Positions 1 to 30,211 of a DNA stretch of 30,211 bases are shown here, piece by piece. The stretch is from IMG/VR virus record IMGVR_UViG_2693429554_000017; one strand, given 5' to 3'. How positions within the stretch are numbered: position 1 is the stretch's first letter; the number at the start of each line of letters is the position of its first letter. The translations under genes and the position numbers were made by a program. This DNA is from a virus. Its lineage: Duplodnaviria; Heunggongvirae; Uroviricota; Caudoviricetes. Under the pieces are notes generated by a model, which was not told the origin of the DNA, ran no database searches, and saw only the letters and a list, made by a program, of their open reading frames with translations.

Positions 1-981
1 TTATAACGTCACTCCGCCTTTTAGTGGATTCAGAGCGACGGCATTTTGCAGATAGTCAGGCGCAAGGTGCGCATAGGCCATCGTCTGCTGAATGCTCGCA
101 TGTCCCAGAATCTGTTGCAGTGCGATTATATTGCCCCCATTCATCATGAAATGGCTTGCGAATGTATGCCGCAGGATGTGGGTTGCCTGATTGGGTGGTA
201 TATCAGGTTTCACTCTGCGTAAAATCCCGCAAAATTTCTCATAATCAACTTTGAATAATTTGGCGCTGGCCTCCTCTTTAACTTTTTTCTCCAGTTCCTC
301 AGAAATCGGCACGGTTCGCTTTTTACCGTTTTTGGTTTTCAGGAAGGTAACCCTGCAATTTGTAATCTGTGCTGGTTTTAGCGTGGCAACTTCCGTCCAT
401 CTTCCTCCAGTGCTCAGACATAAAAGCGCGACAAGTAAGTCATCACCAGCCAAAACATTTAACAGTTTTTCGATTTCTGCTTTTTCCAGGAACGTCATTT
501 CAGGGTTGGCCTCCGCCAGTGGCGGTAGTCCGTGAATTGGGTGTTGCCCGGAAAATTCATCCAATTGAATTAATTTTGTGAACATGCCGGATAATCGGTA
601 CATGTCACGGTTTATCGTTGCGGCACTGATACCATCACGTAGTCGCATAGAACGATAATCCATCAAAGCCCTTTTGCTCATCCTGCTCACTGGTATATCA
701 CCTATGCCGCTGATGGTTTTGAGTAGATGATTAAACTCTTTTGTTCCATGCTCGTGGTTTTGCCCGTGATATTTCCACCAGATGTCCAGCAACTCACTCA
801 AAATCCGGCGGTCTGCTCGCTGGCCTCCCCATTCTTTCTGACTGGCATTGGCGATTGTGTATCGCTCAAATGCTAGTGCTTCAGCTTTTCTTTCGAATTT
901 CCTGCGGATGCGTTTTCCGTCGCGACCGCGAGGTCTAATGTCCACTTCATAGCGACCATCATCGAGCTTCTTAATTGCCAT
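1..981 (-). CDS. int: P2-type tyrosine integrase
   Basis: Minus-strand ORF 1..1011; preferred start is the ATG at 981-979 (MAIKKLDDGRYEV...) with GGAGG 8 nt upstream. Tyrosine-recombinase C-terminal motifs (HxLRHT...Y). Sits at the left prophage end, transcribed toward the junction as in P2. Confidence 0.9.
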   Translation of the reverse strand: MAIKKLDDGRYEVDIRPRGRDGKRIRRKFERKAEALAFERYTIANASQKEWGGQRADRRILSELLDIWWKYHGQNHEHGTKEFNHLLKTISGIGDIPVSRMSKRALMDYRSMRLRDGISAATINRDMYRLSGMFTKLIQLDEFSGQHPIHGLPPLAEANPEMTFLEKAEIEKLLNVLAGDDLLVALLCLSTGGRWTEVATLKPAQITNCRVTFLKTKNGKKRTVPISEELEKKVKEEASAKLFKVDYEKFCGILRRVKPDIPPNQATHILRHTFASHFMMNGGNIIALQQILGHASIQQTMAYAHLAPDYLQNAVALNPLKGGVTL

Positions 982-1050
982 AAGAAAGCCCTCCGGCGCT
1001 GTATTCACCATCTTGGTAGCAAATGGTGAAAATGTAATCTTTATATAGAG

Positions 1051-1344
1051 TTAGCCAATCCTTTTCGCGGAGTGGTTGGACTCTGTTGACTCTGGCCCAA
1101 TGTGCGCGAGAGCCGGTGCGATTTGTCCTGCGTCCGGCGCGGTTTTATCTGTCATAAGCCATAGAGCATATTTTTGGAATGTGGGATGCATAGTGATTTT
1201 TAGCAAAGCTGTGCCACCGGGTTCAAAGTTTCCTCCTTCATATTTTTTAAGTGTGCTTAGTGGTAACTCTATGATTTCACAGAATTTTGATTGGCTTAGC
1301 CCTTCAGCCTCACGCAAGGCCTTAATCTTTTCGCTTAATTTCAT
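1051..1344 (-). CDS. C: immunity repressor C (HTH)
   Basis: 97-aa minus-strand ORF directly upstream of int and divergent from cox. N-terminal helix-turn-helix-like segment (SQSKFCEIIELPLSTLKKYE). Position and size match P2 C. Confidence 0.8.
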   Translation of the reverse strand: MKLSEKIKALREAEGLSQSKFCEIIELPLSTLKKYEGGNFEPGGTALLKITMHPTFQKYALWLMTDKTAPDAGQIAPALAHIGPESTESNHSAKRIG

Positions 1345-1465
1345 TTGACACGGTGCCTATATAGGGACTAAATTCCCTCAAAACTGGAACCTATATAGGT
1401 TCCATTGATTTGAGAATAAACCAGCGTCTAAACGGTTTTGAGTGGTTTAGAAAGGGCTGGATCCT
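1345..1465. promoter_or_regulatory. lysis/lysogeny switch region with divergent early promoters and candidate operators
   Basis: 121-bp gap between divergent C and cox. Perfect TTGACA at 1345-1350. Two copies of the 10-bp palindrome CCTATATAGG at 1356-1365 and 1390-1399; the second sits inside an 18-bp perfect palindrome GGAACCTATATAGGTTCC. Confidence 0.5.
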
Positions 1466-1753
1466 ATGAGGGTACCATATATGGACGCTGAAAATTATGT
1501 GATTCAGTATCCGCTTGATGCGGTTCATGTGGATAAATTTGCTGATTTATTAGGGAAACCAAAGACAGCTGTCAGTGAAATGGTGAAGGCAAATAAATTA
1601 CCAATTATTGAATTGCGTGATCCTTGCAAACCGAAGGCTCGTGCCGGTGAAAAATGGGTTTTCATTCCTGAGTTTAATCGCGCTGTACGTGAGGCGTTTT
1701 ATAACCGACCGGTTGAACAGCGTGATGCATGGCTTTTGTGGATGGGGTTGTGA
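1466..1753 (+). CDS. cox: Cox-like excisionase / early regulator
   Basis: 95-aa ORF, first gene of the rightward early operon, divergent from C. C-terminal WLLWMGL motif resembles the P2 Cox / 186 Apl family. Confidence 0.7.
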   Translation: MRVPYMDAENYVIQYPLDAVHVDKFADLLGKPKTAVSEMVKANKLPIIELRDPCKPKARAGEKWVFIPEFNRAVREAFYNRPVEQRDAWLLWMGL

Positions 1754-1755
1754 TT

Positions 1756-1926
1756 ATGAATGAGCCGCGTTGTATTGCTCAGTTATTGCGTAACGAAAGC
1801 CCCAGGGCGATTGACTTCACCATCACCCACGGGAAGGGACGCAAGGGAATCATTATCCGCACCAAAAAACAGAGTCCGTTAAAAAAGGCTCTGACCTTTC
1901 TGAAAAGCCGGAGGGTCTGGAAATGA
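1756..1926 (+). CDS. small early protein (P2 orf78-like)
   Basis: ORF 1729..1926; internal ATG at 1756 preferred (MNEPRCIAQLL...). Syntenic with P2 orf78 between cox and B. Confidence 0.45.
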   Translation: MNEPRCIAQLLRNESPRAIDFTITHGKGRKGIIIRTKKQSPLKKALTFLKSRRVWK

Positions 1927-2423
1927 CAGTGATGACGCTCAATCTCGTTGAAAAACAGCCAGCAGCTATGCGCCGGATAATTGGCAAGCATCTGGCCGTC
2001 CCTCGCTGGCAGGATACATGTGATTATTATAATCAGATGATGGAACGCGAACGGCTAACGGTTTGCTTCCATGCGCAGTTAAAACAGCGTCACGCAACGA
2101 TGCGTTTTGAAGAAATGAACGACGTCGAACGTGAACGGCTGGTTTGTGCAATTGATGAATTGCGTGGGGCATTCTCAAAACGCCGTCAGGTTGGCGCAAG
2201 TGAGTATGCATATATTAGTTTTTTAACAGTCAGTCAGCGTCGTACTTTATTTATGCATGCCGGTTTGACTGAAAAAGAATTCAACCAGCCATACTGGCGA
2301 ATTAATGAAGAATCATGTTACTGGCGTGATGCTTTATTCCGTGCATTACGTGAATTATTCAGCCTGTTTGAGTATGCACCGACAATTCTGACGTCGGTAA
2401 AACCAGAGCAATATCTGCATTAA
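1923..2423 (+). CDS. B: replication protein B
   Basis: 166-aa ORF, same length as P2 gpB as I recall it, in the syntenic position; start overlaps the upstream stop. Confidence 0.8.
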   Translation: MTVMTLNLVEKQPAAMRRIIGKHLAVPRWQDTCDYYNQMMERERLTVCFHAQLKQRHATMRFEEMNDVERERLVCAIDELRGAFSKRRQVGASEYAYISFLTVSQRRTLFMHAGLTEKEFNQPYWRINEESCYWRDALFRALRELFSLFEYAPTILTSVKPEQYLH

Positions 2424-2486
2424 ATAATTAACCAGAGTTTTTAACGCACTTAATCGTGCGGGGCTTCTTTTTGCCTGGAGAAAGTC

Positions 2487-2711
2487 ATGCATACAGTTTC
2501 TCAAAACAAGTGCGGTAAATACGCATTACTGCTGCAACAGGCCAGAGCCGAAGCACAGGCCGACGCAGCGACACGCTTTTCTTCTCATCTTGACGCCATG
2601 ATTCGCCATATCACAAAGGCGGAGTTATCCCGCGTGGAGATAGTCGAGCTGCTCAGTCAGGAGTCGGAAAAATTTCACAATATCGGATTGTCTCGCGGGG
2701 AGGTGCTTTGA
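2487..2711 (+). CDS. hypothetical early protein (P2 orf80-like)
   Basis: 74-aa ORF in the early operon; GGAG upstream of the ATG. Confidence 0.55.
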
Positions 2712-3010
2712 TGTCCTGTTCTCATTCAGTTGTATTACTGAATAACGCCTTAAAAATCGCCGTTATGAAAAATGGCGATTTGTCTCTTATTCAACTTTGC
2801 CTTGATAAAGAAAAACGCGACATAACTGAATCTGTTATCGCGATTTATCAGAATGAATTAAACCTCCTGTCTGATGTGGTCAATTTACTTGTTAAACGCG
2901 CTGTATTCCACAGGCAAATTTCCTCAGTGGATGAACTGACAAAATTAACGACAGAACTTGCCAGTTATTGCGCTGATGTATCCAGGAAACTTAACGATAA
3001 AAGGAGCTGA
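2708..3010 (+). CDS. hypothetical early protein (P2 orf81-like)
   Basis: 100-aa ORF; start overlaps the upstream stop (ATGA), suggesting translational coupling. Confidence 0.55.
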
Positions 3011-3012
3011 TA

Positions 3013-3237
3013 ATGCCGGACAACGTAGATTTTATTCAGGAACAACAGGCTGAATTACTGGAGCGCCAGATTAACGCGGCAAGGGTAAAACATTGCGGTG
3101 TTTCTGCGCTGGTTTGCGAAGAGTGTGACGCGCCAATACCTGCTGCCCGTCGTGCGGCTTACCCGTCAGCCACGCGTTGTGTTTCCTGTCAGTCAGTCTT
3201 TGAAGCAAAAAACAAACATTACCGGAGAACGGCATGA
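3013..3237 (+). CDS. DksA/TraR-family C4 zinc-finger protein (P2 orf82-like)
   Basis: 74 aa with CxxC...CxxC (CEECDAPIPAARRAAYPSATRCVSCQ), typical of the TraR/DksA C4 zinc finger. Confidence 0.7.
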   Translation: MPDNVDFIQEQQAELLERQINAARVKHCGVSALVCEECDAPIPAARRAAYPSATRCVSCQSVFEAKNKHYRRTA

Positions 3238-3509
3238 GTATTCGTATTGAAATTGGCGAACGTTATGTCGTTACCAGTGACAGCTTTCAGTTTATTCTCC
3301 ACGAGAAAAAGAGAGCGGAAAGCGGTAAAAACGCCGGTCAGGAATGGCTGGCGGTGGTTGGTTATTACCCGAAATTAAGCCAGCTCGTTTCAGGCCTGAT
3401 GCATCACGATATTCTGACCGGAAGCGCAAAGTCTTTTGCTGATTTAAACGTGCAGGTTGAGCAACTCAGCAAGCGTTGTTCAGAGGCTTTTGGCTCATAT
3501 GGCCGTTAA
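3234..3509 (+). CDS. hypothetical early protein (P2 orf83-like)
   Basis: 91-aa ORF, start overlapping the upstream stop; syntenic with P2 orf83 just before A. Confidence 0.55.
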   Translation: MSIRIEIGERYVVTSDSFQFILHEKKRAESGKNAGQEWLAVVGYYPKLSQLVSGLMHHDILTGSAKSFADLNVQVEQLSKRCSEAFGSYGR

Positions 3510-5775
3510 AGCCTCCGGGCGTTTTGTCCCTCCGTCAGCATTTGCCGCAGGCACCGGTAAGATGTTTACCGGTGCTTATGCATGGAACGCGCCACGCGAG
3601 GCCCTCGGGCGCGAAAGACCCCTTACACGTGACGAGATGCGTCAGGTGCAAGGTGTTTTATCCACGATTAACCGCCTGCCTTACTTTTTGCGCTCGCTGT
3701 TTACTTCACGCTATGACTACATCCGGCGCAATAAAAGCCCGGTGCACGGGTTTTATTTCCTCACATCCACTTTTCAGCGTCGTTTATGGCCGCGCATTGA
3801 GCGTGTGAATCAGCGCCATGAAATGAACACCGACGCGTCGTTACTGTTTCTGGCAGAGCGTGACCACTATGCGCGCCTGCCGGGAATGAATGACAAGGAG
3901 CTGAAAAAGTTTGCTGCCCGTATCTCATCGCAGCTTTTCATGATGTATGAGGAACTCAGCGATGCCTGGGTGGATGCGCATGGCGAAAAAGAATCGCTGT
4001 TTACGGATGAGGCGCAGGCTCACCTCTATGGTCATGTTGCTGGCGCTGCACGTGCTTTCAATATTTCCCCTCTCTACTGGAAAAAATACCGTAAAGGGCT
4101 GATGACCACGAGGCAGGCATATTCTGCCATTGCCCGTCTGTTTAACGATGAGTGGTGGACTCATCAGCTTAAAGGCCAGCGTATGCGCTGGCATGAAGCG
4201 TTAATGATAGCTGTCGGGGAGGTCAATAAAGACCGTTCTCCTTATGCCAGTAAACACGCCATTCGTGATGTGCGTGCGCGCCGCCAGGCAAATCTGGAAT
4301 TTCTTAAATCGTGTGACCTTGAAAACAGGGAAACCGGCGAGCGCATCGACCTTATCAGTAAGGCGATGGGCAGTATTTCTAATCCTGAAATTCGCCGGAT
4401 GGAGCTGATGAACACCATTGCCGGTATTGAGCGTTACGCCGCCGCAGAGGGTGATGTGGGGATGTTTATCACGCTGACCGCGCCGTCAAAGTATCACCCG
4501 ACTCGTCAGGTCAGAAAAGGCGAAAGTAAAACCGTTCAGCTTAATCACGGCTGGAACGATGAGGTATTTAATCCAAAGGATGCGCAGCGTTATCTCTGCC
4601 GCATCTGGAGCCTGATGCGCACGGCATTCAAGGATAATGATTTACAGGTCTACGGTTTGCGTGTCGTCGAGCCACACCACGACGGAACGCCGCACTGGCA
4701 TATGATGCTTTTTTGTAATCCACGCCAGCGTAACCAGATTATCGAAATCATGCGTCGCTATGCGCTCAAAGAGGATGGTGACGAAAGAGGAGCCGCGCGA
4801 AACCGTTTTCAGGCAAAGCACCTTAACCGGGGCGGTGCTGCGGGATATATCGCGAAATACATTTCAAAAAATATCGACGGCTATGCACTGGATGGTCAGC
4901 TCGATAACGATACCGGTAAGCCGCTTAAAGATACTGCCGCGGCTGTTACCGCATGGGCGTCAACGTGGCGCATCCCGCAATTTAAAACGGTTGGACTGCC
5001 GACAATGGGGGCTTACCGTGAACTACGCAAATTGCCTCGCGGCGTCAGTATTGCTGATGAGTTTGACGAACGCGTCGAGGCTGCTCGCGCTGCCGCAGAC
5101 AGTGGTGATTTTGCGTTGTATATCAGCGCGCAGGGTGGGGCAAATGTCCCGCGCGATTGTCAGACTGTCAGGGTTGCCCGTAGCCCGTCGGATGACGTTA
5201 ACGAGTACGAGGAAGAAGTCGAGAGAGTGGTCGGCATTTACGCGCCGCATCTCGGCGCGCGTCATATTCATATCACCAGAACGACGGACTGGTGCATTGT
5301 GCCGAAAGTTCCGGTCGTTGAGCCTTTGACTTTAAAAAGCGGCATCGCCGCGCCTCGGAGTCCTGTCAATAACTGTGGAAAGCTCACCGGTGGTGATACT
5401 TCGTTACTGGCTCCCACACCTTCTGAGCACGCCGCAGCAGTGCTTAATCTGGTTGATGACGGTGTTATTGAATGGAATGAACCGGAGGTCGTGAGGGCGC
5501 TCAGGGGCGCATTAAAACACGACCTGCGAACGCCAAACCGTCAGCAAAGAAACGGAAGCCCGTTAAAACCACATGAAATTGCACCATCGGCCAGACTGAC
5601 CCGGTCGGAAAGAATGCAAATTACCCGTATCCGCGTTGACCTTGCTCAGAACGGTATCAGGCCGCAGCGATGGGAGCTTGAGGCGCTGGCGCGTGGCGCG
5701 ACCGTAAATTATGACGGGAAAAAATTCACGTATCCGGTCGCTGATGAGTGGCCGGGGTTCTCGTTACCCATTTGA
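3499..5775 (+). CDS. A: rolling-circle replication initiator endonuclease A
   Basis: ORF 3457..5775; preferred start ATG 3499 (MAVKASGRF...), giving about 758 aa, close to P2 gpA as I recall. Contains HWHMMLF and a tyrosine-rich segment typical of phage Rep endonucleases. Confidence 0.9.
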   Translation: MAVKASGRFVPPSAFAAGTGKMFTGAYAWNAPREALGRERPLTRDEMRQVQGVLSTINRLPYFLRSLFTSRYDYIRRNKSPVHGFYFLTSTFQRRLWPRIERVNQRHEMNTDASLLFLAERDHYARLPGMNDKELKKFAARISSQLFMMYEELSDAWVDAHGEKESLFTDEAQAHLYGHVAGAARAFNISPLYWKKYRKGLMTTRQAYSAIARLFNDEWWTHQLKGQRMRWHEALMIAVGEVNKDRSPYASKHAIRDVRARRQANLEFLKSCDLENRETGERIDLISKAMGSISNPEIRRMELMNTIAGIERYAAAEGDVGMFITLTAPSKYHPTRQVRKGESKTVQLNHGWNDEVFNPKDAQRYLCRIWSLMRTAFKDNDLQVYGLRVVEPHHDGTPHWHMMLFCNPRQRNQIIEIMRRYALKEDGDERGAARNRFQAKHLNRGGAAGYIAKYISKNIDGYALDGQLDNDTGKPLKDTAAAVTAWASTWRIPQFKTVGLPTMGAYRELRKLPRGVSIADEFDERVEAARAAADSGDFALYISAQGGANVPRDCQTVRVARSPSDDVNEYEEEVERVVGIYAPHLGARHIHITRTTDWCIVPKVPVVEPLTLKSGIAAPRSPVNNCGKLTGGDTSLLAPTPSEHAAAVLNLVDDGVIEWNEPEVVRALRGALKHDLRTPNRQQRNGSPLKPHEIAPSARLTRSERMQITRIRVDLAQNGIRPQRWELEALARGATVNYDGKKFTYPVADEWPGFSLPI

Positions 5776-6033
5776 GTAAAAACACAACGTAATTTGATAT
5801 GGCATTGAATGGCTTATGCGGAGCAGTTATGGGGCAGCAGAAGGTCAATAGCATGCTGAATTAGAAGGCTAAATGCTATTGAGTGACTAGCATGTCGGTA
5901 AGGACAGCCGTTTGATCCGGGTCATAAAAGGCCATCCATTTAGTCTAATAAAATCATTGCGGGTAACCTTATGTCGACGCATAATTCGTCTTGAGCGAAG
6001 TCTTGTCAGTCTTTCATCGTATTGATGATGGGC

Positions 6034-6066
6034 GCAAAAAAACCACCCTGGCAGGTGGTTTTTTTG
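6034..6066. terminator. bidirectional rho-independent terminator
   Basis: AAAAAAACCACC-CTGGCA-GGTGGTTTTTTT: 12-bp stem, 6-nt loop, with A-run on one side and T-run on the other. Lies between the end of A (+) and the 37-aa ORF (-). Confidence 0.75.
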
Positions 6067-6077
6067 TTTGAAGCATA

Positions 6078-6191
6078 TTAAAGCATAATGCTGACATTGA
6101 TATTACTGACGTTTACTGACAAACCACTCGGACTACCGTTTGGATAGCCAAAGAGGGCCAGAACGAGAATGCAGTAATAGCATTTCTTCAT
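6078..6191 (-). CDS. 37-aa hydrophobic small protein of unknown function
   Basis: ATG at 6191-6189 preceded by AGGAGG with 5-nt spacing. Product MKKCYYCILVLALFGYPNGSPSGLSVNVSNINVSIML; stop at 6078, followed directly by the bidirectional terminator. It is the C-terminal part of the 97-aa track ORF 6078..6371, whose upstream part has no SD. Confidence 0.3.
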   Translation of the reverse strand: MKKCYYCILVLALFGYPNGSPSGLSVNVSNINVSIML

Positions 6192-6667
6192 ATTGCCTCC
6201 TGTAAGTAGAGGGCAACTTCCACCGGTATATGCGCTTCTTAGGTGGAATGACTTTTGAGCGAAGTCTTGCCCTGAAATAATGCTCTGTTTAAACGCAAAG
6301 TGATCTGGCATATCACCGAACAGAGAGCCTGAACAACACAACATATAGTATGTCGTTGTTTCTGGTTGCATTTTATGTTGTGTAATACTGGTTTTGCATC
6401 AAGGATGTTTGAGCTTTTTTTGATATAGCTCAAAGTAAAAAGCAGAGACTACGGATGATAAGGTCTTGAAAGCAATGTAAATTTTTTAAAGTTGCCAATT
6501 GCTTAAAAATGTACAGTTGCGGTATGGCGTACTTAAAAAGCTATGCATGCAACAAGTGAATGTTTTTGCATGCGTTGGGGATGTCCGTTCAGGCTGCGTG
6601 CGGTCAGGACTGGTGCGGATCCATAGTATCTATGCAACTGCATTAAAACCGACCCATGAAGCGGGCG

Positions 6668-6686
6668 GGCGAGGCGGGGAAAGCAC
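6668..6686. other. cos cohesive-end sequence
   Basis: GGCGAGGCGGGGAAAGCAC matches the 19-nt P2 cohesive end as I recall it. Lies in a GC-rich non-coding stretch just before Q, where P2 cos is. Confidence 0.6.
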
Positions 6687-6829
6687 TGCGCGCTGGCGGT
6701 GGTGCTGATTTTATTTTTTCAGCGTCTGAGCGCGTCGTGATAGCGTTTAGATTGTGCGCCGGGGCGTTGGTTTGCCTGCGGGCTGTTTTGTGCGGTGGTG
6801 AGCGTGTGAGGGCGTGATGACGGGGGTGT

Positions 6830-6851
6830 AAAAAAGCCGCCCGCAGGCGGC
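6830..6851 (-). terminator. rho-independent terminator after Q
   Basis: On the minus strand GCCGCC-TGCG-GGCGGC followed by TTTTTT, immediately after the Q stop codon. Confidence 0.6.
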
Positions 6852-6856
6852 GATGT

Positions 6857-7891
6857 TCAGCCGTTGTCAGTGTCCAGTGAGTAGTTTTTAAAGCGGATGA
6901 CCTCCTGACCGAGCCAGCCGTTTATTTCCCGAATCCTGTCCTGTAACGGGATAAGCTCATTGCGGACAAAGACCTTTGACACTTTCTCAATATCACCCAG
7001 CGACCCGACGTTCTCCGGCTTGCCGCCCATCAACTGAAAGGGGATGCGGTGCGCGTCAAGCAGGTCAGCGGCGCTGGCTTTTTTGATATTAAAAAAATCG
7101 TCCTTCGTTGCCACTTCACTGAGCGGGATAATTTTAATGCCGTCGGCTTTTCCCTGTGGTGCATAGAGAAACAGGTTTTTAAAGTTGTTGCGGCCTTTCG
7201 ACTTAACCATGTTTTCGCGAAGCGTTTCGATATCGTTGCGGTCCTGCACGGCATCGGTGACGTACATGATGTATCCGGCATGTGCGCCATTTTCGTAATA
7301 CTTGCGGCGGAACAGCGTGGCCGACTCATTCAGCCAGGCAGAATTAAGGGCGCTCAGATATTCCGGCAGGCCGTACAACTCCTGATTGATATCCGGCTCC
7401 AGCAGGTGAAACACGGAGCCGGGCGTGAAGGCTGTCGGCTCGTTGAAGGACGGCACCCACCAGTAAACATCCTCCTCCACGCCACGGCGGGTATATTTTG
7501 CCGGTGAGGTTTCCAGTCTGATGACCTTACCGGTGGTGCTGTAACGCTTTTCCAGAAACGCATTACCGAACACCAGAAAATCCAGCACAAAGCGGCTGAA
7601 ATCCTGCTGGGAAAGCCACGGATGCGGAATAAACGTTGAAGCCAGAATATTGCGTTTAACGTAAATCGGCGAGCTGTGATGCACGGCAGCACGCAGGCTT
7701 TTTGCCAGACCGGTAAAGCTGACCGGTGGCTCATACCATCTGCCGTTACTGATGCACTCGACGTAATCCAGAATGTCACGGCGGTCGAGTACCGGCACCG
7801 GCTCGCCAAAGGTGAATGCTTCCATTTTCGGGGCGCTGGCGGTGATTGTTTTTGCCGCAGGTTGCGGTGTTTTCCCTTTTTTCTTGCTCAT
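6857..7891 (-). CDS. Q: portal protein
   Basis: 344-aa ORF, same length as P2 gpQ as I recall; first gene after cos, leftward, adjacent to P. Confidence 0.9.
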   Translation of the reverse strand: MSKKKGKTPQPAAKTITASAPKMEAFTFGEPVPVLDRRDILDYVECISNGRWYEPPVSFTGLAKSLRAAVHHSSPIYVKRNILASTFIPHPWLSQQDFSRFVLDFLVFGNAFLEKRYSTTGKVIRLETSPAKYTRRGVEEDVYWWVPSFNEPTAFTPGSVFHLLEPDINQELYGLPEYLSALNSAWLNESATLFRRKYYENGAHAGYIMYVTDAVQDRNDIETLRENMVKSKGRNNFKNLFLYAPQGKADGIKIIPLSEVATKDDFFNIKKASAADLLDAHRIPFQLMGGKPENVGSLGDIEKVSKVFVRNELIPLQDRIREINGWLGQEVIRFKNYSLDTDNG

Positions 7892-9663
7892 CAGTAAAAC
7901 TCCAGAATGGTGGATGTCAGCGGGGTGCTGATACCGGCGGTGAGTGGCTCATTTAACAGGGCGTGCATGGTCGCCCAGGCGAGGTCGGCGTGGCTGGCTT
8001 CCTCGCTGCGGCTGGCCTCATAGGTGGCGCTGCGTCCGCTGCTGGTCATGGTCTTGCGGATAGCCATAAACGAGCTGGTGATGTCGGTGGCGCTGACGTC
8101 ATATTCCAGACAGCCACGGCGGATAACGTCTTTTGCCTTGAGCACCATTGCGGTTTTCATTTCCGGCGTGTAGCGGATATCGCGCGCGGCGGGATAGAAC
8201 GAGCGCACGAGCTGGAACACACCGACACCGAGGCCGGTGGCATCAATCCCGATGTATTCAACGTTATATTTTTCGGTGAGTTTGCGGATGGATTCCGCCT
8301 GAGTGGCAAAGTCCATGCCTTTCCACTGGTGACGCTCAAGTATCCTGAATTTGCCACCGGCCACCACCGGCGGTGCCAGTACCACGCATCCGGCGCTGTC
8401 GCCACGGTGTGACGGGTCGTAACCAATCCATACCGGGCGGGAACCGAACGGATTTGCGGCAAAGGGTGCATAGTCTTCCCATTCTTCCAGCGTGTCGACC
8501 ATGCAGCGTTGCAGCTCCTCGAACGGGAACACCGACGCCTTGTCGTCAACAAATTCACACATGAACAGGTTTTTAAAATCGTCGGCGCTGTTTTCGCGTT
8601 TAAGCTGCTCAATGTCGAACAATGTGCAGCCGCCTTTCAGGGCGTCCTCAATGGTGACAATCTGCCGCCACTGGCCGTCCGCACAGAGAAGCCCGCCGGC
8701 AAGGGCGTTATGACTGACGTCGATTTCCACGCGTTCGGCGGCGCTGGCGCGTCCCCGGTTAAACAGCTCACCCGACCAGAACGGGTAGGCGTCGTGCGCC
8801 AGCGTGGACGGAGTGGAGAAATAGGTCGAGCGCAGGTGACTCTGTGAGGCCATACCTGATGCCACCTTACGCAGTACCTGAAAATTCGGGATCCAGAAAA
8901 TCTCGTCGACGTACAGGTCGCCGTTATGGCTCTGCGCGGTGTTGGAGTTGGTGCCGAGAAAAATCAGTTTTGCGCCGTTATTGCCCAGGACAATCGGGTC
9001 ACCGGTCAGGTCAACGTCAACCAGACGGGCAAAGGCGATGATGTATTCGCGGAACACATACGCCTGCGTTTTACTGGCCGACAGAAAAATCTGGTTATGA
9101 CCGGTTTTCAGGGCGCGCAGCAGCGCCTCGCGGGAAAAATAAAACGTTGCGCCAATCTGGCGGGATTTCAGGATATCGCGGATGCGGTGCTCAAGCCCGG
9201 CGCGATACCAGTGCAACTGATAGTCGAAAGACTGCTCAAAGAAAATCTGCTCCAGCTTTTCGATGGCCTCGTCACTGAAAAAATTCTTTTTCGGTTTACG
9301 ACGCCCACCTTTGTTGCGGTTAGCGACGTTCGGATTAAGGTCTGCTTCGTTGCCGGTCTGACTGTAGCGGTTGACCCGTGCCAGTCGTTCAATCTGGCGT
9401 CCCAGCAGGTCAATTTCCTTGAAGTCACCGCCGGTTTTCTGCGGTTTGATGATGAGCTGGGTCAGTCGCGCTTCCAGACTCATTTCGACACGGCTGATGG
9501 GGGCAACACTGTCCCAGCCGTCGCGCTGTTTCCAGCTCTGCACCGTCGGGCGTTTCATCTGCAACATGGCGGCAATCTGCGGCACGGAAAATCCCTGCCA
9601 GTACAGCAGCGCCGCCTGACGACGCGGGTCGTGTAAAAGAGTGGTGTCTGTGGTGATGGTCAT
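7891..9663 (-). CDS. P: terminase large (ATPase) subunit
   Basis: ORF 7891..9693; preferred start ATG 9663-9661 (MTITTDTT...) with GAGG upstream. About 590 aa. Divergent from O. Confidence 0.9.
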   Translation of the reverse strand: MTITTDTTLLHDPRRQAALLYWQGFSVPQIAAMLQMKRPTVQSWKQRDGWDSVAPISRVEMSLEARLTQLIIKPQKTGGDFKEIDLLGRQIERLARVNRYSQTGNEADLNPNVANRNKGGRRKPKKNFFSDEAIEKLEQIFFEQSFDYQLHWYRAGLEHRIRDILKSRQIGATFYFSREALLRALKTGHNQIFLSASKTQAYVFREYIIAFARLVDVDLTGDPIVLGNNGAKLIFLGTNSNTAQSHNGDLYVDEIFWIPNFQVLRKVASGMASQSHLRSTYFSTPSTLAHDAYPFWSGELFNRGRASAAERVEIDVSHNALAGGLLCADGQWRQIVTIEDALKGGCTLFDIEQLKRENSADDFKNLFMCEFVDDKASVFPFEELQRCMVDTLEEWEDYAPFAANPFGSRPVWIGYDPSHRGDSAGCVVLAPPVVAGGKFRILERHQWKGMDFATQAESIRKLTEKYNVEYIGIDATGLGVGVFQLVRSFYPAARDIRYTPEMKTAMVLKAKDVIRRGCLEYDVSATDITSSFMAIRKTMTSSGRSATYEASRSEEASHADLAWATMHALLNEPLTAGISTPLTSTILEFY

Positions 9664-9836
9664 GAATACCTCGCCGTGATGAATACACGGCAAGGCTACT
9701 GAGTCGCGCCCCGCGATTCGCTAAGGTGCTGTTGTGTCAGTGATAAGCCATCCGGGACTGATGGCGGAGGATGCGCATCGTCGGGAAACTGATGCCGACA
9801 TGTGACTCCTCTAATCACTATTCAGGACTCCTGACA

Positions 9837-10691
9837 ATGGCAAAAAAAGTCTCAAAATTCTTTCGTATCGGCGTTGAGGGTGACACCTGTGACGGGCGTG
9901 TCATCAGTGCGCAGGATATTCAGGAAATGGCCGAAACCTTTGACCCGCGTGTCTATGGTTGCCGCATTAACCTGGAACATCTGCGCGGCATCCTGCCTGA
10001 CGGTATTTTTAAACGTTATGGCGATGTGGTCGAACTGAAGGCCGAAAAGATTGACGATGATTCGGCGCTGAAAGGCAAATGGGCGCTGTTTGCGAAAATC
10101 ACCCCGACCGATGACCTTATCGCGATGAACAAGGCCGCGCAGAAGGTCTATACCTCAATGGAAATTCAGCCGAATTTTGCCAACACCGGCAAATGTTATC
10201 TGGTGGGTCTGGCCGTCACCGATGACCCGGCAAGCCTCGGCACGGAATACCTGGAATTCTGCCGCACGGCAAAACACAACCCCCTGAACCGCTTCAAATT
10301 AAGCCCTGAAAACCTGATTTCAGTGGCAACGCCTGTTGAGCTGGAATTTGAAGACCTGCCTGAAACCGTGTTCACCGCCCTGACCGAAAAGGTGAAATCC
10401 ATTTTTGGCCGCAAACAGGCCAGCGATGACGCCCGTCTGAATGATGTGCATGAAGCAGTGACCGCTGTTGCTGAACATGTGCAGGAAAAACTGAGCGCCA
10501 CTGAGCAGCGCCTTGCTGAGATGGAAACTGCCTTTTCAGCACTTAAGCAGGAGGTGACTGACAAGGCTGATGAAACCAGCCAGGCATTCACCCGCCTGAA
10601 AAACAGTCTCGACAACACCGAAAGTCTGACCCAGCAGCGCCGCAGCAAGGCCACCGGTGGTGGCGGTGACGCCCTGATGACGAACTGCTGA
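9837..10691 (+). CDS. O: capsid scaffolding protein
   Basis: ORF 9771..10691; preferred start ATG 9837 (MAKKVSKFFRIGVEGDTCDGR...), 284 aa. Acidic coiled-coil-like C-terminal half. Confidence 0.9.
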   Translation: MAKKVSKFFRIGVEGDTCDGRVISAQDIQEMAETFDPRVYGCRINLEHLRGILPDGIFKRYGDVVELKAEKIDDDSALKGKWALFAKITPTDDLIAMNKAAQKVYTSMEIQPNFANTGKCYLVGLAVTDDPASLGTEYLEFCRTAKHNPLNRFKLSPENLISVATPVELEFEDLPETVFTALTEKVKSIFGRKQASDDARLNDVHEAVTAVAEHVQEKLSATEQRLAEMETAFSALKQEVTDKADETSQAFTRLKNSLDNTESLTQQRRSKATGGGGDALMTNC

Positions 10692-10749
10692 CCGGCGTCA
10701 GTCAGTCCGGGAAAACCTTCACGATTAACCCTTAATTTCAGGAAAAACT

Positions 10750-11823
10750 ATGCGCCAGGAAACCCGCTTTAAATTTAATGCCTACCTGTCCCGTGTTGCC
10801 GAACTGAACGGCATCGACGCTGGTGATGTGTCGAAAAAATTCACCGTTGAACCGTCGGTCACCCAGACCCTGATGAACACCATGCAGGAGTCCTCTGATT
10901 TTCTGACCCGCATCAATATTGTGCCGGTCAGCGAAATGAAAGGGGAAAAAATTGGTATCGGTGTCACCGGCTCCATCGCCAGCACCACCGACACCGCCGG
11001 AGGCACCGAGCGTCAGCCGAAGGATTTTTCGAAGCTGGCGTCCAACAAGTACGAATGCGACCAGATTAACTTCGATTTTTATATCCGCTACAAAACGCTG
11101 GACCTGTGGGCGCGTTATCAGGATTTCCAGCTCCGTATCCGTAACGCCATTATCAAACGCCAGTCCCTTGATTTCATCATGGCCGGTTTTAACGGCGTGA
11201 AGCGTGCCGAAACCTCTGACCGCAGCAGCAATCCGATGTTACAGGATGTGGCGGTCGGCTGGCTGCAGAAATACCGCAATGAAGCCCCGGCGCGCGTGAT
11301 GAGCAAGGTCACTGACGAGGAAGGTCGCACCACCTCTGAGGTTATCCGCGTGGGTAAGGGCGGTGATTATGCCAGCCTCGATGCACTGGTGATGGATGCG
11401 ACCAACAACCTGATTGAGCCGTGGTATCAGGAAGACCCTGACCTTGTGGTGATTGTGGGGCGTCAGCTACTGGCGGACAAGTATTTCCCCATCGTTAACA
11501 AGGAGCAGGACAACAGCGAAATGCTGGCCGCTGACGTCATCATCAGCCAGAAACGCATCGGTAACCTGCCGGCGGTACGCGTCCCGTACTTCCCGGCGGA
11601 TGCGATGCTCATCACGAAGCTGGAAAACCTGTCCATCTACTACATGGATGACAGCCATCGCCGCGTGATTGAGGAAAACCCGAAACTCGACCGCGTGGAG
11701 AACTACGAGTCAATGAACATTGATTACGTGGTGGAAGACTACGCCGCCGGTTGTCTGGTGGAAAAAATCAAGGTCGGTGACTTCTCCACACCGGCTAAAG
11801 CGACCGCAGAGCCGGGAGCGTAA
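10750..11823 (+). CDS. N: major capsid protein
   Basis: 357-aa ORF, same length as P2 gpN as I recall, directly after O. Confidence 0.9.
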   Translation: MRQETRFKFNAYLSRVAELNGIDAGDVSKKFTVEPSVTQTLMNTMQESSDFLTRINIVPVSEMKGEKIGIGVTGSIASTTDTAGGTERQPKDFSKLASNKYECDQINFDFYIRYKTLDLWARYQDFQLRIRNAIIKRQSLDFIMAGFNGVKRAETSDRSSNPMLQDVAVGWLQKYRNEAPARVMSKVTDEEGRTTSEVIRVGKGGDYASLDALVMDATNNLIEPWYQEDPDLVVIVGRQLLADKYFPIVNKEQDNSEMLAADVIISQKRIGNLPAVRVPYFPADAMLITKLENLSIYYMDDSHRRVIEENPKLDRVENYESMNIDYVVEDYAAGCLVEKIKVGDFSTPAKATAEPGA

Positions 11824-11826
11824 CCG

Positions 11827-12564
11827 ATGACGAGTCCCGCACAGCGCCACATGATGCGGGTCTCGGCAGCGATGACCGCGCAGCGGGAAGCCGCCCCGCT
11901 GCGACATGCAACTGTCTATGAGCAGATGCTGGTTAAGCTCGCCGCAGACCAGCGCACACTGAAAGCGATTTATTCAAAAGAGCTGAAGGCCGCGAAAAAA
12001 CGCGAACTGCTGCCGTTCTGGTTGCCGTGGGTGAACGGCGTGCTGGAGCAGGGCAAAGGTGCACAGGATGACATTCTGATGACGGTCATGCTGTGGCGTC
12101 TGGATACCGGCGATATTGCCGGTGCGCTGGAGATTGCCCGTTATGCCCTGAAGTACGGTCTGACCATGCCGGGTAAACACCGCCGCACCCCGCCGTACAT
12201 GTTCACCGAGGAGGTGGCGCTCGCGGCCATGCGCGCTCACGCTGCCGGTGAGTCTGTGGATCCCCGCCTGCTGACGGACACCCTTGAACTGACCGCCACG
12301 GCTGACATGCCTGATGAAGTGCGCGCAAAGCTGCACAAAATCACCGGTCTGTTTCTGCGTGACGGTGGTGATGCCGCAGGTGCGCTGGCACACCTGCAAC
12401 GTGCGACACAGCTCGACTGTCAGGCAGGCGTCAAAAAAGAGATTGAACGACTGGAGCGGGAGCTGAAACCGAAGCCGGAGCCAAAAGCGGTCACCCGCGC
12501 CCCGCGTAAGACCCGGAGTGCGACACCGGCAAAACGTGGACGCCCGAAAAAGAAAGCCAGTTAA
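11827..12564 (+). CDS. M: terminase small / endonuclease subunit
   Basis: 245-aa ORF after N with a basic C-terminal tail (KRGRPKKKAS); syntenic with P2 gpM. Confidence 0.85.
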   Translation: MTSPAQRHMMRVSAAMTAQREAAPLRHATVYEQMLVKLAADQRTLKAIYSKELKAAKKRELLPFWLPWVNGVLEQGKGAQDDILMTVMLWRLDTGDIAGALEIARYALKYGLTMPGKHRRTPPYMFTEEVALAAMRAHAAGESVDPRLLTDTLELTATADMPDEVRAKLHKITGLFLRDGGDAAGALAHLQRATQLDCQAGVKKEIERLERELKPKPEPKAVTRAPRKTRSATPAKRGRPKKKAS

Positions 12565-12663
12565 CAACCGAATGCGCCCCGCGCCAGGGCGGCACGCCGG
12601 TCAGTGAGGGTGAATCACCTGACACTGCACCGGCGTCCACCGCCCGACTTTTCAGAGGTAGTC

Positions 12664-13173
12664 ATGATGACGCTGATTATTCCGCGAAAGGAGGCTCCCG
12701 TGTCCGGTGAGGGTACGGTGGTCATCCCGCAACCGGCAGGCGACGAGCCGGTGATTAAAAACACGTTCTTTTTTCCCGATATCGACCCGAAGCGCGTCCG
12801 GGAACGTATGCGCCTTGAGCAGACCGTCGCCCCCGCCCGTCTGCGAGAGGCCATCAAGTCAGGCATGGCGGAGACGAATGCGGAGCTGTACGAGTACCGC
12901 GAACAGAAAATTGCCGCCGGTTTTACGCGTCTGGCGGACGTCCCGGCGGACGACATCGACGGTGAAAGCATCAAGGTTTTTTACTACGAGCGCGCCGTGT
13001 GTGCGATGGCGACCGCGTCGCTTTATGAGCGTTATCGCGGCGTGGATGCCAGTGCGAAAGGCGACAAGAAGGCCGACAGCATAGACAGCACCATTGATGA
13101 GCTGTGGCGGGATATGCGCTGGGCGGTGGCGCGTATCCAGGACAAGCCGCGCTGCATCGTGAGTCAAATCTGA
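12664..13173 (+). CDS. L: head completion / stabilisation protein
   Basis: ORF 12604..13173; preferred start ATG 12664 (MMTLIIPRKEAP...), about 169 aa. Confidence 0.85.
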   Translation: MMTLIIPRKEAPVSGEGTVVIPQPAGDEPVIKNTFFFPDIDPKRVRERMRLEQTVAPARLREAIKSGMAETNAELYEYREQKIAAGFTRLADVPADDIDGESIKVFYYERAVCAMATASLYERYRGVDASAKGDKKADSIDSTIDELWRDMRWAVARIQDKPRCIVSQI

Positions 13174-13376
13174 TGAAGACCTTTGCGCTACAGGGCGACA
13201 CGCTCGACGCCATTTGTGTCCGGTATTACGGGCGCACTGAGGGCGTGGTTGAAGCCGTGCTCGCCGCAAATCCGGGACTGGCTGAACTGGGTGCGGTGCT
13301 GCCACACGGCACCGCCGTCGAACTGCCCGACGTTCAGACCGCGTCCGTGGCTGAAACTGTCAATCTGTGGGAGTAA
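13173..13376 (+). CDS. X: tail protein X
   Basis: ORF 13104..13376; preferred start ATG 13173 overlapping the L stop (TGATGA); 67 aa (MKTFALQGDTLDAICVRYYG...). Confidence 0.8.
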   Translation: MKTFALQGDTLDAICVRYYGRTEGVVEAVLAANPGLAELGAVLPHGTAVELPDVQTASVAETVNLWE

Positions 13377-13379
13377 CGC

Positions 13380-13661
13380 ATGACAGCAGAAGAAAAAAGC
13401 GTCCTGTCGCTTTTCATGATTGGGGTGCTGATTGTTGTCGGCAAGGTGCTTGCCGGTGGTGAACCCATCACCCCGCGTCTGTTTATCGGGCGCATGTTGC
13501 TCGGTGGTTTTGTCTCGATGGTTGCCGGTGTTGTTCTGGTGCAGTTTCCTGACCTGTCACTGCCTGCGGTGTGCGGCATCGGCTCCATGCTGGGTATCGC
13601 CGGTTATCAGGTGATTGAGATTGCCATTCAGCGCCGCTTTAAGGGCAGGGGGAAACAGTAA
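13380..13661 (+). CDS. Y: holin
   Basis: 93 aa with hydrophobic transmembrane stretches and a charged C-terminus; precedes the endolysin. Confidence 0.85.
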   Translation: MTAEEKSVLSLFMIGVLIVVGKVLAGGEPITPRLFIGRMLLGGFVSMVAGVVLVQFPDLSLPAVCGIGSMLGIAGYQVIEIAIQRRFKGRGKQ

Positions 13662-14158
13662 TGCCGGTAATTAACACGCATCAGAATATCGCGGCCTTTC
13701 TCGACATGCTGGCCGTGTCCGAAGGGACGGCGAATCATCCGCTGACGAAAAACCGGGGCTATGACGTGATAGTCACCGGACTGGACGGGAAGCCGGAAAT
13801 TTTCACCGACTACAGTGACCACCCGTTCGCGCATGGCCGACCGGCGAAGGTGTTTAACCGTCGCGGTGAAAAATCCACGGCCTCCGGTCGCTATCAGCAG
13901 CTTTACCTGTTCTGGCCGCATTACCGCAAACAGCTTGCCCTGCCGGATTTCAGTCCGTTGTCACAGGACAGACTCGCCATTCAGTTGATCCGCGAACGCG
14001 GTGCACTGGATGACATCCGGGCAGGACGCATTGAGCGCGCCATTTCCCGCTGTCGCAATATCTGGGCGTCCCTGCCGGGTGCCGGTTACGGTCAGCGTGA
14101 GCATTCACTGGAAAAACTGGTCACCGTCTGGCGTACCGCCGGCGGCGTACCGGCTTAA
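13661..14158 (+). CDS. K: endolysin (lysozyme-like)
   Basis: 165-aa ORF, same length as P2 gpK as I recall; start overlaps the holin stop (TAATG). Confidence 0.9.
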   Translation: MPVINTHQNIAAFLDMLAVSEGTANHPLTKNRGYDVIVTGLDGKPEIFTDYSDHPFAHGRPAKVFNRRGEKSTASGRYQQLYLFWPHYRKQLALPDFSPLSQDRLAIQLIRERGALDDIRAGRIERAISRCRNIWASLPGAGYGQREHSLEKLVTVWRTAGGVPA

Positions 14159-14172
14159 ACGGAGTAAACACC

Positions 14173-14598
14173 ATGAAGAAATTATCCCTTTCACTGATGC
14201 TGAACGTGTCACTGGCGCTGATGCTGGCACTGTCCCTGATTTACCCGCAGAGCGTGGCCGTCAGTTTTGTCGCTGCCTGGGCGATTCTGGCGACGGTTAT
14301 CTGTGTGGTTGCCGGTGGTGTCGGCGTGTATGCCACTGAGTATGTGCTGGAACGCTACGGGCGGGAGCTGCCGCCGGAATCGCTGGCCGTGAAGATTGTC
14401 ACGTCGCTGTTTTTACAGCCGGTGCCGTGGCGCAGACGGGCGGCGGCTCTGGTGGTGATGGTGGTGACGTTTATCTCGCTGGTCGCTGCCGGATGGATTT
14501 TTACCGCGCTGATTTATCTTGTGGCGTCGCTGTTTTTCCGGCTGATACGTAAAGCCTGTCGTCAGCGTTTTGAGGGGCGGGAACCATGTCAAAGCTGA
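14173..14598 (+). CDS. lysA: lysis accessory membrane protein LysA
   Basis: 141 aa, strongly hydrophobic with multiple predicted transmembrane segments; syntenic with P2 lysA. Confidence 0.7.
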   Translation: MKKLSLSLMLNVSLALMLALSLIYPQSVAVSFVAAWAILATVICVVAGGVGVYATEYVLERYGRELPPESLAVKIVTSLFLQPVPWRRRAAALVVMVVTFISLVAAGWIFTALIYLVASLFFRLIRKACRQRFEGREPCQS

Positions 14599-15011
14599 TG
14601 ATTGTGATGGTTGTGTTGTTATCGCTGGCGGTGGCGGGTCTGTTTCTGGCGAAGCATAAAAACGCCAGCCTGCGCACCTCACTGGACAGGGCAAACAACG
14701 TCGCCAGCGGGCAGCAGGCGACCATCACCATGCTGAAAAATCAGCTTCATGTTGCGCTCACCAGGGCAGACAAAAACGAGCTGGCGCAGGTGGCACTGCG
14801 TCAGGAACTGGAGAACGCCGCGAAGCGTGAAGCACAGCGCGAGAAAACCATCACGAGGTTACTTAATGAAAACGAAGATTTTCGCCGCTGGTACGGCGCT
14901 GAGCTGCCTGATGCTGTGCGCCGGTTGCACCAGCGTCCGGCCTGCACTGACGCCAGTGATTGTCGCCAACGCCTGCCCGAAAGTGAGCCTTTGCCCGATG
15001 CCGGGCAGTGA
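14586..15011 (+). CDS. lysB: inner-membrane spanin (Rz-like) LysB
   Basis: 141 aa with an N-terminal transmembrane anchor (MSKLMIVMVVLLSLAVAGLFLA) and a coiled-coil-like periplasmic part. Confidence 0.75.
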   Translation: MSKLMIVMVVLLSLAVAGLFLAKHKNASLRTSLDRANNVASGQQATITMLKNQLHVALTRADKNELAQVALRQELENAAKREAQREKTITRLLNENEDFRRWYGAELPDAVRRLHQRPACTDASDCRQRLPESEPLPDAGQ

Positions 15012-15156
15012 CCCGGAGACGAACGGCGATTTAAGTGCCGATATCCGGCAGCTTGAGAACGCGCTGGCACGCTGTGCCAGCCAGGTAAAAATGATTAAAC
15101 ACTGTCAGGATGAAAACGATGCTCAAACCCGACAGCCTGCGCAGGGCGCTGACTGA
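14866..15156 (+). CDS. lysC: outer-membrane lipoprotein spanin (Rz1-like) LysC
   Basis: ATG 14866 in an alternative frame starting inside lysB and running past its stop. Lipoprotein signal with lipobox (LMLCAGC); 96 aa. Confidence 0.7.
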   Translation: MKTKIFAAGTALSCLMLCAGCTSVRPALTPVIVANACPKVSLCPMPGSDPETNGDLSADIRQLENALARCASQVKMIKHCQDENDAQTRQPAQGAD

Positions 15157-15586
15157 TGCTGTCACGGTGCTGAAAACCAGTCCCGAGATGCTGCGGATAT
15201 TCGTGGATAACGGGAGTATTGCCTCCACACTGGCGACGTCGCTGTCATTTGAAAAGCGTTACACGCTCAATGTCATTGTGACCGACTTTACCGGTGATTT
15301 TGACCTGCTCATCGTGCCGGTGCTGGCGTGGCTGCGGGAAAATCAGCCCGACATCATGACCACCGACGAAGGCCAGAAAAAGGGCTTTACGTTTTATGCA
15401 GACATCAACAATGACAGCAGCTTTGATATCAGCATCAGCCTGATGCTGACCGAGCGCACGCTGGTCAGTGAGGTCGACGGCGCACTGCATGTGAAGAATA
15501 TCCCGGAACCCCCGCCGCCGGAGCCGGTCACCCGCCCGATGGAGCTGTATATCAATGGCGAACTCGTGAGTAAGTGGGATGAATGA
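15119..15586 (+). CDS. R: tail completion protein R
   Basis: ORF 15110..15586; ATG 15119 preferred (MLKPDSLRRAL...) with AGGA about 9 nt upstream; roughly 155 aa. Confidence 0.8.
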   Translation: MLKPDSLRRALTDAVTVLKTSPEMLRIFVDNGSIASTLATSLSFEKRYTLNVIVTDFTGDFDLLIVPVLAWLRENQPDIMTTDEGQKKGFTFYADINNDSSFDISISLMLTERTLVSEVDGALHVKNIPEPPPPEPVTRPMELYINGELVSKWDE

Positions 15587-16031
15587 GTTTAAGCGTTTTG
15601 AAAACCGGCTGACCGGACTGATTGAATCGCTGTCACCGTCAGGGCGTCGGCGACTGAGTGCCGAACTGGCGAAACGTCTGCGGCAGAGTCAGCAGCGTCG
15701 GGTGATGGCACAGAAAGCCCCGGACGGCACACCCTACGCGCCACGCCAGCAGCAGAGCGCCAGAAAAAAAACCGGTCGTGTTAAGCGAAAAATGTTTGCG
15801 AAACTTATCACCAGTCGTTTTTTGCATATCCGCGCCAGCCCGGAACAGGCATCAATGGAATTTTACGGCGGGAAGTCACCAAAAATCGCCAGCGTGCATC
15901 AGTTCGGCCTGTCGGAAGAAAACCGGAAAGACGGTAAGAAAATTGATTATCCGGCGCGTCCTCTGCTCGGCTTTACCGGTGAGGATGTCCAGATGATTGA
16001 AGAGATTATTCTGGCTCACCTAGACCGTTAG
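15579..16031 (+). CDS. S: tail completion / virion morphogenesis protein S
   Basis: 150-aa ORF overlapping the end of R; same length as P2 gpS as I recall. Confidence 0.85.
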   Translation: MNEFKRFENRLTGLIESLSPSGRRRLSAELAKRLRQSQQRRVMAQKAPDGTPYAPRQQQSARKKTGRVKRKMFAKLITSRFLHIRASPEQASMEFYGGKSPKIASVHQFGLSEENRKDGKKIDYPARPLLGFTGEDVQMIEEIILAHLDR

Positions 16032-16097
16032 TTGTGCCATTCCTGACACCTCATCGTCACATTGCCGCCGGTATGACCCGGCGGCATCCTTCCCGTT

Positions 16098-16733
16098 ATG
16101 AACACTCTCGCAAATATTCAGGAACTCGCGCGCGCACTGCGCAACATGATCCGCACCGGCATTATCGTCGAAACCGACCTTAACGCCGGTCGCTGCCGTG
16201 TGCAGACCGGCGGCATGTGCACCGACTGGCTTCAGTGGCTGACCCATCGCGCAGGACGTTCGCGCACATGGTGGGCACCTTCCGTGGGGGAACAGGTGCT
16301 GATTCTGGCCGTGGGTGGTGAACTCGACACGGCGTTCGTTCTGCCGGGGATTTATTCCGGTGATAACCCCGCGCCGTCTGCGTCGGCGGATGCCCTGCAT
16401 ATCCGTTTCCCTGACGGGGCGGTGATTGAGTATGAACCTGAAACCAGTGCACTCACGGTAAGCGGAATTAAAACGGCCAGCGTGACGGCTTCTGATTTTG
16501 TTACTGCCACGGTGCCGGTGGTCACGGTGAAAGCATCAACCCGCGTCACCCTGGACACGCCGGAGGTGGTCTGCACAAACAAGCTGATCACCGGCACGCT
16601 GGAAGTGCAGAAGGGCGGGACGATGCGCGGCAACATTGAACACACCGGCGGTGAACTCTCATCAAACGGTAAGGTACTGCATACCCATAAACACCCCGGC
16701 GACAGCGGCGGCACAACCGGGAGTCCTTTATGA
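16098..16733 (+). CDS. V: baseplate spike protein V
   Basis: 211-aa ORF, same length as P2 gpV as I recall; first gene of the baseplate operon. Confidence 0.9.
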   Translation: MNTLANIQELARALRNMIRTGIIVETDLNAGRCRVQTGGMCTDWLQWLTHRAGRSRTWWAPSVGEQVLILAVGGELDTAFVLPGIYSGDNPAPSASADALHIRFPDGAVIEYEPETSALTVSGIKTASVTASDFVTATVPVVTVKASTRVTLDTPEVVCTNKLITGTLEVQKGGTMRGNIEHTGGELSSNGKVLHTHKHPGDSGGTTGSPL

Positions 16734-17077
16734 CAGCGCGTTATCTCGGAATGAATTGCAGTGATGGCCTGACTGTCACTGACCTTGAGCATATCAGCCA
16801 GAGTATCGGCGATATCCTGCGCACACCGGTCGGCTCACGGGTGATGCGTCGTGATTACGGCTCGTTGCTGGTGTCAATGATTGACCAGCCGCAGACCCCG
16901 GCGCTTGAGTTGCAGATTAAGGTCGCCTGTTACATGGCAGTGCTGAAATGGGAACCCCGCGTCACCCTGTCATCCGTCACCACTGAGCGCAGTTTTGACG
17001 GGCGAATGACGGTCACGTTAACCGGCCAGCACAACGACACCGGCCAGCCACTTTCGTTAACCATCCCTGTGAGTTGA
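16730..17077 (+). CDS. W: baseplate wedge protein W
   Basis: 115 aa, start overlaps the V stop (ATGA); syntenic with P2 gpW. Confidence 0.85.
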   Translation: MTARYLGMNCSDGLTVTDLEHISQSIGDILRTPVGSRVMRRDYGSLLVSMIDQPQTPALELQIKVACYMAVLKWEPRVTLSSVTTERSFDGRMTVTLTGQHNDTGQPLSLTIPVS

Positions 17078-17081
17078 AACC

Positions 17082-17990
17082 ATGCCGATTATCGACCTGA
17101 ACCAGCTACCCGCACCGGATGTGGTCGAGGAGCTGGACTTTGAAACCATTCTCGCCGAACGCAAGGCGACACTGATTTCCCTTTACCCGGAAGACCAGCA
17201 GGAGGCGGTCACCCGTACCCTGACGCTGGAATCTGAGCCTCTCGTCAAACTGCTGGAGGAAAATGCTTATCGTGAGCTTATCTGGCGTCAGCGTGTGAAT
17301 GAGGCCGCACGGGCGGTGATGCTGGCCTGTGCTGCCGGTAATGACCTTGATGTGATTGGTGCCAATTACAACACCACACGCCTGATTATCACCCCGGCAG
17401 ATGATTCGACCCTCCCGCCGACACCGGCCGTGATGGAATCTGACACCGATTATCGTCTGCGTATTCAGCAGGCATTTGAGGGCTTAAGCGTCGCCGGGTC
17501 GGTGGGAGCCTATCAGTATCATGGCCGCAGTGCCGACGGGCGTGTCGCGGATATCTCTGTCACCAGTCCGTCTCCGGCCTGCGTCACTATCTCTGTGCTG
17601 TCACGTGAAAATAACGGCGTCGCATCCGAAGACCTGCTGGCCGTGGTGCGTAACGCCCTTAATGGCGAGGACGTCAGACCGGTGGCCGACCGCGTGACCG
17701 TACAGTCTGCCGCCATTGTTGAATACCAGATAAACGCCACGCTTTACCTTTACCCTGGTCCCGAAAGCGAACCCATCCGCGCTGCTGCCGTGAAAAAACT
17801 GGAAGCGTACATCACGGCACAGCACCGGCTGGGGCGCGACATCCGTCTGTCTGCCATTTATGCCGCTTTGCATGTGGAAGGCGTGCAGCGTGTCGAGCTG
17901 GCCGCACCACTGGTCGACATTGTGCTCAACAGTACGCAGGCGTCTTTCTGCACCGAATACAGCGTCGTGACCGGAGGCTCGGATGAGTGA
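17082..17990 (+). CDS. J: baseplate wedge protein J
   Basis: 302-aa ORF, same length as P2 gpJ as I recall. Confidence 0.9.
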   Translation: MPIIDLNQLPAPDVVEELDFETILAERKATLISLYPEDQQEAVTRTLTLESEPLVKLLEENAYRELIWRQRVNEAARAVMLACAAGNDLDVIGANYNTTRLIITPADDSTLPPTPAVMESDTDYRLRIQQAFEGLSVAGSVGAYQYHGRSADGRVADISVTSPSPACVTISVLSRENNGVASEDLLAVVRNALNGEDVRPVADRVTVQSAAIVEYQINATLYLYPGPESEPIRAAAVKKLEAYITAQHRLGRDIRLSAIYAALHVEGVQRVELAAPLVDIVLNSTQASFCTEYSVVTGGSDE

Positions 17991-18594
17991 TTCGCGCCTG
18001 CTGCCGACCGGCTCATCACCGCTTGAAGTTGCCGCCGCAAAAGCCTGTGCGGAAATTGAAAAAACGCCGGTCAGTATTCGTGAACTGTGGAACCCGGACA
18101 CCTGCCCGGCAAATCTGCTGCCGTGGCTGGCGTGGTCATTTTCGGTTGACCGCTGGGATGATAAGTGGCCGGAAGCGACAAAACGCGCTGTTATCCGCGA
18201 TGCGTATTTCATTCACTGCCATAAGGGCACTATAGGCGCAATCCGGCGAGTGGTGGAGCCGCTCGGCTATCTGATTGAGGTAAGGGAGTGGTGGCAGCTC
18301 AACGAGGAGCCGGGGACATTCCGTATCGTTGTTGGTGTGCTTGAGCAGGGTATTACCGAGGAAATGTATCAGGAGCTGGAGCGCCTCGTTGCTGATGCAA
18401 AACCGGCAAGCCGCCATCTGACGGGACTGGCTATCAGCTTAAGTACAACCGGCAACATTTTTGCCGGTGCGGGATGCTATCACGGTGACGCCCTGACGGT
18501 TTATCCCTACACCCCGGAGGCCATTATTGTCGGAGGGGATTATTTCCCGGCCTCGGCCATTCATTTAATTGATAACCTGAGAGTAAACGCATGA
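17983..18594 (+). CDS. I: baseplate / tail-fibre attachment protein I
   Basis: 203-aa ORF overlapping the end of J and the start of H. Confidence 0.85.
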   Translation: MSDSRLLPTGSSPLEVAAAKACAEIEKTPVSIRELWNPDTCPANLLPWLAWSFSVDRWDDKWPEATKRAVIRDAYFIHCHKGTIGAIRRVVEPLGYLIEVREWWQLNEEPGTFRIVVGVLEQGITEEMYQELERLVADAKPASRHLTGLAISLSTTGNIFAGAGCYHGDALTVYPYTPEAIIVGGDYFPASAIHLIDNLRVNA

Positions 18595-19790
18595 CAGTGA
18601 AATACTACGCCATTCTGACTAATCAGGGCGCAGCACGGCTGGCTAAAGCGACGATGCTCGGCAGTAAGCTGAATCTGACGCAAATGGCCGTTGGTGATGC
18701 GAATGGTGTCTTGCCGACACCAGACCCGGCACAGACAAAACTGATTAACCAGAAACGCATCGCGCCGCTGAATCTTCTGAGTGTTGACCCGAACAACCAG
18801 AGCCAGATTATTGCGGAGCAAATCATCCCTGAGAACGAGGGCGGATTCTGGATCCGTGAGATTGGGCTTTATGATGATGAAGGCGTACTCATTGCGGTGG
18901 CGAACTGCCCGGAAACGTACAAACCGCAGTTACAGGAAGGCAGTGGTCGTACCCAGACTATCCGCATGATTCTGGTTGTCACGAATACCGAAGCTATCAC
19001 GCTGAAAATCGACCCGTCGGTGGTACTGGCGACCCGTAAATACGTGGATGATGAAGTCCTGGAATTAAAGCTGTATGTGGATGACCAGATGAGAAACCAC
19101 ATTGCCGCACAGGATCCTCATACCCAGTATGCGCAGAAACATAATCCGACATTTACCGGAGAACCAAAAGCGCCGACGCCTGCCGCAGGAAATAACACCA
19201 CGCGGATTGCGACCACTGAGTTTGTTCAGGCCGCTATTACCGCTCTGATTAACGGTGCGCCTGACACGCTGGACACACTGAAAGAAATTGCCGCGGCCAT
19301 TAACAATGACCCGAAATTCAGCACCACCATTAACAATGCGCTGTCAGGTAAGCAGCCACTGGATGAGACGCTGACTCATTTGAGTGGAAAGGATGTTGCT
19401 GGTCTTCTCGCATACCTTCAATTGAAATCGGCCGCACAACGGGATGTGGGCACTGGCGCAAATCAAATCCCGGATATGAACTCTTTTCATATCTCAACGT
19501 CACAAACAGGATGGTGCAAATTTCCAAATGGACTAATTTTGCAGTGGGGAGTGACGACAACGATATCTGCGTCTGGTAGTGTTTCTTATCCAATACCATT
19601 CCCTGGTGGTTGTTTATTTGTGGGTAAAAATACTTATAGTCCAGTGGCTGCAACAACCGCTGTGTTTGAAATTGTTAATCCGTCTATGACTGGTTTCACT
19701 GCTGCAAACATCGGCAGTCTTACGCAAGGGTCTTCCACTTTTAATGCACCAACACCGTCAGGAATGGCGTTTTTTGCAATTGGATATTAA
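18591..19790 (+). CDS. H: tail fibre protein H (constant N-terminus plus current variable tip)
   Basis: 399-aa ORF; N-terminus resembles P2-family H (MAVGD..., WIREIGLYDDEGVLIAVAN). An inverted-repeat crossover region at 19427-19488 marks the boundary between constant and variable parts. Confidence 0.85.
   Translation: MTVKYYAILTNQGAARLAKATMLGSKLNLTQMAVGDANGVLPTPDPAQTKLINQKRIAPLNLLSVDPNNQSQIIAEQIIPENEGGFWIREIGLYDDEGVLIAVANCPETYKPQLQEGSGRTQTIRMILVVTNTEAITLKIDPSVVLATRKYVDDEVLELKLYVDDQMRNHIAAQDPHTQYAQKHNPTFTGEPKAPTPAAGNNTTRIATTEFVQAAITALINGAPDTLDTLKEIAAAINNDPKFSTTINNALSGKQPLDETLTHLSGKDVAGLLAYLQLKSAAQRDVGTGANQIPDMNSFHISTSQTGWCKFPNGLILQWGVTTTISASGSVSYPIPFPGGCLFVGKNTYSPVAATTAVFEIVNPSMTGFTAANIGSLTQGSSTFNAPTPSGMAFFAIGY
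19427..19488. repeat. left inverted repeat of invertible fibre segment (candidate crossover site)
   Basis: TTCAATTGAAATCGGCCGC is identical in inverted orientation at 21222-21240. Similarity continues imperfectly for about 43 bp more, encoding the same peptide (QLKSAAQRDVGTGANQIPDM) in both copies. Confidence 0.75.
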
Positions 19791-19792
19791 TC

Positions 19793-20224
19793 ATGAGCTA
19801 TGTATACAGCGCTAAAAAAAACGCTTTCTATCCCGTCGAGTTGCAGGACAACTATGAGGCATCAGGAACGTGGCCTGCCGATGGGATAGAAGTTGGAGTG
19901 AATGTATTTAATATTTTTTCTCAGCTTCCACCAGAAGGTAAACAGAGAATTCCTGATAGCAATGGAATGCCTGCCTGGGGCGATATTCCGCCGCCCACTC
20001 ATGATGAATTAGTTGCTGCGGCAACTGCCGAGAAACAGCATCGCATTGATGCTGCGAATGCATTCATGAGCAGCAGGCAATGGCCGGGAAAGGCCGCGAT
20101 GGGGCGTCTGAGCGCTGCGGACAAAGTTCAGTATAATTTATGGCTGGATTATCTTGATGCGCTGGAGGCAGTGGATACTGCCATCGCGCCGGATATCAAC
20201 TGGCCTGCTCGCCCGGCTGAGTAG
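19793..20224 (+). CDS. G: tail fibre assembly chaperone
   Basis: 143-aa ORF immediately after H; its C-terminal region (SSRQWPGKAAMGRL...YNLWLDYLDALEA) is shared with the inverted paralogue at 20447..20875. Confidence 0.8.
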   Translation: MSYVYSAKKNAFYPVELQDNYEASGTWPADGIEVGVNVFNIFSQLPPEGKQRIPDSNGMPAWGDIPPPTHDELVAAATAEKQHRIDAANAFMSSRQWPGKAAMGRLSAADKVQYNLWLDYLDALEAVDTAIAPDINWPARPAE

Positions 20225-20290
20225 GTCACTCGATATCGGGGCTATAGAGATATCAATCGCCTCCATTGCAGGCGTTACCAGATTTTAGCC

Positions 20291-20319
20291 AAAAAAAGCC
20301 CCTGCATTTCTGCAGGGGC
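20291..20319 (-). terminator. rho-independent terminator after the tRNA-like gene
   Basis: On the minus strand GCCCCTGCA-GAAA-TGCAGGGGC (9-bp perfect stem) followed by TTTTTTT, just past the 3' end of the tRNA-like sequence. Confidence 0.75.
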
Positions 20320-20327
20320 CTGATATC

Positions 20328-20403
20328 TGGTGCTGGCTGAATGGAATCGAACCATCGTCTTTCCGCGTACAATGCGAAAGCTCTACCACTGAGCTAAACC
20401 AGC
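20328..20403 (-). tRNA. tRNA-like gene, anticodon UGU (Thr) if canonical; atypical T-stem/acceptor junction
   Basis: 76 nt on the minus strand: GCTGGTT/AGCCAGC 7-bp acceptor stem, D-arm GCTC-AGTGGTA-GAGC, anticodon stem TTCGC/GCGGA with loop AUUGUAC, T-loop TTCGATT, discriminator A and encoded CCA. One extra unpaired C lies between T-stem and acceptor stem. Confidence 0.55.
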
Positions 20404-20414
20404 AATGGTGCAGA

Positions 20415-20442
20415 ATAATACCCGGATTCTGATAAAATGCAA
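20415..20442 (-). promoter_or_regulatory. candidate sigma70 promoter for the tRNA-like gene
   Basis: On the minus strand TTGCAT, 16-nt spacer, TATTAT, ending about 11 nt before the tRNA 5' end and starting 5 nt after the stop of the upstream tail fibre assembly gene. Confidence 0.45.
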
Positions 20443-20446
20443 TAGC

Positions 20447-20875
20447 TTATTGTGGCTGAACAGGCCATTCGATATCAGGTGCAGTTGAAATGCCGAGAGC
20501 TTCCAGCGCATCGAGATAATCCAGCCACAGGTTATACTGCGCCAGCTCATCCCCCTTCAGTCTGCCAATAGCCGCTTTGCCCGGCCACTGCCTGCTGCTC
20601 ATGTAATCGTTGGCCTGGCTAATCAACGCCTGTTTTTTAACGTCAGCTGCTGCAATGAGTTCTTCGCGTGTAGGTGGGGGCATATCCACCCATACTGGCA
20701 TTCCATCGTCTGCTCCCAGAGCTTTTCCAGGTGGTGGTGACCCTGTAAATGTACTGACTATATCATCGCTGATATCAATCATATCAGACATGTCCCATCC
20801 CGCCGATTCATAAGACGACAGCCAGGATTTCGGGAAAAAGTTCACAGTCGTTGCAGACCATTTATATCCGTTCAT
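20447..20875 (-). CDS. alternative tail fibre assembly chaperone (inverted copy)
   Basis: 142-aa minus-strand ORF convergent with G; shares the C-terminal SSRQWPGKAAIGRL...YNLWLDYLDALEA motif with G, N-terminus diverged. Confidence 0.8.
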   Translation of the reverse strand: MNGYKWSATTVNFFPKSWLSSYESAGWDMSDMIDISDDIVSTFTGSPPPGKALGADDGMPVWVDMPPPTREELIAAADVKKQALISQANDYMSSRQWPGKAAIGRLKGDELAQYNLWLDYLDALEALGISTAPDIEWPVQPQ

Positions 20876-20879
20876 TTAT

Positions 20880-21240
20880 TTAGCTCCCGAACGCCAGCCA
20901 GAATATTGTCATTGTACTGGCTGTATTCGTTGTGTATATGCTGAATCGCGACGTGCTATCTACATTGACGTTGAAACTGACAGGTCCGGTTCCATAGAGG
21001 CCGGGGTTAACCAGAGCAGGAATCACACAGGAGCAACGGTTAGGAAACGGAACAGGAAAAAACACAGCGTTACCTGATGAACCACCGGTGATGTTTGGTG
21101 CATTTCCCCCATCAATACCATGCCATTTGGAAACCGGTAATAAAATGCCATGGTTGTCGAACCGCCCGTAAAACTGCTCATATCCGGTATCTGATTCGCA
21201 CCAGTACCCACGTCTCGTTGCGCGGCCGATTTCAATTGAA
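20880..21240 (-). pseudogene. alternative tail-fibre variable tip, disrupted by two frameshifts
   Basis: From the right inverted repeat the minus strand encodes LQLKSAAQRDVGTGANQIPDM...FPNG (parallel to H 19427 onward). Homology to the active tip continues only by changing frame twice, around the G5 run 21106-21110 and the T7 run 21056-21062. Track ORFs 21023..21280 and 20880..21065 are the fragments. Confidence 0.6.
21179..21240. repeat. right inverted repeat of invertible fibre segment (candidate crossover site)
   Basis: Reverse complement of 21222-21240 equals 19427-19445 (19/19). The imperfect extension to 21179 matches 19446-19488 with about 8 mismatches. Confidence 0.75.
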
Positions 21241-21307
21241 CGTTTAAGAAAATGCAGAGATAACGGCTAACTGGCATCATCTCCGGTTTTTATTCAGGGG
21301 ATCCATC

Positions 21308-21901
21308 ATGCTTATTGGCTATGTCCGCGTATCAACAAATGACCAGAATACGGAATTGCAGCGTAACGCGCTGGAGTGTGCAGGATGTGAGCTGATTTTT
21401 GAGGACAAAATCAGCGGCACGAAGTCCGACTGGCCGGGACTGAAAAAACTGCTCAGGACATTATCGGAGGGGGATACACTGGTAGTCTGGAAGCTGGACC
21501 GGCTGGGGCGTAGTATGCGGCATCTGGTCATTCTGGTTGAGGAGCTGCGCGAACGCGGCATTAATTTTCGCAGCCTGACGGATGCCATTGATACCAGCAC
21601 GCCAATGGGGCGTTTTTTCTTTCATGTGATGGGTGCCCTGGCTGAAATGGAACGAGAACTCATTGTCGAGCGGACTCGCGCCGGACTGGAAGCGGCCAGA
21701 GCTAAAGGTCGTATTGGTGGCAGACGTCCGAAGCTCACCGCGAGTGAGTGGGAACAGGCAGGACGGTTGCTGGCTGCGGGTGAATCACGTCAACGCGTGG
21801 TGCTGATTTTTGATATTGGCCTGTCCACGCTCTATAAAAAATTCCCCTCATCAGCGGCAAAGAATAAATTGTGTCATCCCTTAGCCAACCGGGACAAATA
21901 G
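21308..21901 (+). CDS. serine recombinase, DNA invertase (Gin/Hin/Cin/Pin family)
   Basis: 197 aa. N-terminal resolvase/invertase catalytic domain (MLIGYVRVSTNDQNTELQRNAL with the active-site Ser in YVRVST; LVVWKLDRLGRS) and a C-terminal HTH. Adjacent to the right inverted repeat. Confidence 0.9.
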   Translation: MLIGYVRVSTNDQNTELQRNALECAGCELIFEDKISGTKSDWPGLKKLLRTLSEGDTLVVWKLDRLGRSMRHLVILVEELRERGINFRSLTDAIDTSTPMGRFFFHVMGALAEMERELIVERTRAGLEAARAKGRIGGRRPKLTASEWEQAGRLLAAGESRQRVVLIFDIGLSTLYKKFPSSAAKNKLCHPLANRDK

Positions 21902-21960
21902 CCTGACATCTCCGGCACAACTGAAAATATCACTCACCCATTAACCACGGAGTTAAACGG

Positions 21961-23151
21961 ATGAGTGACTATCATCACGGTGTGCAGGTGCTGGAGATTA
22001 ACGACGGCACCCGTGTCATTTCCACCGTATCCACTGCCATTGTTGGCATGGTCTGCACGGCCAGCGATGCGGATGCGGAAACCTTCCCCCTCAATAAACC
22101 GGTGCTGATTACCAATGTGCAGAGTGCAATTGCAAAGGCCGGTAAAAAAGGCACGCTGGCGGCATCGTTGCAGGCTATCGCCGACCAGTCAAAACCGGTC
22201 ACCGTTGTCGTGCGTGTGGAAGACGGCACTGGCGACGACGAGGAAACAAAACTCGCGCAGACCGTTTCCAATATCATCGGCACCACCGACGAAAACGGTC
22301 AGTACACCGGACTGAAAGCCCTGCTGGCGGCGGAGTCGGTAACTGGTGTTAAACCGCGTATTCTCGGCGTGCCGGGACTGGACACCAAAGAGGTGGCTGT
22401 TGCACTGGCATCAGTCTGTCAGAAGCTGCGTGCTTTCGGGTATATCAGCGCATGGGGATGTAAGACCATTTCCGAGGTGAAAGCCTACCGCCAGAATTTC
22501 AGCCAGCGTGAGCTGATGGTCATCTGGCCGGATTTCCTCGCATGGGATACGGTCACCAGTACCACCGCCACCGCGTATGCCACCGCCCGTGCGCTGGGTC
22601 TGCGCGCTAAAATCGACCAGGAGCAGGGCTGGCATAAAACGCTGTCCAACGTCGGGGTGAACGGTGTTACCGGCATCAGCGCATCTGTATTCTGGGATTT
22701 GCAGGAGTCCGGCACCGATGCTGACCTGCTTAACGAGTCAGGCGTCACTACGCTGATTCGCCGCGACGGTTTCCGATTCTGGGGTAACCGTACCTGCTCT
22801 GATGACCCGCTGTTCCTTTTTGAAAACTACACCCGCACCGCGCAGGTGCTGGCCGACACGATGGCTGAGGCGCACATGTGGGCGGTGGACAAGCCCATCA
22901 CCGCAACGCTGATTCGCGACATCGTTGACGGCATTAATGCCAAATTCCGTGAGCTGAAAACAAACGGCTATATCGTGGATGCGACCTGCTGGTTCAGCGA
23001 AGAATCCAACGATGCGGAAACCCTCAAGGCCGGAAAACTGTATATCGACTACGACTATACACCGGTTCCTCCTCTCGAAAACCTGACTCTGCGCCAGCGT
23101 ATTACCGATAAATACCTGGCAAATCTGGTCACCTCGGTTAACAGCAATTAA
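21961..23151 (+). CDS. FI: tail sheath protein
   Basis: 396-aa ORF, same length as P2 gpFI as I recall, followed by the tube gene. Confidence 0.9.
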   Translation: MSDYHHGVQVLEINDGTRVISTVSTAIVGMVCTASDADAETFPLNKPVLITNVQSAIAKAGKKGTLAASLQAIADQSKPVTVVVRVEDGTGDDEETKLAQTVSNIIGTTDENGQYTGLKALLAAESVTGVKPRILGVPGLDTKEVAVALASVCQKLRAFGYISAWGCKTISEVKAYRQNFSQRELMVIWPDFLAWDTVTSTTATAYATARALGLRAKIDQEQGWHKTLSNVGVNGVTGISASVFWDLQESGTDADLLNESGVTTLIRRDGFRFWGNRTCSDDPLFLFENYTRTAQVLADTMAEAHMWAVDKPITATLIRDIVDGINAKFRELKTNGYIVDATCWFSEESNDAETLKAGKLYIDYDYTPVPPLENLTLRQRITDKYLANLVTSVNSN

Positions 23152-23163
23152 GGAGCCTGACCG

Positions 23164-23682
23164 ATGGCAATGCCGCGCAAACTCAAGTTAATGAACGTCT
23201 TTCTGAACGGCTACAGCTATCAGGGCGTTGCAAAGTCCGTCACGCTGCCAAAACTGACCCGTAAGCTCGAAAACTATCGCGGTGCGGGGATGAACGGCAG
23301 CGCACCGGTAGACCTCGGCCTTGATGACGATGCGCTGTCAATGGAGTGGTCGCTCGGGGGCTTCCCGGATTCGGTTATCTGGGAGCTTTACGCCGCAACC
23401 GGTGTGGATGCTGTGCCGATTCGTTTTGCAGGCTCTTACCAGCGCGACGATACCGGCGAAACGGTGGCCGTCGAGGTGGTCATGCGTGGCCGTCAGAAAG
23501 AAATCGACACCGGCGAGGGTAAACAGGGAGAAGACACCGAGTCGAAAATCTCCGTGGTCTGCACCTATTTCCGGCTGACGATGGACGGTAAGGAGCTGGT
23601 CGAAATCGACACCATCAACATGATTGAGAAGGTGAACGGCGTCGACCGGCTGGAGCAACACCGCCGCAATATCGGCTTGTGA
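23164..23682 (+). CDS. FII: tail tube protein
   Basis: 172-aa ORF, same length as P2 gpFII as I recall. Confidence 0.9.
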   Translation: MAMPRKLKLMNVFLNGYSYQGVAKSVTLPKLTRKLENYRGAGMNGSAPVDLGLDDDALSMEWSLGGFPDSVIWELYAATGVDAVPIRFAGSYQRDDTGETVAVEVVMRGRQKEIDTGEGKQGEDTESKISVVCTYFRLTMDGKELVEIDTINMIEKVNGVDRLEQHRRNIGL

Positions 23683-23738
23683 TTTTCATCCGGTCAGCCA
23701 GGCTGACCGGTTAACCCTGATTAAGAAGTGAGAAAACC

Positions 23739-24014
23739 ATGAACAAAGAAAATGTGATTACCCTGGACAATCCGGTCAAGCGTGGTGAGCAGGTTATCGA
23801 ACAGGTCACGCTGATGAAACCCAGTGCGGGGACACTGCGCGGTGTCAGTCTGGCTGCGGTCGCAAACTCCGAAGTCGATGCACTGATTAAAGTGCTGCCG
23901 CGCATGACGGCACCGATGCTGACCGAGCAGGAGGTCGCCGCGCTGGAACTGCCTGACCTTGTGGCGCTGGCCGGTAAGGTGGTCGGTTTTTTGTCGCCGA
24001 ACTCGGTGCAGTGA
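23739..24014 (+). CDS. E: tail assembly chaperone E
   Basis: 91-aa ORF immediately upstream of the tape measure gene; contains the slippery heptamer TTTTTTG at 23987-23993. Confidence 0.85.
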   Translation: MNKENVITLDNPVKRGEQVIEQVTLMKPSAGTLRGVSLAAVANSEVDALIKVLPRMTAPMLTEQEVAALELPDLVALAGKVVGFLSPNSVQ

Positions 24015-24166
24015 CGTTTCCGAAAAATCTGTCGGTCGATGACCTGATGGCGGATGTGGCAGTGATATTTCACTGGCCGCCATCAGAACTGTATCCCATG
24101 AGCCTGACCGAACTCATCACATGGCGCGAAAAGGCGCTCCGGCGAAGCGGAAACACGAATGAGTAA
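23987..24166 (+). CDS. E': E' extension reached by -1 programmed frameshift (E+E' fusion)
   Basis: After a -1 slip on TTTTTTG the reading frame stays open to TAA at 24164-24166 (…LTELITWREKALRRSGNTNE), overlapping the start of T. Same arrangement as P2 E/E' and lambda G/GT. Confidence 0.7.
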   Translation, partial: FFVAELGAVTFPKNLSVDDLMADVAVIFHWPPSELYPMSLTELITWREKALRRSGNTNE

Positions 24167-26606
24167 CAATGTAAAATTACAGGTATTGCTCAGGGCTGTT
24201 GACCAGGCATCCCGCCCGTTTAAATCCATCCGCACAGCGAGTAAGTCGCTGTCGGGGGATATCCGGGAAACACAAAAATCACTGCGCGAGCTGAACGGTC
24301 ACGCATCCCGTATTGAGGGATTTCGCAAGACCAGTGCACAGCTTGCCGTGACTGGTCATGCACTTGAAAAGGCGCGGCAGGAAGCTGAAGCCCTTGCCAC
24401 ACAGTTTAAAAATACCGAACGACCGACCCGTGCTCAGGCGAAAGTGCTGGAATCCGCAAAGCGTGCGGCGGAGGACTTACAGGCGAAATATAACCGCCTG
24501 ACGGATTCCGTTAAACGCCAGCAGCGGGAACTGGCCGCTGTGGGAATTAATACCCGCAATCTTGCACATGATGAGCAGGGACTGAAAAACCGTATCAGTG
24601 AAACCACCGCACAGCTTAACCGTCAGCGTGATGCGCTGGCGCGTGTCAGTGCGCAACAGGCAAAACTTAACGCAGTCAAACAGCGTTATCAGGCCGGAAA
24701 GGAACTGGCCGGAAATATGGCCTCAGTGGGCGCTGCCGGTGTGGGGATTGCGGCGGCGGGAACGATGGCCGGAGTTAAGTTGCTGATGCCCGGTTATGAG
24801 TTTGCGCAGAAAAACTCAGAATTGCAGGCCGTGCTCGGAGTGGCAAAAGACTCCGCCGAAATGACCGCACTACGCAAACAGGCGCGCCAGCTCGGCGACA
24901 ATACCGCCGCCTCGGCGGATGATGCGGCCGGTGCACAGATAATCATCGCGAAAGCGGGTGGGGATGTTGATGCCATTCAGGCGGCAACGCCGGTCACGCT
25001 GAATATGGCGCTGGCGAACCGTCGCACGATGGAAGAAAACGCCGCCCTGCTGATGGGGATGAAATCCGCCTTTCAGCTTTCAAACGATAAGGTCGCTCAT
25101 ATCGGGGATGTTCTCTCCATGACGATGAACAAAACCGCCGCCGATTTTGACGGTATGAGCGATGCGCTGACCTATGCCGCACCTGTGGCAAAAAATGCCG
25201 GTGTCAGCATTGAAGAAACCGCCGCAATGGTCGGGGTGCTGCATGATGCAAAAATCACAGGCTCAATGGCGGGGACGGGAAGCCGTGCCGTGTTAAGTCG
25301 CCTGCAGGCACCGACGGGAAAAGCATGGGATGCACTCAAAGAGCTTGGCGTGAAAACCTCAGACAGTAAGGGGAATACCCGACCAGTATTTACCATTCTG
25401 AAAGAAATGCAGGCCAGTTTTGAGAAAAACCGGCTCGGTACTGCCCAGCAGGCCGAATACATGAAAACCATTTTCGGGGAGGAGGCCAGCTCAGCCGCCG
25501 CTGTGCTGATGACTGCCGCGTCAACCGGAAAGCTGGACAAACTGACCGCTGCGTTTAAAGCCTCAGACGGGAAGACCGCAGAGCTGGTAAATATCATGCA
25601 GGACAACCTCGGCGGTGACTTTAAGGAGTTTCAGTCCGCTTATGAGGCGGTGGGGACAGACCTGTTTGACCAGCAGGAAGGCGCACTGCGTAAGCTCACA
25701 CAGACGGCCACAAAGTATGTGTTAAAACTCGACGGCTGGATACAGAAAAACAAATCACTGGCGTCAACCATTGGCATCATTGCCGGTGGCGCGCTGGCGC
25801 TTATTGGCATCATCGGTGCCATTGGTCTTGTAGCCTGGCCGGTTATCACTGGCATTAATGCCATCATCGCGGCAGCAGGCGCAATGGGGGCAATCTTCAC
25901 GACGGTTGGCAGTGCCGTTATGACGGCCATCGGGGCGATTAGCTGGCCGGTTGTGGCCGTGGTGGCCGCCATTGTCGCCGGGGCGTTGCTTATCCGTAAA
26001 TACTGGGAGCCTGTCAGCGCATTCTTTGGCGGTGTGGTTGAAGGGCTGAAAGCGGCATTTGCGCCGGTGGGGGAACTGTTCACGCCACTTAAGCCGCTGT
26101 TTGACTGGCTGGGTGAAAAGTTACAGGCCGCGTGGCAGTGGTTTAAAAACCTGATTGCCCCGGTTAAAGCCACCCAGGACACCCTGAACCGTTGCCGTGA
26201 CACGGGCGTCATGTTCGGGCAGGCACTGGCTGACGCGCTGATGCTGCCGCTTAATGCGTTCAACAAACTGCGCAGCGGTATTGACTGGGTACTGGAAAAA
26301 CTCGGTGTTATCAACAAAGAGTCAGACACACTTGACCAGACCGCCGCAAGGACTCATGCCGCCACGTATGGCACCGGCGGTTATATTCCGGCGACCAGCT
26401 CTTATGCAGGCTATCAGGCTTATCAGCCGGTCACGGCACCGGCTGGTCGCTCTTATGTGGACCAGAGTAAAAACGAATATCACATCAACCTGACGGGCGG
26501 TACTGCGCCGGGGACACAGCTTGACCGCCAGTTACAGGATGCGCTCGAAAAATACGAGCGGGATAAACGTGCGCGCGCCCGTGCCAGCATGATGCATGAC
26601 GGTTAA
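24159..26606 (+). CDS. T: tail tape measure protein
   Basis: 815-aa ORF, same length as P2 gpT as I recall; alpha-helical, Ala/Gly-rich with hydrophobic central segments. Confidence 0.9.
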   Translation: MSNNVKLQVLLRAVDQASRPFKSIRTASKSLSGDIRETQKSLRELNGHASRIEGFRKTSAQLAVTGHALEKARQEAEALATQFKNTERPTRAQAKVLESAKRAAEDLQAKYNRLTDSVKRQQRELAAVGINTRNLAHDEQGLKNRISETTAQLNRQRDALARVSAQQAKLNAVKQRYQAGKELAGNMASVGAAGVGIAAAGTMAGVKLLMPGYEFAQKNSELQAVLGVAKDSAEMTALRKQARQLGDNTAASADDAAGAQIIIAKAGGDVDAIQAATPVTLNMALANRRTMEENAALLMGMKSAFQLSNDKVAHIGDVLSMTMNKTAADFDGMSDALTYAAPVAKNAGVSIEETAAMVGVLHDAKITGSMAGTGSRAVLSRLQAPTGKAWDALKELGVKTSDSKGNTRPVFTILKEMQASFEKNRLGTAQQAEYMKTIFGEEASSAAAVLMTAASTGKLDKLTAAFKASDGKTAELVNIMQDNLGGDFKEFQSAYEAVGTDLFDQQEGALRKLTQTATKYVLKLDGWIQKNKSLASTIGIIAGGALALIGIIGAIGLVAWPVITGINAIIAAAGAMGAIFTTVGSAVMTAIGAISWPVVAVVAAIVAGALLIRKYWEPVSAFFGGVVEGLKAAFAPVGELFTPLKPLFDWLGEKLQAAWQWFKNLIAPVKATQDTLNRCRDTGVMFGQALADALMLPLNAFNKLRSGIDWVLEKLGVINKESDTLDQTAARTHAATYGTGGYIPATSSYAGYQAYQPVTAPAGRSYVDQSKNEYHINLTGGTAPGTQLDRQLQDALEKYERDKRARARASMMHDG

Positions 26607-26620
26607 GGAGGTGACGAAAA

Positions 26621-27100
26621 ATGATGCTCGCGTTAGGTATGTTTGTTTTTATGCGCCAGACGTTGCCACACCAGACCATGCAGCGTGAATCTGATTATCG
26701 CTGGCCGTCAAATTCCCGTATCGGTAAACGGGATGCCTATCAGTTTCTCGGCGTTGGCGAGGAAAACATCACGCTTGCCGGTATGCTTTATCCCGAACTG
26801 ACCGGCGGAAAGCTGACGATGACCACGCTCAGGATGATGGCAGATGAAGGCCGGGCGTGGCCGTTGCTGGATGGCACCGGCATGATTTACGGCATGTATG
26901 TCATCAGCAAGGTGAGTGAAACAGGGAGTATTTTCTTTGCAGACGGCACACCCCGGAAAATTGATTTTACGCTGTCGCTCACCCGCGTTGATGAATCACT
27001 GGCCGCGCTTTATGGCGATATCGGTAAACAGGCGGAATCGCTCATCGGTAAGGCTGGCAGTATGGCGACCAGATTCACGGGTATGACGGGGGCGGGATAA
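26621..27100 (+). CDS. U: tail protein U
   Basis: 159-aa ORF (MMLALGMFVF...); same length and position as P2 gpU. Confidence 0.85.
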   Translation: MMLALGMFVFMRQTLPHQTMQRESDYRWPSNSRIGKRDAYQFLGVGEENITLAGMLYPELTGGKLTMTTLRMMADEGRAWPLLDGTGMIYGMYVISKVSETGSIFFADGTPRKIDFTLSLTRVDESLAALYGDIGKQAESLIGKAGSMATRFTGMTGAG

Positions 27101-28263
27101 TGCTGGATGCGCTGACATTTGATGCAGGTAGTACGCTGACGCCGGATTACATGCTGATGCTCGACAGCAGGGATATTACCGGCAATATCAGTGACCGTCT
27201 GATGAGCATGACCCTGACGGATAACCGGGGCTTTGAGGCTGACCAGCTTGATATTGAACTGAACGATGCCGACGGGCAGGTCGGGCTGCCGGTTCGTGGC
27301 GCTGTCCTGACGGTGTATATCGGCTGGAAAGGTTTTGCCCTGGTATGCAAAGGGAAATTCACCGTTGATGAGGTTGAACACCGGGGCGCGCCGGATGTGG
27401 TCACCATCCGCGCCCGGAGTGCAGATTTCCGCGGGACGCTCAATTCCCGCCGTGAAGGCTCCTGGCATGACACCACGCTCGGTGCGATTGTTGAGGCGAT
27501 AGCCTCCCGTAACAGGCTGGAAGCCAGTGTCGCTCCGTCACTGGCCGGAATTAAAATCCCGCACATCGACCAGTCGCAGGAGTCTGATGCGAAATTCCTG
27601 ACCCGTCTTGCAGAACGCAACGGCGGTGAGGTGTCGGTAAAAATGGGAAAATTGTTGTTTCTCAAAGCGGGGCAGGGGGTGACGGCCAGCGGTAAAAAAA
27701 TCCCGCAGATTACCATCACCCGCAGCGACGGCGACCGTCATCATTTTGCGATTGCTGACCGTGGAGCCTACACCGGCGTAACGGCAAAGTGGTTACACAC
27801 CAAAGACCCGAAGCCGCAAAAGCAGAAGGTAAAACTGAAACGCAAAAAGAAAGAGAAACACCTGCGCGCACTGGAGCACCCGAAAGCGAAACCGGTCAGG
27901 CAGAAGAAAGCGCCAAAAGTACCGGAAGCGCGCGAAGGTGAATACATGGCCGGTGAGGCTGACAACGTTTTTGCCCTGACCACGGTATATGCCACGAAAG
28001 CACAGGCCATGCGTGCTGCTCAGGCGAAGTGGGACAAACTGCAACGGGGCGTTGCGGAGTTCTCCATCATCCTGGCTACCGGTCGTGCAGATATTTACAC
28101 GGAAACACCGGTCAGAGTGTCAGGCTTTAAGCGCGTCATAGACGAGCAGGACTGGACAATCACTAAGGTGACACATTTTCTGAATAATAGCGGCTTCACG
28201 ACGTCCTTGGAGCTTGAGGTCAGGCTTTCTGATGTGGAGTACGAAACAGAAGATTATGAGTGA
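27100..28263 (+). CDS. D: tail protein D
   Basis: 387-aa ORF, same length as P2 gpD as I recall; start overlaps the U stop. Confidence 0.85.
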   Translation: MLDALTFDAGSTLTPDYMLMLDSRDITGNISDRLMSMTLTDNRGFEADQLDIELNDADGQVGLPVRGAVLTVYIGWKGFALVCKGKFTVDEVEHRGAPDVVTIRARSADFRGTLNSRREGSWHDTTLGAIVEAIASRNRLEASVAPSLAGIKIPHIDQSQESDAKFLTRLAERNGGEVSVKMGKLLFLKAGQGVTASGKKIPQITITRSDGDRHHFAIADRGAYTGVTAKWLHTKDPKPQKQKVKLKRKKKEKHLRALEHPKAKPVRQKKAPKVPEAREGEYMAGEADNVFALTTVYATKAQAMRAAQAKWDKLQRGVAEFSIILATGRADIYTETPVRVSGFKRVIDEQDWTITKVTHFLNNSGFTTSLELEVRLSDVEYETEDYE

Positions 28264-28344
28264 TGTCTTTTGTTTATCTGTTTGTTTTATAAAGATAAAT
28301 TAACTAAAATGGCACTATCAACAAAACCGGAAGAGGTGCTCGCG

Positions 28345-28563
28345 ATGTTTCATTGTCCTTTATGCCAGCATGCCGCACATGCGCGTACAAGTCGCTATAT
28401 CACTGACACGACAAAAGAGCGTTATCACCAGTGCCAGAACGTGAATTGCAGCGCCACGTTCATCACGTATGAGTCGGTACAGAGATACATCGTGAAGCCG
28501 GGAGAAGTCCACGCCGTAAGGCCGCACCCGTTGCCGTCAGGGCAGCAAATTATGTGGATGTAA
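28345..28563 (+). CDS. ogr: late-gene transcriptional activator Ogr (zinc finger)
   Basis: ORF 28270..28563; preferred ATG 28345 (MFHCPLCQHAAHARTSRYITDTTKERYHQCQNVNCSATF...) with AAGAGG upstream; 72 aa with CxxC...CxxxxC zinc-binding pattern. Confidence 0.85.
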   Translation: MFHCPLCQHAAHARTSRYITDTTKERYHQCQNVNCSATFITYESVQRYIVKPGEVHAVRPHPLPSGQQIMWM

Positions 28564-28573
28564 TTACAGGCAG

Positions 28574-28606
28574 AAAGCCCCTCAGTCGAGGGGCTTTATC
28601 TTATTT
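28574..28606 (+). terminator. rho-independent terminator after ogr
   Basis: AAAGCCCCTC-AGTC-GAGGGGCTTT hairpin followed by a T-rich tract; also lies just 3' of the convergent minus-strand gene 28614..29021. Confidence 0.7.
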
Positions 28607-28613
28607 GAGCTAT

Positions 28614-29021
28614 TTACTTACCTGTGTAGGTATGAGTTTTGGATAACACTACTGTTTGTGCAGGTTTTTCCATTAACGGAGCGATTTCATTGCATGTGGC
28701 TAATGGGTCTTCAAAGGTATATCCAATAGACTTATATTGGTTAACTATATTGATTTCACTTACATTTTTTAAAAATGAAGAAGGAGCGTCATGTGTCCAA
28801 AGTGGGGTGCATACACCGGACATAATTAAATGATTATAGGCTTCAGATGTGATTTTTTTACCAGGGAGAACAACGGTAAGAGAGCTATCTTTTATTGTGA
28901 TTTCCAGTGGTTGCCATGGTTTCAGTTGTTTTTGAAGAGTTTTAATGTCATTCGTGTTTGCGTATGCATTGAGTGAAATTATTAAGGTGGTTATTGCCAT
29001 TATTGATTTAAGAGTTGCCAT
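28614..29021 (-). CDS. secreted/periplasmic protein of unknown function (moron)
   Basis: 135-aa minus-strand ORF with AAGGA about 8 nt upstream. N-terminal signal peptide ending AYA (MATLKSIMAITTLIISLNAYA|NTND...), two Cys in the mature part. Markedly AT-rich compared with flanking phage genes. Confidence 0.6.
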   Translation of the reverse strand: MATLKSIMAITTLIISLNAYANTNDIKTLQKQLKPWQPLEITIKDSSLTVVLPGKKITSEAYNHLIMSGVCTPLWTHDAPSSFLKNVSEINIVNQYKSIGYTFEDPLATCNEIAPLMEKPAQTVVLSKTHTYTGK

Positions 29022-29065
29022 AGAAAATCCTTAATAAACATTTGGTTGAGTAAATGTTATACATC

Positions 29066-29106
29066 TAAAAAAAGAAAAAAATAAAGCCCCATATGCTTGG
29101 GGCTTT
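29066..29106 (-). terminator. rho-independent terminator (minus strand)
   Basis: On the minus strand AAAGCCCCAAGCATATGGGGCTTT hairpin followed by a long T-rich run (plus-strand A-run 29066-29082). Confidence 0.5.
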
Positions 29107-29115
29107 CGGTAATCG

Positions 29116-29135
29116 ATGTGGACGCTATGTGGACA
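29116..29135. repeat. tandem direct repeat ATGTGGAC x2, candidate integrase arm-type site
   Basis: ATGTGGAC-GCT-ATGTGGACA, two 8-bp direct repeats 3 bp apart, in non-coding DNA between the moron and fieF. Confidence 0.35.
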
Positions 29136-29200
29136 GCGTTTGATATAAATCCATTTATATCATCAGGTTAGGTGCTTTTTTGTGACACCATCCCTGTCTT

Positions 29201-29228
29201 CCCCCACATGATGTGGGGGTTTTTTTTA
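29201..29228 (+). terminator. rho-independent terminator upstream of fieF
   Basis: CCCCCAC-ATGA-TGTGGGGG hairpin followed by TTTTTTTT; origin (host or phage side of the junction) is ambiguous. Confidence 0.6.
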
Positions 29229-29308
29229 TCCTCAATTTGCCTGCTGCTTAATGCATTGCAGATGATTTGCTTCCGTTATACTACCGTCAGTTGATAGCGG
29301 GAGTATTT

Positions 29309-30211
29309 ATGAATCAATCTTATGGACGGCTGGTCAGTCGGGCGGCGATTGCTGCGACGGCGATGGCTTCGCTGCTATTGCTGATTAAAATTTTTGCATG
29401 GTGGTATACCGGGTCGGTGAGTATTCTCGCCGCGCTGGTGGATTCGCTGGTGGATATCGGCGCGTCGTTGACGAATTTACTGGTGGTGCGATATTCCCTG
29501 CAACCTGCCGACGATAATCACTCGTTTGGTCACGGTAAAGCTGAGTCCCTCGCGGCGCTGGCGCAAAGTATGTTTATCTCCGGTTCGGCACTATTCCTGT
29601 TTTTGACGGGTATTCAACATCTGGTATCTCCAACACCGATGACAGATCCAGGCGTCGGGGTTATCGTGACAATTGTGGCGCTAATTTGTACGATTATCCT
29701 TGTCTCGTTTCAGCGTTGGGTGGTGCGCCGGACGCAAAGCCAGGCGGTGCGGGCTGATATGCTACATTACCAGTCTGATGTTATGATGAACGGCGCAATT
29801 CTGCTGGCGCTGGGGTTGTCCTGGTACGGCTGGCATCGCGCCGATGCTCTGTTTGCATTGGGGATCGGCATCTATATTTTATATAGCGCGTTACGCATGG
29901 GATATGAGGCGGTACAGTCATTACTGGATCGCGCATTGCCTGATGAGGAACGGCAAGAAATTATTGATATCGTGACTTCCTGGCCGGGTGTTAGCGGCGC
30001 TCACGATCTTCGCACGCGGCAGTCAGGGCCGACCCGCTTTATTCAGATTCATTTGGAAATGGAAGACTCTCTGCCTTTGGTTCAGGCACATATGGTGGCG
30101 GATCAGGTAGAGCAGGCTATTTTACGGCGTTTTCCGGGATCGGATGTGATTATCCATCAGGACCCCTGTTCCGTCGTACCCAGGGAGGGTAAACGGTCTA
30201 TGCTTTCATAA
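29309..30211 (+). CDS. fieF: cation diffusion facilitator, ferrous-iron/zinc efflux pump FieF (YiiP)
   Basis: ORF 29267..30211; preferred ATG 29309 ([36 protein letters not shown]...), 300 aa; six predicted transmembrane helices plus a cytoplasmic C-terminal domain. Host chromosomal gene. Confidence 0.9.

What the first reader, a model, noticed from the sequence alone, without database searches (positions are those of the whole stretch)
6078..6191. Small hydrophobic ORF with a near-consensus SD in the P2 tin/old slot
Where P2 carries tin and old, this prophage has only about 0.9 kb. Its one convincing translational signal is AGGAGG-5 nt-ATG on the minus strand, giving a 37-aa product (MKKCYYCILVLALFGYPNGSPSGLSVNVSNINVSIML) with a hydrophobic, Cys/Tyr-rich N-terminus, terminated directly by the bidirectional hairpin. 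That size and hydrophobicity are reminiscent of small membrane toxins or abortive-infection peptides, but I see no match to Hok/Ldr/TisB/Ibs families. The coding sequence also contains tandem TACTGAC repeats (6104-6110 and 6114-6120), so the region could instead be a protein-binding or small-RNA element and the ORF incidental.
Basis: partly seen in the sequence, partly recalled or inferred. Interest (0 to 1): 0.5.

Follow-up and report, generated by a model that had tools for sequence, protein, structure and literature searches.

The report
Conserved mini-gene with antisense RNA partner
The 37-codon reading frame is a real, conserved small-protein gene that travels with its own predicted antisense RNA as a compact, unannotated cassette on P2-like prophages, two other kinds of phage and hundreds of Klebsiella plasmids. 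Its layout is that of a small-toxin/RNA-antitoxin pair, but toxicity has not been tested.

Summary
The ORF at 6078-6191(-) exists as described, except that the AGGAGG-to-ATG spacer is 4 nt, not 5. It is not incidental. All 16 distinct nucleotide versions keep exactly 37 codons. Variable sites fall 19/11/27 by codon position, dN/dS is 0.13-0.39, and the other five frames are closed.

The ORF is part of a ~550-bp cassette (window ~5935-6490). I found this cassette in P2-like prophages (150 of 5426 E. coli genomes), an N15-like telomere phage, filamentous prophages and 426 plasmids, mostly Klebsiella. It is almost never annotated.

The cassette also encodes a predicted ~74-nt convergent RNA (5992-6065, +). 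This RNA has its own conserved promoter, a middle hairpin kept by compensatory changes, and a terminator shared with the ORF transcript. Its first 15-18 nt are complementary to the ORF's 5' UTR through a direct DNA repeat (5991-6005 and 6255-6269). The Shine-Dalgarno sequence is predicted to be sequestered.

This is the architecture of a type I toxin-antitoxin pair, closest to par/Fst in layout and to TimP/TimR in peptide type. It matches no Rfam, Pfam, NCBIfam, PHROG or PADLOC family. Transcription, repression and toxicity are all inferred, not shown. The TACTGAC repeats are a by-product of the peptide's repetitive sequence.

The parts
5957..5985 (+). Predicted sigma-70 promoter of the antisense small RNA: -35 TTGCGG (5957-5962), 17-nt spacer, -10 CATAAT (5980-5985). 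Predicted start ~5992.
   Evidence: The hexamers are TTGCG[GA] and an invariant CATAAT. The spacer is always 17 nt but varies in sequence in the P2, N15-like, plasmid and filamentous-phage lineages. A position-weight-matrix score of 8.4 is not above shuffles on its own. The call rests on conservation and on its position just upstream of the complementary segment.
5992..6065 (+). Predicted ~74-nt antisense (antitoxin-like) small RNA. It has a 5' complementary segment (5992-6008), a middle hairpin (6009-6033) and a terminator hairpin.
   Evidence: RNAalifold gives three helices. In the middle helix 5 of 7 pairs change on both sides, 91.7% of cells are paired, and 0 of 500 shuffles reach the covariation score. 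The many G.U pairs fit the + strand only. Folding z-score is -3.9. No Rfam family reaches its threshold.
5991..6005 (+). Direct repeat, copy 1 (TTGAGCGAAGTCTTG). It lies at the 5' end of the predicted small RNA.
   Evidence: The 16-mer occurs twice in the window with at most 1 mismatch. Chance expectation is 0.25 matches even when 3 mismatches are allowed. It is conserved in every lineage.
6036..6065 (.). Bidirectional intrinsic terminator shared by the two convergent transcripts. Their 3' hairpins are therefore complementary to each other.
   Evidence: The sequence gives a 12-bp stem, a CTGGCA loop and 7 T on each strand. It is invariant across lineages apart from one loop base in L073 and A/T-run length changes of one base in three others (L033, L074, L076).
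6078..6191 (-). 37-codon small-protein gene: MKKCYYCILVLALFGYPNGSPSGLSVNVSNINVSIML. It has a basic N-terminus, an 11-13-residue hydrophobic stretch, a conserved GYPxGS(Q/P)SG turn, and a C-terminal strand of alternating polar and hydrophobic residues that ends hydrophobic-x-hydrophobic.
   Evidence: All versions are 37 codons (one is 38), dN/dS is 0.13-0.39, and variable sites fall 19/11/27 by codon position. Codon 34 changes AGC to TCT and still encodes Ser. The other five frames are closed.
6196..6201 (-). Shine-Dalgarno sequence AGGAGG, 4 nt upstream of the ATG.
   Evidence: The GGAGG core is kept in relatives (GGTGG in L018). It is predicted to be mostly base-paired, with unpaired probability 0.03-0.22. 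Its partner is the upstream GCC(C) segment at 6209-6216, with U-A to C-G covariation.
6192..6363 (-). Predicted 172-nt 5' UTR of the small-protein mRNA. It contains hairpin B (6218-6248), the small-RNA target (6255-6271) and the conserved stem-loop A (6283-6325).
   Evidence: The RNAalifold consensus shows compensatory pairs in stem-loop A and hairpin B. The conserved blocks fall in different reading frames in different lineages, so the region is non-coding.
6255..6271 (-). Direct repeat, copy 2. On the mRNA strand this is the target of the small RNA's 5' end, about 55 nt upstream of the SD.
   Evidence: Every lineage has 15-18 contiguous base pairs. Internal differences between the two copies are all wobble-compatible: U.G in the window, A-U to G.U in L018, G-C to G.U in L101. 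One position is Watson-Crick covariant: C-G in plasmids, U-A in L100.
6364..6402 (-). Predicted promoter of the small-protein mRNA: TTGATGCAAA (6393-6402, with -35 TGCAAA), 17-nt spacer, -10 TAAAAT (6370-6375). Predicted start ~6363.
   Evidence: The hexamers are conserved (TA[AG]AAT). The spacer is always 17 nt but differs in sequence between lineages. The position-weight-matrix score of 7.1 is not significant on its own.
6403..6490 (.). Conserved region upstream of the mRNA promoter (..GATGTTT..TTTTaTTGA..CAAaGTAAAAA..). Its role is unknown. It marks the right-hand end of the mobile cassette.
   Evidence: It is conserved at 53-83% identity in the N15-like phage and is also alignable in the plasmids and filamentous phages. 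Similarity ends at about 6490.

Best explanation
The ORF is the protein-coding half of a self-contained, horizontally mobile cassette of about 550 bp. The cassette has the architecture of a type I toxin-antitoxin locus.

**Proposed mechanism**
- A ~330-nt mRNA is transcribed leftward from about 6363. It carries a long structured 5' UTR, a sequestered Shine-Dalgarno sequence and the 37-codon gene. The gene encodes a small Sec-signal-like or membrane-targeted peptide.
- A ~74-nt RNA is transcribed rightward from about 5992.
- The two transcripts converge on one bidirectional terminator, so their 3' hairpins are complementary.
- They also cross a direct DNA repeat in opposite directions. This makes the first 15-18 nt of the small RNA complementary to the mRNA's 5' UTR, about 55 nt upstream of the SD.
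- I infer that the small RNA keeps the peptide from being made, by blocking a ribosome-loading or standby region and/or by triggering cleavage.
- I also infer that the peptide is harmful when made in excess. The cassette would then stabilise its carrier (plasmid, linear plasmid-prophage, prophage) or kill cells whose transcription is shut off.

**Shown here (in silico)**
- Coding constraint on the ORF.
- A conserved RNA structure on the + strand.
- Complementarity between the two predicted RNAs that is kept in every lineage.
- Two conserved promoter-like elements.
- Distribution across unrelated mobile elements.

**Inferred, not shown**
- That both RNAs are made.
- That the small RNA represses the ORF.
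- The location of the peptide.
- Toxicity.
For: **Coding**
- All 16 distinct ORF sequences have 37 codons. dN/dS is 0.13-0.39, variable sites fall 19/11/27, one serine changes AGC to TCT, and the other frames are closed. Indels occur only outside the ORF.

**Mobility**
- The same cassette follows gene A in P2-like prophages, in 150 of 5426 E. coli genomes.
- It lies between repA and the protelomerase gene in an N15-like phage.
- It lies beside secretin and Zot genes of filamentous prophages.
- It is on 426 plasmids, of which 395 are Klebsiella and 352 are conjugative.

**Small RNA**
- It has a conserved promoter with an invariant 17-nt spacer length.
- It folds into three helices, with compensatory changes in 5 of 7 pairs of the middle helix. 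The covariation score is 0.217 against 0.139 in shuffles (0/500) and at most 0.136 in slid controls.

**Pairing**
- A 15-18 bp duplex starts at the predicted +1 of the small RNA. It is kept through U.G and G.U wobbles and through one C-G to U-A covariation.
- The repeat is unlikely by chance.

**Control of translation**
- The SD is predicted to be paired in all lineages, and the SD hairpin covaries.

**Architecture**
- Convergent promoters, a bidirectional terminator, direct repeats and an SD-sequestering stem are the features described for par of pAD1 (PMC7472228).
- A 38-aa enterobacterial toxin with a signal-like N-terminus, repressed by the 5' end of a small RNA that pairs in the 5' UTR, is known as TimP/TimR (PMC7667032).
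Against: - There is no expression, repression or toxicity data for any member.
- Neither promoter scores above shuffled sequence on its own.
- The covariation rests on only about 5-6 independent lineages.
- The duplex lies ~55 nt from the SD, so it would not directly occlude ribosome binding. A simple model in which small-RNA binding closes the SD is not supported by folding, because SD accessibility is unchanged.
- The hydrophobic stretch (11-13 residues) is short for a pore-forming membrane helix, and the C-terminal half is polar. The peptide may therefore not be a classical membrane toxin.
- P2-like prophages are integrated in the chromosome, so an addiction function is less obviously useful there.
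- The two repeat copies could in principle be protein-binding sites.
Confidence: 0.6

Rival explanations
1. The gene is real and controlled by the small RNA, but the product is not a toxin. The 37-aa precursor would be exported by Sec and either cleaved after the conserved small residues (GS[Q/P]S|G) or left anchored. Its C-terminal beta-strand would then act in the periplasm or envelope, for example in superinfection exclusion, envelope signalling or interaction with a carrier-encoded function. The RNA would merely tune its level.
For: - The peptide has a basic N-terminus, an 11-residue hydrophobic core and the helix-breaker GYP.
- Small residues are nearly invariant at the -3 and -1 positions (S20, S22).
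- The last 15 residues alternate polar and hydrophobic, and the C-terminus is always hydrophobic-x-hydrophobic.
- TimP, the closest analogue, permits growth at native expression levels and may have a function unrelated to toxicity (PMC7667032).
Against: - Multilayered repression (sequestered SD, antisense RNA, long structured UTR) and carriage on plasmids and prophages are typical of toxic products.
- No signal-peptide predictor could be run here.
- No partner gene is consistently adjacent in the four contexts.
Confidence: 0.22
2. The conserved DNA is mainly a regulatory and insulating leader of the P2 defence hotspot. It would supply a terminator for the early operon, repeated protein-binding sites and a promoter for the downstream cargo. 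On this view the ORF and the small RNA are of secondary importance or not expressed.
For: - In P2-like prophages the cassette always sits between gene A and variable + strand cargo (ImmA, AAA ATPase, SIR2).
- A + strand promoter-like site, TTGAGC-15-AATAAT, overlaps repeat copy 2.
- PGAP does not annotate the ORF in any of the RefSeq records listed or inspected.
Against: - The same cassette occurs where there is no + strand cargo. In the N15-like phage it faces the 3' end of the protelomerase gene, and plasmid contexts vary.
- Protein-level selection on the ORF is not explained by a DNA-level role.
- Strand-specific G.U pairs and compensatory changes in the RNA hairpins are not explained by it either.
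- Differences between the repeat copies are all pairing-compatible.
Confidence: 0.08
3. The ORF is a chance open frame inside a small-RNA or protein-binding element.
For: - The ORF is short and contains tandem TACTGAC copies.
- Gene callers have predicted a product of this ORF in only a handful of cases: 3 hits among 5.8 billion protein clusters and 7 among 1.84 billion representatives.
Against: - The frame length is invariant despite up to 35% nucleotide divergence.
- dN/dS is well below 1, changes are biased to the third codon position, and replacements are conservative.
- Indels fall only outside the ORF, and all other frames are closed.
- The TACTGAC copies are not conserved.
Confidence: 0.04

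Closest known systems
par locus of Enterococcus plasmid pAD1 (Fst toxin mRNA RNA I / antitoxin RNA II) and par-like loci
   Same: Both have convergent promoters and a shared bidirectional intrinsic terminator that makes the 3' hairpins complementary. Both have direct DNA repeats transcribed in opposite directions, which give a second region of complementarity. Both have an intramolecular stem that sequesters the SD, a toxin ORF of about 35 codons, and carriage on plasmids, phages and islands (PMC7472228; this work).
   Different: - This cassette has one repeat pair rather than DRa plus DRb.
- Its complementary site lies ~55 nt upstream of the SD instead of over the initiation region.
- The peptide lacks the Fst/Ldr hallmarks (PXXXG motif, charged C-terminal tail).
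- The hosts are Enterobacterales, not Firmicutes.
- There is no sequence similarity.
TimP/TimR (ryfA locus) of Escherichia and Salmonella
   Same: Both are enterobacterial small proteins (38-41 aa against 37) whose hydrophobic residues are concentrated in a signal-sequence-like N-terminus and whose C-terminal half is rich in Asn and Ser. The N-termini resemble each other (MKIRCFCIVLIV against MKKCYYCILVLA or MNRLCLCILVLT). Both mRNAs are ~300 nt with a 5' UTR of ~145-170 nt. In both, the 5' end of the small RNA pairs within the 5' UTR (PMC7667032).
   Different: - TimR is encoded divergently upstream, not convergently downstream with a shared terminator.
- TimP/TimR is a chromosomal core locus, not a cassette on mobile elements.
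- The NCBIfam TimP model NF040796 does not hit these peptides.
- Profile-profile probability is 8.6% over 11 columns, and BLASTP finds nothing.
- Rfam RyfA does not match.
Other enterobacterial type I systems with trans-encoded antitoxins (tisB/istR-1, zorO/orzO, shoB/ohsC, dinQ/agrB) and hok/sok
   Same: All combine a small hydrophobic peptide with a long structured 5' UTR and an inert primary transcript. In the first group a short stretch of antisense complementarity lies far upstream of the SD. hok/sok, like this cassette, is found on plasmids and prophages. This comparison rests on my own knowledge of these systems.
   Different: There is no sequence or covariance-model match. OrzO-P scores 21 bits against a gathering score of 60, and only through the terminator. 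The peptide has a polar C-terminal half predicted to form a beta-strand rather than a single long helix. The gene arrangement differs, being convergent with a shared terminator.
P2 tin and old (the genes that occupy this slot in P2 itself)
   Same: They occupy the same genomic slot between replication gene A and cos/Q, which is the P2 defence hotspot (PMC9122126).
   Different: There is no homology. In this window both cargo insertion points are empty, and only the conserved leader cassette remains.

Membership tests
Type I toxin-antitoxin system (generic) | Small (<60 aa) hydrophobic or membrane-directed peptide gene under protein-level selection | tested here: met
   37 aa with a hydrophobic N-terminal stretch; dN/dS 0.13-0.39; frame length invariant.
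Type I toxin-antitoxin system (generic) | Adjacent gene for a small RNA with complementarity to the toxin mRNA | tested here: met
   Predicted 74-nt RNA with a conserved promoter, a covarying structure and a terminator. It has 15-18 bp of complementarity to the 5' UTR plus a 30-nt 3' overlap. All of this is in silico; transcription has not been shown.
Type I toxin-antitoxin system (generic) | The peptide is toxic when over-produced and the RNA neutralises it by blocking translation or promoting decay | not testable with these tools
   Needs inducible expression, small-RNA deletion or complementation, and compensatory seed mutants.
par / Fst-RNA II family | Convergent promoters, shared bidirectional terminator, direct repeats read in opposite directions, SD-sequestering stem | tested here: met
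   Family features taken from PMC7472228.
par / Fst-RNA II family | Repeat-mediated pairing covers the translation initiation region of the toxin | tested here: not met
   The target at 6255-6271 ends ~55 nt upstream of the SD at 6196-6201.
par / Fst-RNA II family | Fst/Ldr-type toxin: hydrophobic helix with a PXXXG(C) motif and a charged C-terminal tail | tested here: not met
   The peptide has an uncharged C-terminus rich in Ser, Asn, Val and Ile, and a GYPxGS motif. There is no Pfam or NCBIfam hit.
TimP/TimR | Match to the TimP protein model (NCBIfam NF040796) or detectable homology to TimP | tested here: not met
   TimP itself scores 86.8 bits, while six members of this family give no hit. 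hhalign probability is 8.6% and BLASTP finds nothing.
TimP/TimR | timP mRNA matches Rfam RyfA (RF00126), and the small RNA is encoded divergently upstream | tested here: not met
   No RyfA match at E<=5. The small RNA here is convergent and downstream.
TimP/TimR | N-terminal Sec-type signal sequence on the small protein | tested here: inconclusive
   By inspection the peptide has a basic n-region, an 11-residue hydrophobic core, GYP, and small residues at S20 and S22. No signal-peptide predictor was available.
Hok/Sok, Ldr/Rdl, TisB/IstR, Ibs/Sib, ShoB/OhsC, ZorO/OrzO | Match to the family's RNA covariance model or protein model | tested here: not met
   The Rfam E-value scan gives only sub-threshold hits driven by the terminator: RNAI 24.8 against 47, OrzO-P 21.3 against 60. 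Pfam, NCBIfam, PHROGs and PADLOC give nothing.

The most novel reading that the evidence does not exclude
The peptide is not a membrane-disrupting toxin but a Sec-exported precursor. After cleavage at the conserved GS(Q/P)S|G site it would release a 15-residue amphipathic beta-strand peptide (G[W/L]SVNVS[N/H]INV[S/N]I.L) into the periplasm. This peptide has an outer-membrane-protein-like hydrophobic-x-hydrophobic C-terminus. There it would dock by beta-augmentation or PDZ binding onto an envelope machine (a protease/stress sensor of the DegS/DegP/Prc type, or the outer-membrane protein assembly pathway). Plasmids and phages of very different kinds would thereby gain a common, RNA-gated handle on the host envelope for exclusion, stress signalling or killing.
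Probability: 0.12. Interest if true: 0.8.

Novelty: new member of a known kind. Interest (0 to 1): 0.55.

Why it matters
If confirmed, this would be a previously unrecognised family of type I toxin-antitoxin-like loci in Enterobacterales. It would combine a layout so far described for Gram-positive par/Fst loci with a TimP-like, signal-sequence-bearing peptide.

It is widespread and clinically placed. I found it on hundreds of large Klebsiella conjugative plasmids, in about 3% of complete E. coli genomes (as part of P2-like prophages), in a telomere phage and in filamentous phages. Yet it is missing from annotation and from Rfam, Pfam and NCBIfam.

It would add a constant, RNA-regulated component to the P2 defence hotspot. 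It would also give a compact experimental system: two promoters, one terminator and one 17-bp duplex, for studying how antisense pairing far from the ribosome-binding site controls a small protein. In addition, it shows that a hotspot that appears empty of cargo still holds a conserved coding cassette.

Tried and rejected
1. **Known families.** Rfam (E-value mode), PHROGs, Pfam, NCBIfam and PADLOC gave nothing above threshold.
2. **Protein databases.** Three gene-called products among 5.8 billion clusters and 7 representatives among 1.84 billion, none named.
3. **Genome-contig scan with the peptide alignment.** One spurious hit in a Zixibacteria assembly. The one-genome-per-species set seems to lack carriers.
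4. **Literature string searches.** Searches for the peptides, the repeat and the terminator found nothing relevant. The two P2-hotspot papers do not mention the leader cassette. One query ('TO region') was uninformative.
5. **Promoter prediction from sequence alone.** The consensus scan and my position-weight-matrix scan were not better than shuffles. I rely on cross-lineage conservation instead.
6. **Structural switch model.** I tested whether small-RNA binding frees an anti-SD segment to close the SD. SD accessibility is low with or without the blocked target, so the model is not supported.
7. **3'-end fold-back onto the SD.** This appears in the window's minimum-energy fold, but the post-stop spacer is not conserved, so I dropped it.
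8. **Homology to TimP.** There is only an N-terminal resemblance; statistics do not support homology.
9. **The 97-aa extended ORF (6078-6371).** Rejected. The frame is not conserved upstream of the ATG.
10. **LexA box or P2 Ogr-type late promoter upstream of the ORF.** None seen by eye (my own reading).
11. **TACTGAC tandem repeat as a binding site.** It is not conserved.
Full report
**1. The observation**

The window is a P2-like prophage. Replication gene A ends at 5775 (+). Portal gene Q (6857-7891) and terminase gene P (7891-9693) lie on the minus strand.

Between A and Q are 1081 bp. On the minus strand AGGAGG (6196-6201) is followed after 4 nt (CAAT, not 5) by an ATG at 6191. The frame runs 37 codons to TAA at 6080-6078 and gives MKKCYYCILVLALFGYPNGSPSGLSVNVSNINVSIML. 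Twelve nt beyond the stop lies a textbook bidirectional terminator, 6036-6065, with seven T on each strand. TACTGAC occurs at 6104-6110 and 6114-6120.

**2. The ORF is a gene**

The 351 bp around the ORF occur in 150 of 5426 complete E. coli genomes, in two identity classes, and PGAP annotates nothing there in any record listed or inspected. One deposited phage, Salmonella phage MET_P1_103_31, annotates exactly this 37-codon CDS.

Pattern and peptide scans of viral and metagenome contigs, a plasmid BLAST search and an exhaustive HMMER search produced progressively more distant copies. Across 16 distinct nucleotide versions:
- The ORF is always 37 codons plus a stop. One further member from the HMMER search, P0006, has 38.
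- Variable sites fall 19/11/27 by codon position.
- Pairwise dN/dS between lineages is 0.13-0.39.
- All five other frames are closed in at least 14 of the 16 versions.
- The only length changes fall outside the ORF. The stop-to-terminator spacer is 12, 16 or 17 nt.

Replacements are conservative (K/R, L/I/V, F/L), and codon 34 changes AGC to TCT while still encoding Ser.

The family consensus is M-[KN]-[KR]-x-x-x-C-I-L-V-L-[AT]-L-F-G-Y-P-x-G-S-[QP]-S-G-[WL]-S-V-x-V-S-[NH]-I-x-V-x-I-x-[LM].

The 97-aa extension that is open in this window (6078-6371) is not real. In relatives, in-frame stops lie 5-20 codons upstream of the ATG, and the conserved upstream nucleotide blocks sit in different frames relative to the ATG.

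The tandem TACTGAC copies are erased by synonymous changes in relatives. They are a by-product of the repeated SVN/VSN peptide motif, not a binding site.

**3. The ORF belongs to a mobile cassette**

The conserved unit spans about 5935-6490. It occurs in several unrelated contexts:
- **P2-like prophages.** It sits directly after gene A and is followed by variable cargo: ImmA plus a hypothetical protein, an AAA ATPase plus a hypothetical protein, or a SIR2 protein. This is the known P2 defence hotspot (PMC9122126).
- **An N15-like telomere phage.** It lies between a 1383-aa Toprim replication protein and the protelomerase gene.
- **Filamentous prophages.** It lies next to secretin and Zot genes.
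- **Plasmids.** It is on 426 plasmids, of which 395 are Klebsiella and 352 are predicted conjugative. Plasmid contexts vary, and the match carries no listed gene in any of the 40 records shown (PLSDB's gene table is incomplete).

In this window the two points where relatives carry cargo (~6537 and ~6693-6713) are both empty.

**4. A convergent small RNA**

Upstream of the terminator on the + strand, every lineage keeps TTGCG[GA], then a 17-nt spacer of variable sequence, then CATAAT (5957-5985). This places a transcription start at about 5992.

From there to the terminator is a 70-75-nt RNA, which RNAalifold folds into three helices. The middle helix has a different sequence in each lineage but is maintained:
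- 5 of 7 pairs change on both sides.
- 91.7% of cells are paired.
- The covariation score is 0.217, against 0.139 +/- 0.015 in shuffles (0/500) and at most 0.136 in slid controls.
- Two further lineages add yet other stems.

The many G.U pairs fit only the + strand. The folding z-score is -3.9. No Rfam family reaches its threshold; the weak hits are driven by the terminator.

**5. Complementarity**

The 15-mer TTGAGCGAAGTCTTG occurs at 5991-6005 and again at 6255-6269. The 16-mer with at most 1 mismatch occurs twice, where chance expects 0.25 matches even at 3 mismatches or fewer.

The two copies would be transcribed in opposite directions. The first 15-18 nt of the small RNA would therefore be complementary to the ORF mRNA about 55 nt upstream of its SD.

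The duplex is kept in every lineage. All internal differences between the two copies are pairing-compatible:
- U.G in the window.
- A-U to G.U in L018.
- G-C to G.U in L101.
- One position runs C-G (plasmids), U.G (window), U-A (L100).

The two RNAs would also overlap over the 30-nt terminator.

**6. The mRNA**

Upstream of the target, all lineages keep TTGATGCAAA, a 17-nt spacer of variable sequence, then TA[AG]AAT (6402-6370, minus strand). This predicts a start at about 6363 and a 172-nt leader.

The leader holds a strongly conserved stem-loop (6283-6325), a second hairpin with compensatory changes (6218-6248), and a short stem pairing GCC(C) at 6209-6216 with the 3' part of the SD. The SD is predicted to be mostly paired in every lineage.

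Neither promoter is significant from sequence alone. Blocking the target in silico does not change SD accessibility. The way repression works therefore remains open: standby-site blocking, cleavage, or kissing through the terminator loops.

**7. Interpretation**

This combination of features is the architecture described for par of pAD1 (PMC7472228):
- convergent promoters;
- a shared bidirectional terminator;
- a direct repeat read in both directions;
- an SD-sequestering stem;
- a ~35-codon hydrophobic ORF;
- carriage on plasmids and phages.

The peptide type and the pairing of the small RNA's 5' end within the 5' UTR recall enterobacterial TimP/TimR (PMC7667032).

Membership in either family fails the tests I could run:
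- The pairing site does not cover the initiation region, and the peptide lacks the Fst motifs.
- The TimP model NF040796, BLASTP and profile-profile comparison (8.6%) do not connect the peptides beyond an N-terminal resemblance.
- RyfA does not match.

I therefore treat it as a new, unannotated family of type I toxin-antitoxin-like loci. My confidence by claim:

| Claim | Confidence |
|---|---|
| Coding status | ~0.9 |
| Existence of the small RNA | ~0.75 |
| Full toxin/antitoxin reading | ~0.6 |

The main rival is that the product is a regulated exported peptide rather than a toxin. In its favour, the hydrophobic core is only 11-13 residues. Small residues are conserved at a plausible signal-peptidase site (S20, S22). 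The C-terminal 15 residues form an amphipathic strand ending hydrophobic-x-hydrophobic.

**8. Novelty and limits**

I found no description of this cassette in Rfam 15, Pfam, NCBIfam, PHROGs, PADLOC or the searchable literature. Supplementary tables and T1TAdb could not be searched.

Everything about expression and phenotype is inference. The covariation rests on about six lineages.

Noticed in passing
window 6533-6541 and 6693-6713: Relatives insert hotspot cargo at two distinct points of the A-to-cos interval. ImmA plus a hypothetical protein sits at ~6537. An AAA ATPase plus a hypothetical protein, a 1002-nt ORF, or a SIR2 gene sits at ~6693-6713. An 85-nt filler occupies the first point in L005-L007. 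This window has both points empty.
   Followed up: partly
window 6408-6435: The inverted repeat TTTGAGCT-N12-AGCTCAAA lies upstream of the predicted mRNA promoter. It is present in the P2 lineage only, not in the N15-like, plasmid or filamentous-phage copies.
   Followed up: no
window 6009-5981 (minus strand): A consensus-like promoter, CTGACA-17-AATTAT, points leftward and overlaps the small-RNA promoter and its 5' complementary segment. It was the only hit of the consensus scan. Its conservation and function were not examined.
   Followed up: no
window 6047-6052: On the small-RNA strand the terminator loop reads CUGGCA and contains a YUNR-type (CUGG) motif, as found in the loops of many antisense RNA systems. 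It is conserved in all lineages (CUGGCC in L073).
   Followed up: no
L072 1-3370 and 3785-4702 (Klebsiella plasmid pGN-2): On this plasmid the cassette lies next to a CBASS-like gene set (nucleotidyltransferase, ThiF/E1-like, Mov34/JAB, 3'-5' exonuclease) and an IS110-like transposase ORF. In L074 it lies next to an 834-aa P-loop protein. This may indicate an association with defence islands outside P2.
   Followed up: partly
window 6255-6281 (+ strand): Repeat copy 2 begins with TTGAGC and is followed after 15 nt by AATAAT. This is a + strand promoter-like site pointing toward the cargo slot. It had the second-best + strand score in my scan but is not above shuffles.
   Followed up: no
protein P0002 (from a 4.9-Mb genome): One natural variant has lost the stop codon and reads through the terminator to give a 68-aa product. 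It also carries L13S in the hydrophobic core. This may be an inactivated copy.
   Followed up: no
L103 840-1300 (E. coli K-12 timR region): The K-12 timP locus shows two tandem TimR-like units (terminator plus a ccggttcgcggcctttccagcaggttg block) upstream of timP. Only one is annotated as timR.
   Followed up: no

What the first reader, a model, noticed from the sequence alone, without database searches (positions are those of the whole stretch)
19427..21901. Invertible tail-fibre tip cassette with serine invertase, whose alternative tip appears decayed
A 19-bp perfect inverted repeat (extended imperfectly to about 62 bp) lies inside H at 19427 and again at 21222-21240, bracketing about 1.8 kb. 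The segment contains the current fibre tip plus G, the tRNA-like gene, an inverted second assembly chaperone and an inverted alternative tip, with a 197-aa Gin/Hin-family invertase immediately outside. This is the Mu G-segment / P1 C-segment architecture sitting at the P2 Z/fun position. The alternative tip needs two frame changes (near the G5 run at 21106-21110 and the T7 run at 21056-21062) to stay homologous to the active tip, while its chaperone is intact. So after inversion H would be truncated: either the switch is locked or decaying, or these homopolymers are slippage-prone or sequencing errors. I did not find the classical gix/hix AAACC..GGTTT consensus, so the crossover site may be of a different subtype.
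Basis: partly seen in the sequence, partly recalled or inferred. Interest (0 to 1): 0.5.

Follow-up and report, generated by a model that had tools for sequence, protein, structure and literature searches.

The report
Locked, decaying phage tail-fibre inversion switch
This is a familiar kind of phage host-range switch (an invertible tail-fibre tip cassette in a P2-like E. coli prophage) that appears frozen in one orientation and is decaying, so it is a well-documented ordinary case, not a new mechanism.

Summary
A perfect 19-bp inverted repeat (19417-19435 / 21222-21240; arms 83 nt, 81%) brackets active tip + chaperone, a terminator, tRNA-Thr(UGU), an inverted chaperone and an inverted second tip. 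A 197-aa Gin/Pin-type serine invertase lies just outside. The window is an E. coli P2-like prophage, and this layout is very common there.

- The alternative tip needs one frame change, not two. Adding one G to the G5 run at 21106-21110 restores a 395-aa fibre that aligns without gaps to intact homologues.
- The frameshift is not a sequencing error. Every known copy has it.
- The crossover sites are half classical. The outer half-sites and TT core are pix-type and identical to flipping relatives. Both inner half-sites are CAATTGAAATCG instead of GGTTTGGGAGAA.

New evidence:
- The invertase carries R42W at the conserved arginine equivalent to Tn3 resolvase R45. This change is unique to this lineage. 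The closest relative differs by 3 nt and has Arg.
- None of the predicted flipped-orientation products exists in the public collection, while more than 300 contigs carry the unflipped fibre.
- Canonical relatives are found in both orientations.

Verdict: a fossilised member of the Din inversion family. Interest is low to moderate.

The parts
18591..19790 (+). Tail-fibre gene H (399 aa). The constant part runs 18591-19416. The currently fused variable tip runs 19417-19790.
   Evidence: Pfam Phage_tail_fib residues 1-150 (E=2.3e-62) and Gp53-like_C residues 310-399. Members of the 399-aa H cluster carrying this tip are recorded on more than 300 contigs.
19405..19430 (+). Left 26-bp crossover site: TTCTCGCATACC | TT | CAATTGAAATCG. 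Pix-type outer half, core, then a non-consensus inner half.
   Evidence: The outer half and core are identical to relatives L008-L011, whose inner half is GGTTTGGGAGAA. Compared with the Din site table in PMC3241671.
19405..19487 (.). Left arm of the inverted repeat. The perfect 19 nt lie at 19417-19435.
19793..20224 (+). Tail-fibre assembly chaperone (P2 G-like) for the active tip. Intact, 143 aa.
   Evidence: Pfam Caudo_TAP E=2.6e-31. The exact sequence is on 278 contigs.
20296..20321 (-). Intrinsic terminator: 11-bp G+C-rich stem followed by a T-run on the - strand. It lies just downstream of the tRNA.
20328..20403 (-). Phage-type tRNA-Thr (anticodon UGU) with encoded CCA. It sits between the two convergent chaperone genes.
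   Evidence: ARAGORN. Rfam RF00005 56.4 bits. Annotated by PGAP. About 79-80% identical to the tRNA-Thr of N4-like and Klebsiella phages. Absent from canonical relatives.
20415..20442 (-). Candidate sigma-70 promoter for the tRNA: TTGCAT, 16-nt spacer, TATTAT. It ends about 11 nt before the tRNA 5' end.
   Evidence: Read by eye from the sequence. The scan did not report it because the -35 hexamer matches only 3 of 6. Inference only.
20447..20875 (-). Second (inverted) tail-fibre assembly chaperone. Intact, 142 aa.
   Evidence: Pfam Caudo_TAP E=9.2e-28. The exact sequence is on 298 contigs.
20880..21240 (-). Alternative tip cassette with no start codon or visible promoter of its own. It is disrupted by one 1-nt frameshift.
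21106..21110 (-). G5 run (C5 on the + strand) where one G is missing relative to intact homologues (…FPNGMVLMGG NAPNITGG…).
   Evidence: All database copies are the frameshifted form.
21170..21252 (.). Right arm of the inverted repeat. The perfect 19 nt lie at 21222-21240.
21227..21252 (-). Right 26-bp crossover site, read on the - strand: TTTTCTTAAACG | TT | CAATTGAAATCG. In Din-table orientation it reads CGATTTCAATTG AA CGTTTAAGAAAA. The outer half matches the pixR outer half at 11 of 12 positions.
21308..21901 (+). Din-family serine DNA invertase, 197 aa, full-length ORF.
   Evidence: Pfam Resolvase E=2.8e-50 and HTH_7 E=6.5e-12. Gin structure 3UJ3 E=3e-93. 96-98% identical to the invertases of relatives with canonical sites.
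21431..21433 (+). Codon 42 is TGG (Trp) where the family has Arg (SDRPGL). This position is equivalent to Tn3/gamma-delta resolvase R45.
   Evidence: Alignment to Gin and gamma-delta resolvase. W in all 6 loci of this lineage and R in all relatives. The closest relative has AGG, a 1-nt difference. Tn3 R45A/K data in PMC2794168.

Best explanation
This is a Din-family (Gin/Cin/Hin/Pin-type, here closest to Pin/pix) invertible tail-fibre segment in a P2-like E. coli prophage. It has become fixed in one orientation and is decaying.

Design (inferred by homology): the invertase would cut at the TT/AA core of two inverted 26-bp sites, one inside H and one upstream of its own gene. Flipping about 1.8 kb would fuse the constant part of H either to tip 1 (with chaperone 1) or to tip 2 (with chaperone 2).

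In this lineage three things have gone wrong.
- Both inner half-sites are CAATTGAAATCG instead of the family's GGTTTGGGAGAA. They arrived with a foreign, lower-G+C cassette block.
- The invertase has R42W at the conserved arginine of the SDRPGL loop.
- Tip 2 has lost one G in a G-run, so a flipped H would be a truncated 347-aa protein.

Shown: the anatomy, the single frameshift, the substitution and its lineage specificity, the hybrid sites, and the absence of the flipped state in public assemblies.

Inferred: that R42W and/or the hybrid sites are the cause of the locking, and that the frameshift followed as neutral decay of a cassette that is never expressed.

The prophage still makes a normal fibre from tip 1 and chaperone 1. 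The tRNA-Thr gene with its terminator, lying between the chaperone genes, is extra cargo that travels with the tip 1 block.
For: - Architecture and family.
- Identity of the window: 100% identical to two complete E. coli chromosomes.
- Sites: the outer half-sites and core are identical to relatives L008-L011 and L076, whose right-hand site equals pixR. The dix consensus scan passes in L009 with 1-2 mismatches and fails in the window at up to 3.
- Positive control for flipping: the in-silico flipped junction of L009 exists at 100% identity in at least 7 complete genomes (63 genomes at 80% coverage or more, against 500 for the unflipped junction).
- This lineage, orientation by DNA: all 3 complete genomes, L003-L005, L015 and the metagenome fragments L049 and L035 are unflipped.
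- This lineage, orientation by protein: exact look-ups of the predicted flipped products all returned 'not in the collection'. These were H' of 347 aa, repaired H' of 395 aa (three H variants covering 314 contigs) and the displaced tip of 136/137 aa. H with tip 1 is on more than 300 contigs.
- R42W. Tn3 R45A gives no in vivo resolution and a cleavage rate of 0.0034 of control; R45K gives 0.022 (PMC2794168).
- Frameshift: single, and fixed in every copy, including E. albertii.
- G+C falls to 0.43-0.47 inside the segment, against 0.56-0.59 in the flanks.
Against: - No read-level data were available, so a low inversion rate cannot be excluded.
- In an activated Tn3 resolvase background, R45A/K kept some in vitro activity. 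W42 may therefore be impaired and not dead.
- Natural functional sites can have one poor half. By my count the hixR outer half matches the dix consensus at only 2 of 7 specified positions (table). The hybrid sites are therefore not proven inactive.
- The core and inner half-site show no synonymous divergence between the arms (0 of 5 codons), against 8 of the next 15 codons (about p=0.02 by my calculation). This hints at present or past DNA-level constraint.
- The invertase ORF and the second chaperone are still intact.
- Contig counts include redundant and clonally related assemblies.
- One homology search failed to list the H cluster itself, so absence from such lists is weak evidence. The exact look-ups are the stronger test.
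Confidence: 0.75

Rival explanations
1. The switch is still active, using a variant crossover-site subtype (canonical outer half, TT core, CAATTGAAATCG inner half). Inversion would then toggle between a functional fibre and a truncated one, acting as an on/off phase variation of infectivity or a slow bet-hedging switch.
For: - The core and inner half are perfectly conserved between the two arms while the following codons are saturated with synonymous changes.
- The same TT+CAATTGAAATCG element is joined to four different canonical-like outer halves in three phage contexts: the window's left and right sites, L012-L016 and L041, and L046.
- hixR shows that a site with one poor half can work.
- The invertase ORF, the second chaperone and the region where Gin/Hin carry their enhancer are intact.
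Against: - No flipped copy was found among more than 300 contigs, while canonical relatives show both states.
- R42W is specific to this lineage.
- The invertase is 99.5% identical in DNA to one that sits beside canonical inner halves, so no co-adapted DNA-binding domain is evident apart from A165V.
- The other loci with this inner half show no invertase gene nearby in the parts examined, and are themselves remnants.
Confidence: 0.15
2. The frameshift in the alternative tip is a homopolymer sequencing or assembly error, and the alternative tip is really intact.
For: It lies in a G5/C5 run, a typical site for indel errors.
Against: - The same frameshifted fragments (125, 85, 84, 70 and 61 aa) are recorded on dozens of contigs from independent NCBI, JGI, ENA and Logan assemblies, including E. 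albertii.
- Three complete genomes agree.
- No intact version of this tip was returned by the homology search. The best intact hits were only 80% and 75% identical.
Confidence: 0.02
3. The repeat is only a by-product of two convergent tip cassettes sharing a conserved peptide (QLKSAAQRDVGTGANQIPDM). This particular pair of repeats was never a working recombination substrate here. The cassettes would have been pasted in by ordinary recombination next to an invertase left over from an older switch.
For: - The arms are coding sequence, and their differences are synonymous.
- The same peptide motif occurs in many unrelated tips.
- The inner halves do not fit the consensus.
Against: - The foreign block begins exactly at the TT core on both sides, next to pix-type outer halves that are identical to working relatives.
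- There are no synonymous differences within the 14 nt of core plus inner half.
- The layout is colinear, gene for gene, with flipping relatives.
Confidence: 0.08

Closest known systems
Pin/pix inversion system of the E. coli e14 element, and the same switch in P2-like E. coli prophages (relatives L008-L011 and L076; EPEC E2348/69 prophages in PMC4272514)
   Same: Same position between G and FI. Same gene order: H constant part, tip, chaperone, inverted chaperone, inverted tip, invertase. The invertase is 96-99.5% identical. The outer half-sites and TT/AA core are identical. The right-hand site of the relatives is identical to pixR, and the window's right outer half matches pixR at 11 of 12 positions.
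   Different: Both inner half-sites are CAATTGAAATCG, not GGTTTGGGAGAA. The invertase has R42W. The alternative tip is frameshifted. A 222-nt spacer carrying a tRNA-Thr and a terminator separates the chaperone genes, which overlap tail to tail in the relatives. Only one orientation is on record.
Gin/gix G-segment of phage Mu (and Cin/cix of P1)
   Same: A serine invertase with the same domain layout (3UJ3 E=3e-93 over residues 1-184). The invertible segment swaps the fibre C-terminus together with its chaperone. The site lies inside the fibre gene and the invertase lies just outside the other site.
   Different: gix is TTATCCAAAACC TC GGTTTACAGGAA, with both halves fitting the consensus. The window's sites have only one consensus half. 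The Mu segment is about 3 kb and carries no tRNA. Mu lysogens hold both orientations (established knowledge; PMC4272514 reports this for an EPEC Mu prophage).
Hin/hix flagellar switch of Salmonella, specifically hixR
   Same: A natural precedent for a site with one consensus half and one strongly divergent half (TTTTCCTTTTGG) (table in PMC3241671).
   Different: In hix the divergent half is the outer one of a single site, and the partner site hixL is fully canonical. Here both sites carry a divergent inner half.
Tn3 / gamma-delta resolvase R45 mutants
   Same: W42 aligns with R45 (SDR-K/E-GL against SDWPGL). R45A/K abolish in vivo resolution and cut the cleavage rate 45- to 300-fold.
   Different: A different subfamily (resolvase, not invertase) and different substitutions. 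The effect of Trp in a Gin/Pin-type enzyme has not been measured.

Membership tests
Din-family serine DNA invertases (Gin/Hin/Cin/Pin) | A protein of about 190 aa with an N-terminal resolvase catalytic domain and a C-terminal HTH_7 DNA-binding domain, closely similar to Gin | tested here: met
   Pfam PF00239 E=2.8e-50 and PF02796 E=6.5e-12. Gin 3UJ3 E=3e-93.
Din-family serine DNA invertases (Gin/Hin/Cin/Pin) | The complete set of conserved catalytic-domain residues (Tn3 numbering Y6, R8, S10, Q14, Q19, D36, R45, D67, R68, R71, E118) | tested here: not met
   Y5, R7, S9, Q13, Q18, D33, D64, R65, R68 and E115 are present when mapped by eye on the alignment. The R45 equivalent is W42. The importance of R45 is taken from PMC2794168.
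Din-family inversion system | Two inverted 26-bp crossover sites fitting TTC----AAAC- -A -GTTT----GAA, with identical core dinucleotides | tested here: inconclusive
   The cores are identical (TT/AA). By my count each outer half matches 6 of 7 specified positions and each inner half only 2 of 7. The full pattern fails at up to 3 mismatches in the window but passes in relative L009. hixR shows that one poor half can be tolerated.
Din-family inversion system | A Fis-dependent recombinational enhancer inside the 5' part of the invertase gene | not tested
   The only observation is that the first 170 nt or so of the gene are nearly identical to those of canonical relatives. No Fis-site model was applied.
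Din-family inversion system | Both orientations of the segment occur in nature or in cultures | tested here: not met
   No predicted flipped product is in the collection and every locus inspected is unflipped. Canonical relatives show both junctions. Read-level data were not available.
Invertible tail-fibre host-range cassettes (Mu G, P1 C, e14 P, P2-like) | Two alternative fibre C-termini, each followed by its own chaperone, arranged head to head so that inversion swaps them onto one constant N-terminus | tested here: met
   Two Gp53-like_C tips and two Caudo_TAP genes in convergent orientation. In-silico inversion at the core keeps the reading frame through the junction. Tip 2 is a pseudogene through one frameshift.
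tRNA genes | Cloverleaf scoring above the Rfam gathering threshold, with a defined anticodon | tested here: met
   RF00005 56.4 bits against 29. ARAGORN calls tRNA-Thr(TGT). The cmscan alignment shows one inserted U in the 3' strand of the T-stem. Expression and charging were not tested.

The most novel reading that the evidence does not exclude
CAATTGAAATCG could be the inner half of a functional, undescribed hybrid subtype of Din crossover site. In that case the block tip - chaperone - terminator - tRNA-Thr would move between unrelated phage fibre genes by invertase-mediated exchange exactly at the TT core. Four different canonical-like outer halves are joined to it in three phage contexts. 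The tRNA would then be cargo whose sense relative to the late operon is set by segment orientation.
Probability: 0.15. Interest if true: 0.5.

Novelty: new member of a known kind. Interest (0 to 1): 0.27.

Why it matters
Invertible fibre cassettes are the textbook way temperate phages hedge host range. This locus is a natural example of how such a switch dies: a foreign cassette replaces the inner half-sites, the invertase takes a single-base hit at a conserved arginine, and the silent tip then picks up a frameshift.

Practical points:
- PGAP annotates the broken tip as an ordinary 125-aa CDS with a CTG start, which hides the pseudogene.
- Host-range prediction for this prophage should count only tip 1.

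Two modestly interesting leads for specialists are the hybrid sites and the tRNA gene riding inside an invertible segment. Neither changes the general picture.

Tried and rejected
- Two-frameshift model: rejected. One added G suffices, and the A6/T6 run is in frame.
- Sequencing error: rejected. The frameshift is fixed in all copies.
- Programmed -1 frameshift or slippage at the G5 run: considered and rejected by inspection. G GGG GAA is not an X XXY YYZ heptamer, five G's are too few for transcriptional slippage, and the cassette is not in an expressed position.
- Scan of genome contigs for the 19-mer: only chance hits in Rhodobacterales and a Siminovitchia genome. That collection has one genome per species, so it could not inform on orientation.
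- Relaxed site patterns in viral and metagenome contigs: mostly chance matches. Only L035, L041, L046 and L049 were relevant.
- Full dix consensus scan of the window: the only hit is a chance match at 2089-2114.
- A second dyad inside the arms (TTCAATTGAA palindrome; ATCAAATCCCGGATATGA): examined by eye. Neither has the 12-2-12 geometry or a match to the consensus.
- Homology search with the active tip: it did not return the H cluster itself. I therefore did not rely on absence from homology lists and used exact look-ups instead.
- Trans-complementation argument: only one of the three complete carrier genomes has a second invertase homologue. The lack of flipping therefore cannot be pinned on the sites alone.

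Full report
**What the window is.** The region is 100% identical over 2,661 nt to the chromosomes of E. coli 377323_2f and EC12. It is 99.8% identical to Z1323PEC0014, apart from an IS200 insertion there. Gene order around it (V, W, J, I, H, G … FI, FII, E, T) and the ORF map of the whole window show a P2-like (Peduovirus-type) prophage that looks otherwise complete.

**Checking the observation.**
- The perfect 19-mer TTCAATTGAAATCGGCCGC occurs once on each strand, at 19417-19435 and 21222-21240. It never occurred in 100 shuffles.
- The imperfect arms are 19405-19487 / 21170-21252, 83 nt at 81%.
- Between the arms lie, in order:
  - the H tip (Gp53-like_C);
  - a Caudo_TAP chaperone (19793-20224);
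  - a strong - strand terminator (20296-20321);
  - tRNA-Thr(UGU) (20328-20403, - strand; Rfam 56.4 bits);
  - a second intact Caudo_TAP gene (20447-20875, - strand);
  - a second tip on the - strand.
- A 197-aa Resolvase+HTH_7 protein follows at 21308-21901.

**The alternative tip has one frameshift, not two.**
- The frame that continues from the repeat reads …FPNGMVLMGEMHQ… and stops at 21023.
- The frame carrying the rest of the domain is open from 21257 to 20880.
- Adding one G to the G5 run (C5 at 21106-21110 on the + strand) gives …FPNGMVLMGGNAPNITGGSSGNAVFFPVPFPNRCS…AFGS.
- This repaired tip covers 83 of 84 positions of Gp53-like_C (E=8.9e-11).
- It aligns without gaps to the intact homologues P0001 (80%) and P0002 (75%), including across the second homopolymer (AVFFPVPFP here, AVFFPIPFP in P0001).
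- The lesion is real. Only frameshifted fragments (125, 85, 84, 70 and 61 aa) are recorded, on dozens of contigs including E. albertii, and no intact copy of this tip was returned.
- PGAP annotates the 3' part as a 125-aa CDS with a CTG start, which masks the pseudogene.

**The crossover sites are hybrids.**
- In relatives with a 96-99.5% identical invertase (L008-L011, L076), the sites read TTCTCGCATACC|TT|GGTTTGGGAGAA (TTCTTGCATACC in L076) and TTTTC(A/T)TAAACG|TT|GGTTTGGGAGAA.
- Written in the orientation of the published Din table (PMC3241671), the right site of L008-L011 is identical to pixR of e14 (TTCTCCCAAACC AA CGTTTATGAAAA).
- The window has exactly the same outer halves and core, but CAATTGAAATCG as the inner half at both ends.
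- By my count against the dix consensus, the outer halves match 6 of 7 specified positions and the inner halves 2 of 7.
- The full pattern is found in L009 with 1-2 mismatches but not in the window at up to 3.
- This alone does not prove the sites dead. hixR is a natural site with an equally poor half.
- The core and inner half show no synonymous divergence between the arms (0 of 5 codons), while 8 of the next 15 codons differ at third positions.
- The same TT+CAATTGAAATCG element is joined to other canonical-like outer halves in two further phage contexts.
  - L012-L016 and L041 carry an orphan tip+chaperone cassette in direct orientation, with no invertase gene in the stretches examined.
  - L046 has a different fibre shaft but the same tip 1, chaperone, terminator and tRNA at 98.5%, plus only the last 94 nt of the second chaperone.
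- I read this as evidence that the element was a working site somewhere in its history, and that the cassette block (G+C 0.43-0.47 against 0.56-0.59 in the flanks) was imported whole.

**The invertase.**
- It is a full-length Din-type enzyme (Gin 3UJ3 E=3e-93).
- In the SDRPGL loop it reads SDWPGL.
- W42 aligns with Gin R42 and with gamma-delta/Tn3 resolvase R45.
- W42 is present in all six loci of this lineage. Arg is present in every relative and in every listed cluster member that contains the motif.
- The closest relative (EC0885, L076) differs by 3 nt in 594. One of these is AGG to TGG at codon 42. That relative sits beside canonical inner half-sites.
- In Tn3 resolvase, R45A and R45K give no detectable resolution in vivo, with cleavage rates of 0.0034 and 0.022 of control. 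Some in vitro activity remains (PMC2794168).
- By inference, R42W should strongly impair this invertase. The effect of Trp has not been measured.

**Orientation in nature.**
- Positive control: I flipped the canonical relative L009 in silico at its TT core. The predicted junction exists at 100% identity in at least 7 complete E. coli genomes (63 genomes at 80% coverage or more), against 500 for the unflipped junction. PMC4272514 also reports coexisting orientations in P2-like prophages of EPEC.
- For the window's lineage, every DNA copy inspected is unflipped: 3 complete genomes, L003-L005, L015, and the metagenome fragments L049 and L035.
- Exact look-ups in the 15-billion-protein collection found H with tip 1 on more than 300 contigs.
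- The same look-ups found none of the predicted flipped products:
  - truncated H' built on three H variants;
  - repaired H' built on the same three variants;
  - the displaced tip 1 ORFs of 136 and 137 aa.
- The corresponding unflipped ORFs that start at MMPVSRY or MPVSRY are on 16 contigs.
- An active switch should randomise orientation among isolates. Uniformity therefore argues for no or very rare inversion.

**Interpretation.** The best reading (about 0.75) is a fossilised Pin-type tail-fibre switch, locked in the tip 1 orientation, whose silent tip 2 has begun to decay.
- Which lesion locked it (hybrid sites, R42W, or both) is not resolved.
- Two of the three complete carrier genomes have no second invertase homologue, so trans-complementation cannot be used to separate the two causes.
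- The main rival (about 0.15) is a still-active, slow switch using a variant site.
- Sequencing error (about 0.02) and 'never a recombination substrate here' (about 0.08) are unlikely.

**The tRNA.**
- The 222-nt spacer between the chaperone genes is unique to this lineage and L046. In canonical relatives the two chaperone genes overlap tail to tail.
- The tRNA is about 79-80% identical to the tRNA-Thr genes of N4-like and Klebsiella phages and has no close E. coli counterpart.
- It has an encoded CCA, a downstream terminator, and a by-eye candidate promoter (TTGCAT-16-TATTAT, 20442-20415). It is therefore probably an independent small transcription unit.
- Its function was not tested.

**Novelty and score.** Invertible fibre cassettes with Din invertases in P2-like prophages are known and very common. 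Of 5,426 complete E. coli genomes, 4,682 have at least one homologue of this invertase gene, and hundreds carry the canonical junction. This is a new, degenerate member of a known kind, with two modest curiosities: the hybrid half-sites and a tRNA inside the segment. Interest 0.27.

Noticed in passing
window 20225-20446; L046 1070-1290: The tRNA-Thr(UGU) with its terminator sits inside the invertible segment. It travels with the tip 1 + chaperone block into a different phage fibre context: L046 is 98.5% identical over window 19406-20540. Canonical relatives have no spacer or tRNA at this position. The cmscan alignment shows one inserted U in the 3' strand of the T-stem.
   Followed up: partly
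L002 (NZ_CP148268.1) about 3990-4700; corresponds to window ~20291/20292: In strain Z1323PEC0014 an IS200C element is inserted immediately next to the terminator hairpin, between chaperone 1 and the tRNA. This adds further decay inside the same segment.
   Followed up: no
window 20880-21257 (-); L001 4581-4958: RefSeq/PGAP annotates the broken alternative tip as an ordinary 125-aa 'gp53-like domain-containing protein' (WP_425333308.1). It uses a CTG start in the wrong upstream frame and is not flagged as a pseudogene.
   Followed up: yes
L012 4890-7200 (also L013, L014, L016, L041): Another P2-like phage group has H + chaperone followed by an orphan tip + chaperone cassette in direct orientation. 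The orphan cassette has no evident promoter and is preceded by GTGCTCGAAACG|TT|CAATTGAAATCG. A canonical-like site lies in H (…CAAAACC TT GGTTTAGTAGAC). No invertase gene was seen in the stretch examined; a 609-aa multi-pass membrane protein (acyltransferase-like, judged by eye) follows on the opposite strand. It looks like another decayed inversion or shufflon remnant.
   Followed up: partly
L010 (NZ_CP074354.1) 1616-1865 and 3062-3311: In this canonical relative the inverted repeat is perfect over 250 nt, so the two alternative tips are identical for about 80 codons. This suggests recent homogenisation or duplication of one tip.
   Followed up: no
window 21801 (codon 165 of the invertase): Besides R42W, the only other amino-acid difference from the closest relative is A165V, inside the HTH_7 DNA-binding domain. 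Whether it relates to the altered inner half-sites is unknown.
   Followed up: no
window 2089-2114 (-): A match with 3 mismatches to the Din palindromic consensus lies far from the tail-fibre region. About 1.2 such matches are expected by chance, so it is probably meaningless.
   Followed up: no
L006 6001-6967; L007 6001-8037: The closest intact homologues of both tips are the C-termini of short (126-208 aa) fibre proteins. In the two loci examined (for the tip 2 homologues P0001 and P0002) these belong to a different myovirus type with Baseplate_J, Phage_Wedge1 and Sheath_initiator genes. L007 has its own inverted tip pair with TT|GGTTTGGGAACG sites at a prophage end, with no invertase gene within the 12 kb held.
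   Followed up: partly

What the first reader, a model, noticed from the sequence alone, without database searches (positions are those of the whole stretch)
20225..20446. Self-contained tRNA-like gene in the spacer between the two convergent tail-fibre assembly genes
The 222-bp spacer between G (+) and its inverted paralogue (-) holds a complete minus-strand unit: a sigma70-like promoter (TTGCAT-16-TATTAT), a 76-nt cloverleaf-capable sequence with encoded CCA and a UGU anticodon loop, and a strong hairpin-plus-T7 terminator. P2 has no RNA gene here, and in Mu/P1-type invertible segments this spacer is short and empty. The sequence deviates from a canonical tRNA by one unpaired nucleotide between T-stem and acceptor stem, so it may be an unusual tRNA, a pseudo-tRNA or a tRNA-derived regulatory RNA. 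Because it lies inside the invertible segment, its orientation relative to flanking transcription would flip with the switch.
Basis: seen in the sequence. Interest (0 to 1): 0.6.

Follow-up and report, generated by a model that had tools for sequence, protein, structure and literature searches.

The report
Spare threonine tRNA in P2-like prophage
A P2-like prophage of E. coli carries, between its two alternative tail-fibre assembly genes, a small self-contained gene for a threonine tRNA that reads the codon ACA; it is real but rare and slightly odd in shape, and it duplicates the one host tRNA that phage P2's own Old defence nuclease is known to destroy.

Summary
Window 20328-20403 (-) is a tRNA-Thr(UGU) gene, called by ARAGORN and by Rfam (56.4 bits; gathering score 29), with encoded CCA. 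It has a -10 TATTAT with a weak -35, and an 11-bp hairpin plus T7 terminator. NCBI's pipeline already annotates it as tRNA-Thr in three RefSeq E. coli genomes, so the gene call is not new.

It is rare: 3 of 5,426 complete E. coli genomes. None of 79 loci around close relatives of the neighbouring invertase has a tRNA, and sister segments have no spacer at this junction. It carries the bacterial ThrRS identity elements and the standard tertiary nucleotides. It also has one bulged nucleotide at the T-stem/acceptor junction and an A32...C38 anticodon loop. Among 54 related viral tRNA-Thr sequences, only it and one sibling have the bulge and C38. The sibling has anticodon CGU and occurs in Enterobacter.

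Best reading: an expressed cargo tRNA that backs up host thrU, the only ACA reader and the main target of P2 Old (NAR 2025). Resistance to Old is unproven, because only one of the two published resistance features is present. Codon supply is a weaker alternative.

Whether this segment still inverts is doubtful. Its inner crossover half-sites are aberrant and all six copies have one orientation.

The parts
20328..20403 (-). tRNA-Thr(UGU) gene, 76 nt, CCA encoded. Anticodon at 20371-20369. Extra (bulged) nucleotide at 20340 or 20339. U28 at 20377.
   Evidence: ARAGORN. Rfam RF00005, 56.4 bits. Cloverleaf MFE. PGAP annotation as tRNA-Thr in CP039404, CP070229 and CP148268.
20415..20420 (-). -10 hexamer TATTAT, 11 nt upstream of tRNA position 1
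   Evidence: Read from the sequence. Conserved in the CGU sibling inside the 96-nt shared block, window 20325-20420. Not listed by the consensus scan because the -35 is weak.
20437..20442 (-). -35-like hexamer TTGCAT (3/6 match), 16-nt spacer; starts 4 nt after the G' stop codon
   Evidence: Read from the sequence. The sibling has TTGAGT at the same 16-nt spacing in otherwise unrelated sequence. Inferred, not shown.
20289..20321 (-). Intrinsic terminator: 11-bp stem (7 G-C), 4-nt loop, T7 run. Begins 7 nt after CCA.
   Evidence: Terminator scan. The primary-transcript fold is cloverleaf plus hairpin, z = -4.09. The sibling has a different hairpin plus T-run (T7-T8) at the same place.
20225..20288 (.). 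Rest of the spacer between the G stop and the terminator. Contains a weak plus-strand hairpin (CGCCT...AGGCG) and GATATC repeats. No gene found.
   Evidence: The permissive Rfam scan finds nothing but the tRNA above threshold.
19793..20224 (+). Tail-fibre assembly gene G (Caudo_TAP), currently in the expressed orientation
   Evidence: Pfam PF02413, 2.6e-31. PGAP annotation.
20447..20875 (-). Alternative tail-fibre assembly gene G' (Caudo_TAP), convergent with G
   Evidence: Pfam PF02413, 9.2e-28. PGAP annotation.
20880..21257 (-). Promoterless alternative tail-fibre C-terminal part (Hv', Gp53-like_C)
   Evidence: Pfam PF21882. PGAP annotation.
19405..19430 (+). Left crossover site inside H: TTCTCGCATACC-TT-CAATTGAAATCG. 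Outer half canonical, inner half aberrant. Start of the 83-nt inverted repeat 19405-19487.
   Evidence: Sister sites that demonstrably recombine were defined from L083 vs L084.
21227..21252 (-). Right crossover site (read on the minus strand): TTTTCTTAAACG-TT-CAATTGAAATCG. End of the inverted repeat 21170-21252.
21308..21901 (+). Serine DNA invertase (Resolvase + HTH_7), 197 aa, intact
   Evidence: Pfam. 78-98% identical relatives in 79 viral loci.

Best explanation
This is a genuine, independently transcribed tRNA-Thr(UGU) gene. It entered as a cargo insert of about 220 bp at the normally empty junction between the two convergent tail-fibre assembly genes of a P2-like prophage. That junction lies in the G-FI interval, where P2 carries fun(Z).

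Proposed working (inferred): a sigma-70 promoter (TTGCAT-16-TATTAT) starts a transcript about 5 nt upstream of the mature 5' end. RNase P removes the leader. The 3' trailer up to the hairpin terminator is trimmed back to the encoded CCA. Host ThrRS charges the tRNA, and it decodes ACA, plus other ACN codons by wobble.

The cell thereby gains a second, very divergent source of the only ACA-reading tRNA. The host's single copy, thrU, is the primary lethal target of the P2 Old nuclease. The most likely selective value is insurance against loss of tRNA-Thr(UGU) to tRNA-cutting defence or competition nucleases. A modest boost to ACA decoding for ACA-rich early and accessory phage genes is a secondary benefit.

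In the orientation seen in all copies, the gene is antisense to the late operon. Its expression should therefore mainly be that of the lysogen.

What is shown: the gene, its structure, its identity elements, its rarity, its insertion into an otherwise empty site, and conservation of the unit in a second context. What is inferred: transcription, charging, and any anti-nuclease benefit.

My estimates: about 0.8 that it is a functional tRNA, and about 0.3 that nuclease evasion is its main role.
For: - Two independent tools call the tRNA. PGAP annotates it as tRNA-Thr with no pseudogene flag.
- The bacterial Thr identity set in Table 1 of PMC9976931 is G1-C72, C2-G71, G4-C69, G5-C68, G35, U36. All of these are present in the sequence.
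- The standard tertiary nucleotides are present by direct reading: U8, A14, G15:C48, G18G19, A21, U33, A37, G53-U54-U55-C56, A58, C61.
- The Rfam score lies within the range of genuine host tRNAs (Cys 54.4, Tyr 53.4), though below host thrU at 73.8.
- A sibling tRNA-Thr(CGU) in Enterobacter differs at only 2 of 76 positions and keeps the same bulge. The shared block stops at the -10 box and 3 nt past CCA. Both contexts nevertheless have a TTG-type -35 at 16 nt and a hairpin plus T-run terminator built from unrelated sequence. That is the pattern expected when function is conserved while sequence turns over.
- Insertion: 0 of 79 invertase-neighbourhood loci have a tRNA. Sister convergent assembly genes abut.
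- Link to Old: PMC12445682 shows P2 Old kills by cutting thrU at paired CNG motifs (nt 28-30 and 40-42), that thrU is the sole UGU tRNA, that phage tRNA-Thr(UGU) rescue, and that changing UGU to CGU abolishes rescue. The window tRNA differs from its sibling at exactly the wobble base (UGU, not CGU) and at C28->U28, which removes the site-1 cytosine.
- In the wider clade of 54 viral tRNA-Thr sequences, 31 have lost both CNG motifs and 20 have a 4-pair anticodon stem.
- ACA makes up 16.5% of prophage Thr codons against 10.5% in 36 host genes, p = 0.003. It makes up about 30% in early and regulatory genes, summed by hand from the per-gene counts.
Against: - There are no expression or charging data.
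- The promoter is sub-threshold.
- The bulge interrupts the acceptor/T-stem helix. It costs about 17 bits relative to host tRNA-Thr and about 2.5 kcal/mol. It could impair EF-Tu or processing-enzyme recognition.
- The published rule for Old resistance needs both CNG alteration and a shortened anticodon stem. C28U/G42A alone gave no protection. Here C40-G41-G42 is intact and the stem has 5 pairs (one of them U.G), so resistance cannot be inferred.
- This prophage has no old gene and no PADLOC hit for any of the four proteins tested. No trigger that would expose a P2-like phage to Old is known.
- Late structural genes use ACA at host-like frequency, 12%.
- The two siblings could reflect a recent transfer rather than long purifying selection.
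Confidence: 0.6

Rival explanations
1. Codon supply only. The tRNA is functional, but its value is simply to raise the supply of the low-abundance ACA decoder for prophage genes, with no connection to tRNA-cutting nucleases.
For: ACA is enriched in the prophage relative to a host sample: 16.5% vs 10.5% of Thr codons, 10.8 vs 5.3 per 1000 codons, p = 0.003. The enrichment is strongest in early and regulatory genes (about 30%) and in the silent-orientation genes G' + H' (7 of 16). thrU is a single-copy gene.
Against: The late structural genes, which dominate translation demand, use ACA at 12%, like the host. The same codon bias is presumably shared by the very many P2-like prophages that have no tRNA (0 of 79 related loci). 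Counts for the segment genes are too small to be significant.
Confidence: 0.2
2. Decaying or non-functional tRNA. A once-functional cargo tRNA was crippled by a 1-nt insertion in the T-stem and by a non-standard 32/38 pair, and now hitchhikes in the segment.
For: Among 54 related viral tRNA-Thr sequences, the bulge and C38 occur only in this tRNA and its sibling; A32 is shared with one other, a GGU tRNA. The Rfam score is about 17 bits below host tRNA-Thr. Deleting the bulged U improves the fold from -23.7 to -26.2 kcal/mol. The gene is extremely rare.
Against: The bulge is shared by two lineages in different genera and different genomic contexts. Both retain a -10 box, a -35-like element and a terminator. 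All ThrRS identity elements and tertiary nucleotides are intact (plus the sequence). The six UGU copies are identical across the 76-nt tRNA. PGAP does not flag it as a pseudogene.
Confidence: 0.15
3. Not a decoder. The unit acts in cis or as RNA structure, for example as a terminator/insulator and RNase P processing site between the convergent operons, or as a target or scar for tRNA-specific integrases.
For: The strong terminator would end the late operon if the segment were in the other orientation. In metagenome contig L088 a P4-type integrase lies about 3.3 kb from the tRNA.
Against: Sister segments manage with no spacer at all. A terminator alone would not need an intact cloverleaf, ThrRS identity elements and its own promoter. 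In L088 the breakpoint lies inside G', on the 5' side of the tRNA, not at the tRNA 3' end where such integrases act. attP fragments are partial tRNAs, whereas this gene is complete.
Confidence: 0.05

Closest known systems
Phage-encoded 'rescue' tRNA-Thr(UGU), e.g. the phage 21 tRNA-Thr and library tRNA-Thr6, which replace thrU cleaved by P2 Old (Govande et al., NAR 2025, PMC12445682)
   Same: Same anticodon and amino-acid identity. Carried by a temperate coliphage. Anticodon stem completely different from thrU, with the site-1 cytosine (C28) replaced by U, as in tRNA-Thr21.
   Different: The second CNG (C40-G41-G42) is intact and the stem is not shortened, so only one of the two published resistance factors is present. 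It also carries a T-stem bulge and an A32...C38 loop not described for those tRNAs. Its carrier is itself a P2-family phage, one without old. Neither cleavage nor rescue has been tested.
Widespread viral tRNA-Thr(UGU) clade sharing the 5' half GCTGGTTTAGCTCAGT(N)GGTAGAGC, including the tRNA downstream of Q in Klebsiella phage 5 LV-2017
   Same: Identical acceptor 5' strand and D-arm, and the same anticodon. About 80% overall identity to the Klebsiella phage copy.
   Different: 51 of 54 relatives have no bulge, 51 of 54 have pyrimidine-32, and 52 of 54 have A38. Only this tRNA and its CGU sibling have the bulge, C38 and the AAGAC variable loop; A32 is shared with one other, a GGU tRNA. The known relatives sit in lambdoid late regions or large lytic phages, not in a P2-type tail-fibre segment.
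Host E. coli thrU, tRNA-Thr(UGU)
   Same: Same anticodon, the same four acceptor-stem ThrRS determinants and the same discriminator A73.
   Different: Every pair of the anticodon stem differs. The D-loop is one nucleotide shorter and there is one extra nucleotide at the T/acceptor junction. Rfam scores are 56.4 vs 73.8 bits.
Gin/Cin/Hin-type invertible tail-fibre segments (Mu G, P1 C and the P2-like sister segments)
   Same: Constant H part, two alternative variable parts each with an assembly gene, inverted repeats, and an adjacent serine invertase. Sister segments at the same locus are found in both orientations.
   Different: This one carries a 222-bp tRNA unit where Mu has 28 bp and the sisters have none. 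Its inner crossover half-sites (CAATTGAAATCG) depart from the family consensus, and only one orientation is observed.

Membership tests
Bacterial elongator tRNA (Rfam RF00005, class I) | Score above the curated threshold with a full-length match to the covariance model | tested here: met
   56.4 bits vs gathering score 29, model positions 1-71 of 71. ARAGORN call.
Bacterial elongator tRNA (Rfam RF00005, class I) | Cloverleaf with 7/4/5/5-bp stems and an uninterrupted acceptor/T-stem stack (no nucleotide between positions 65 and 66) | tested here: not met
   The stems are present, but one extra nucleotide sits at the T-stem/acceptor junction. It is absent from host thrU and thrT and from 51 of 54 related viral tRNAs.
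Bacterial elongator tRNA (Rfam RF00005, class I) | Conserved tertiary-contact nucleotides (U8, A14, G15:C48, G18G19, A21, U33, purine-37, G53-T54-Psi55-C56, A58, C61) and encoded CCA | tested here: met
   Read directly from the sequence. Position 32 is A and position 38 is C, which is non-standard: only 3 of 54 and 2 of 54 in the related clade.
Bacterial elongator tRNA (Rfam RF00005, class I) | Transcribed, processed, aminoacylated and used on the ribosome | not testable with these tools
   No expression data are available. The promoter-like element and the terminator are predictions only.
Substrate of bacterial threonyl-tRNA synthetase | Identity set G1-C72, C2-G71, G4-C69, G5-C68, G35, U36 (PMC9976931, Table 1) | tested here: met
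   All six are present in the sequence. G34 in the table applies to the GGU isoacceptor; host thrU also has U34.
Old-resistant phage rescue tRNA-Thr (PMC12445682) | UGU anticodon (required for rescue; CGU abolishes it) | tested here: met
   Anticodon TGT. The requirement is stated.
Old-resistant phage rescue tRNA-Thr (PMC12445682) | Alteration of the paired CNG motifs at nt 28-30 and 40-42 | tested here: inconclusive
   Nt 28-30 read UCG (motif lost; U28.G42 wobble). Nt 40-42 read CGG (motif kept). It is the only half-altered case among 54 relatives.
Old-resistant phage rescue tRNA-Thr (PMC12445682) | Shortened anticodon stem (loss of a terminal pair), needed together with the CNG change | tested here: not met
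   U27-A43, U28.G42, C29-G41, G30-C40 and C31-G39 give five pairs. The rule is given.
Old-resistant phage rescue tRNA-Thr (PMC12445682) | Resists cleavage by P2 Old and rescues Old + Gam toxicity | not testable with these tools
   This needs the biochemical and genetic assays of that paper.
Gin/Hin/Cin-type invertible segment (the tRNA's context) | Adjacent intact serine invertase; inverted repeats bounding alternative promoterless tail-fibre parts | tested here: met
Gin/Hin/Cin-type invertible segment (the tRNA's context) | Two 12-2-12 crossover sites matching the family half-site consensus on both halves | tested here: not met
   The sites score 12 and 13 of 18 consensus positions, against 17 of 18 in a sister segment that has inverted. 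The inner half-site CAATTGAAATCG is unique among about 80 related loci.
Gin/Hin/Cin-type invertible segment (the tRNA's context) | Both orientations found in nature | tested here: inconclusive
   All six copies (CP039404, CP070229, CP148268, L003, L087, L088) share one orientation. The sample is small and possibly clonal.
Phage moron (autonomous cargo transcription unit) | Present in some but not other closely related phages; own promoter and terminator; inserted between conserved genes | tested here: met
   Absent from 79 of 79 related loci. Sister junctions have no spacer. Terminator and promoter-like element are present. P2 carries a different cargo gene, fun(Z), in the same G-FI interval.

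The most novel reading that the evidence does not exclude
A P2-family prophage that lacks Old carries a structurally remodelled tRNA-Thr(UGU) with U28, A32...C38 and a bulged T-stem. On this reading the tRNA escapes Old-type or other tRNA-cutting nucleases, making it a counter-weapon in competition among P2-like phages or against co-resident defence elements. If the segment can still invert, its output would also be coupled to the host-range switch. In the other orientation it would lie downstream of, and co-directional with, the late operon, and its terminator would end that operon.
Probability: 0.2. Interest if true: 0.65.

Novelty: new member of a known kind. Interest (0 to 1): 0.4.

Why it matters
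Phage-borne tRNAs are now thought to serve largely as replacements for host tRNAs destroyed by defence nucleases. In 2025 the classic P2 Old exclusion system was shown to act by destroying tRNA-Thr(UGU). A P2-family prophage that carries its own very divergent copy of exactly that tRNA is a ready-made natural test case. It could show whether P2-like phages face tRNA-Thr-targeting attack themselves, and whether a T-stem bulge and an A32...C38 loop are tolerated by the translation machinery. It also shows that RNA genes can be cargo in P2 variable regions, which published large-scale surveys examined only for protein genes. If the tRNA turns out to be inert, the finding is simply a rare hitchhiker that automated annotation had already labelled correctly.

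Tried and rejected
- One search returned nothing because my pattern had 16 N where 14 were needed. That null result is void. It was redone.
- One search's 70-odd metagenome hits are an unrelated tRNA family that matches only at the fixed positions. Discarded.
- Megablast of the spacer against deposited phages found nothing. The distant search found only generic tRNA-Thr similarity of about 80% or less.
No alignment deep enough for a covariation test could be built, so I did not build a covariance model.
- PADLOC scans of four proteins (the ogr-adjacent ORF, gpB, the recombinase and gpA) and an ORF listing of the old/tin slot gave no defence gene. I therefore rejected the idea that the tRNA is an antidote to a resident Old.
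- The plasmid search with the sibling locus hit only an IS110 end.
- Sub-threshold Rfam hits (Leu leader, OmrA-B, MicL) all sit on the terminator hairpin and were dismissed.
- Literature searches for a tRNA inside an invertible tail-fibre segment or in P2-like phages returned only tRNA genes used as integration sites, or 'no tRNA found' statements.
- The Old paper's supplementary tRNA sequences are not held, so no direct comparison with the tested rescue tRNAs was possible.
- I could not check whether the three host strains also carry old elsewhere. The E. coli search returns only top rows and offers no protein mode.
- I considered and rejected a thrW-type attachment-site origin for the CGU sibling. 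It is a complete gene with its own signals and is unlike host thrW as I recall that sequence; this was not checked with a tool.

Full report
**Observation**

The window is a complete P2-like prophage. It runs from the integrase at its left end to ogr, and in E. coli 377323_2f (CP039404) it lies between cpxP and fieF. The window matches that record exactly over the parts I compared.

G (+) ends at 20224 and its paralogue G' (-) ends at 20447, leaving a 222-bp spacer. ARAGORN finds one tRNA in the whole window: tRNA-Thr(tgt) at 20328-20403 on the minus strand. Rfam's tRNA model matches it end to end at 56.4 bits, against a gathering score of 29. The minimum-energy fold is a cloverleaf.

An 11-bp hairpin with seven G-C pairs, followed by seven T, begins 7 nt after the encoded CCA. 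The predicted primary transcript folds as cloverleaf plus terminator, z = -4.1. It matches only 3/6 + 5/6, and the consensus scan did not list it.

The extra nucleotide is real. ARAGORN draws an unpaired C between the T-stem and the acceptor stem. Rfam places a bulged U next to a G49-C65 pair. Both host tRNA-Thr genes lack it. A permissive Rfam scan of the whole segment finds nothing else above threshold.

**Already annotated, but rare**

NCBI's pipeline annotates this gene as tRNA-Thr in the three complete E. coli genomes that contain the spacer, out of 5,426. In one of them an IS200C element has landed just after the terminator.

Deposited phage genomes have no close match. The nearest is about 80% identical, a tRNA downstream of Q in a lambdoid Klebsiella phage.

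A family-specific pattern with all stems left free found:
- the same arrangement in one isolate-derived viral contig (L003) and two metagenome contigs (L087, L088);
- a sibling in one viral contig (L005);
- the same sibling in one of 185,579 species-representative genomes, Enterobacter sp. Bisph1 (L081).

**The sibling**

The Enterobacter-type copy differs at two of 76 positions. Its anticodon is CGU instead of UGU, and it has C28 instead of U28. It keeps the same extra nucleotide.

The block shared by the two contexts is window 20325-20420, from the -10 hexamer to 3 nt past CCA. Outside that block the sequences are unrelated. Even so, both have a TTG-type -35 at 16 nt and a hairpin plus T-run terminator within about 8 nt of CCA.

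I read this as conservation of an expressed monocistronic tRNA unit while its less constrained parts turned over. A recent transfer of a larger unit cannot be excluded.

In both contexts the gene lies beside tail-fibre gene fragments of a P2-type tail module. In Enterobacter it sits next to an Acyl_transf_3 acyltransferase.

**Is it a usable tRNA?**

The bacterial threonine identity set in Table 1 of PMC9976931 is G1-C72, C2-G71, G4-C69, G5-C68, G35 and U36. All are present (plus the sequence). So are the standard tertiary-contact nucleotides: U8, A14, G15:C48, G18G19, A21, U33, A37, G53-U54-U55-C56, A58 and C61.

Its Rfam score is lower than that of host tRNA-Thr (73.8 and 74.6 bits) but within the range of genuine host tRNAs such as Cys (54.4) and Tyr (53.4).

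I compared it with 54 distinct viral tRNAs that share its acceptor/D-arm 5' half; 52 of them have anticodon UGU. Only this tRNA and its sibling have the bulge, C38 and the AAGAC variable loop. A32 is shared with one other, a GGU tRNA. It is therefore a highly derived member of a widespread phage tRNA-Thr(UGU) group.

Deleting the bulged U would give a perfect T-stem and a better fold, -26.2 vs -23.7 kcal/mol. The bulge is thus a cost that two lineages have nevertheless retained.

**An insertion into an empty junction**

- None of 79 loci around 78-98% identical relatives of the neighbouring invertase contains a tRNA. The only RNA genes found are host ssrA at three prophage ends.
- In five sister segments with two convergent assembly genes, the genes abut or overlap, with gaps of about -11 to -2 nt. 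In an O157 prophage they overlap by 29 bp.
- Mu's U and U' stops are 28 bp apart.
- Reference P2 has the nonessential gene fun(Z) in the G-FI interval and no RNA gene there.

**What it might do**

A 2025 paper (PMC12445682) shows that P2 Old kills by cutting host tRNA-Thr(UGU) after the cytosines of paired CNG motifs at nt 28-30 and 40-42. It shows that thrU is the only UGU tRNA in E. coli, that phage tRNA-Thr(UGU) rescue the cells by replacing it, and that changing a rescue tRNA's anticodon to CGU abolishes rescue.

The window tRNA has the right anticodon, and every pair of its anticodon stem differs from thrU. Its two differences from the sibling are the wobble base and C28->U28, which removes the site-1 cytosine.

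In the wider clade, 31 of 54 tRNAs have lost both CNG motifs and 20 have a four-pair anticodon stem. That fits nuclease pressure on this tRNA species.

The same paper, however, shows that resistance needs both a CNG change and a shortened stem, and that C28U/G42A alone does not protect. Here C40-G41-G42 is intact and the stem has five pairs. Resistance therefore cannot be claimed.

The prophage itself has no old. The old/tin slot (5776-6856) holds no ORF longer than 97 aa, and the four proteins scanned gave no PADLOC hit.

**Codon supply**

| Gene set | ACA share of Thr codons |
|---|---|
| Whole prophage | 16.5% |
| 36 neighbouring host genes | 10.5% (p = 0.003 vs prophage) |
| Late structural genes | 12% |
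| Early and regulatory genes | about 30% (hand sum) |
| G' + H' fragment | 7 of 16 |

This is a modest signal, and P2-like phages without a tRNA presumably share it.

**The switch**

The layout is that of a Gin/Hin-type invertible segment:
- an 83-nt inverted repeat, 19405-19487 and 21170-21252;
- a promoterless Hv' and G' on the opposite strand;
- an intact serine invertase at 21308-21901.

Sister segments at exactly this position have flipped in nature. Strains AR_0137 and Y5 are collinear outside the segment and inverted inside it at 99.9% identity. That defines crossover sites of the form TTCTCGCATACC-TT-GGTTTGGGAGAA.

In the window the outer half-sites are the same, but both inner half-sites read CAATTGAAATCG. 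That sequence is found in none of about 80 related loci. The sites score 12 and 13 of 18 consensus positions, against 17 of 18 in the sister.

All six known copies are in one orientation. The two inner half-sites are identical over 19 nt, which could mean they are still constrained. I therefore leave invertibility open but doubtful.

In the observed orientation the tRNA is antisense to the late operon, and no canonical plus-strand terminator follows G. Its expression is therefore expected mainly in the lysogen. This is an inference.

**Verdict**

This is a real, rare, structurally unusual cargo tRNA-Thr(UGU). The gene call itself is not new. Its placement, its odd structure and its possible link to Old-type tRNA attack make it moderately interesting and directly testable. 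No paper in the searchable library describes a tRNA carried by a P2-like phage or inside an invertible tail-fibre segment.

Noticed in passing
window 19405-19430 and 21227-21252: Both inner half-sites of the inversion crossover sites read CAATTGAAATCG instead of the family's [G/C]GTTT..GA.AA. This form is unique among about 80 related loci. The two are identical to each other over 19 nt, and divergence from the sister segments begins exactly after the TT core. The host-range switch may be frozen or may use a variant site.
   Followed up: yes
L083 (CP021879) vs L084 (CP013483), locus 1318-2517: A sister segment is inverted between two E. coli strains at 99.9% identity, although in both strains the adjacent recombinase gene is a 108-nt truncated pseudogene. 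The inversion must predate the truncation or be catalysed in trans by another invertase.
   Followed up: partly
window 5776-6856: The old/tin cargo slot between replication gene A and the portal gene is about 1.08 kb with no PGAP gene and no ORF above 97 aa. This prophage appears to carry no protein defence cargo there.
   Followed up: partly
L002 (CP148268) 7399-7857: In one of the three E. coli genomes an IS200C element is inserted immediately after the T-run of the tRNA terminator. The tRNA unit is left intact and the rest of the spacer is displaced.
   Followed up: no
L088 (metagenome contig ERZ773221 NODE-4572) 1070-8093: This contig has the same G-spacer-tRNA unit, with one substitution in the promoter spacer. 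Homology breaks 83 nt into the 3' end of G', at the conserved LWLDYLDAL-coding stretch. What follows is unrelated DNA that includes a P4-type tyrosine integrase. It is either a rearranged remnant that kept the tRNA or an assembly chimera.
   Followed up: partly
L005 7322-9589; L081 377-2202: The CGU sibling tRNA lies directly upstream of an Acyl_transf_3 (O-antigen acetyltransferase-like) gene and next to tail-fibre fragments and a gpU gene. In L005 the sheath-to-gpU block is inverted relative to the flanking tail-fibre sequences, which suggests a large rearrangement.
   Followed up: partly
window 28614-29021 (-): A 135-aa ORF between ogr and the prophage end (PGAP 'hypothetical protein') has no Pfam or PADLOC hit. 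It uses ACA for 6 of its 16 Thr codons. It is probably a cargo gene of unknown function.
   Followed up: partly
loci L171-L286 (viral contigs): Among 54 distinct viral tRNA-Thr sequences sharing one acceptor/D-arm, 31 have lost both anticodon-stem CNG motifs and 20 have only four anticodon-stem pairs. This matches the two published routes to Old resistance and suggests such pressure is widespread.
   Followed up: partly
window 20225-20330 (+): The plus-strand RNA downstream of G folds unusually stably (-39.8 kcal/mol, z = -4.1). The fold includes long-range pairing between GATATC-containing stretches at both ends of the terminator region. It might stabilise the 3' end of the G message.
   Followed up: no

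Follow-up and report, generated by a model that had tools for sequence, protein, structure and literature searches.

The stretch of DNA analysed here, which we call the window (30,211 nucleotides), is a P2-like prophage that extends from an integrase gene at 1-1011 on the minus strand as far as the right attachment (att) site, beyond which lies the host gene fieF. An open reading frame, here termed the cargo ORF, is found at the right end, together with the following features:

27100-28263: tail gene D, convergent with the cargo ORF
28346-28563: ogr, between gene D and the cargo ORF
28574-28597, plus strand: ogr terminator hairpin, AAAGCCCC-TCAG-..GGGGCTTT and a T-rich tail, found by a terminator scan
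28614-29021, minus strand: cargo coding sequence, encoding a 135-aa precursor, stop included, taken from the list of open reading frames
28959-29021, minus strand: signal peptide, residues 1-21, MATLKSIMAITTLIISLNAYA, assigned from hydropathy and motif
29028-29032, minus strand: Shine-Dalgarno sequence AAGGA, 6 nt 5' of the ATG, read from the sequence
29056-29061, minus strand: putative -10 hexamer TATAAC, placed by its alignment column
29083-29106, minus strand: upstream hairpin, AAAGCCCC..GGGGCTTT and T7, called as a minus-strand terminator by the terminator scan
29116-29123 and 29127-29134, plus strand: two direct copies of ATGTGGAC in the phage arm of attR
29184-29230, plus strand: att core of 47 bp, identical in phage attP and host attB

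The cargo ORF begins with an ATG, and the Shine-Dalgarno sequence in front of it is kept as (A/G)AGGA in all eight homologous loci aligned. Its GC content is 35.5% against 55.1% for gene D, with corresponding third-position values (GC3) of 28.7% and 62.4%, and the 400-nt bin with the lowest GC of the whole window (28801-29200) covers it. A preliminary description of this DNA had placed an extra AT-rich minus-strand gene with its own Shine-Dalgarno sequence between ogr and the attachment region, and the reading frame, the AAGGA and the low GC content all bear this out. The predicted product matches the PHROG 3807 profile over its full length (residues 1-135 against profile positions 1-135 of 135, E = 2.1e-60). 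The cargo ORF is a genuine, selectively maintained gene belonging to a family under purifying selection, and it very probably encodes a real exported cargo protein. A non-functional frame, whether arisen by chance or left as a decaying remnant, would suit the fact that 'hypothetical protein' is the sole annotation found anywhere, but this reading is scarcely credible and close to refuted by pairwise dN/dS values of 0.08-0.22 against homologues in other prophages with synonymous sites near or at saturation, by full-length homologues across genera, by a confident fold prediction, and by a probability of about 5e-5, by our arithmetic, that 135 codons stay open by chance at 35.5% GC.

Both hairpins that flank the gene are G+C-rich with a T run after the stem. 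The hairpin at 28574-28597 scored on the plus strand only, its minus-strand tail TTTCTGCC being weaker; it is the terminator of ogr and the left edge of the cassette, and the convergent cargo ORF shares it as a weaker minus-strand terminator. The hairpin at 29083-29106 is conserved in the homologous loci aligned and is the right edge of the cassette. As this second hairpin lies upstream of the promoter region of the ORF, it insulates the cargo gene rather than terminating it, and the ogr-side hairpin alone is able to terminate the cargo gene. The earlier view of a gene bracketed by terminators on both sides thus holds on the ogr side but has to be revised upstream, where the structure is an insulator. 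Its insulating role is deduced from phages P37 and FSL SP-004, where the genes are arranged int-attP-ORF: in the circular phage the upstream terminator would block read-through from the int/C side into the cargo gene.

Between this hairpin and the ribosome-binding site lies an AT-rich leader of 60 nt, in which a -10-like hexamer beginning with TAT (TATAAC, TATAAA, TATGAA or TATGTT) is found at one and the same column of the alignment for seven out of eight upstream regions. There is no good -35 element, its position being taken by the T-run of the upstream hairpin, and a consensus promoter scan called no sigma-70 promoter upstream of the cargo ATG. With no convincing sigma-70 promoter, expression of the cargo gene in the lysogen is an assumption. 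We envisage that the gene would be transcribed alone, its promoter being weak, AT-rich and shielded by the terminator upstream, and that such independent transcription would allow the cargo protein to be made in the lysogen. Two candidate regulatory elements upstream of the ORF, both judged by eye, were rejected: a dyad of the Ogr late-promoter type (TGT-N13-ACA) falls on the arm repeats of the integrase, and the spacing of GTAAA does not fit a CpxR box. A scan of 28200-29400 against Rfam gave zero matches above the gathering score. The best match was to Hrs1 (Hfq-regulated sRNA 1) at 29161-29227 on the minus strand (31.8 bits where 56.4 are required, E = 6e-4). This is the strand opposite that of the cpxP terminator, and the match may reflect the hairpin together with an A/T run.

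The limits of the att core follow from two sets of matches, since every one of the 5426 complete E. coli genomes matches the window from position 29184 to its right end and free phages with the same attP match it up to 29230. In a non-lysogen the core starts 24 nt 3' of the cpxP stop codon, and the terminator hairpin of the cpxP 3'UTR (29201-29219) lies inside it; the prophage is integrated in the cpxP 3'UTR beside fieF. The core region is the origin of the CpxQ small RNA and, because the phage copy of the core is identical to that of the host, integration should leave the 3' end of cpxP intact. The two ATGTGGAC copies in the adjoining phage arm, 11 bp apart, are invariant in all six phages and prophages aligned, and the int-proximal arm of attP has this pair of motifs as well; judged by sequence and placement, they are probably arm-type binding sites of the integrase. 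The preliminary description had allowed that the ORF might prove to be a host housekeeping gene normally found next to fieF. This is not so: in the non-lysogen cpxP directly abuts fieF, and the cargo ORF is present in just 44 of the 5426 complete E. coli genomes. A record labelled as a Salmonella Newport plasmid (NZ_CP051374.1) carries fieF, pfkA, sbp and cdh adjoining a P2-like prophage with a homologue; the record looks like a chromosomal fragment, and it shows the same integration site in use in Salmonella.

A P2-type attR at the cpxP-fieF junction is found in 789 of the complete E. coli genomes, or about one in seven. The cargo ORF is present in 44 of these 789 lysogens and absent from the other 745. 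Wherever E. coli genomes were inspected it lies between ogrK and fieF, and in three sampled lysogens lacking it ogrK is followed directly by fieF. The phages L-413C and fiAA91-ss and the P2-like prophage of strain T22 share ogr, arm, core, int and attP with the window, yet in these the arm adjoins the ogr terminator directly, with no cassette in between. By comparison, the window, phage P37 and FSL SP-004 hold some 530 extra bases at the ogr-arm junction. The cargo locus is therefore an accessory ('moron') cassette, self-contained and about 530 bp long, and close P2-like relatives exist that lack a gene at this site. In strain 377323_2f the locus is 100% identical to that of the window. Its carriers among E. 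coli include human, poultry, pig and dog isolates.

Two alleles of the cargo gene occur in E. coli, one about 98-100% and the other about 79% identical in nucleotide sequence to that in the window. Alignment with the prophage of E. coli E3, which carries the second allele, shows 94-100% identity through D and ogr, a fall to 64-74% from 28599, immediately after the ogr terminator, and a recovery over the signal peptide and leader (28599-29000 of the window compared). The OgrK proteins of the two prophages share one accession, whereas their cargo proteins are only 70% identical. By this comparison the cassette, and mainly the part encoding the mature protein, is exchanged independently of the phage backbone. 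With a dS of 0.88 and a dN/dS of 0.22, the divergence between the two alleles is old, and not a burst of positive selection.

Homologues of the cargo gene occur in P2-like phages of Klebsiella, Serratia, Salmonella, Yersinia and Burkholderia. Of the IMG/VR viral contigs, 36 have a homologue, in every case within about 400 bp of gene D and convergent to it, in the order D-ogr-ORF or D-ORF-ogr. The homologues adjacent to D/ogr range from 25 to 98% identity over several genera of P2-like phages: Salmonella FSL SP-004 gp27 has 70% amino acid identity, those of Kosakonia and Pantoea prophages 44-51%, Klebsiella ST147-VIM1phi7.1 gp35 44%, that of Serratia KSP20 35% and Burkholderia KS14 gp9 25%. A scan of the genome collection with an alignment of close relatives yielded matches in four species only. 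Yersinia phage P37 QIW90038, FSL SP-004 gp27, ST147-VIM1phi7.1 gp35, the KSP20 homologue and KS14 gp9 all belong to the same family, PHROG 3807; these phage members share the D/ogr neighbourhood, the orientation convergent to the late operon, an equal length and the export features, but are annotated without function, so that membership yields no mechanism. Differences within the family are those of arrangement and composition. The Klebsiella type has the homologue between D and ogr, whereas in the window it follows ogr, and KS14 gp9 is annotated as longer and is not AT-rich. The order D-homologue-ogr, convergent to D, is seen in ST147-VIM1phi7.1 (locus L034, 3189-5109) and also in loci L058 and L073.

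This distribution has consequences for the origin of the gene. Its low GC content had been taken to indicate separate horizontal acquisition. Yet all seven other enterobacterial and metagenomic homologues checked have a GC content of 40-43% against 50-56% for gene D, so that low GC is no sign of recent arrival, and the presence of homologues beside D/ogr in several genera marks it as an old, patchily kept accessory gene of P2-like phages. Separate acquisition is accordingly too simple an account: an extra AT-rich gene exchanged as a cassette stands, but recent arrival does not, given an old family of genes residing beside D/ogr.

Export of the cargo protein is indicated by its N-terminus, which in a heuristic test has the parts of a signal peptide: a lysine (K5), an 11-residue hydrophobic core with a mean hydropathy of 2.46, and the motif A-Y-A|N. 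Signal peptidase I is predicted to cut between A21 and N22, a lipobox is absent, and the mature protein would have 114 aa, a mass of 12.7 kDa and a pI of about 8. Among 112 relatives, a hydrophobic N-terminus is present in 108, K/R within the first ten residues in 107, and alanine at position -1 in 88%; signal-peptide features overall are kept in 107-109, and four relatives have a lipobox instead of a plain signal peptide. The only cysteines of the cargo protein are C71 and C110, residues 1-70 having none, and each is kept in 111 of the 112 relatives. Hence the earlier assignment of a signal peptide and two cysteines is well supported, as far as heuristic, sequence-based criteria go.

Modelling agrees with this division of the protein. 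In the full-length structure model residues 4-21 are the sole segment of low confidence, and AlphaFold2 modelled the mature 114 residues from an alignment of 29 sequences with a pLDDT of 92.5 and a pTM of 0.85. The predicted domain is a compact alpha/beta sandwich, comprising in order an N-terminal helix, a beta-hairpin, a pair of helices, a second beta-hairpin, two helices and a final strand. Besides the cysteines, the only polar position kept in more than 90% of relatives is N94, with Y62, T129, T58 and E104 kept at 74-88%; judged from conservation, this set (N94, Y62, T58, T129 and E104, beside Cys, Gly and Pro) is not obviously catalytic. The search for related folds found no solved structural relative, and no similarity to solved periplasmic immunity proteins or lysozyme inhibitors. 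The nearest folds, all weak, were alpha-lytic protease prodomain-like folds, the ring-building motifs of FliF, SpoIIIAH and PrgH, and the pilotin AspS, which are extracytoplasmic protein-protein interaction modules.

Sequence databases were similarly reticent as to function. Pfam and NCBIfam scans gave no match for the cargo protein, the 112 relatives scanned contained no Pfam domain within the cargo family, and the same scans of the protein and its relatives revealed no adhesin, toxin or enzyme signature. None of the defence models of PADLOC-DB 2.0 matched the protein at E <= 1, a sequence search of the PDB returned noise only (S100-A3, E = 0.22), and matches in BFVD were just to the same family, with no assigned function.

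The family nevertheless extends well beyond phages. A profile search of 1.84 billion representatives (E <= 0.001) recovered 210 cluster representatives, most of them 120-140 aa long, and its more remote members (25-33% identity) occur as lone genes, carried by plasmids and further kinds of mobile element. Those on Pseudomonas megaplasmids, including pQBR103, lie near ParB, KfrA and integrase genes; members on plasmid-like contigs adjoin RelB-ParE, Mrr, MmeI and Fic genes; and others adjoin a DNA methylase, a TubZ-like gene or transposases. One member resides on a Halomonas plasmid of 5.8 kb and others on Enterobacter plasmids, the Enterobacter mori copy being beside UbiD/UbiX. Eleven distant contexts revealed no partner gene conserved across lineages. 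The cargo family resides on P2-like phages and on plasmids or integrative elements of Gamma- and Betaproteobacteria. Within the Pseudomonas group of megaplasmids and integrative elements, a 110-aa protein with no signal peptide always follows the family gene (L008, 6548-6880; L010, 6600-6929; L022, 7550-7885); it is absent from all other contexts.

Some relatives are fused to other domains (P0143, P0053, P0159, P0058 and P0103), the partners being VasI/TagO, bPH with a membrane segment, pentapeptide repeats and SH3_3. In such fusions (P0159, P0041) the family domain is found at the opposite end of the protein from a domain of cytoplasmic type or an N-terminal region that spans the membrane, in keeping with export; P0159, for example, has the order bPH_3, hydrophobic stretch, family domain. 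In one relative the partner is VasI (PF11319), a type VI secretion accessory domain, although the function of VasI/TagO is itself unassigned in the literature.

How might such a protein serve the element that carries it? In the reading that we tentatively prefer, the cargo protein provides envelope-level protection (exclusion) of the carrier cell. It would be exported via Sec to the periplasm and cleaved after A21, whereupon DsbA would form a disulfide between C71 and C110. The periplasmic protein would then work alone, by binding and not by catalysis, and would hinder a periplasmic step of attack, either DNA injection or penetration of the cell wall, by superinfecting phages or other mobile elements. 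Several considerations suggest such a role. The gene is carried by several types of element with a common interest in keeping rivals out, needs no partner gene and is swapped as alleles, and a P2-like vibriophage has an analogous, though not homologous, periplasmic protein in Glo.

This last comparison merits closer attention. Glo of Vibrio phage K139, a member of the Peduoviridae, is a 137-aa protein with a signal peptide, encoded by a temperate P2-like phage; its annotation and the papers that cite it place it in the periplasm and describe it as 'involved in phage exclusion', and its gene is non-essential and close to attP/int. Homology of the cargo protein to Glo was considered and rejected, as hhalign with the 112-sequence profile gave a probability of 17% over 19 columns that covered the signal peptides only; tblastn of phages at E <= 1 gave no K139 match. 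Moreover, glo is part of the int-cI lysogenic operon, which lies across attP from the cargo site, and Glo has an experimental phenotype, whereas the cargo protein is likened to it by analogy.

Other exclusion systems offer parallels of a looser kind. Sim of P1 and Sp of T4 are exclusion proteins that act in the periplasm, and Llp of T5 and Cor are receptor-masking lipoproteins. In each case a small exported protein of a resident element blocks phage entry at the envelope, and the likeness to the cargo protein is one of proposed action alone. Having no lipobox, the cargo protein is not a lipoprotein of the Cor/Llp type. The genes old, tin and fun(Z) of P2 are non-essential AT-rich cargo, patchy among P2-type prophages, and the gene in the window has the same character. 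Their products differ from the cargo protein in acting in the cytoplasm, and are unrelated to it in sequence; their sites are also different, being the gpA-portal and tail-fibre/FI regions and not the ogr-att interval. Published defence hotspots of P2 are gpA-portal, int-att, int-primase and the region downstream of gpL; recent surveys of P2 cargo hotspots do not list the interval between ogr/D and the right att site. Literature on these hotspots and on lysogen transcriptomes (RNA-seq of a different P2-like prophage) mentions neither the gene nor the site.

Several points weigh against exclusion. The family is tied to it by neither experiment nor homology, the presence of members on plasmids both small and large equally fits any host-beneficial periplasmic function, and the VasI fusion points towards a different envelope process. 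The lack of a PADLOC match, of homology to Glo, of a listed P2 hotspot at this site and of a convincing promoter counts against it as well. Neither homology nor fold singles out any one of the roles named in the preliminary description, which were superinfection exclusion, envelope modification and virulence.

An alternative that we regard as somewhat unlikely is that the cargo protein is an orphan immunity or inhibitor protein against weapons that act in the periplasm, such as type VI effectors, bacteriocins or lysozyme-like hydrolases. By binding and neutralising an incoming toxin it would give the lysogen or plasmid host a competitive edge. Ivy, MliC/PliC, PliG, PliI and the type VI immunity proteins are likewise small, Sec-exported periplasmic binders, often disulfide-bonded, that neutralise an incoming enzyme. 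A small exported product with a conserved cysteine pair, encoded by a stand-alone gene on mobile elements, is in keeping with this alternative, as is the one family member fused to VasI (PF11319). So too are the two divergent alleles in near-identical phages, a pattern common for immunity genes.

A further alternative, which we consider unlikely, involves no conflict between elements. Here the protein would be a host-fitness or virulence conversion factor, periplasmic or released, that alters the physiology of the envelope, tolerance of stress or interaction with the host. Factors of this type are common among the prophage morons found near att sites. The range of human, poultry, pig and dog isolates that carry the gene would be compatible with it, as would family members on environmental plasmids with metabolic cargo, of which that of Enterobacter mori beside UbiD/UbiX is an example. 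Yet the occurrence of the family in soil and plant Pseudomonas, Halomonas, Burkholderia and enteric bacteria argues against a role specific to animal hosts, and the scans described above yielded no adhesin, toxin or enzyme signature.

The constancy of position, beside tail gene D and the late activator ogr in all 36 contigs of divergent P2-like phages, invites the thought that the protein helps in the lytic cycle after induction, either by tuning lysis or by masking receptors or debris so that progeny are saved. This we hold to be very unlikely. The gene is always convergent to the late operon with a terminator in between, it is dispensable, being missing from 745 of the 789 lysogens and from the plaque-forming L-413C, and it has relatives on plasmids, which have no lytic cycle. 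What probability remains belongs to an explanation not yet imagined.

Returning to protection at the envelope, a bolder form of the idea would treat the fixed place beside the tail-hub gene D as a functional link. In this version, which we think improbable, the cargo protein would be the phage-borne member of a widespread mobile-element family, furnishing a general, single-gene periplasmic barrier against machines that penetrate the envelope, be they contractile phage tails or tailocins or type VI spikes, or against rival elements whose DNA is entering the cell.

Few prophages are commoner in enteric bacteria than the P2-like ones, and their cargo is a proven source of phage defence. The cassette described here lies outside the catalogued cargo hotspots of P2 and encodes a protein that is exported rather than cytoplasmic. 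Prophage morons for exported proteins are already known as a kind, and the family was known as an unnamed PHROG; new are the fixed D/ogr position across the Peduoviridae, the spread to plasmids, the cassette swap and a fold with no structural relative. If the exclusion reading is true, a single-gene periplasmic protection factor could add a new envelope-level mechanism. If the protein is instead a fitness factor, the locus is still a clean case of an accessory gene that is old and swapped as a cassette within a densely packed phage genome.

Two further regions of the prophage bear on its accessory content. The gpA-portal interval, where P2-like phages have their chief hotspot for defence genes (old/tin in P2), is almost empty in the window (5776-6856), holding a lone ORF of 97 aa (6078-6371, minus strand), which had no PHROG match, and a dip to 41% GC. 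In addition, the window contains a DNA invertase gene (21308-21901; PHROG 125, E = 6.5e-98), adjoined by an inverted tail-fibre assembly gene (20447-20875, minus strand; PHROG 188) that lies 3' of the plus-strand fibre and assembly genes. The segment 20447-21901 looks like an invertible host-range switch in the place of P2 fun(Z).
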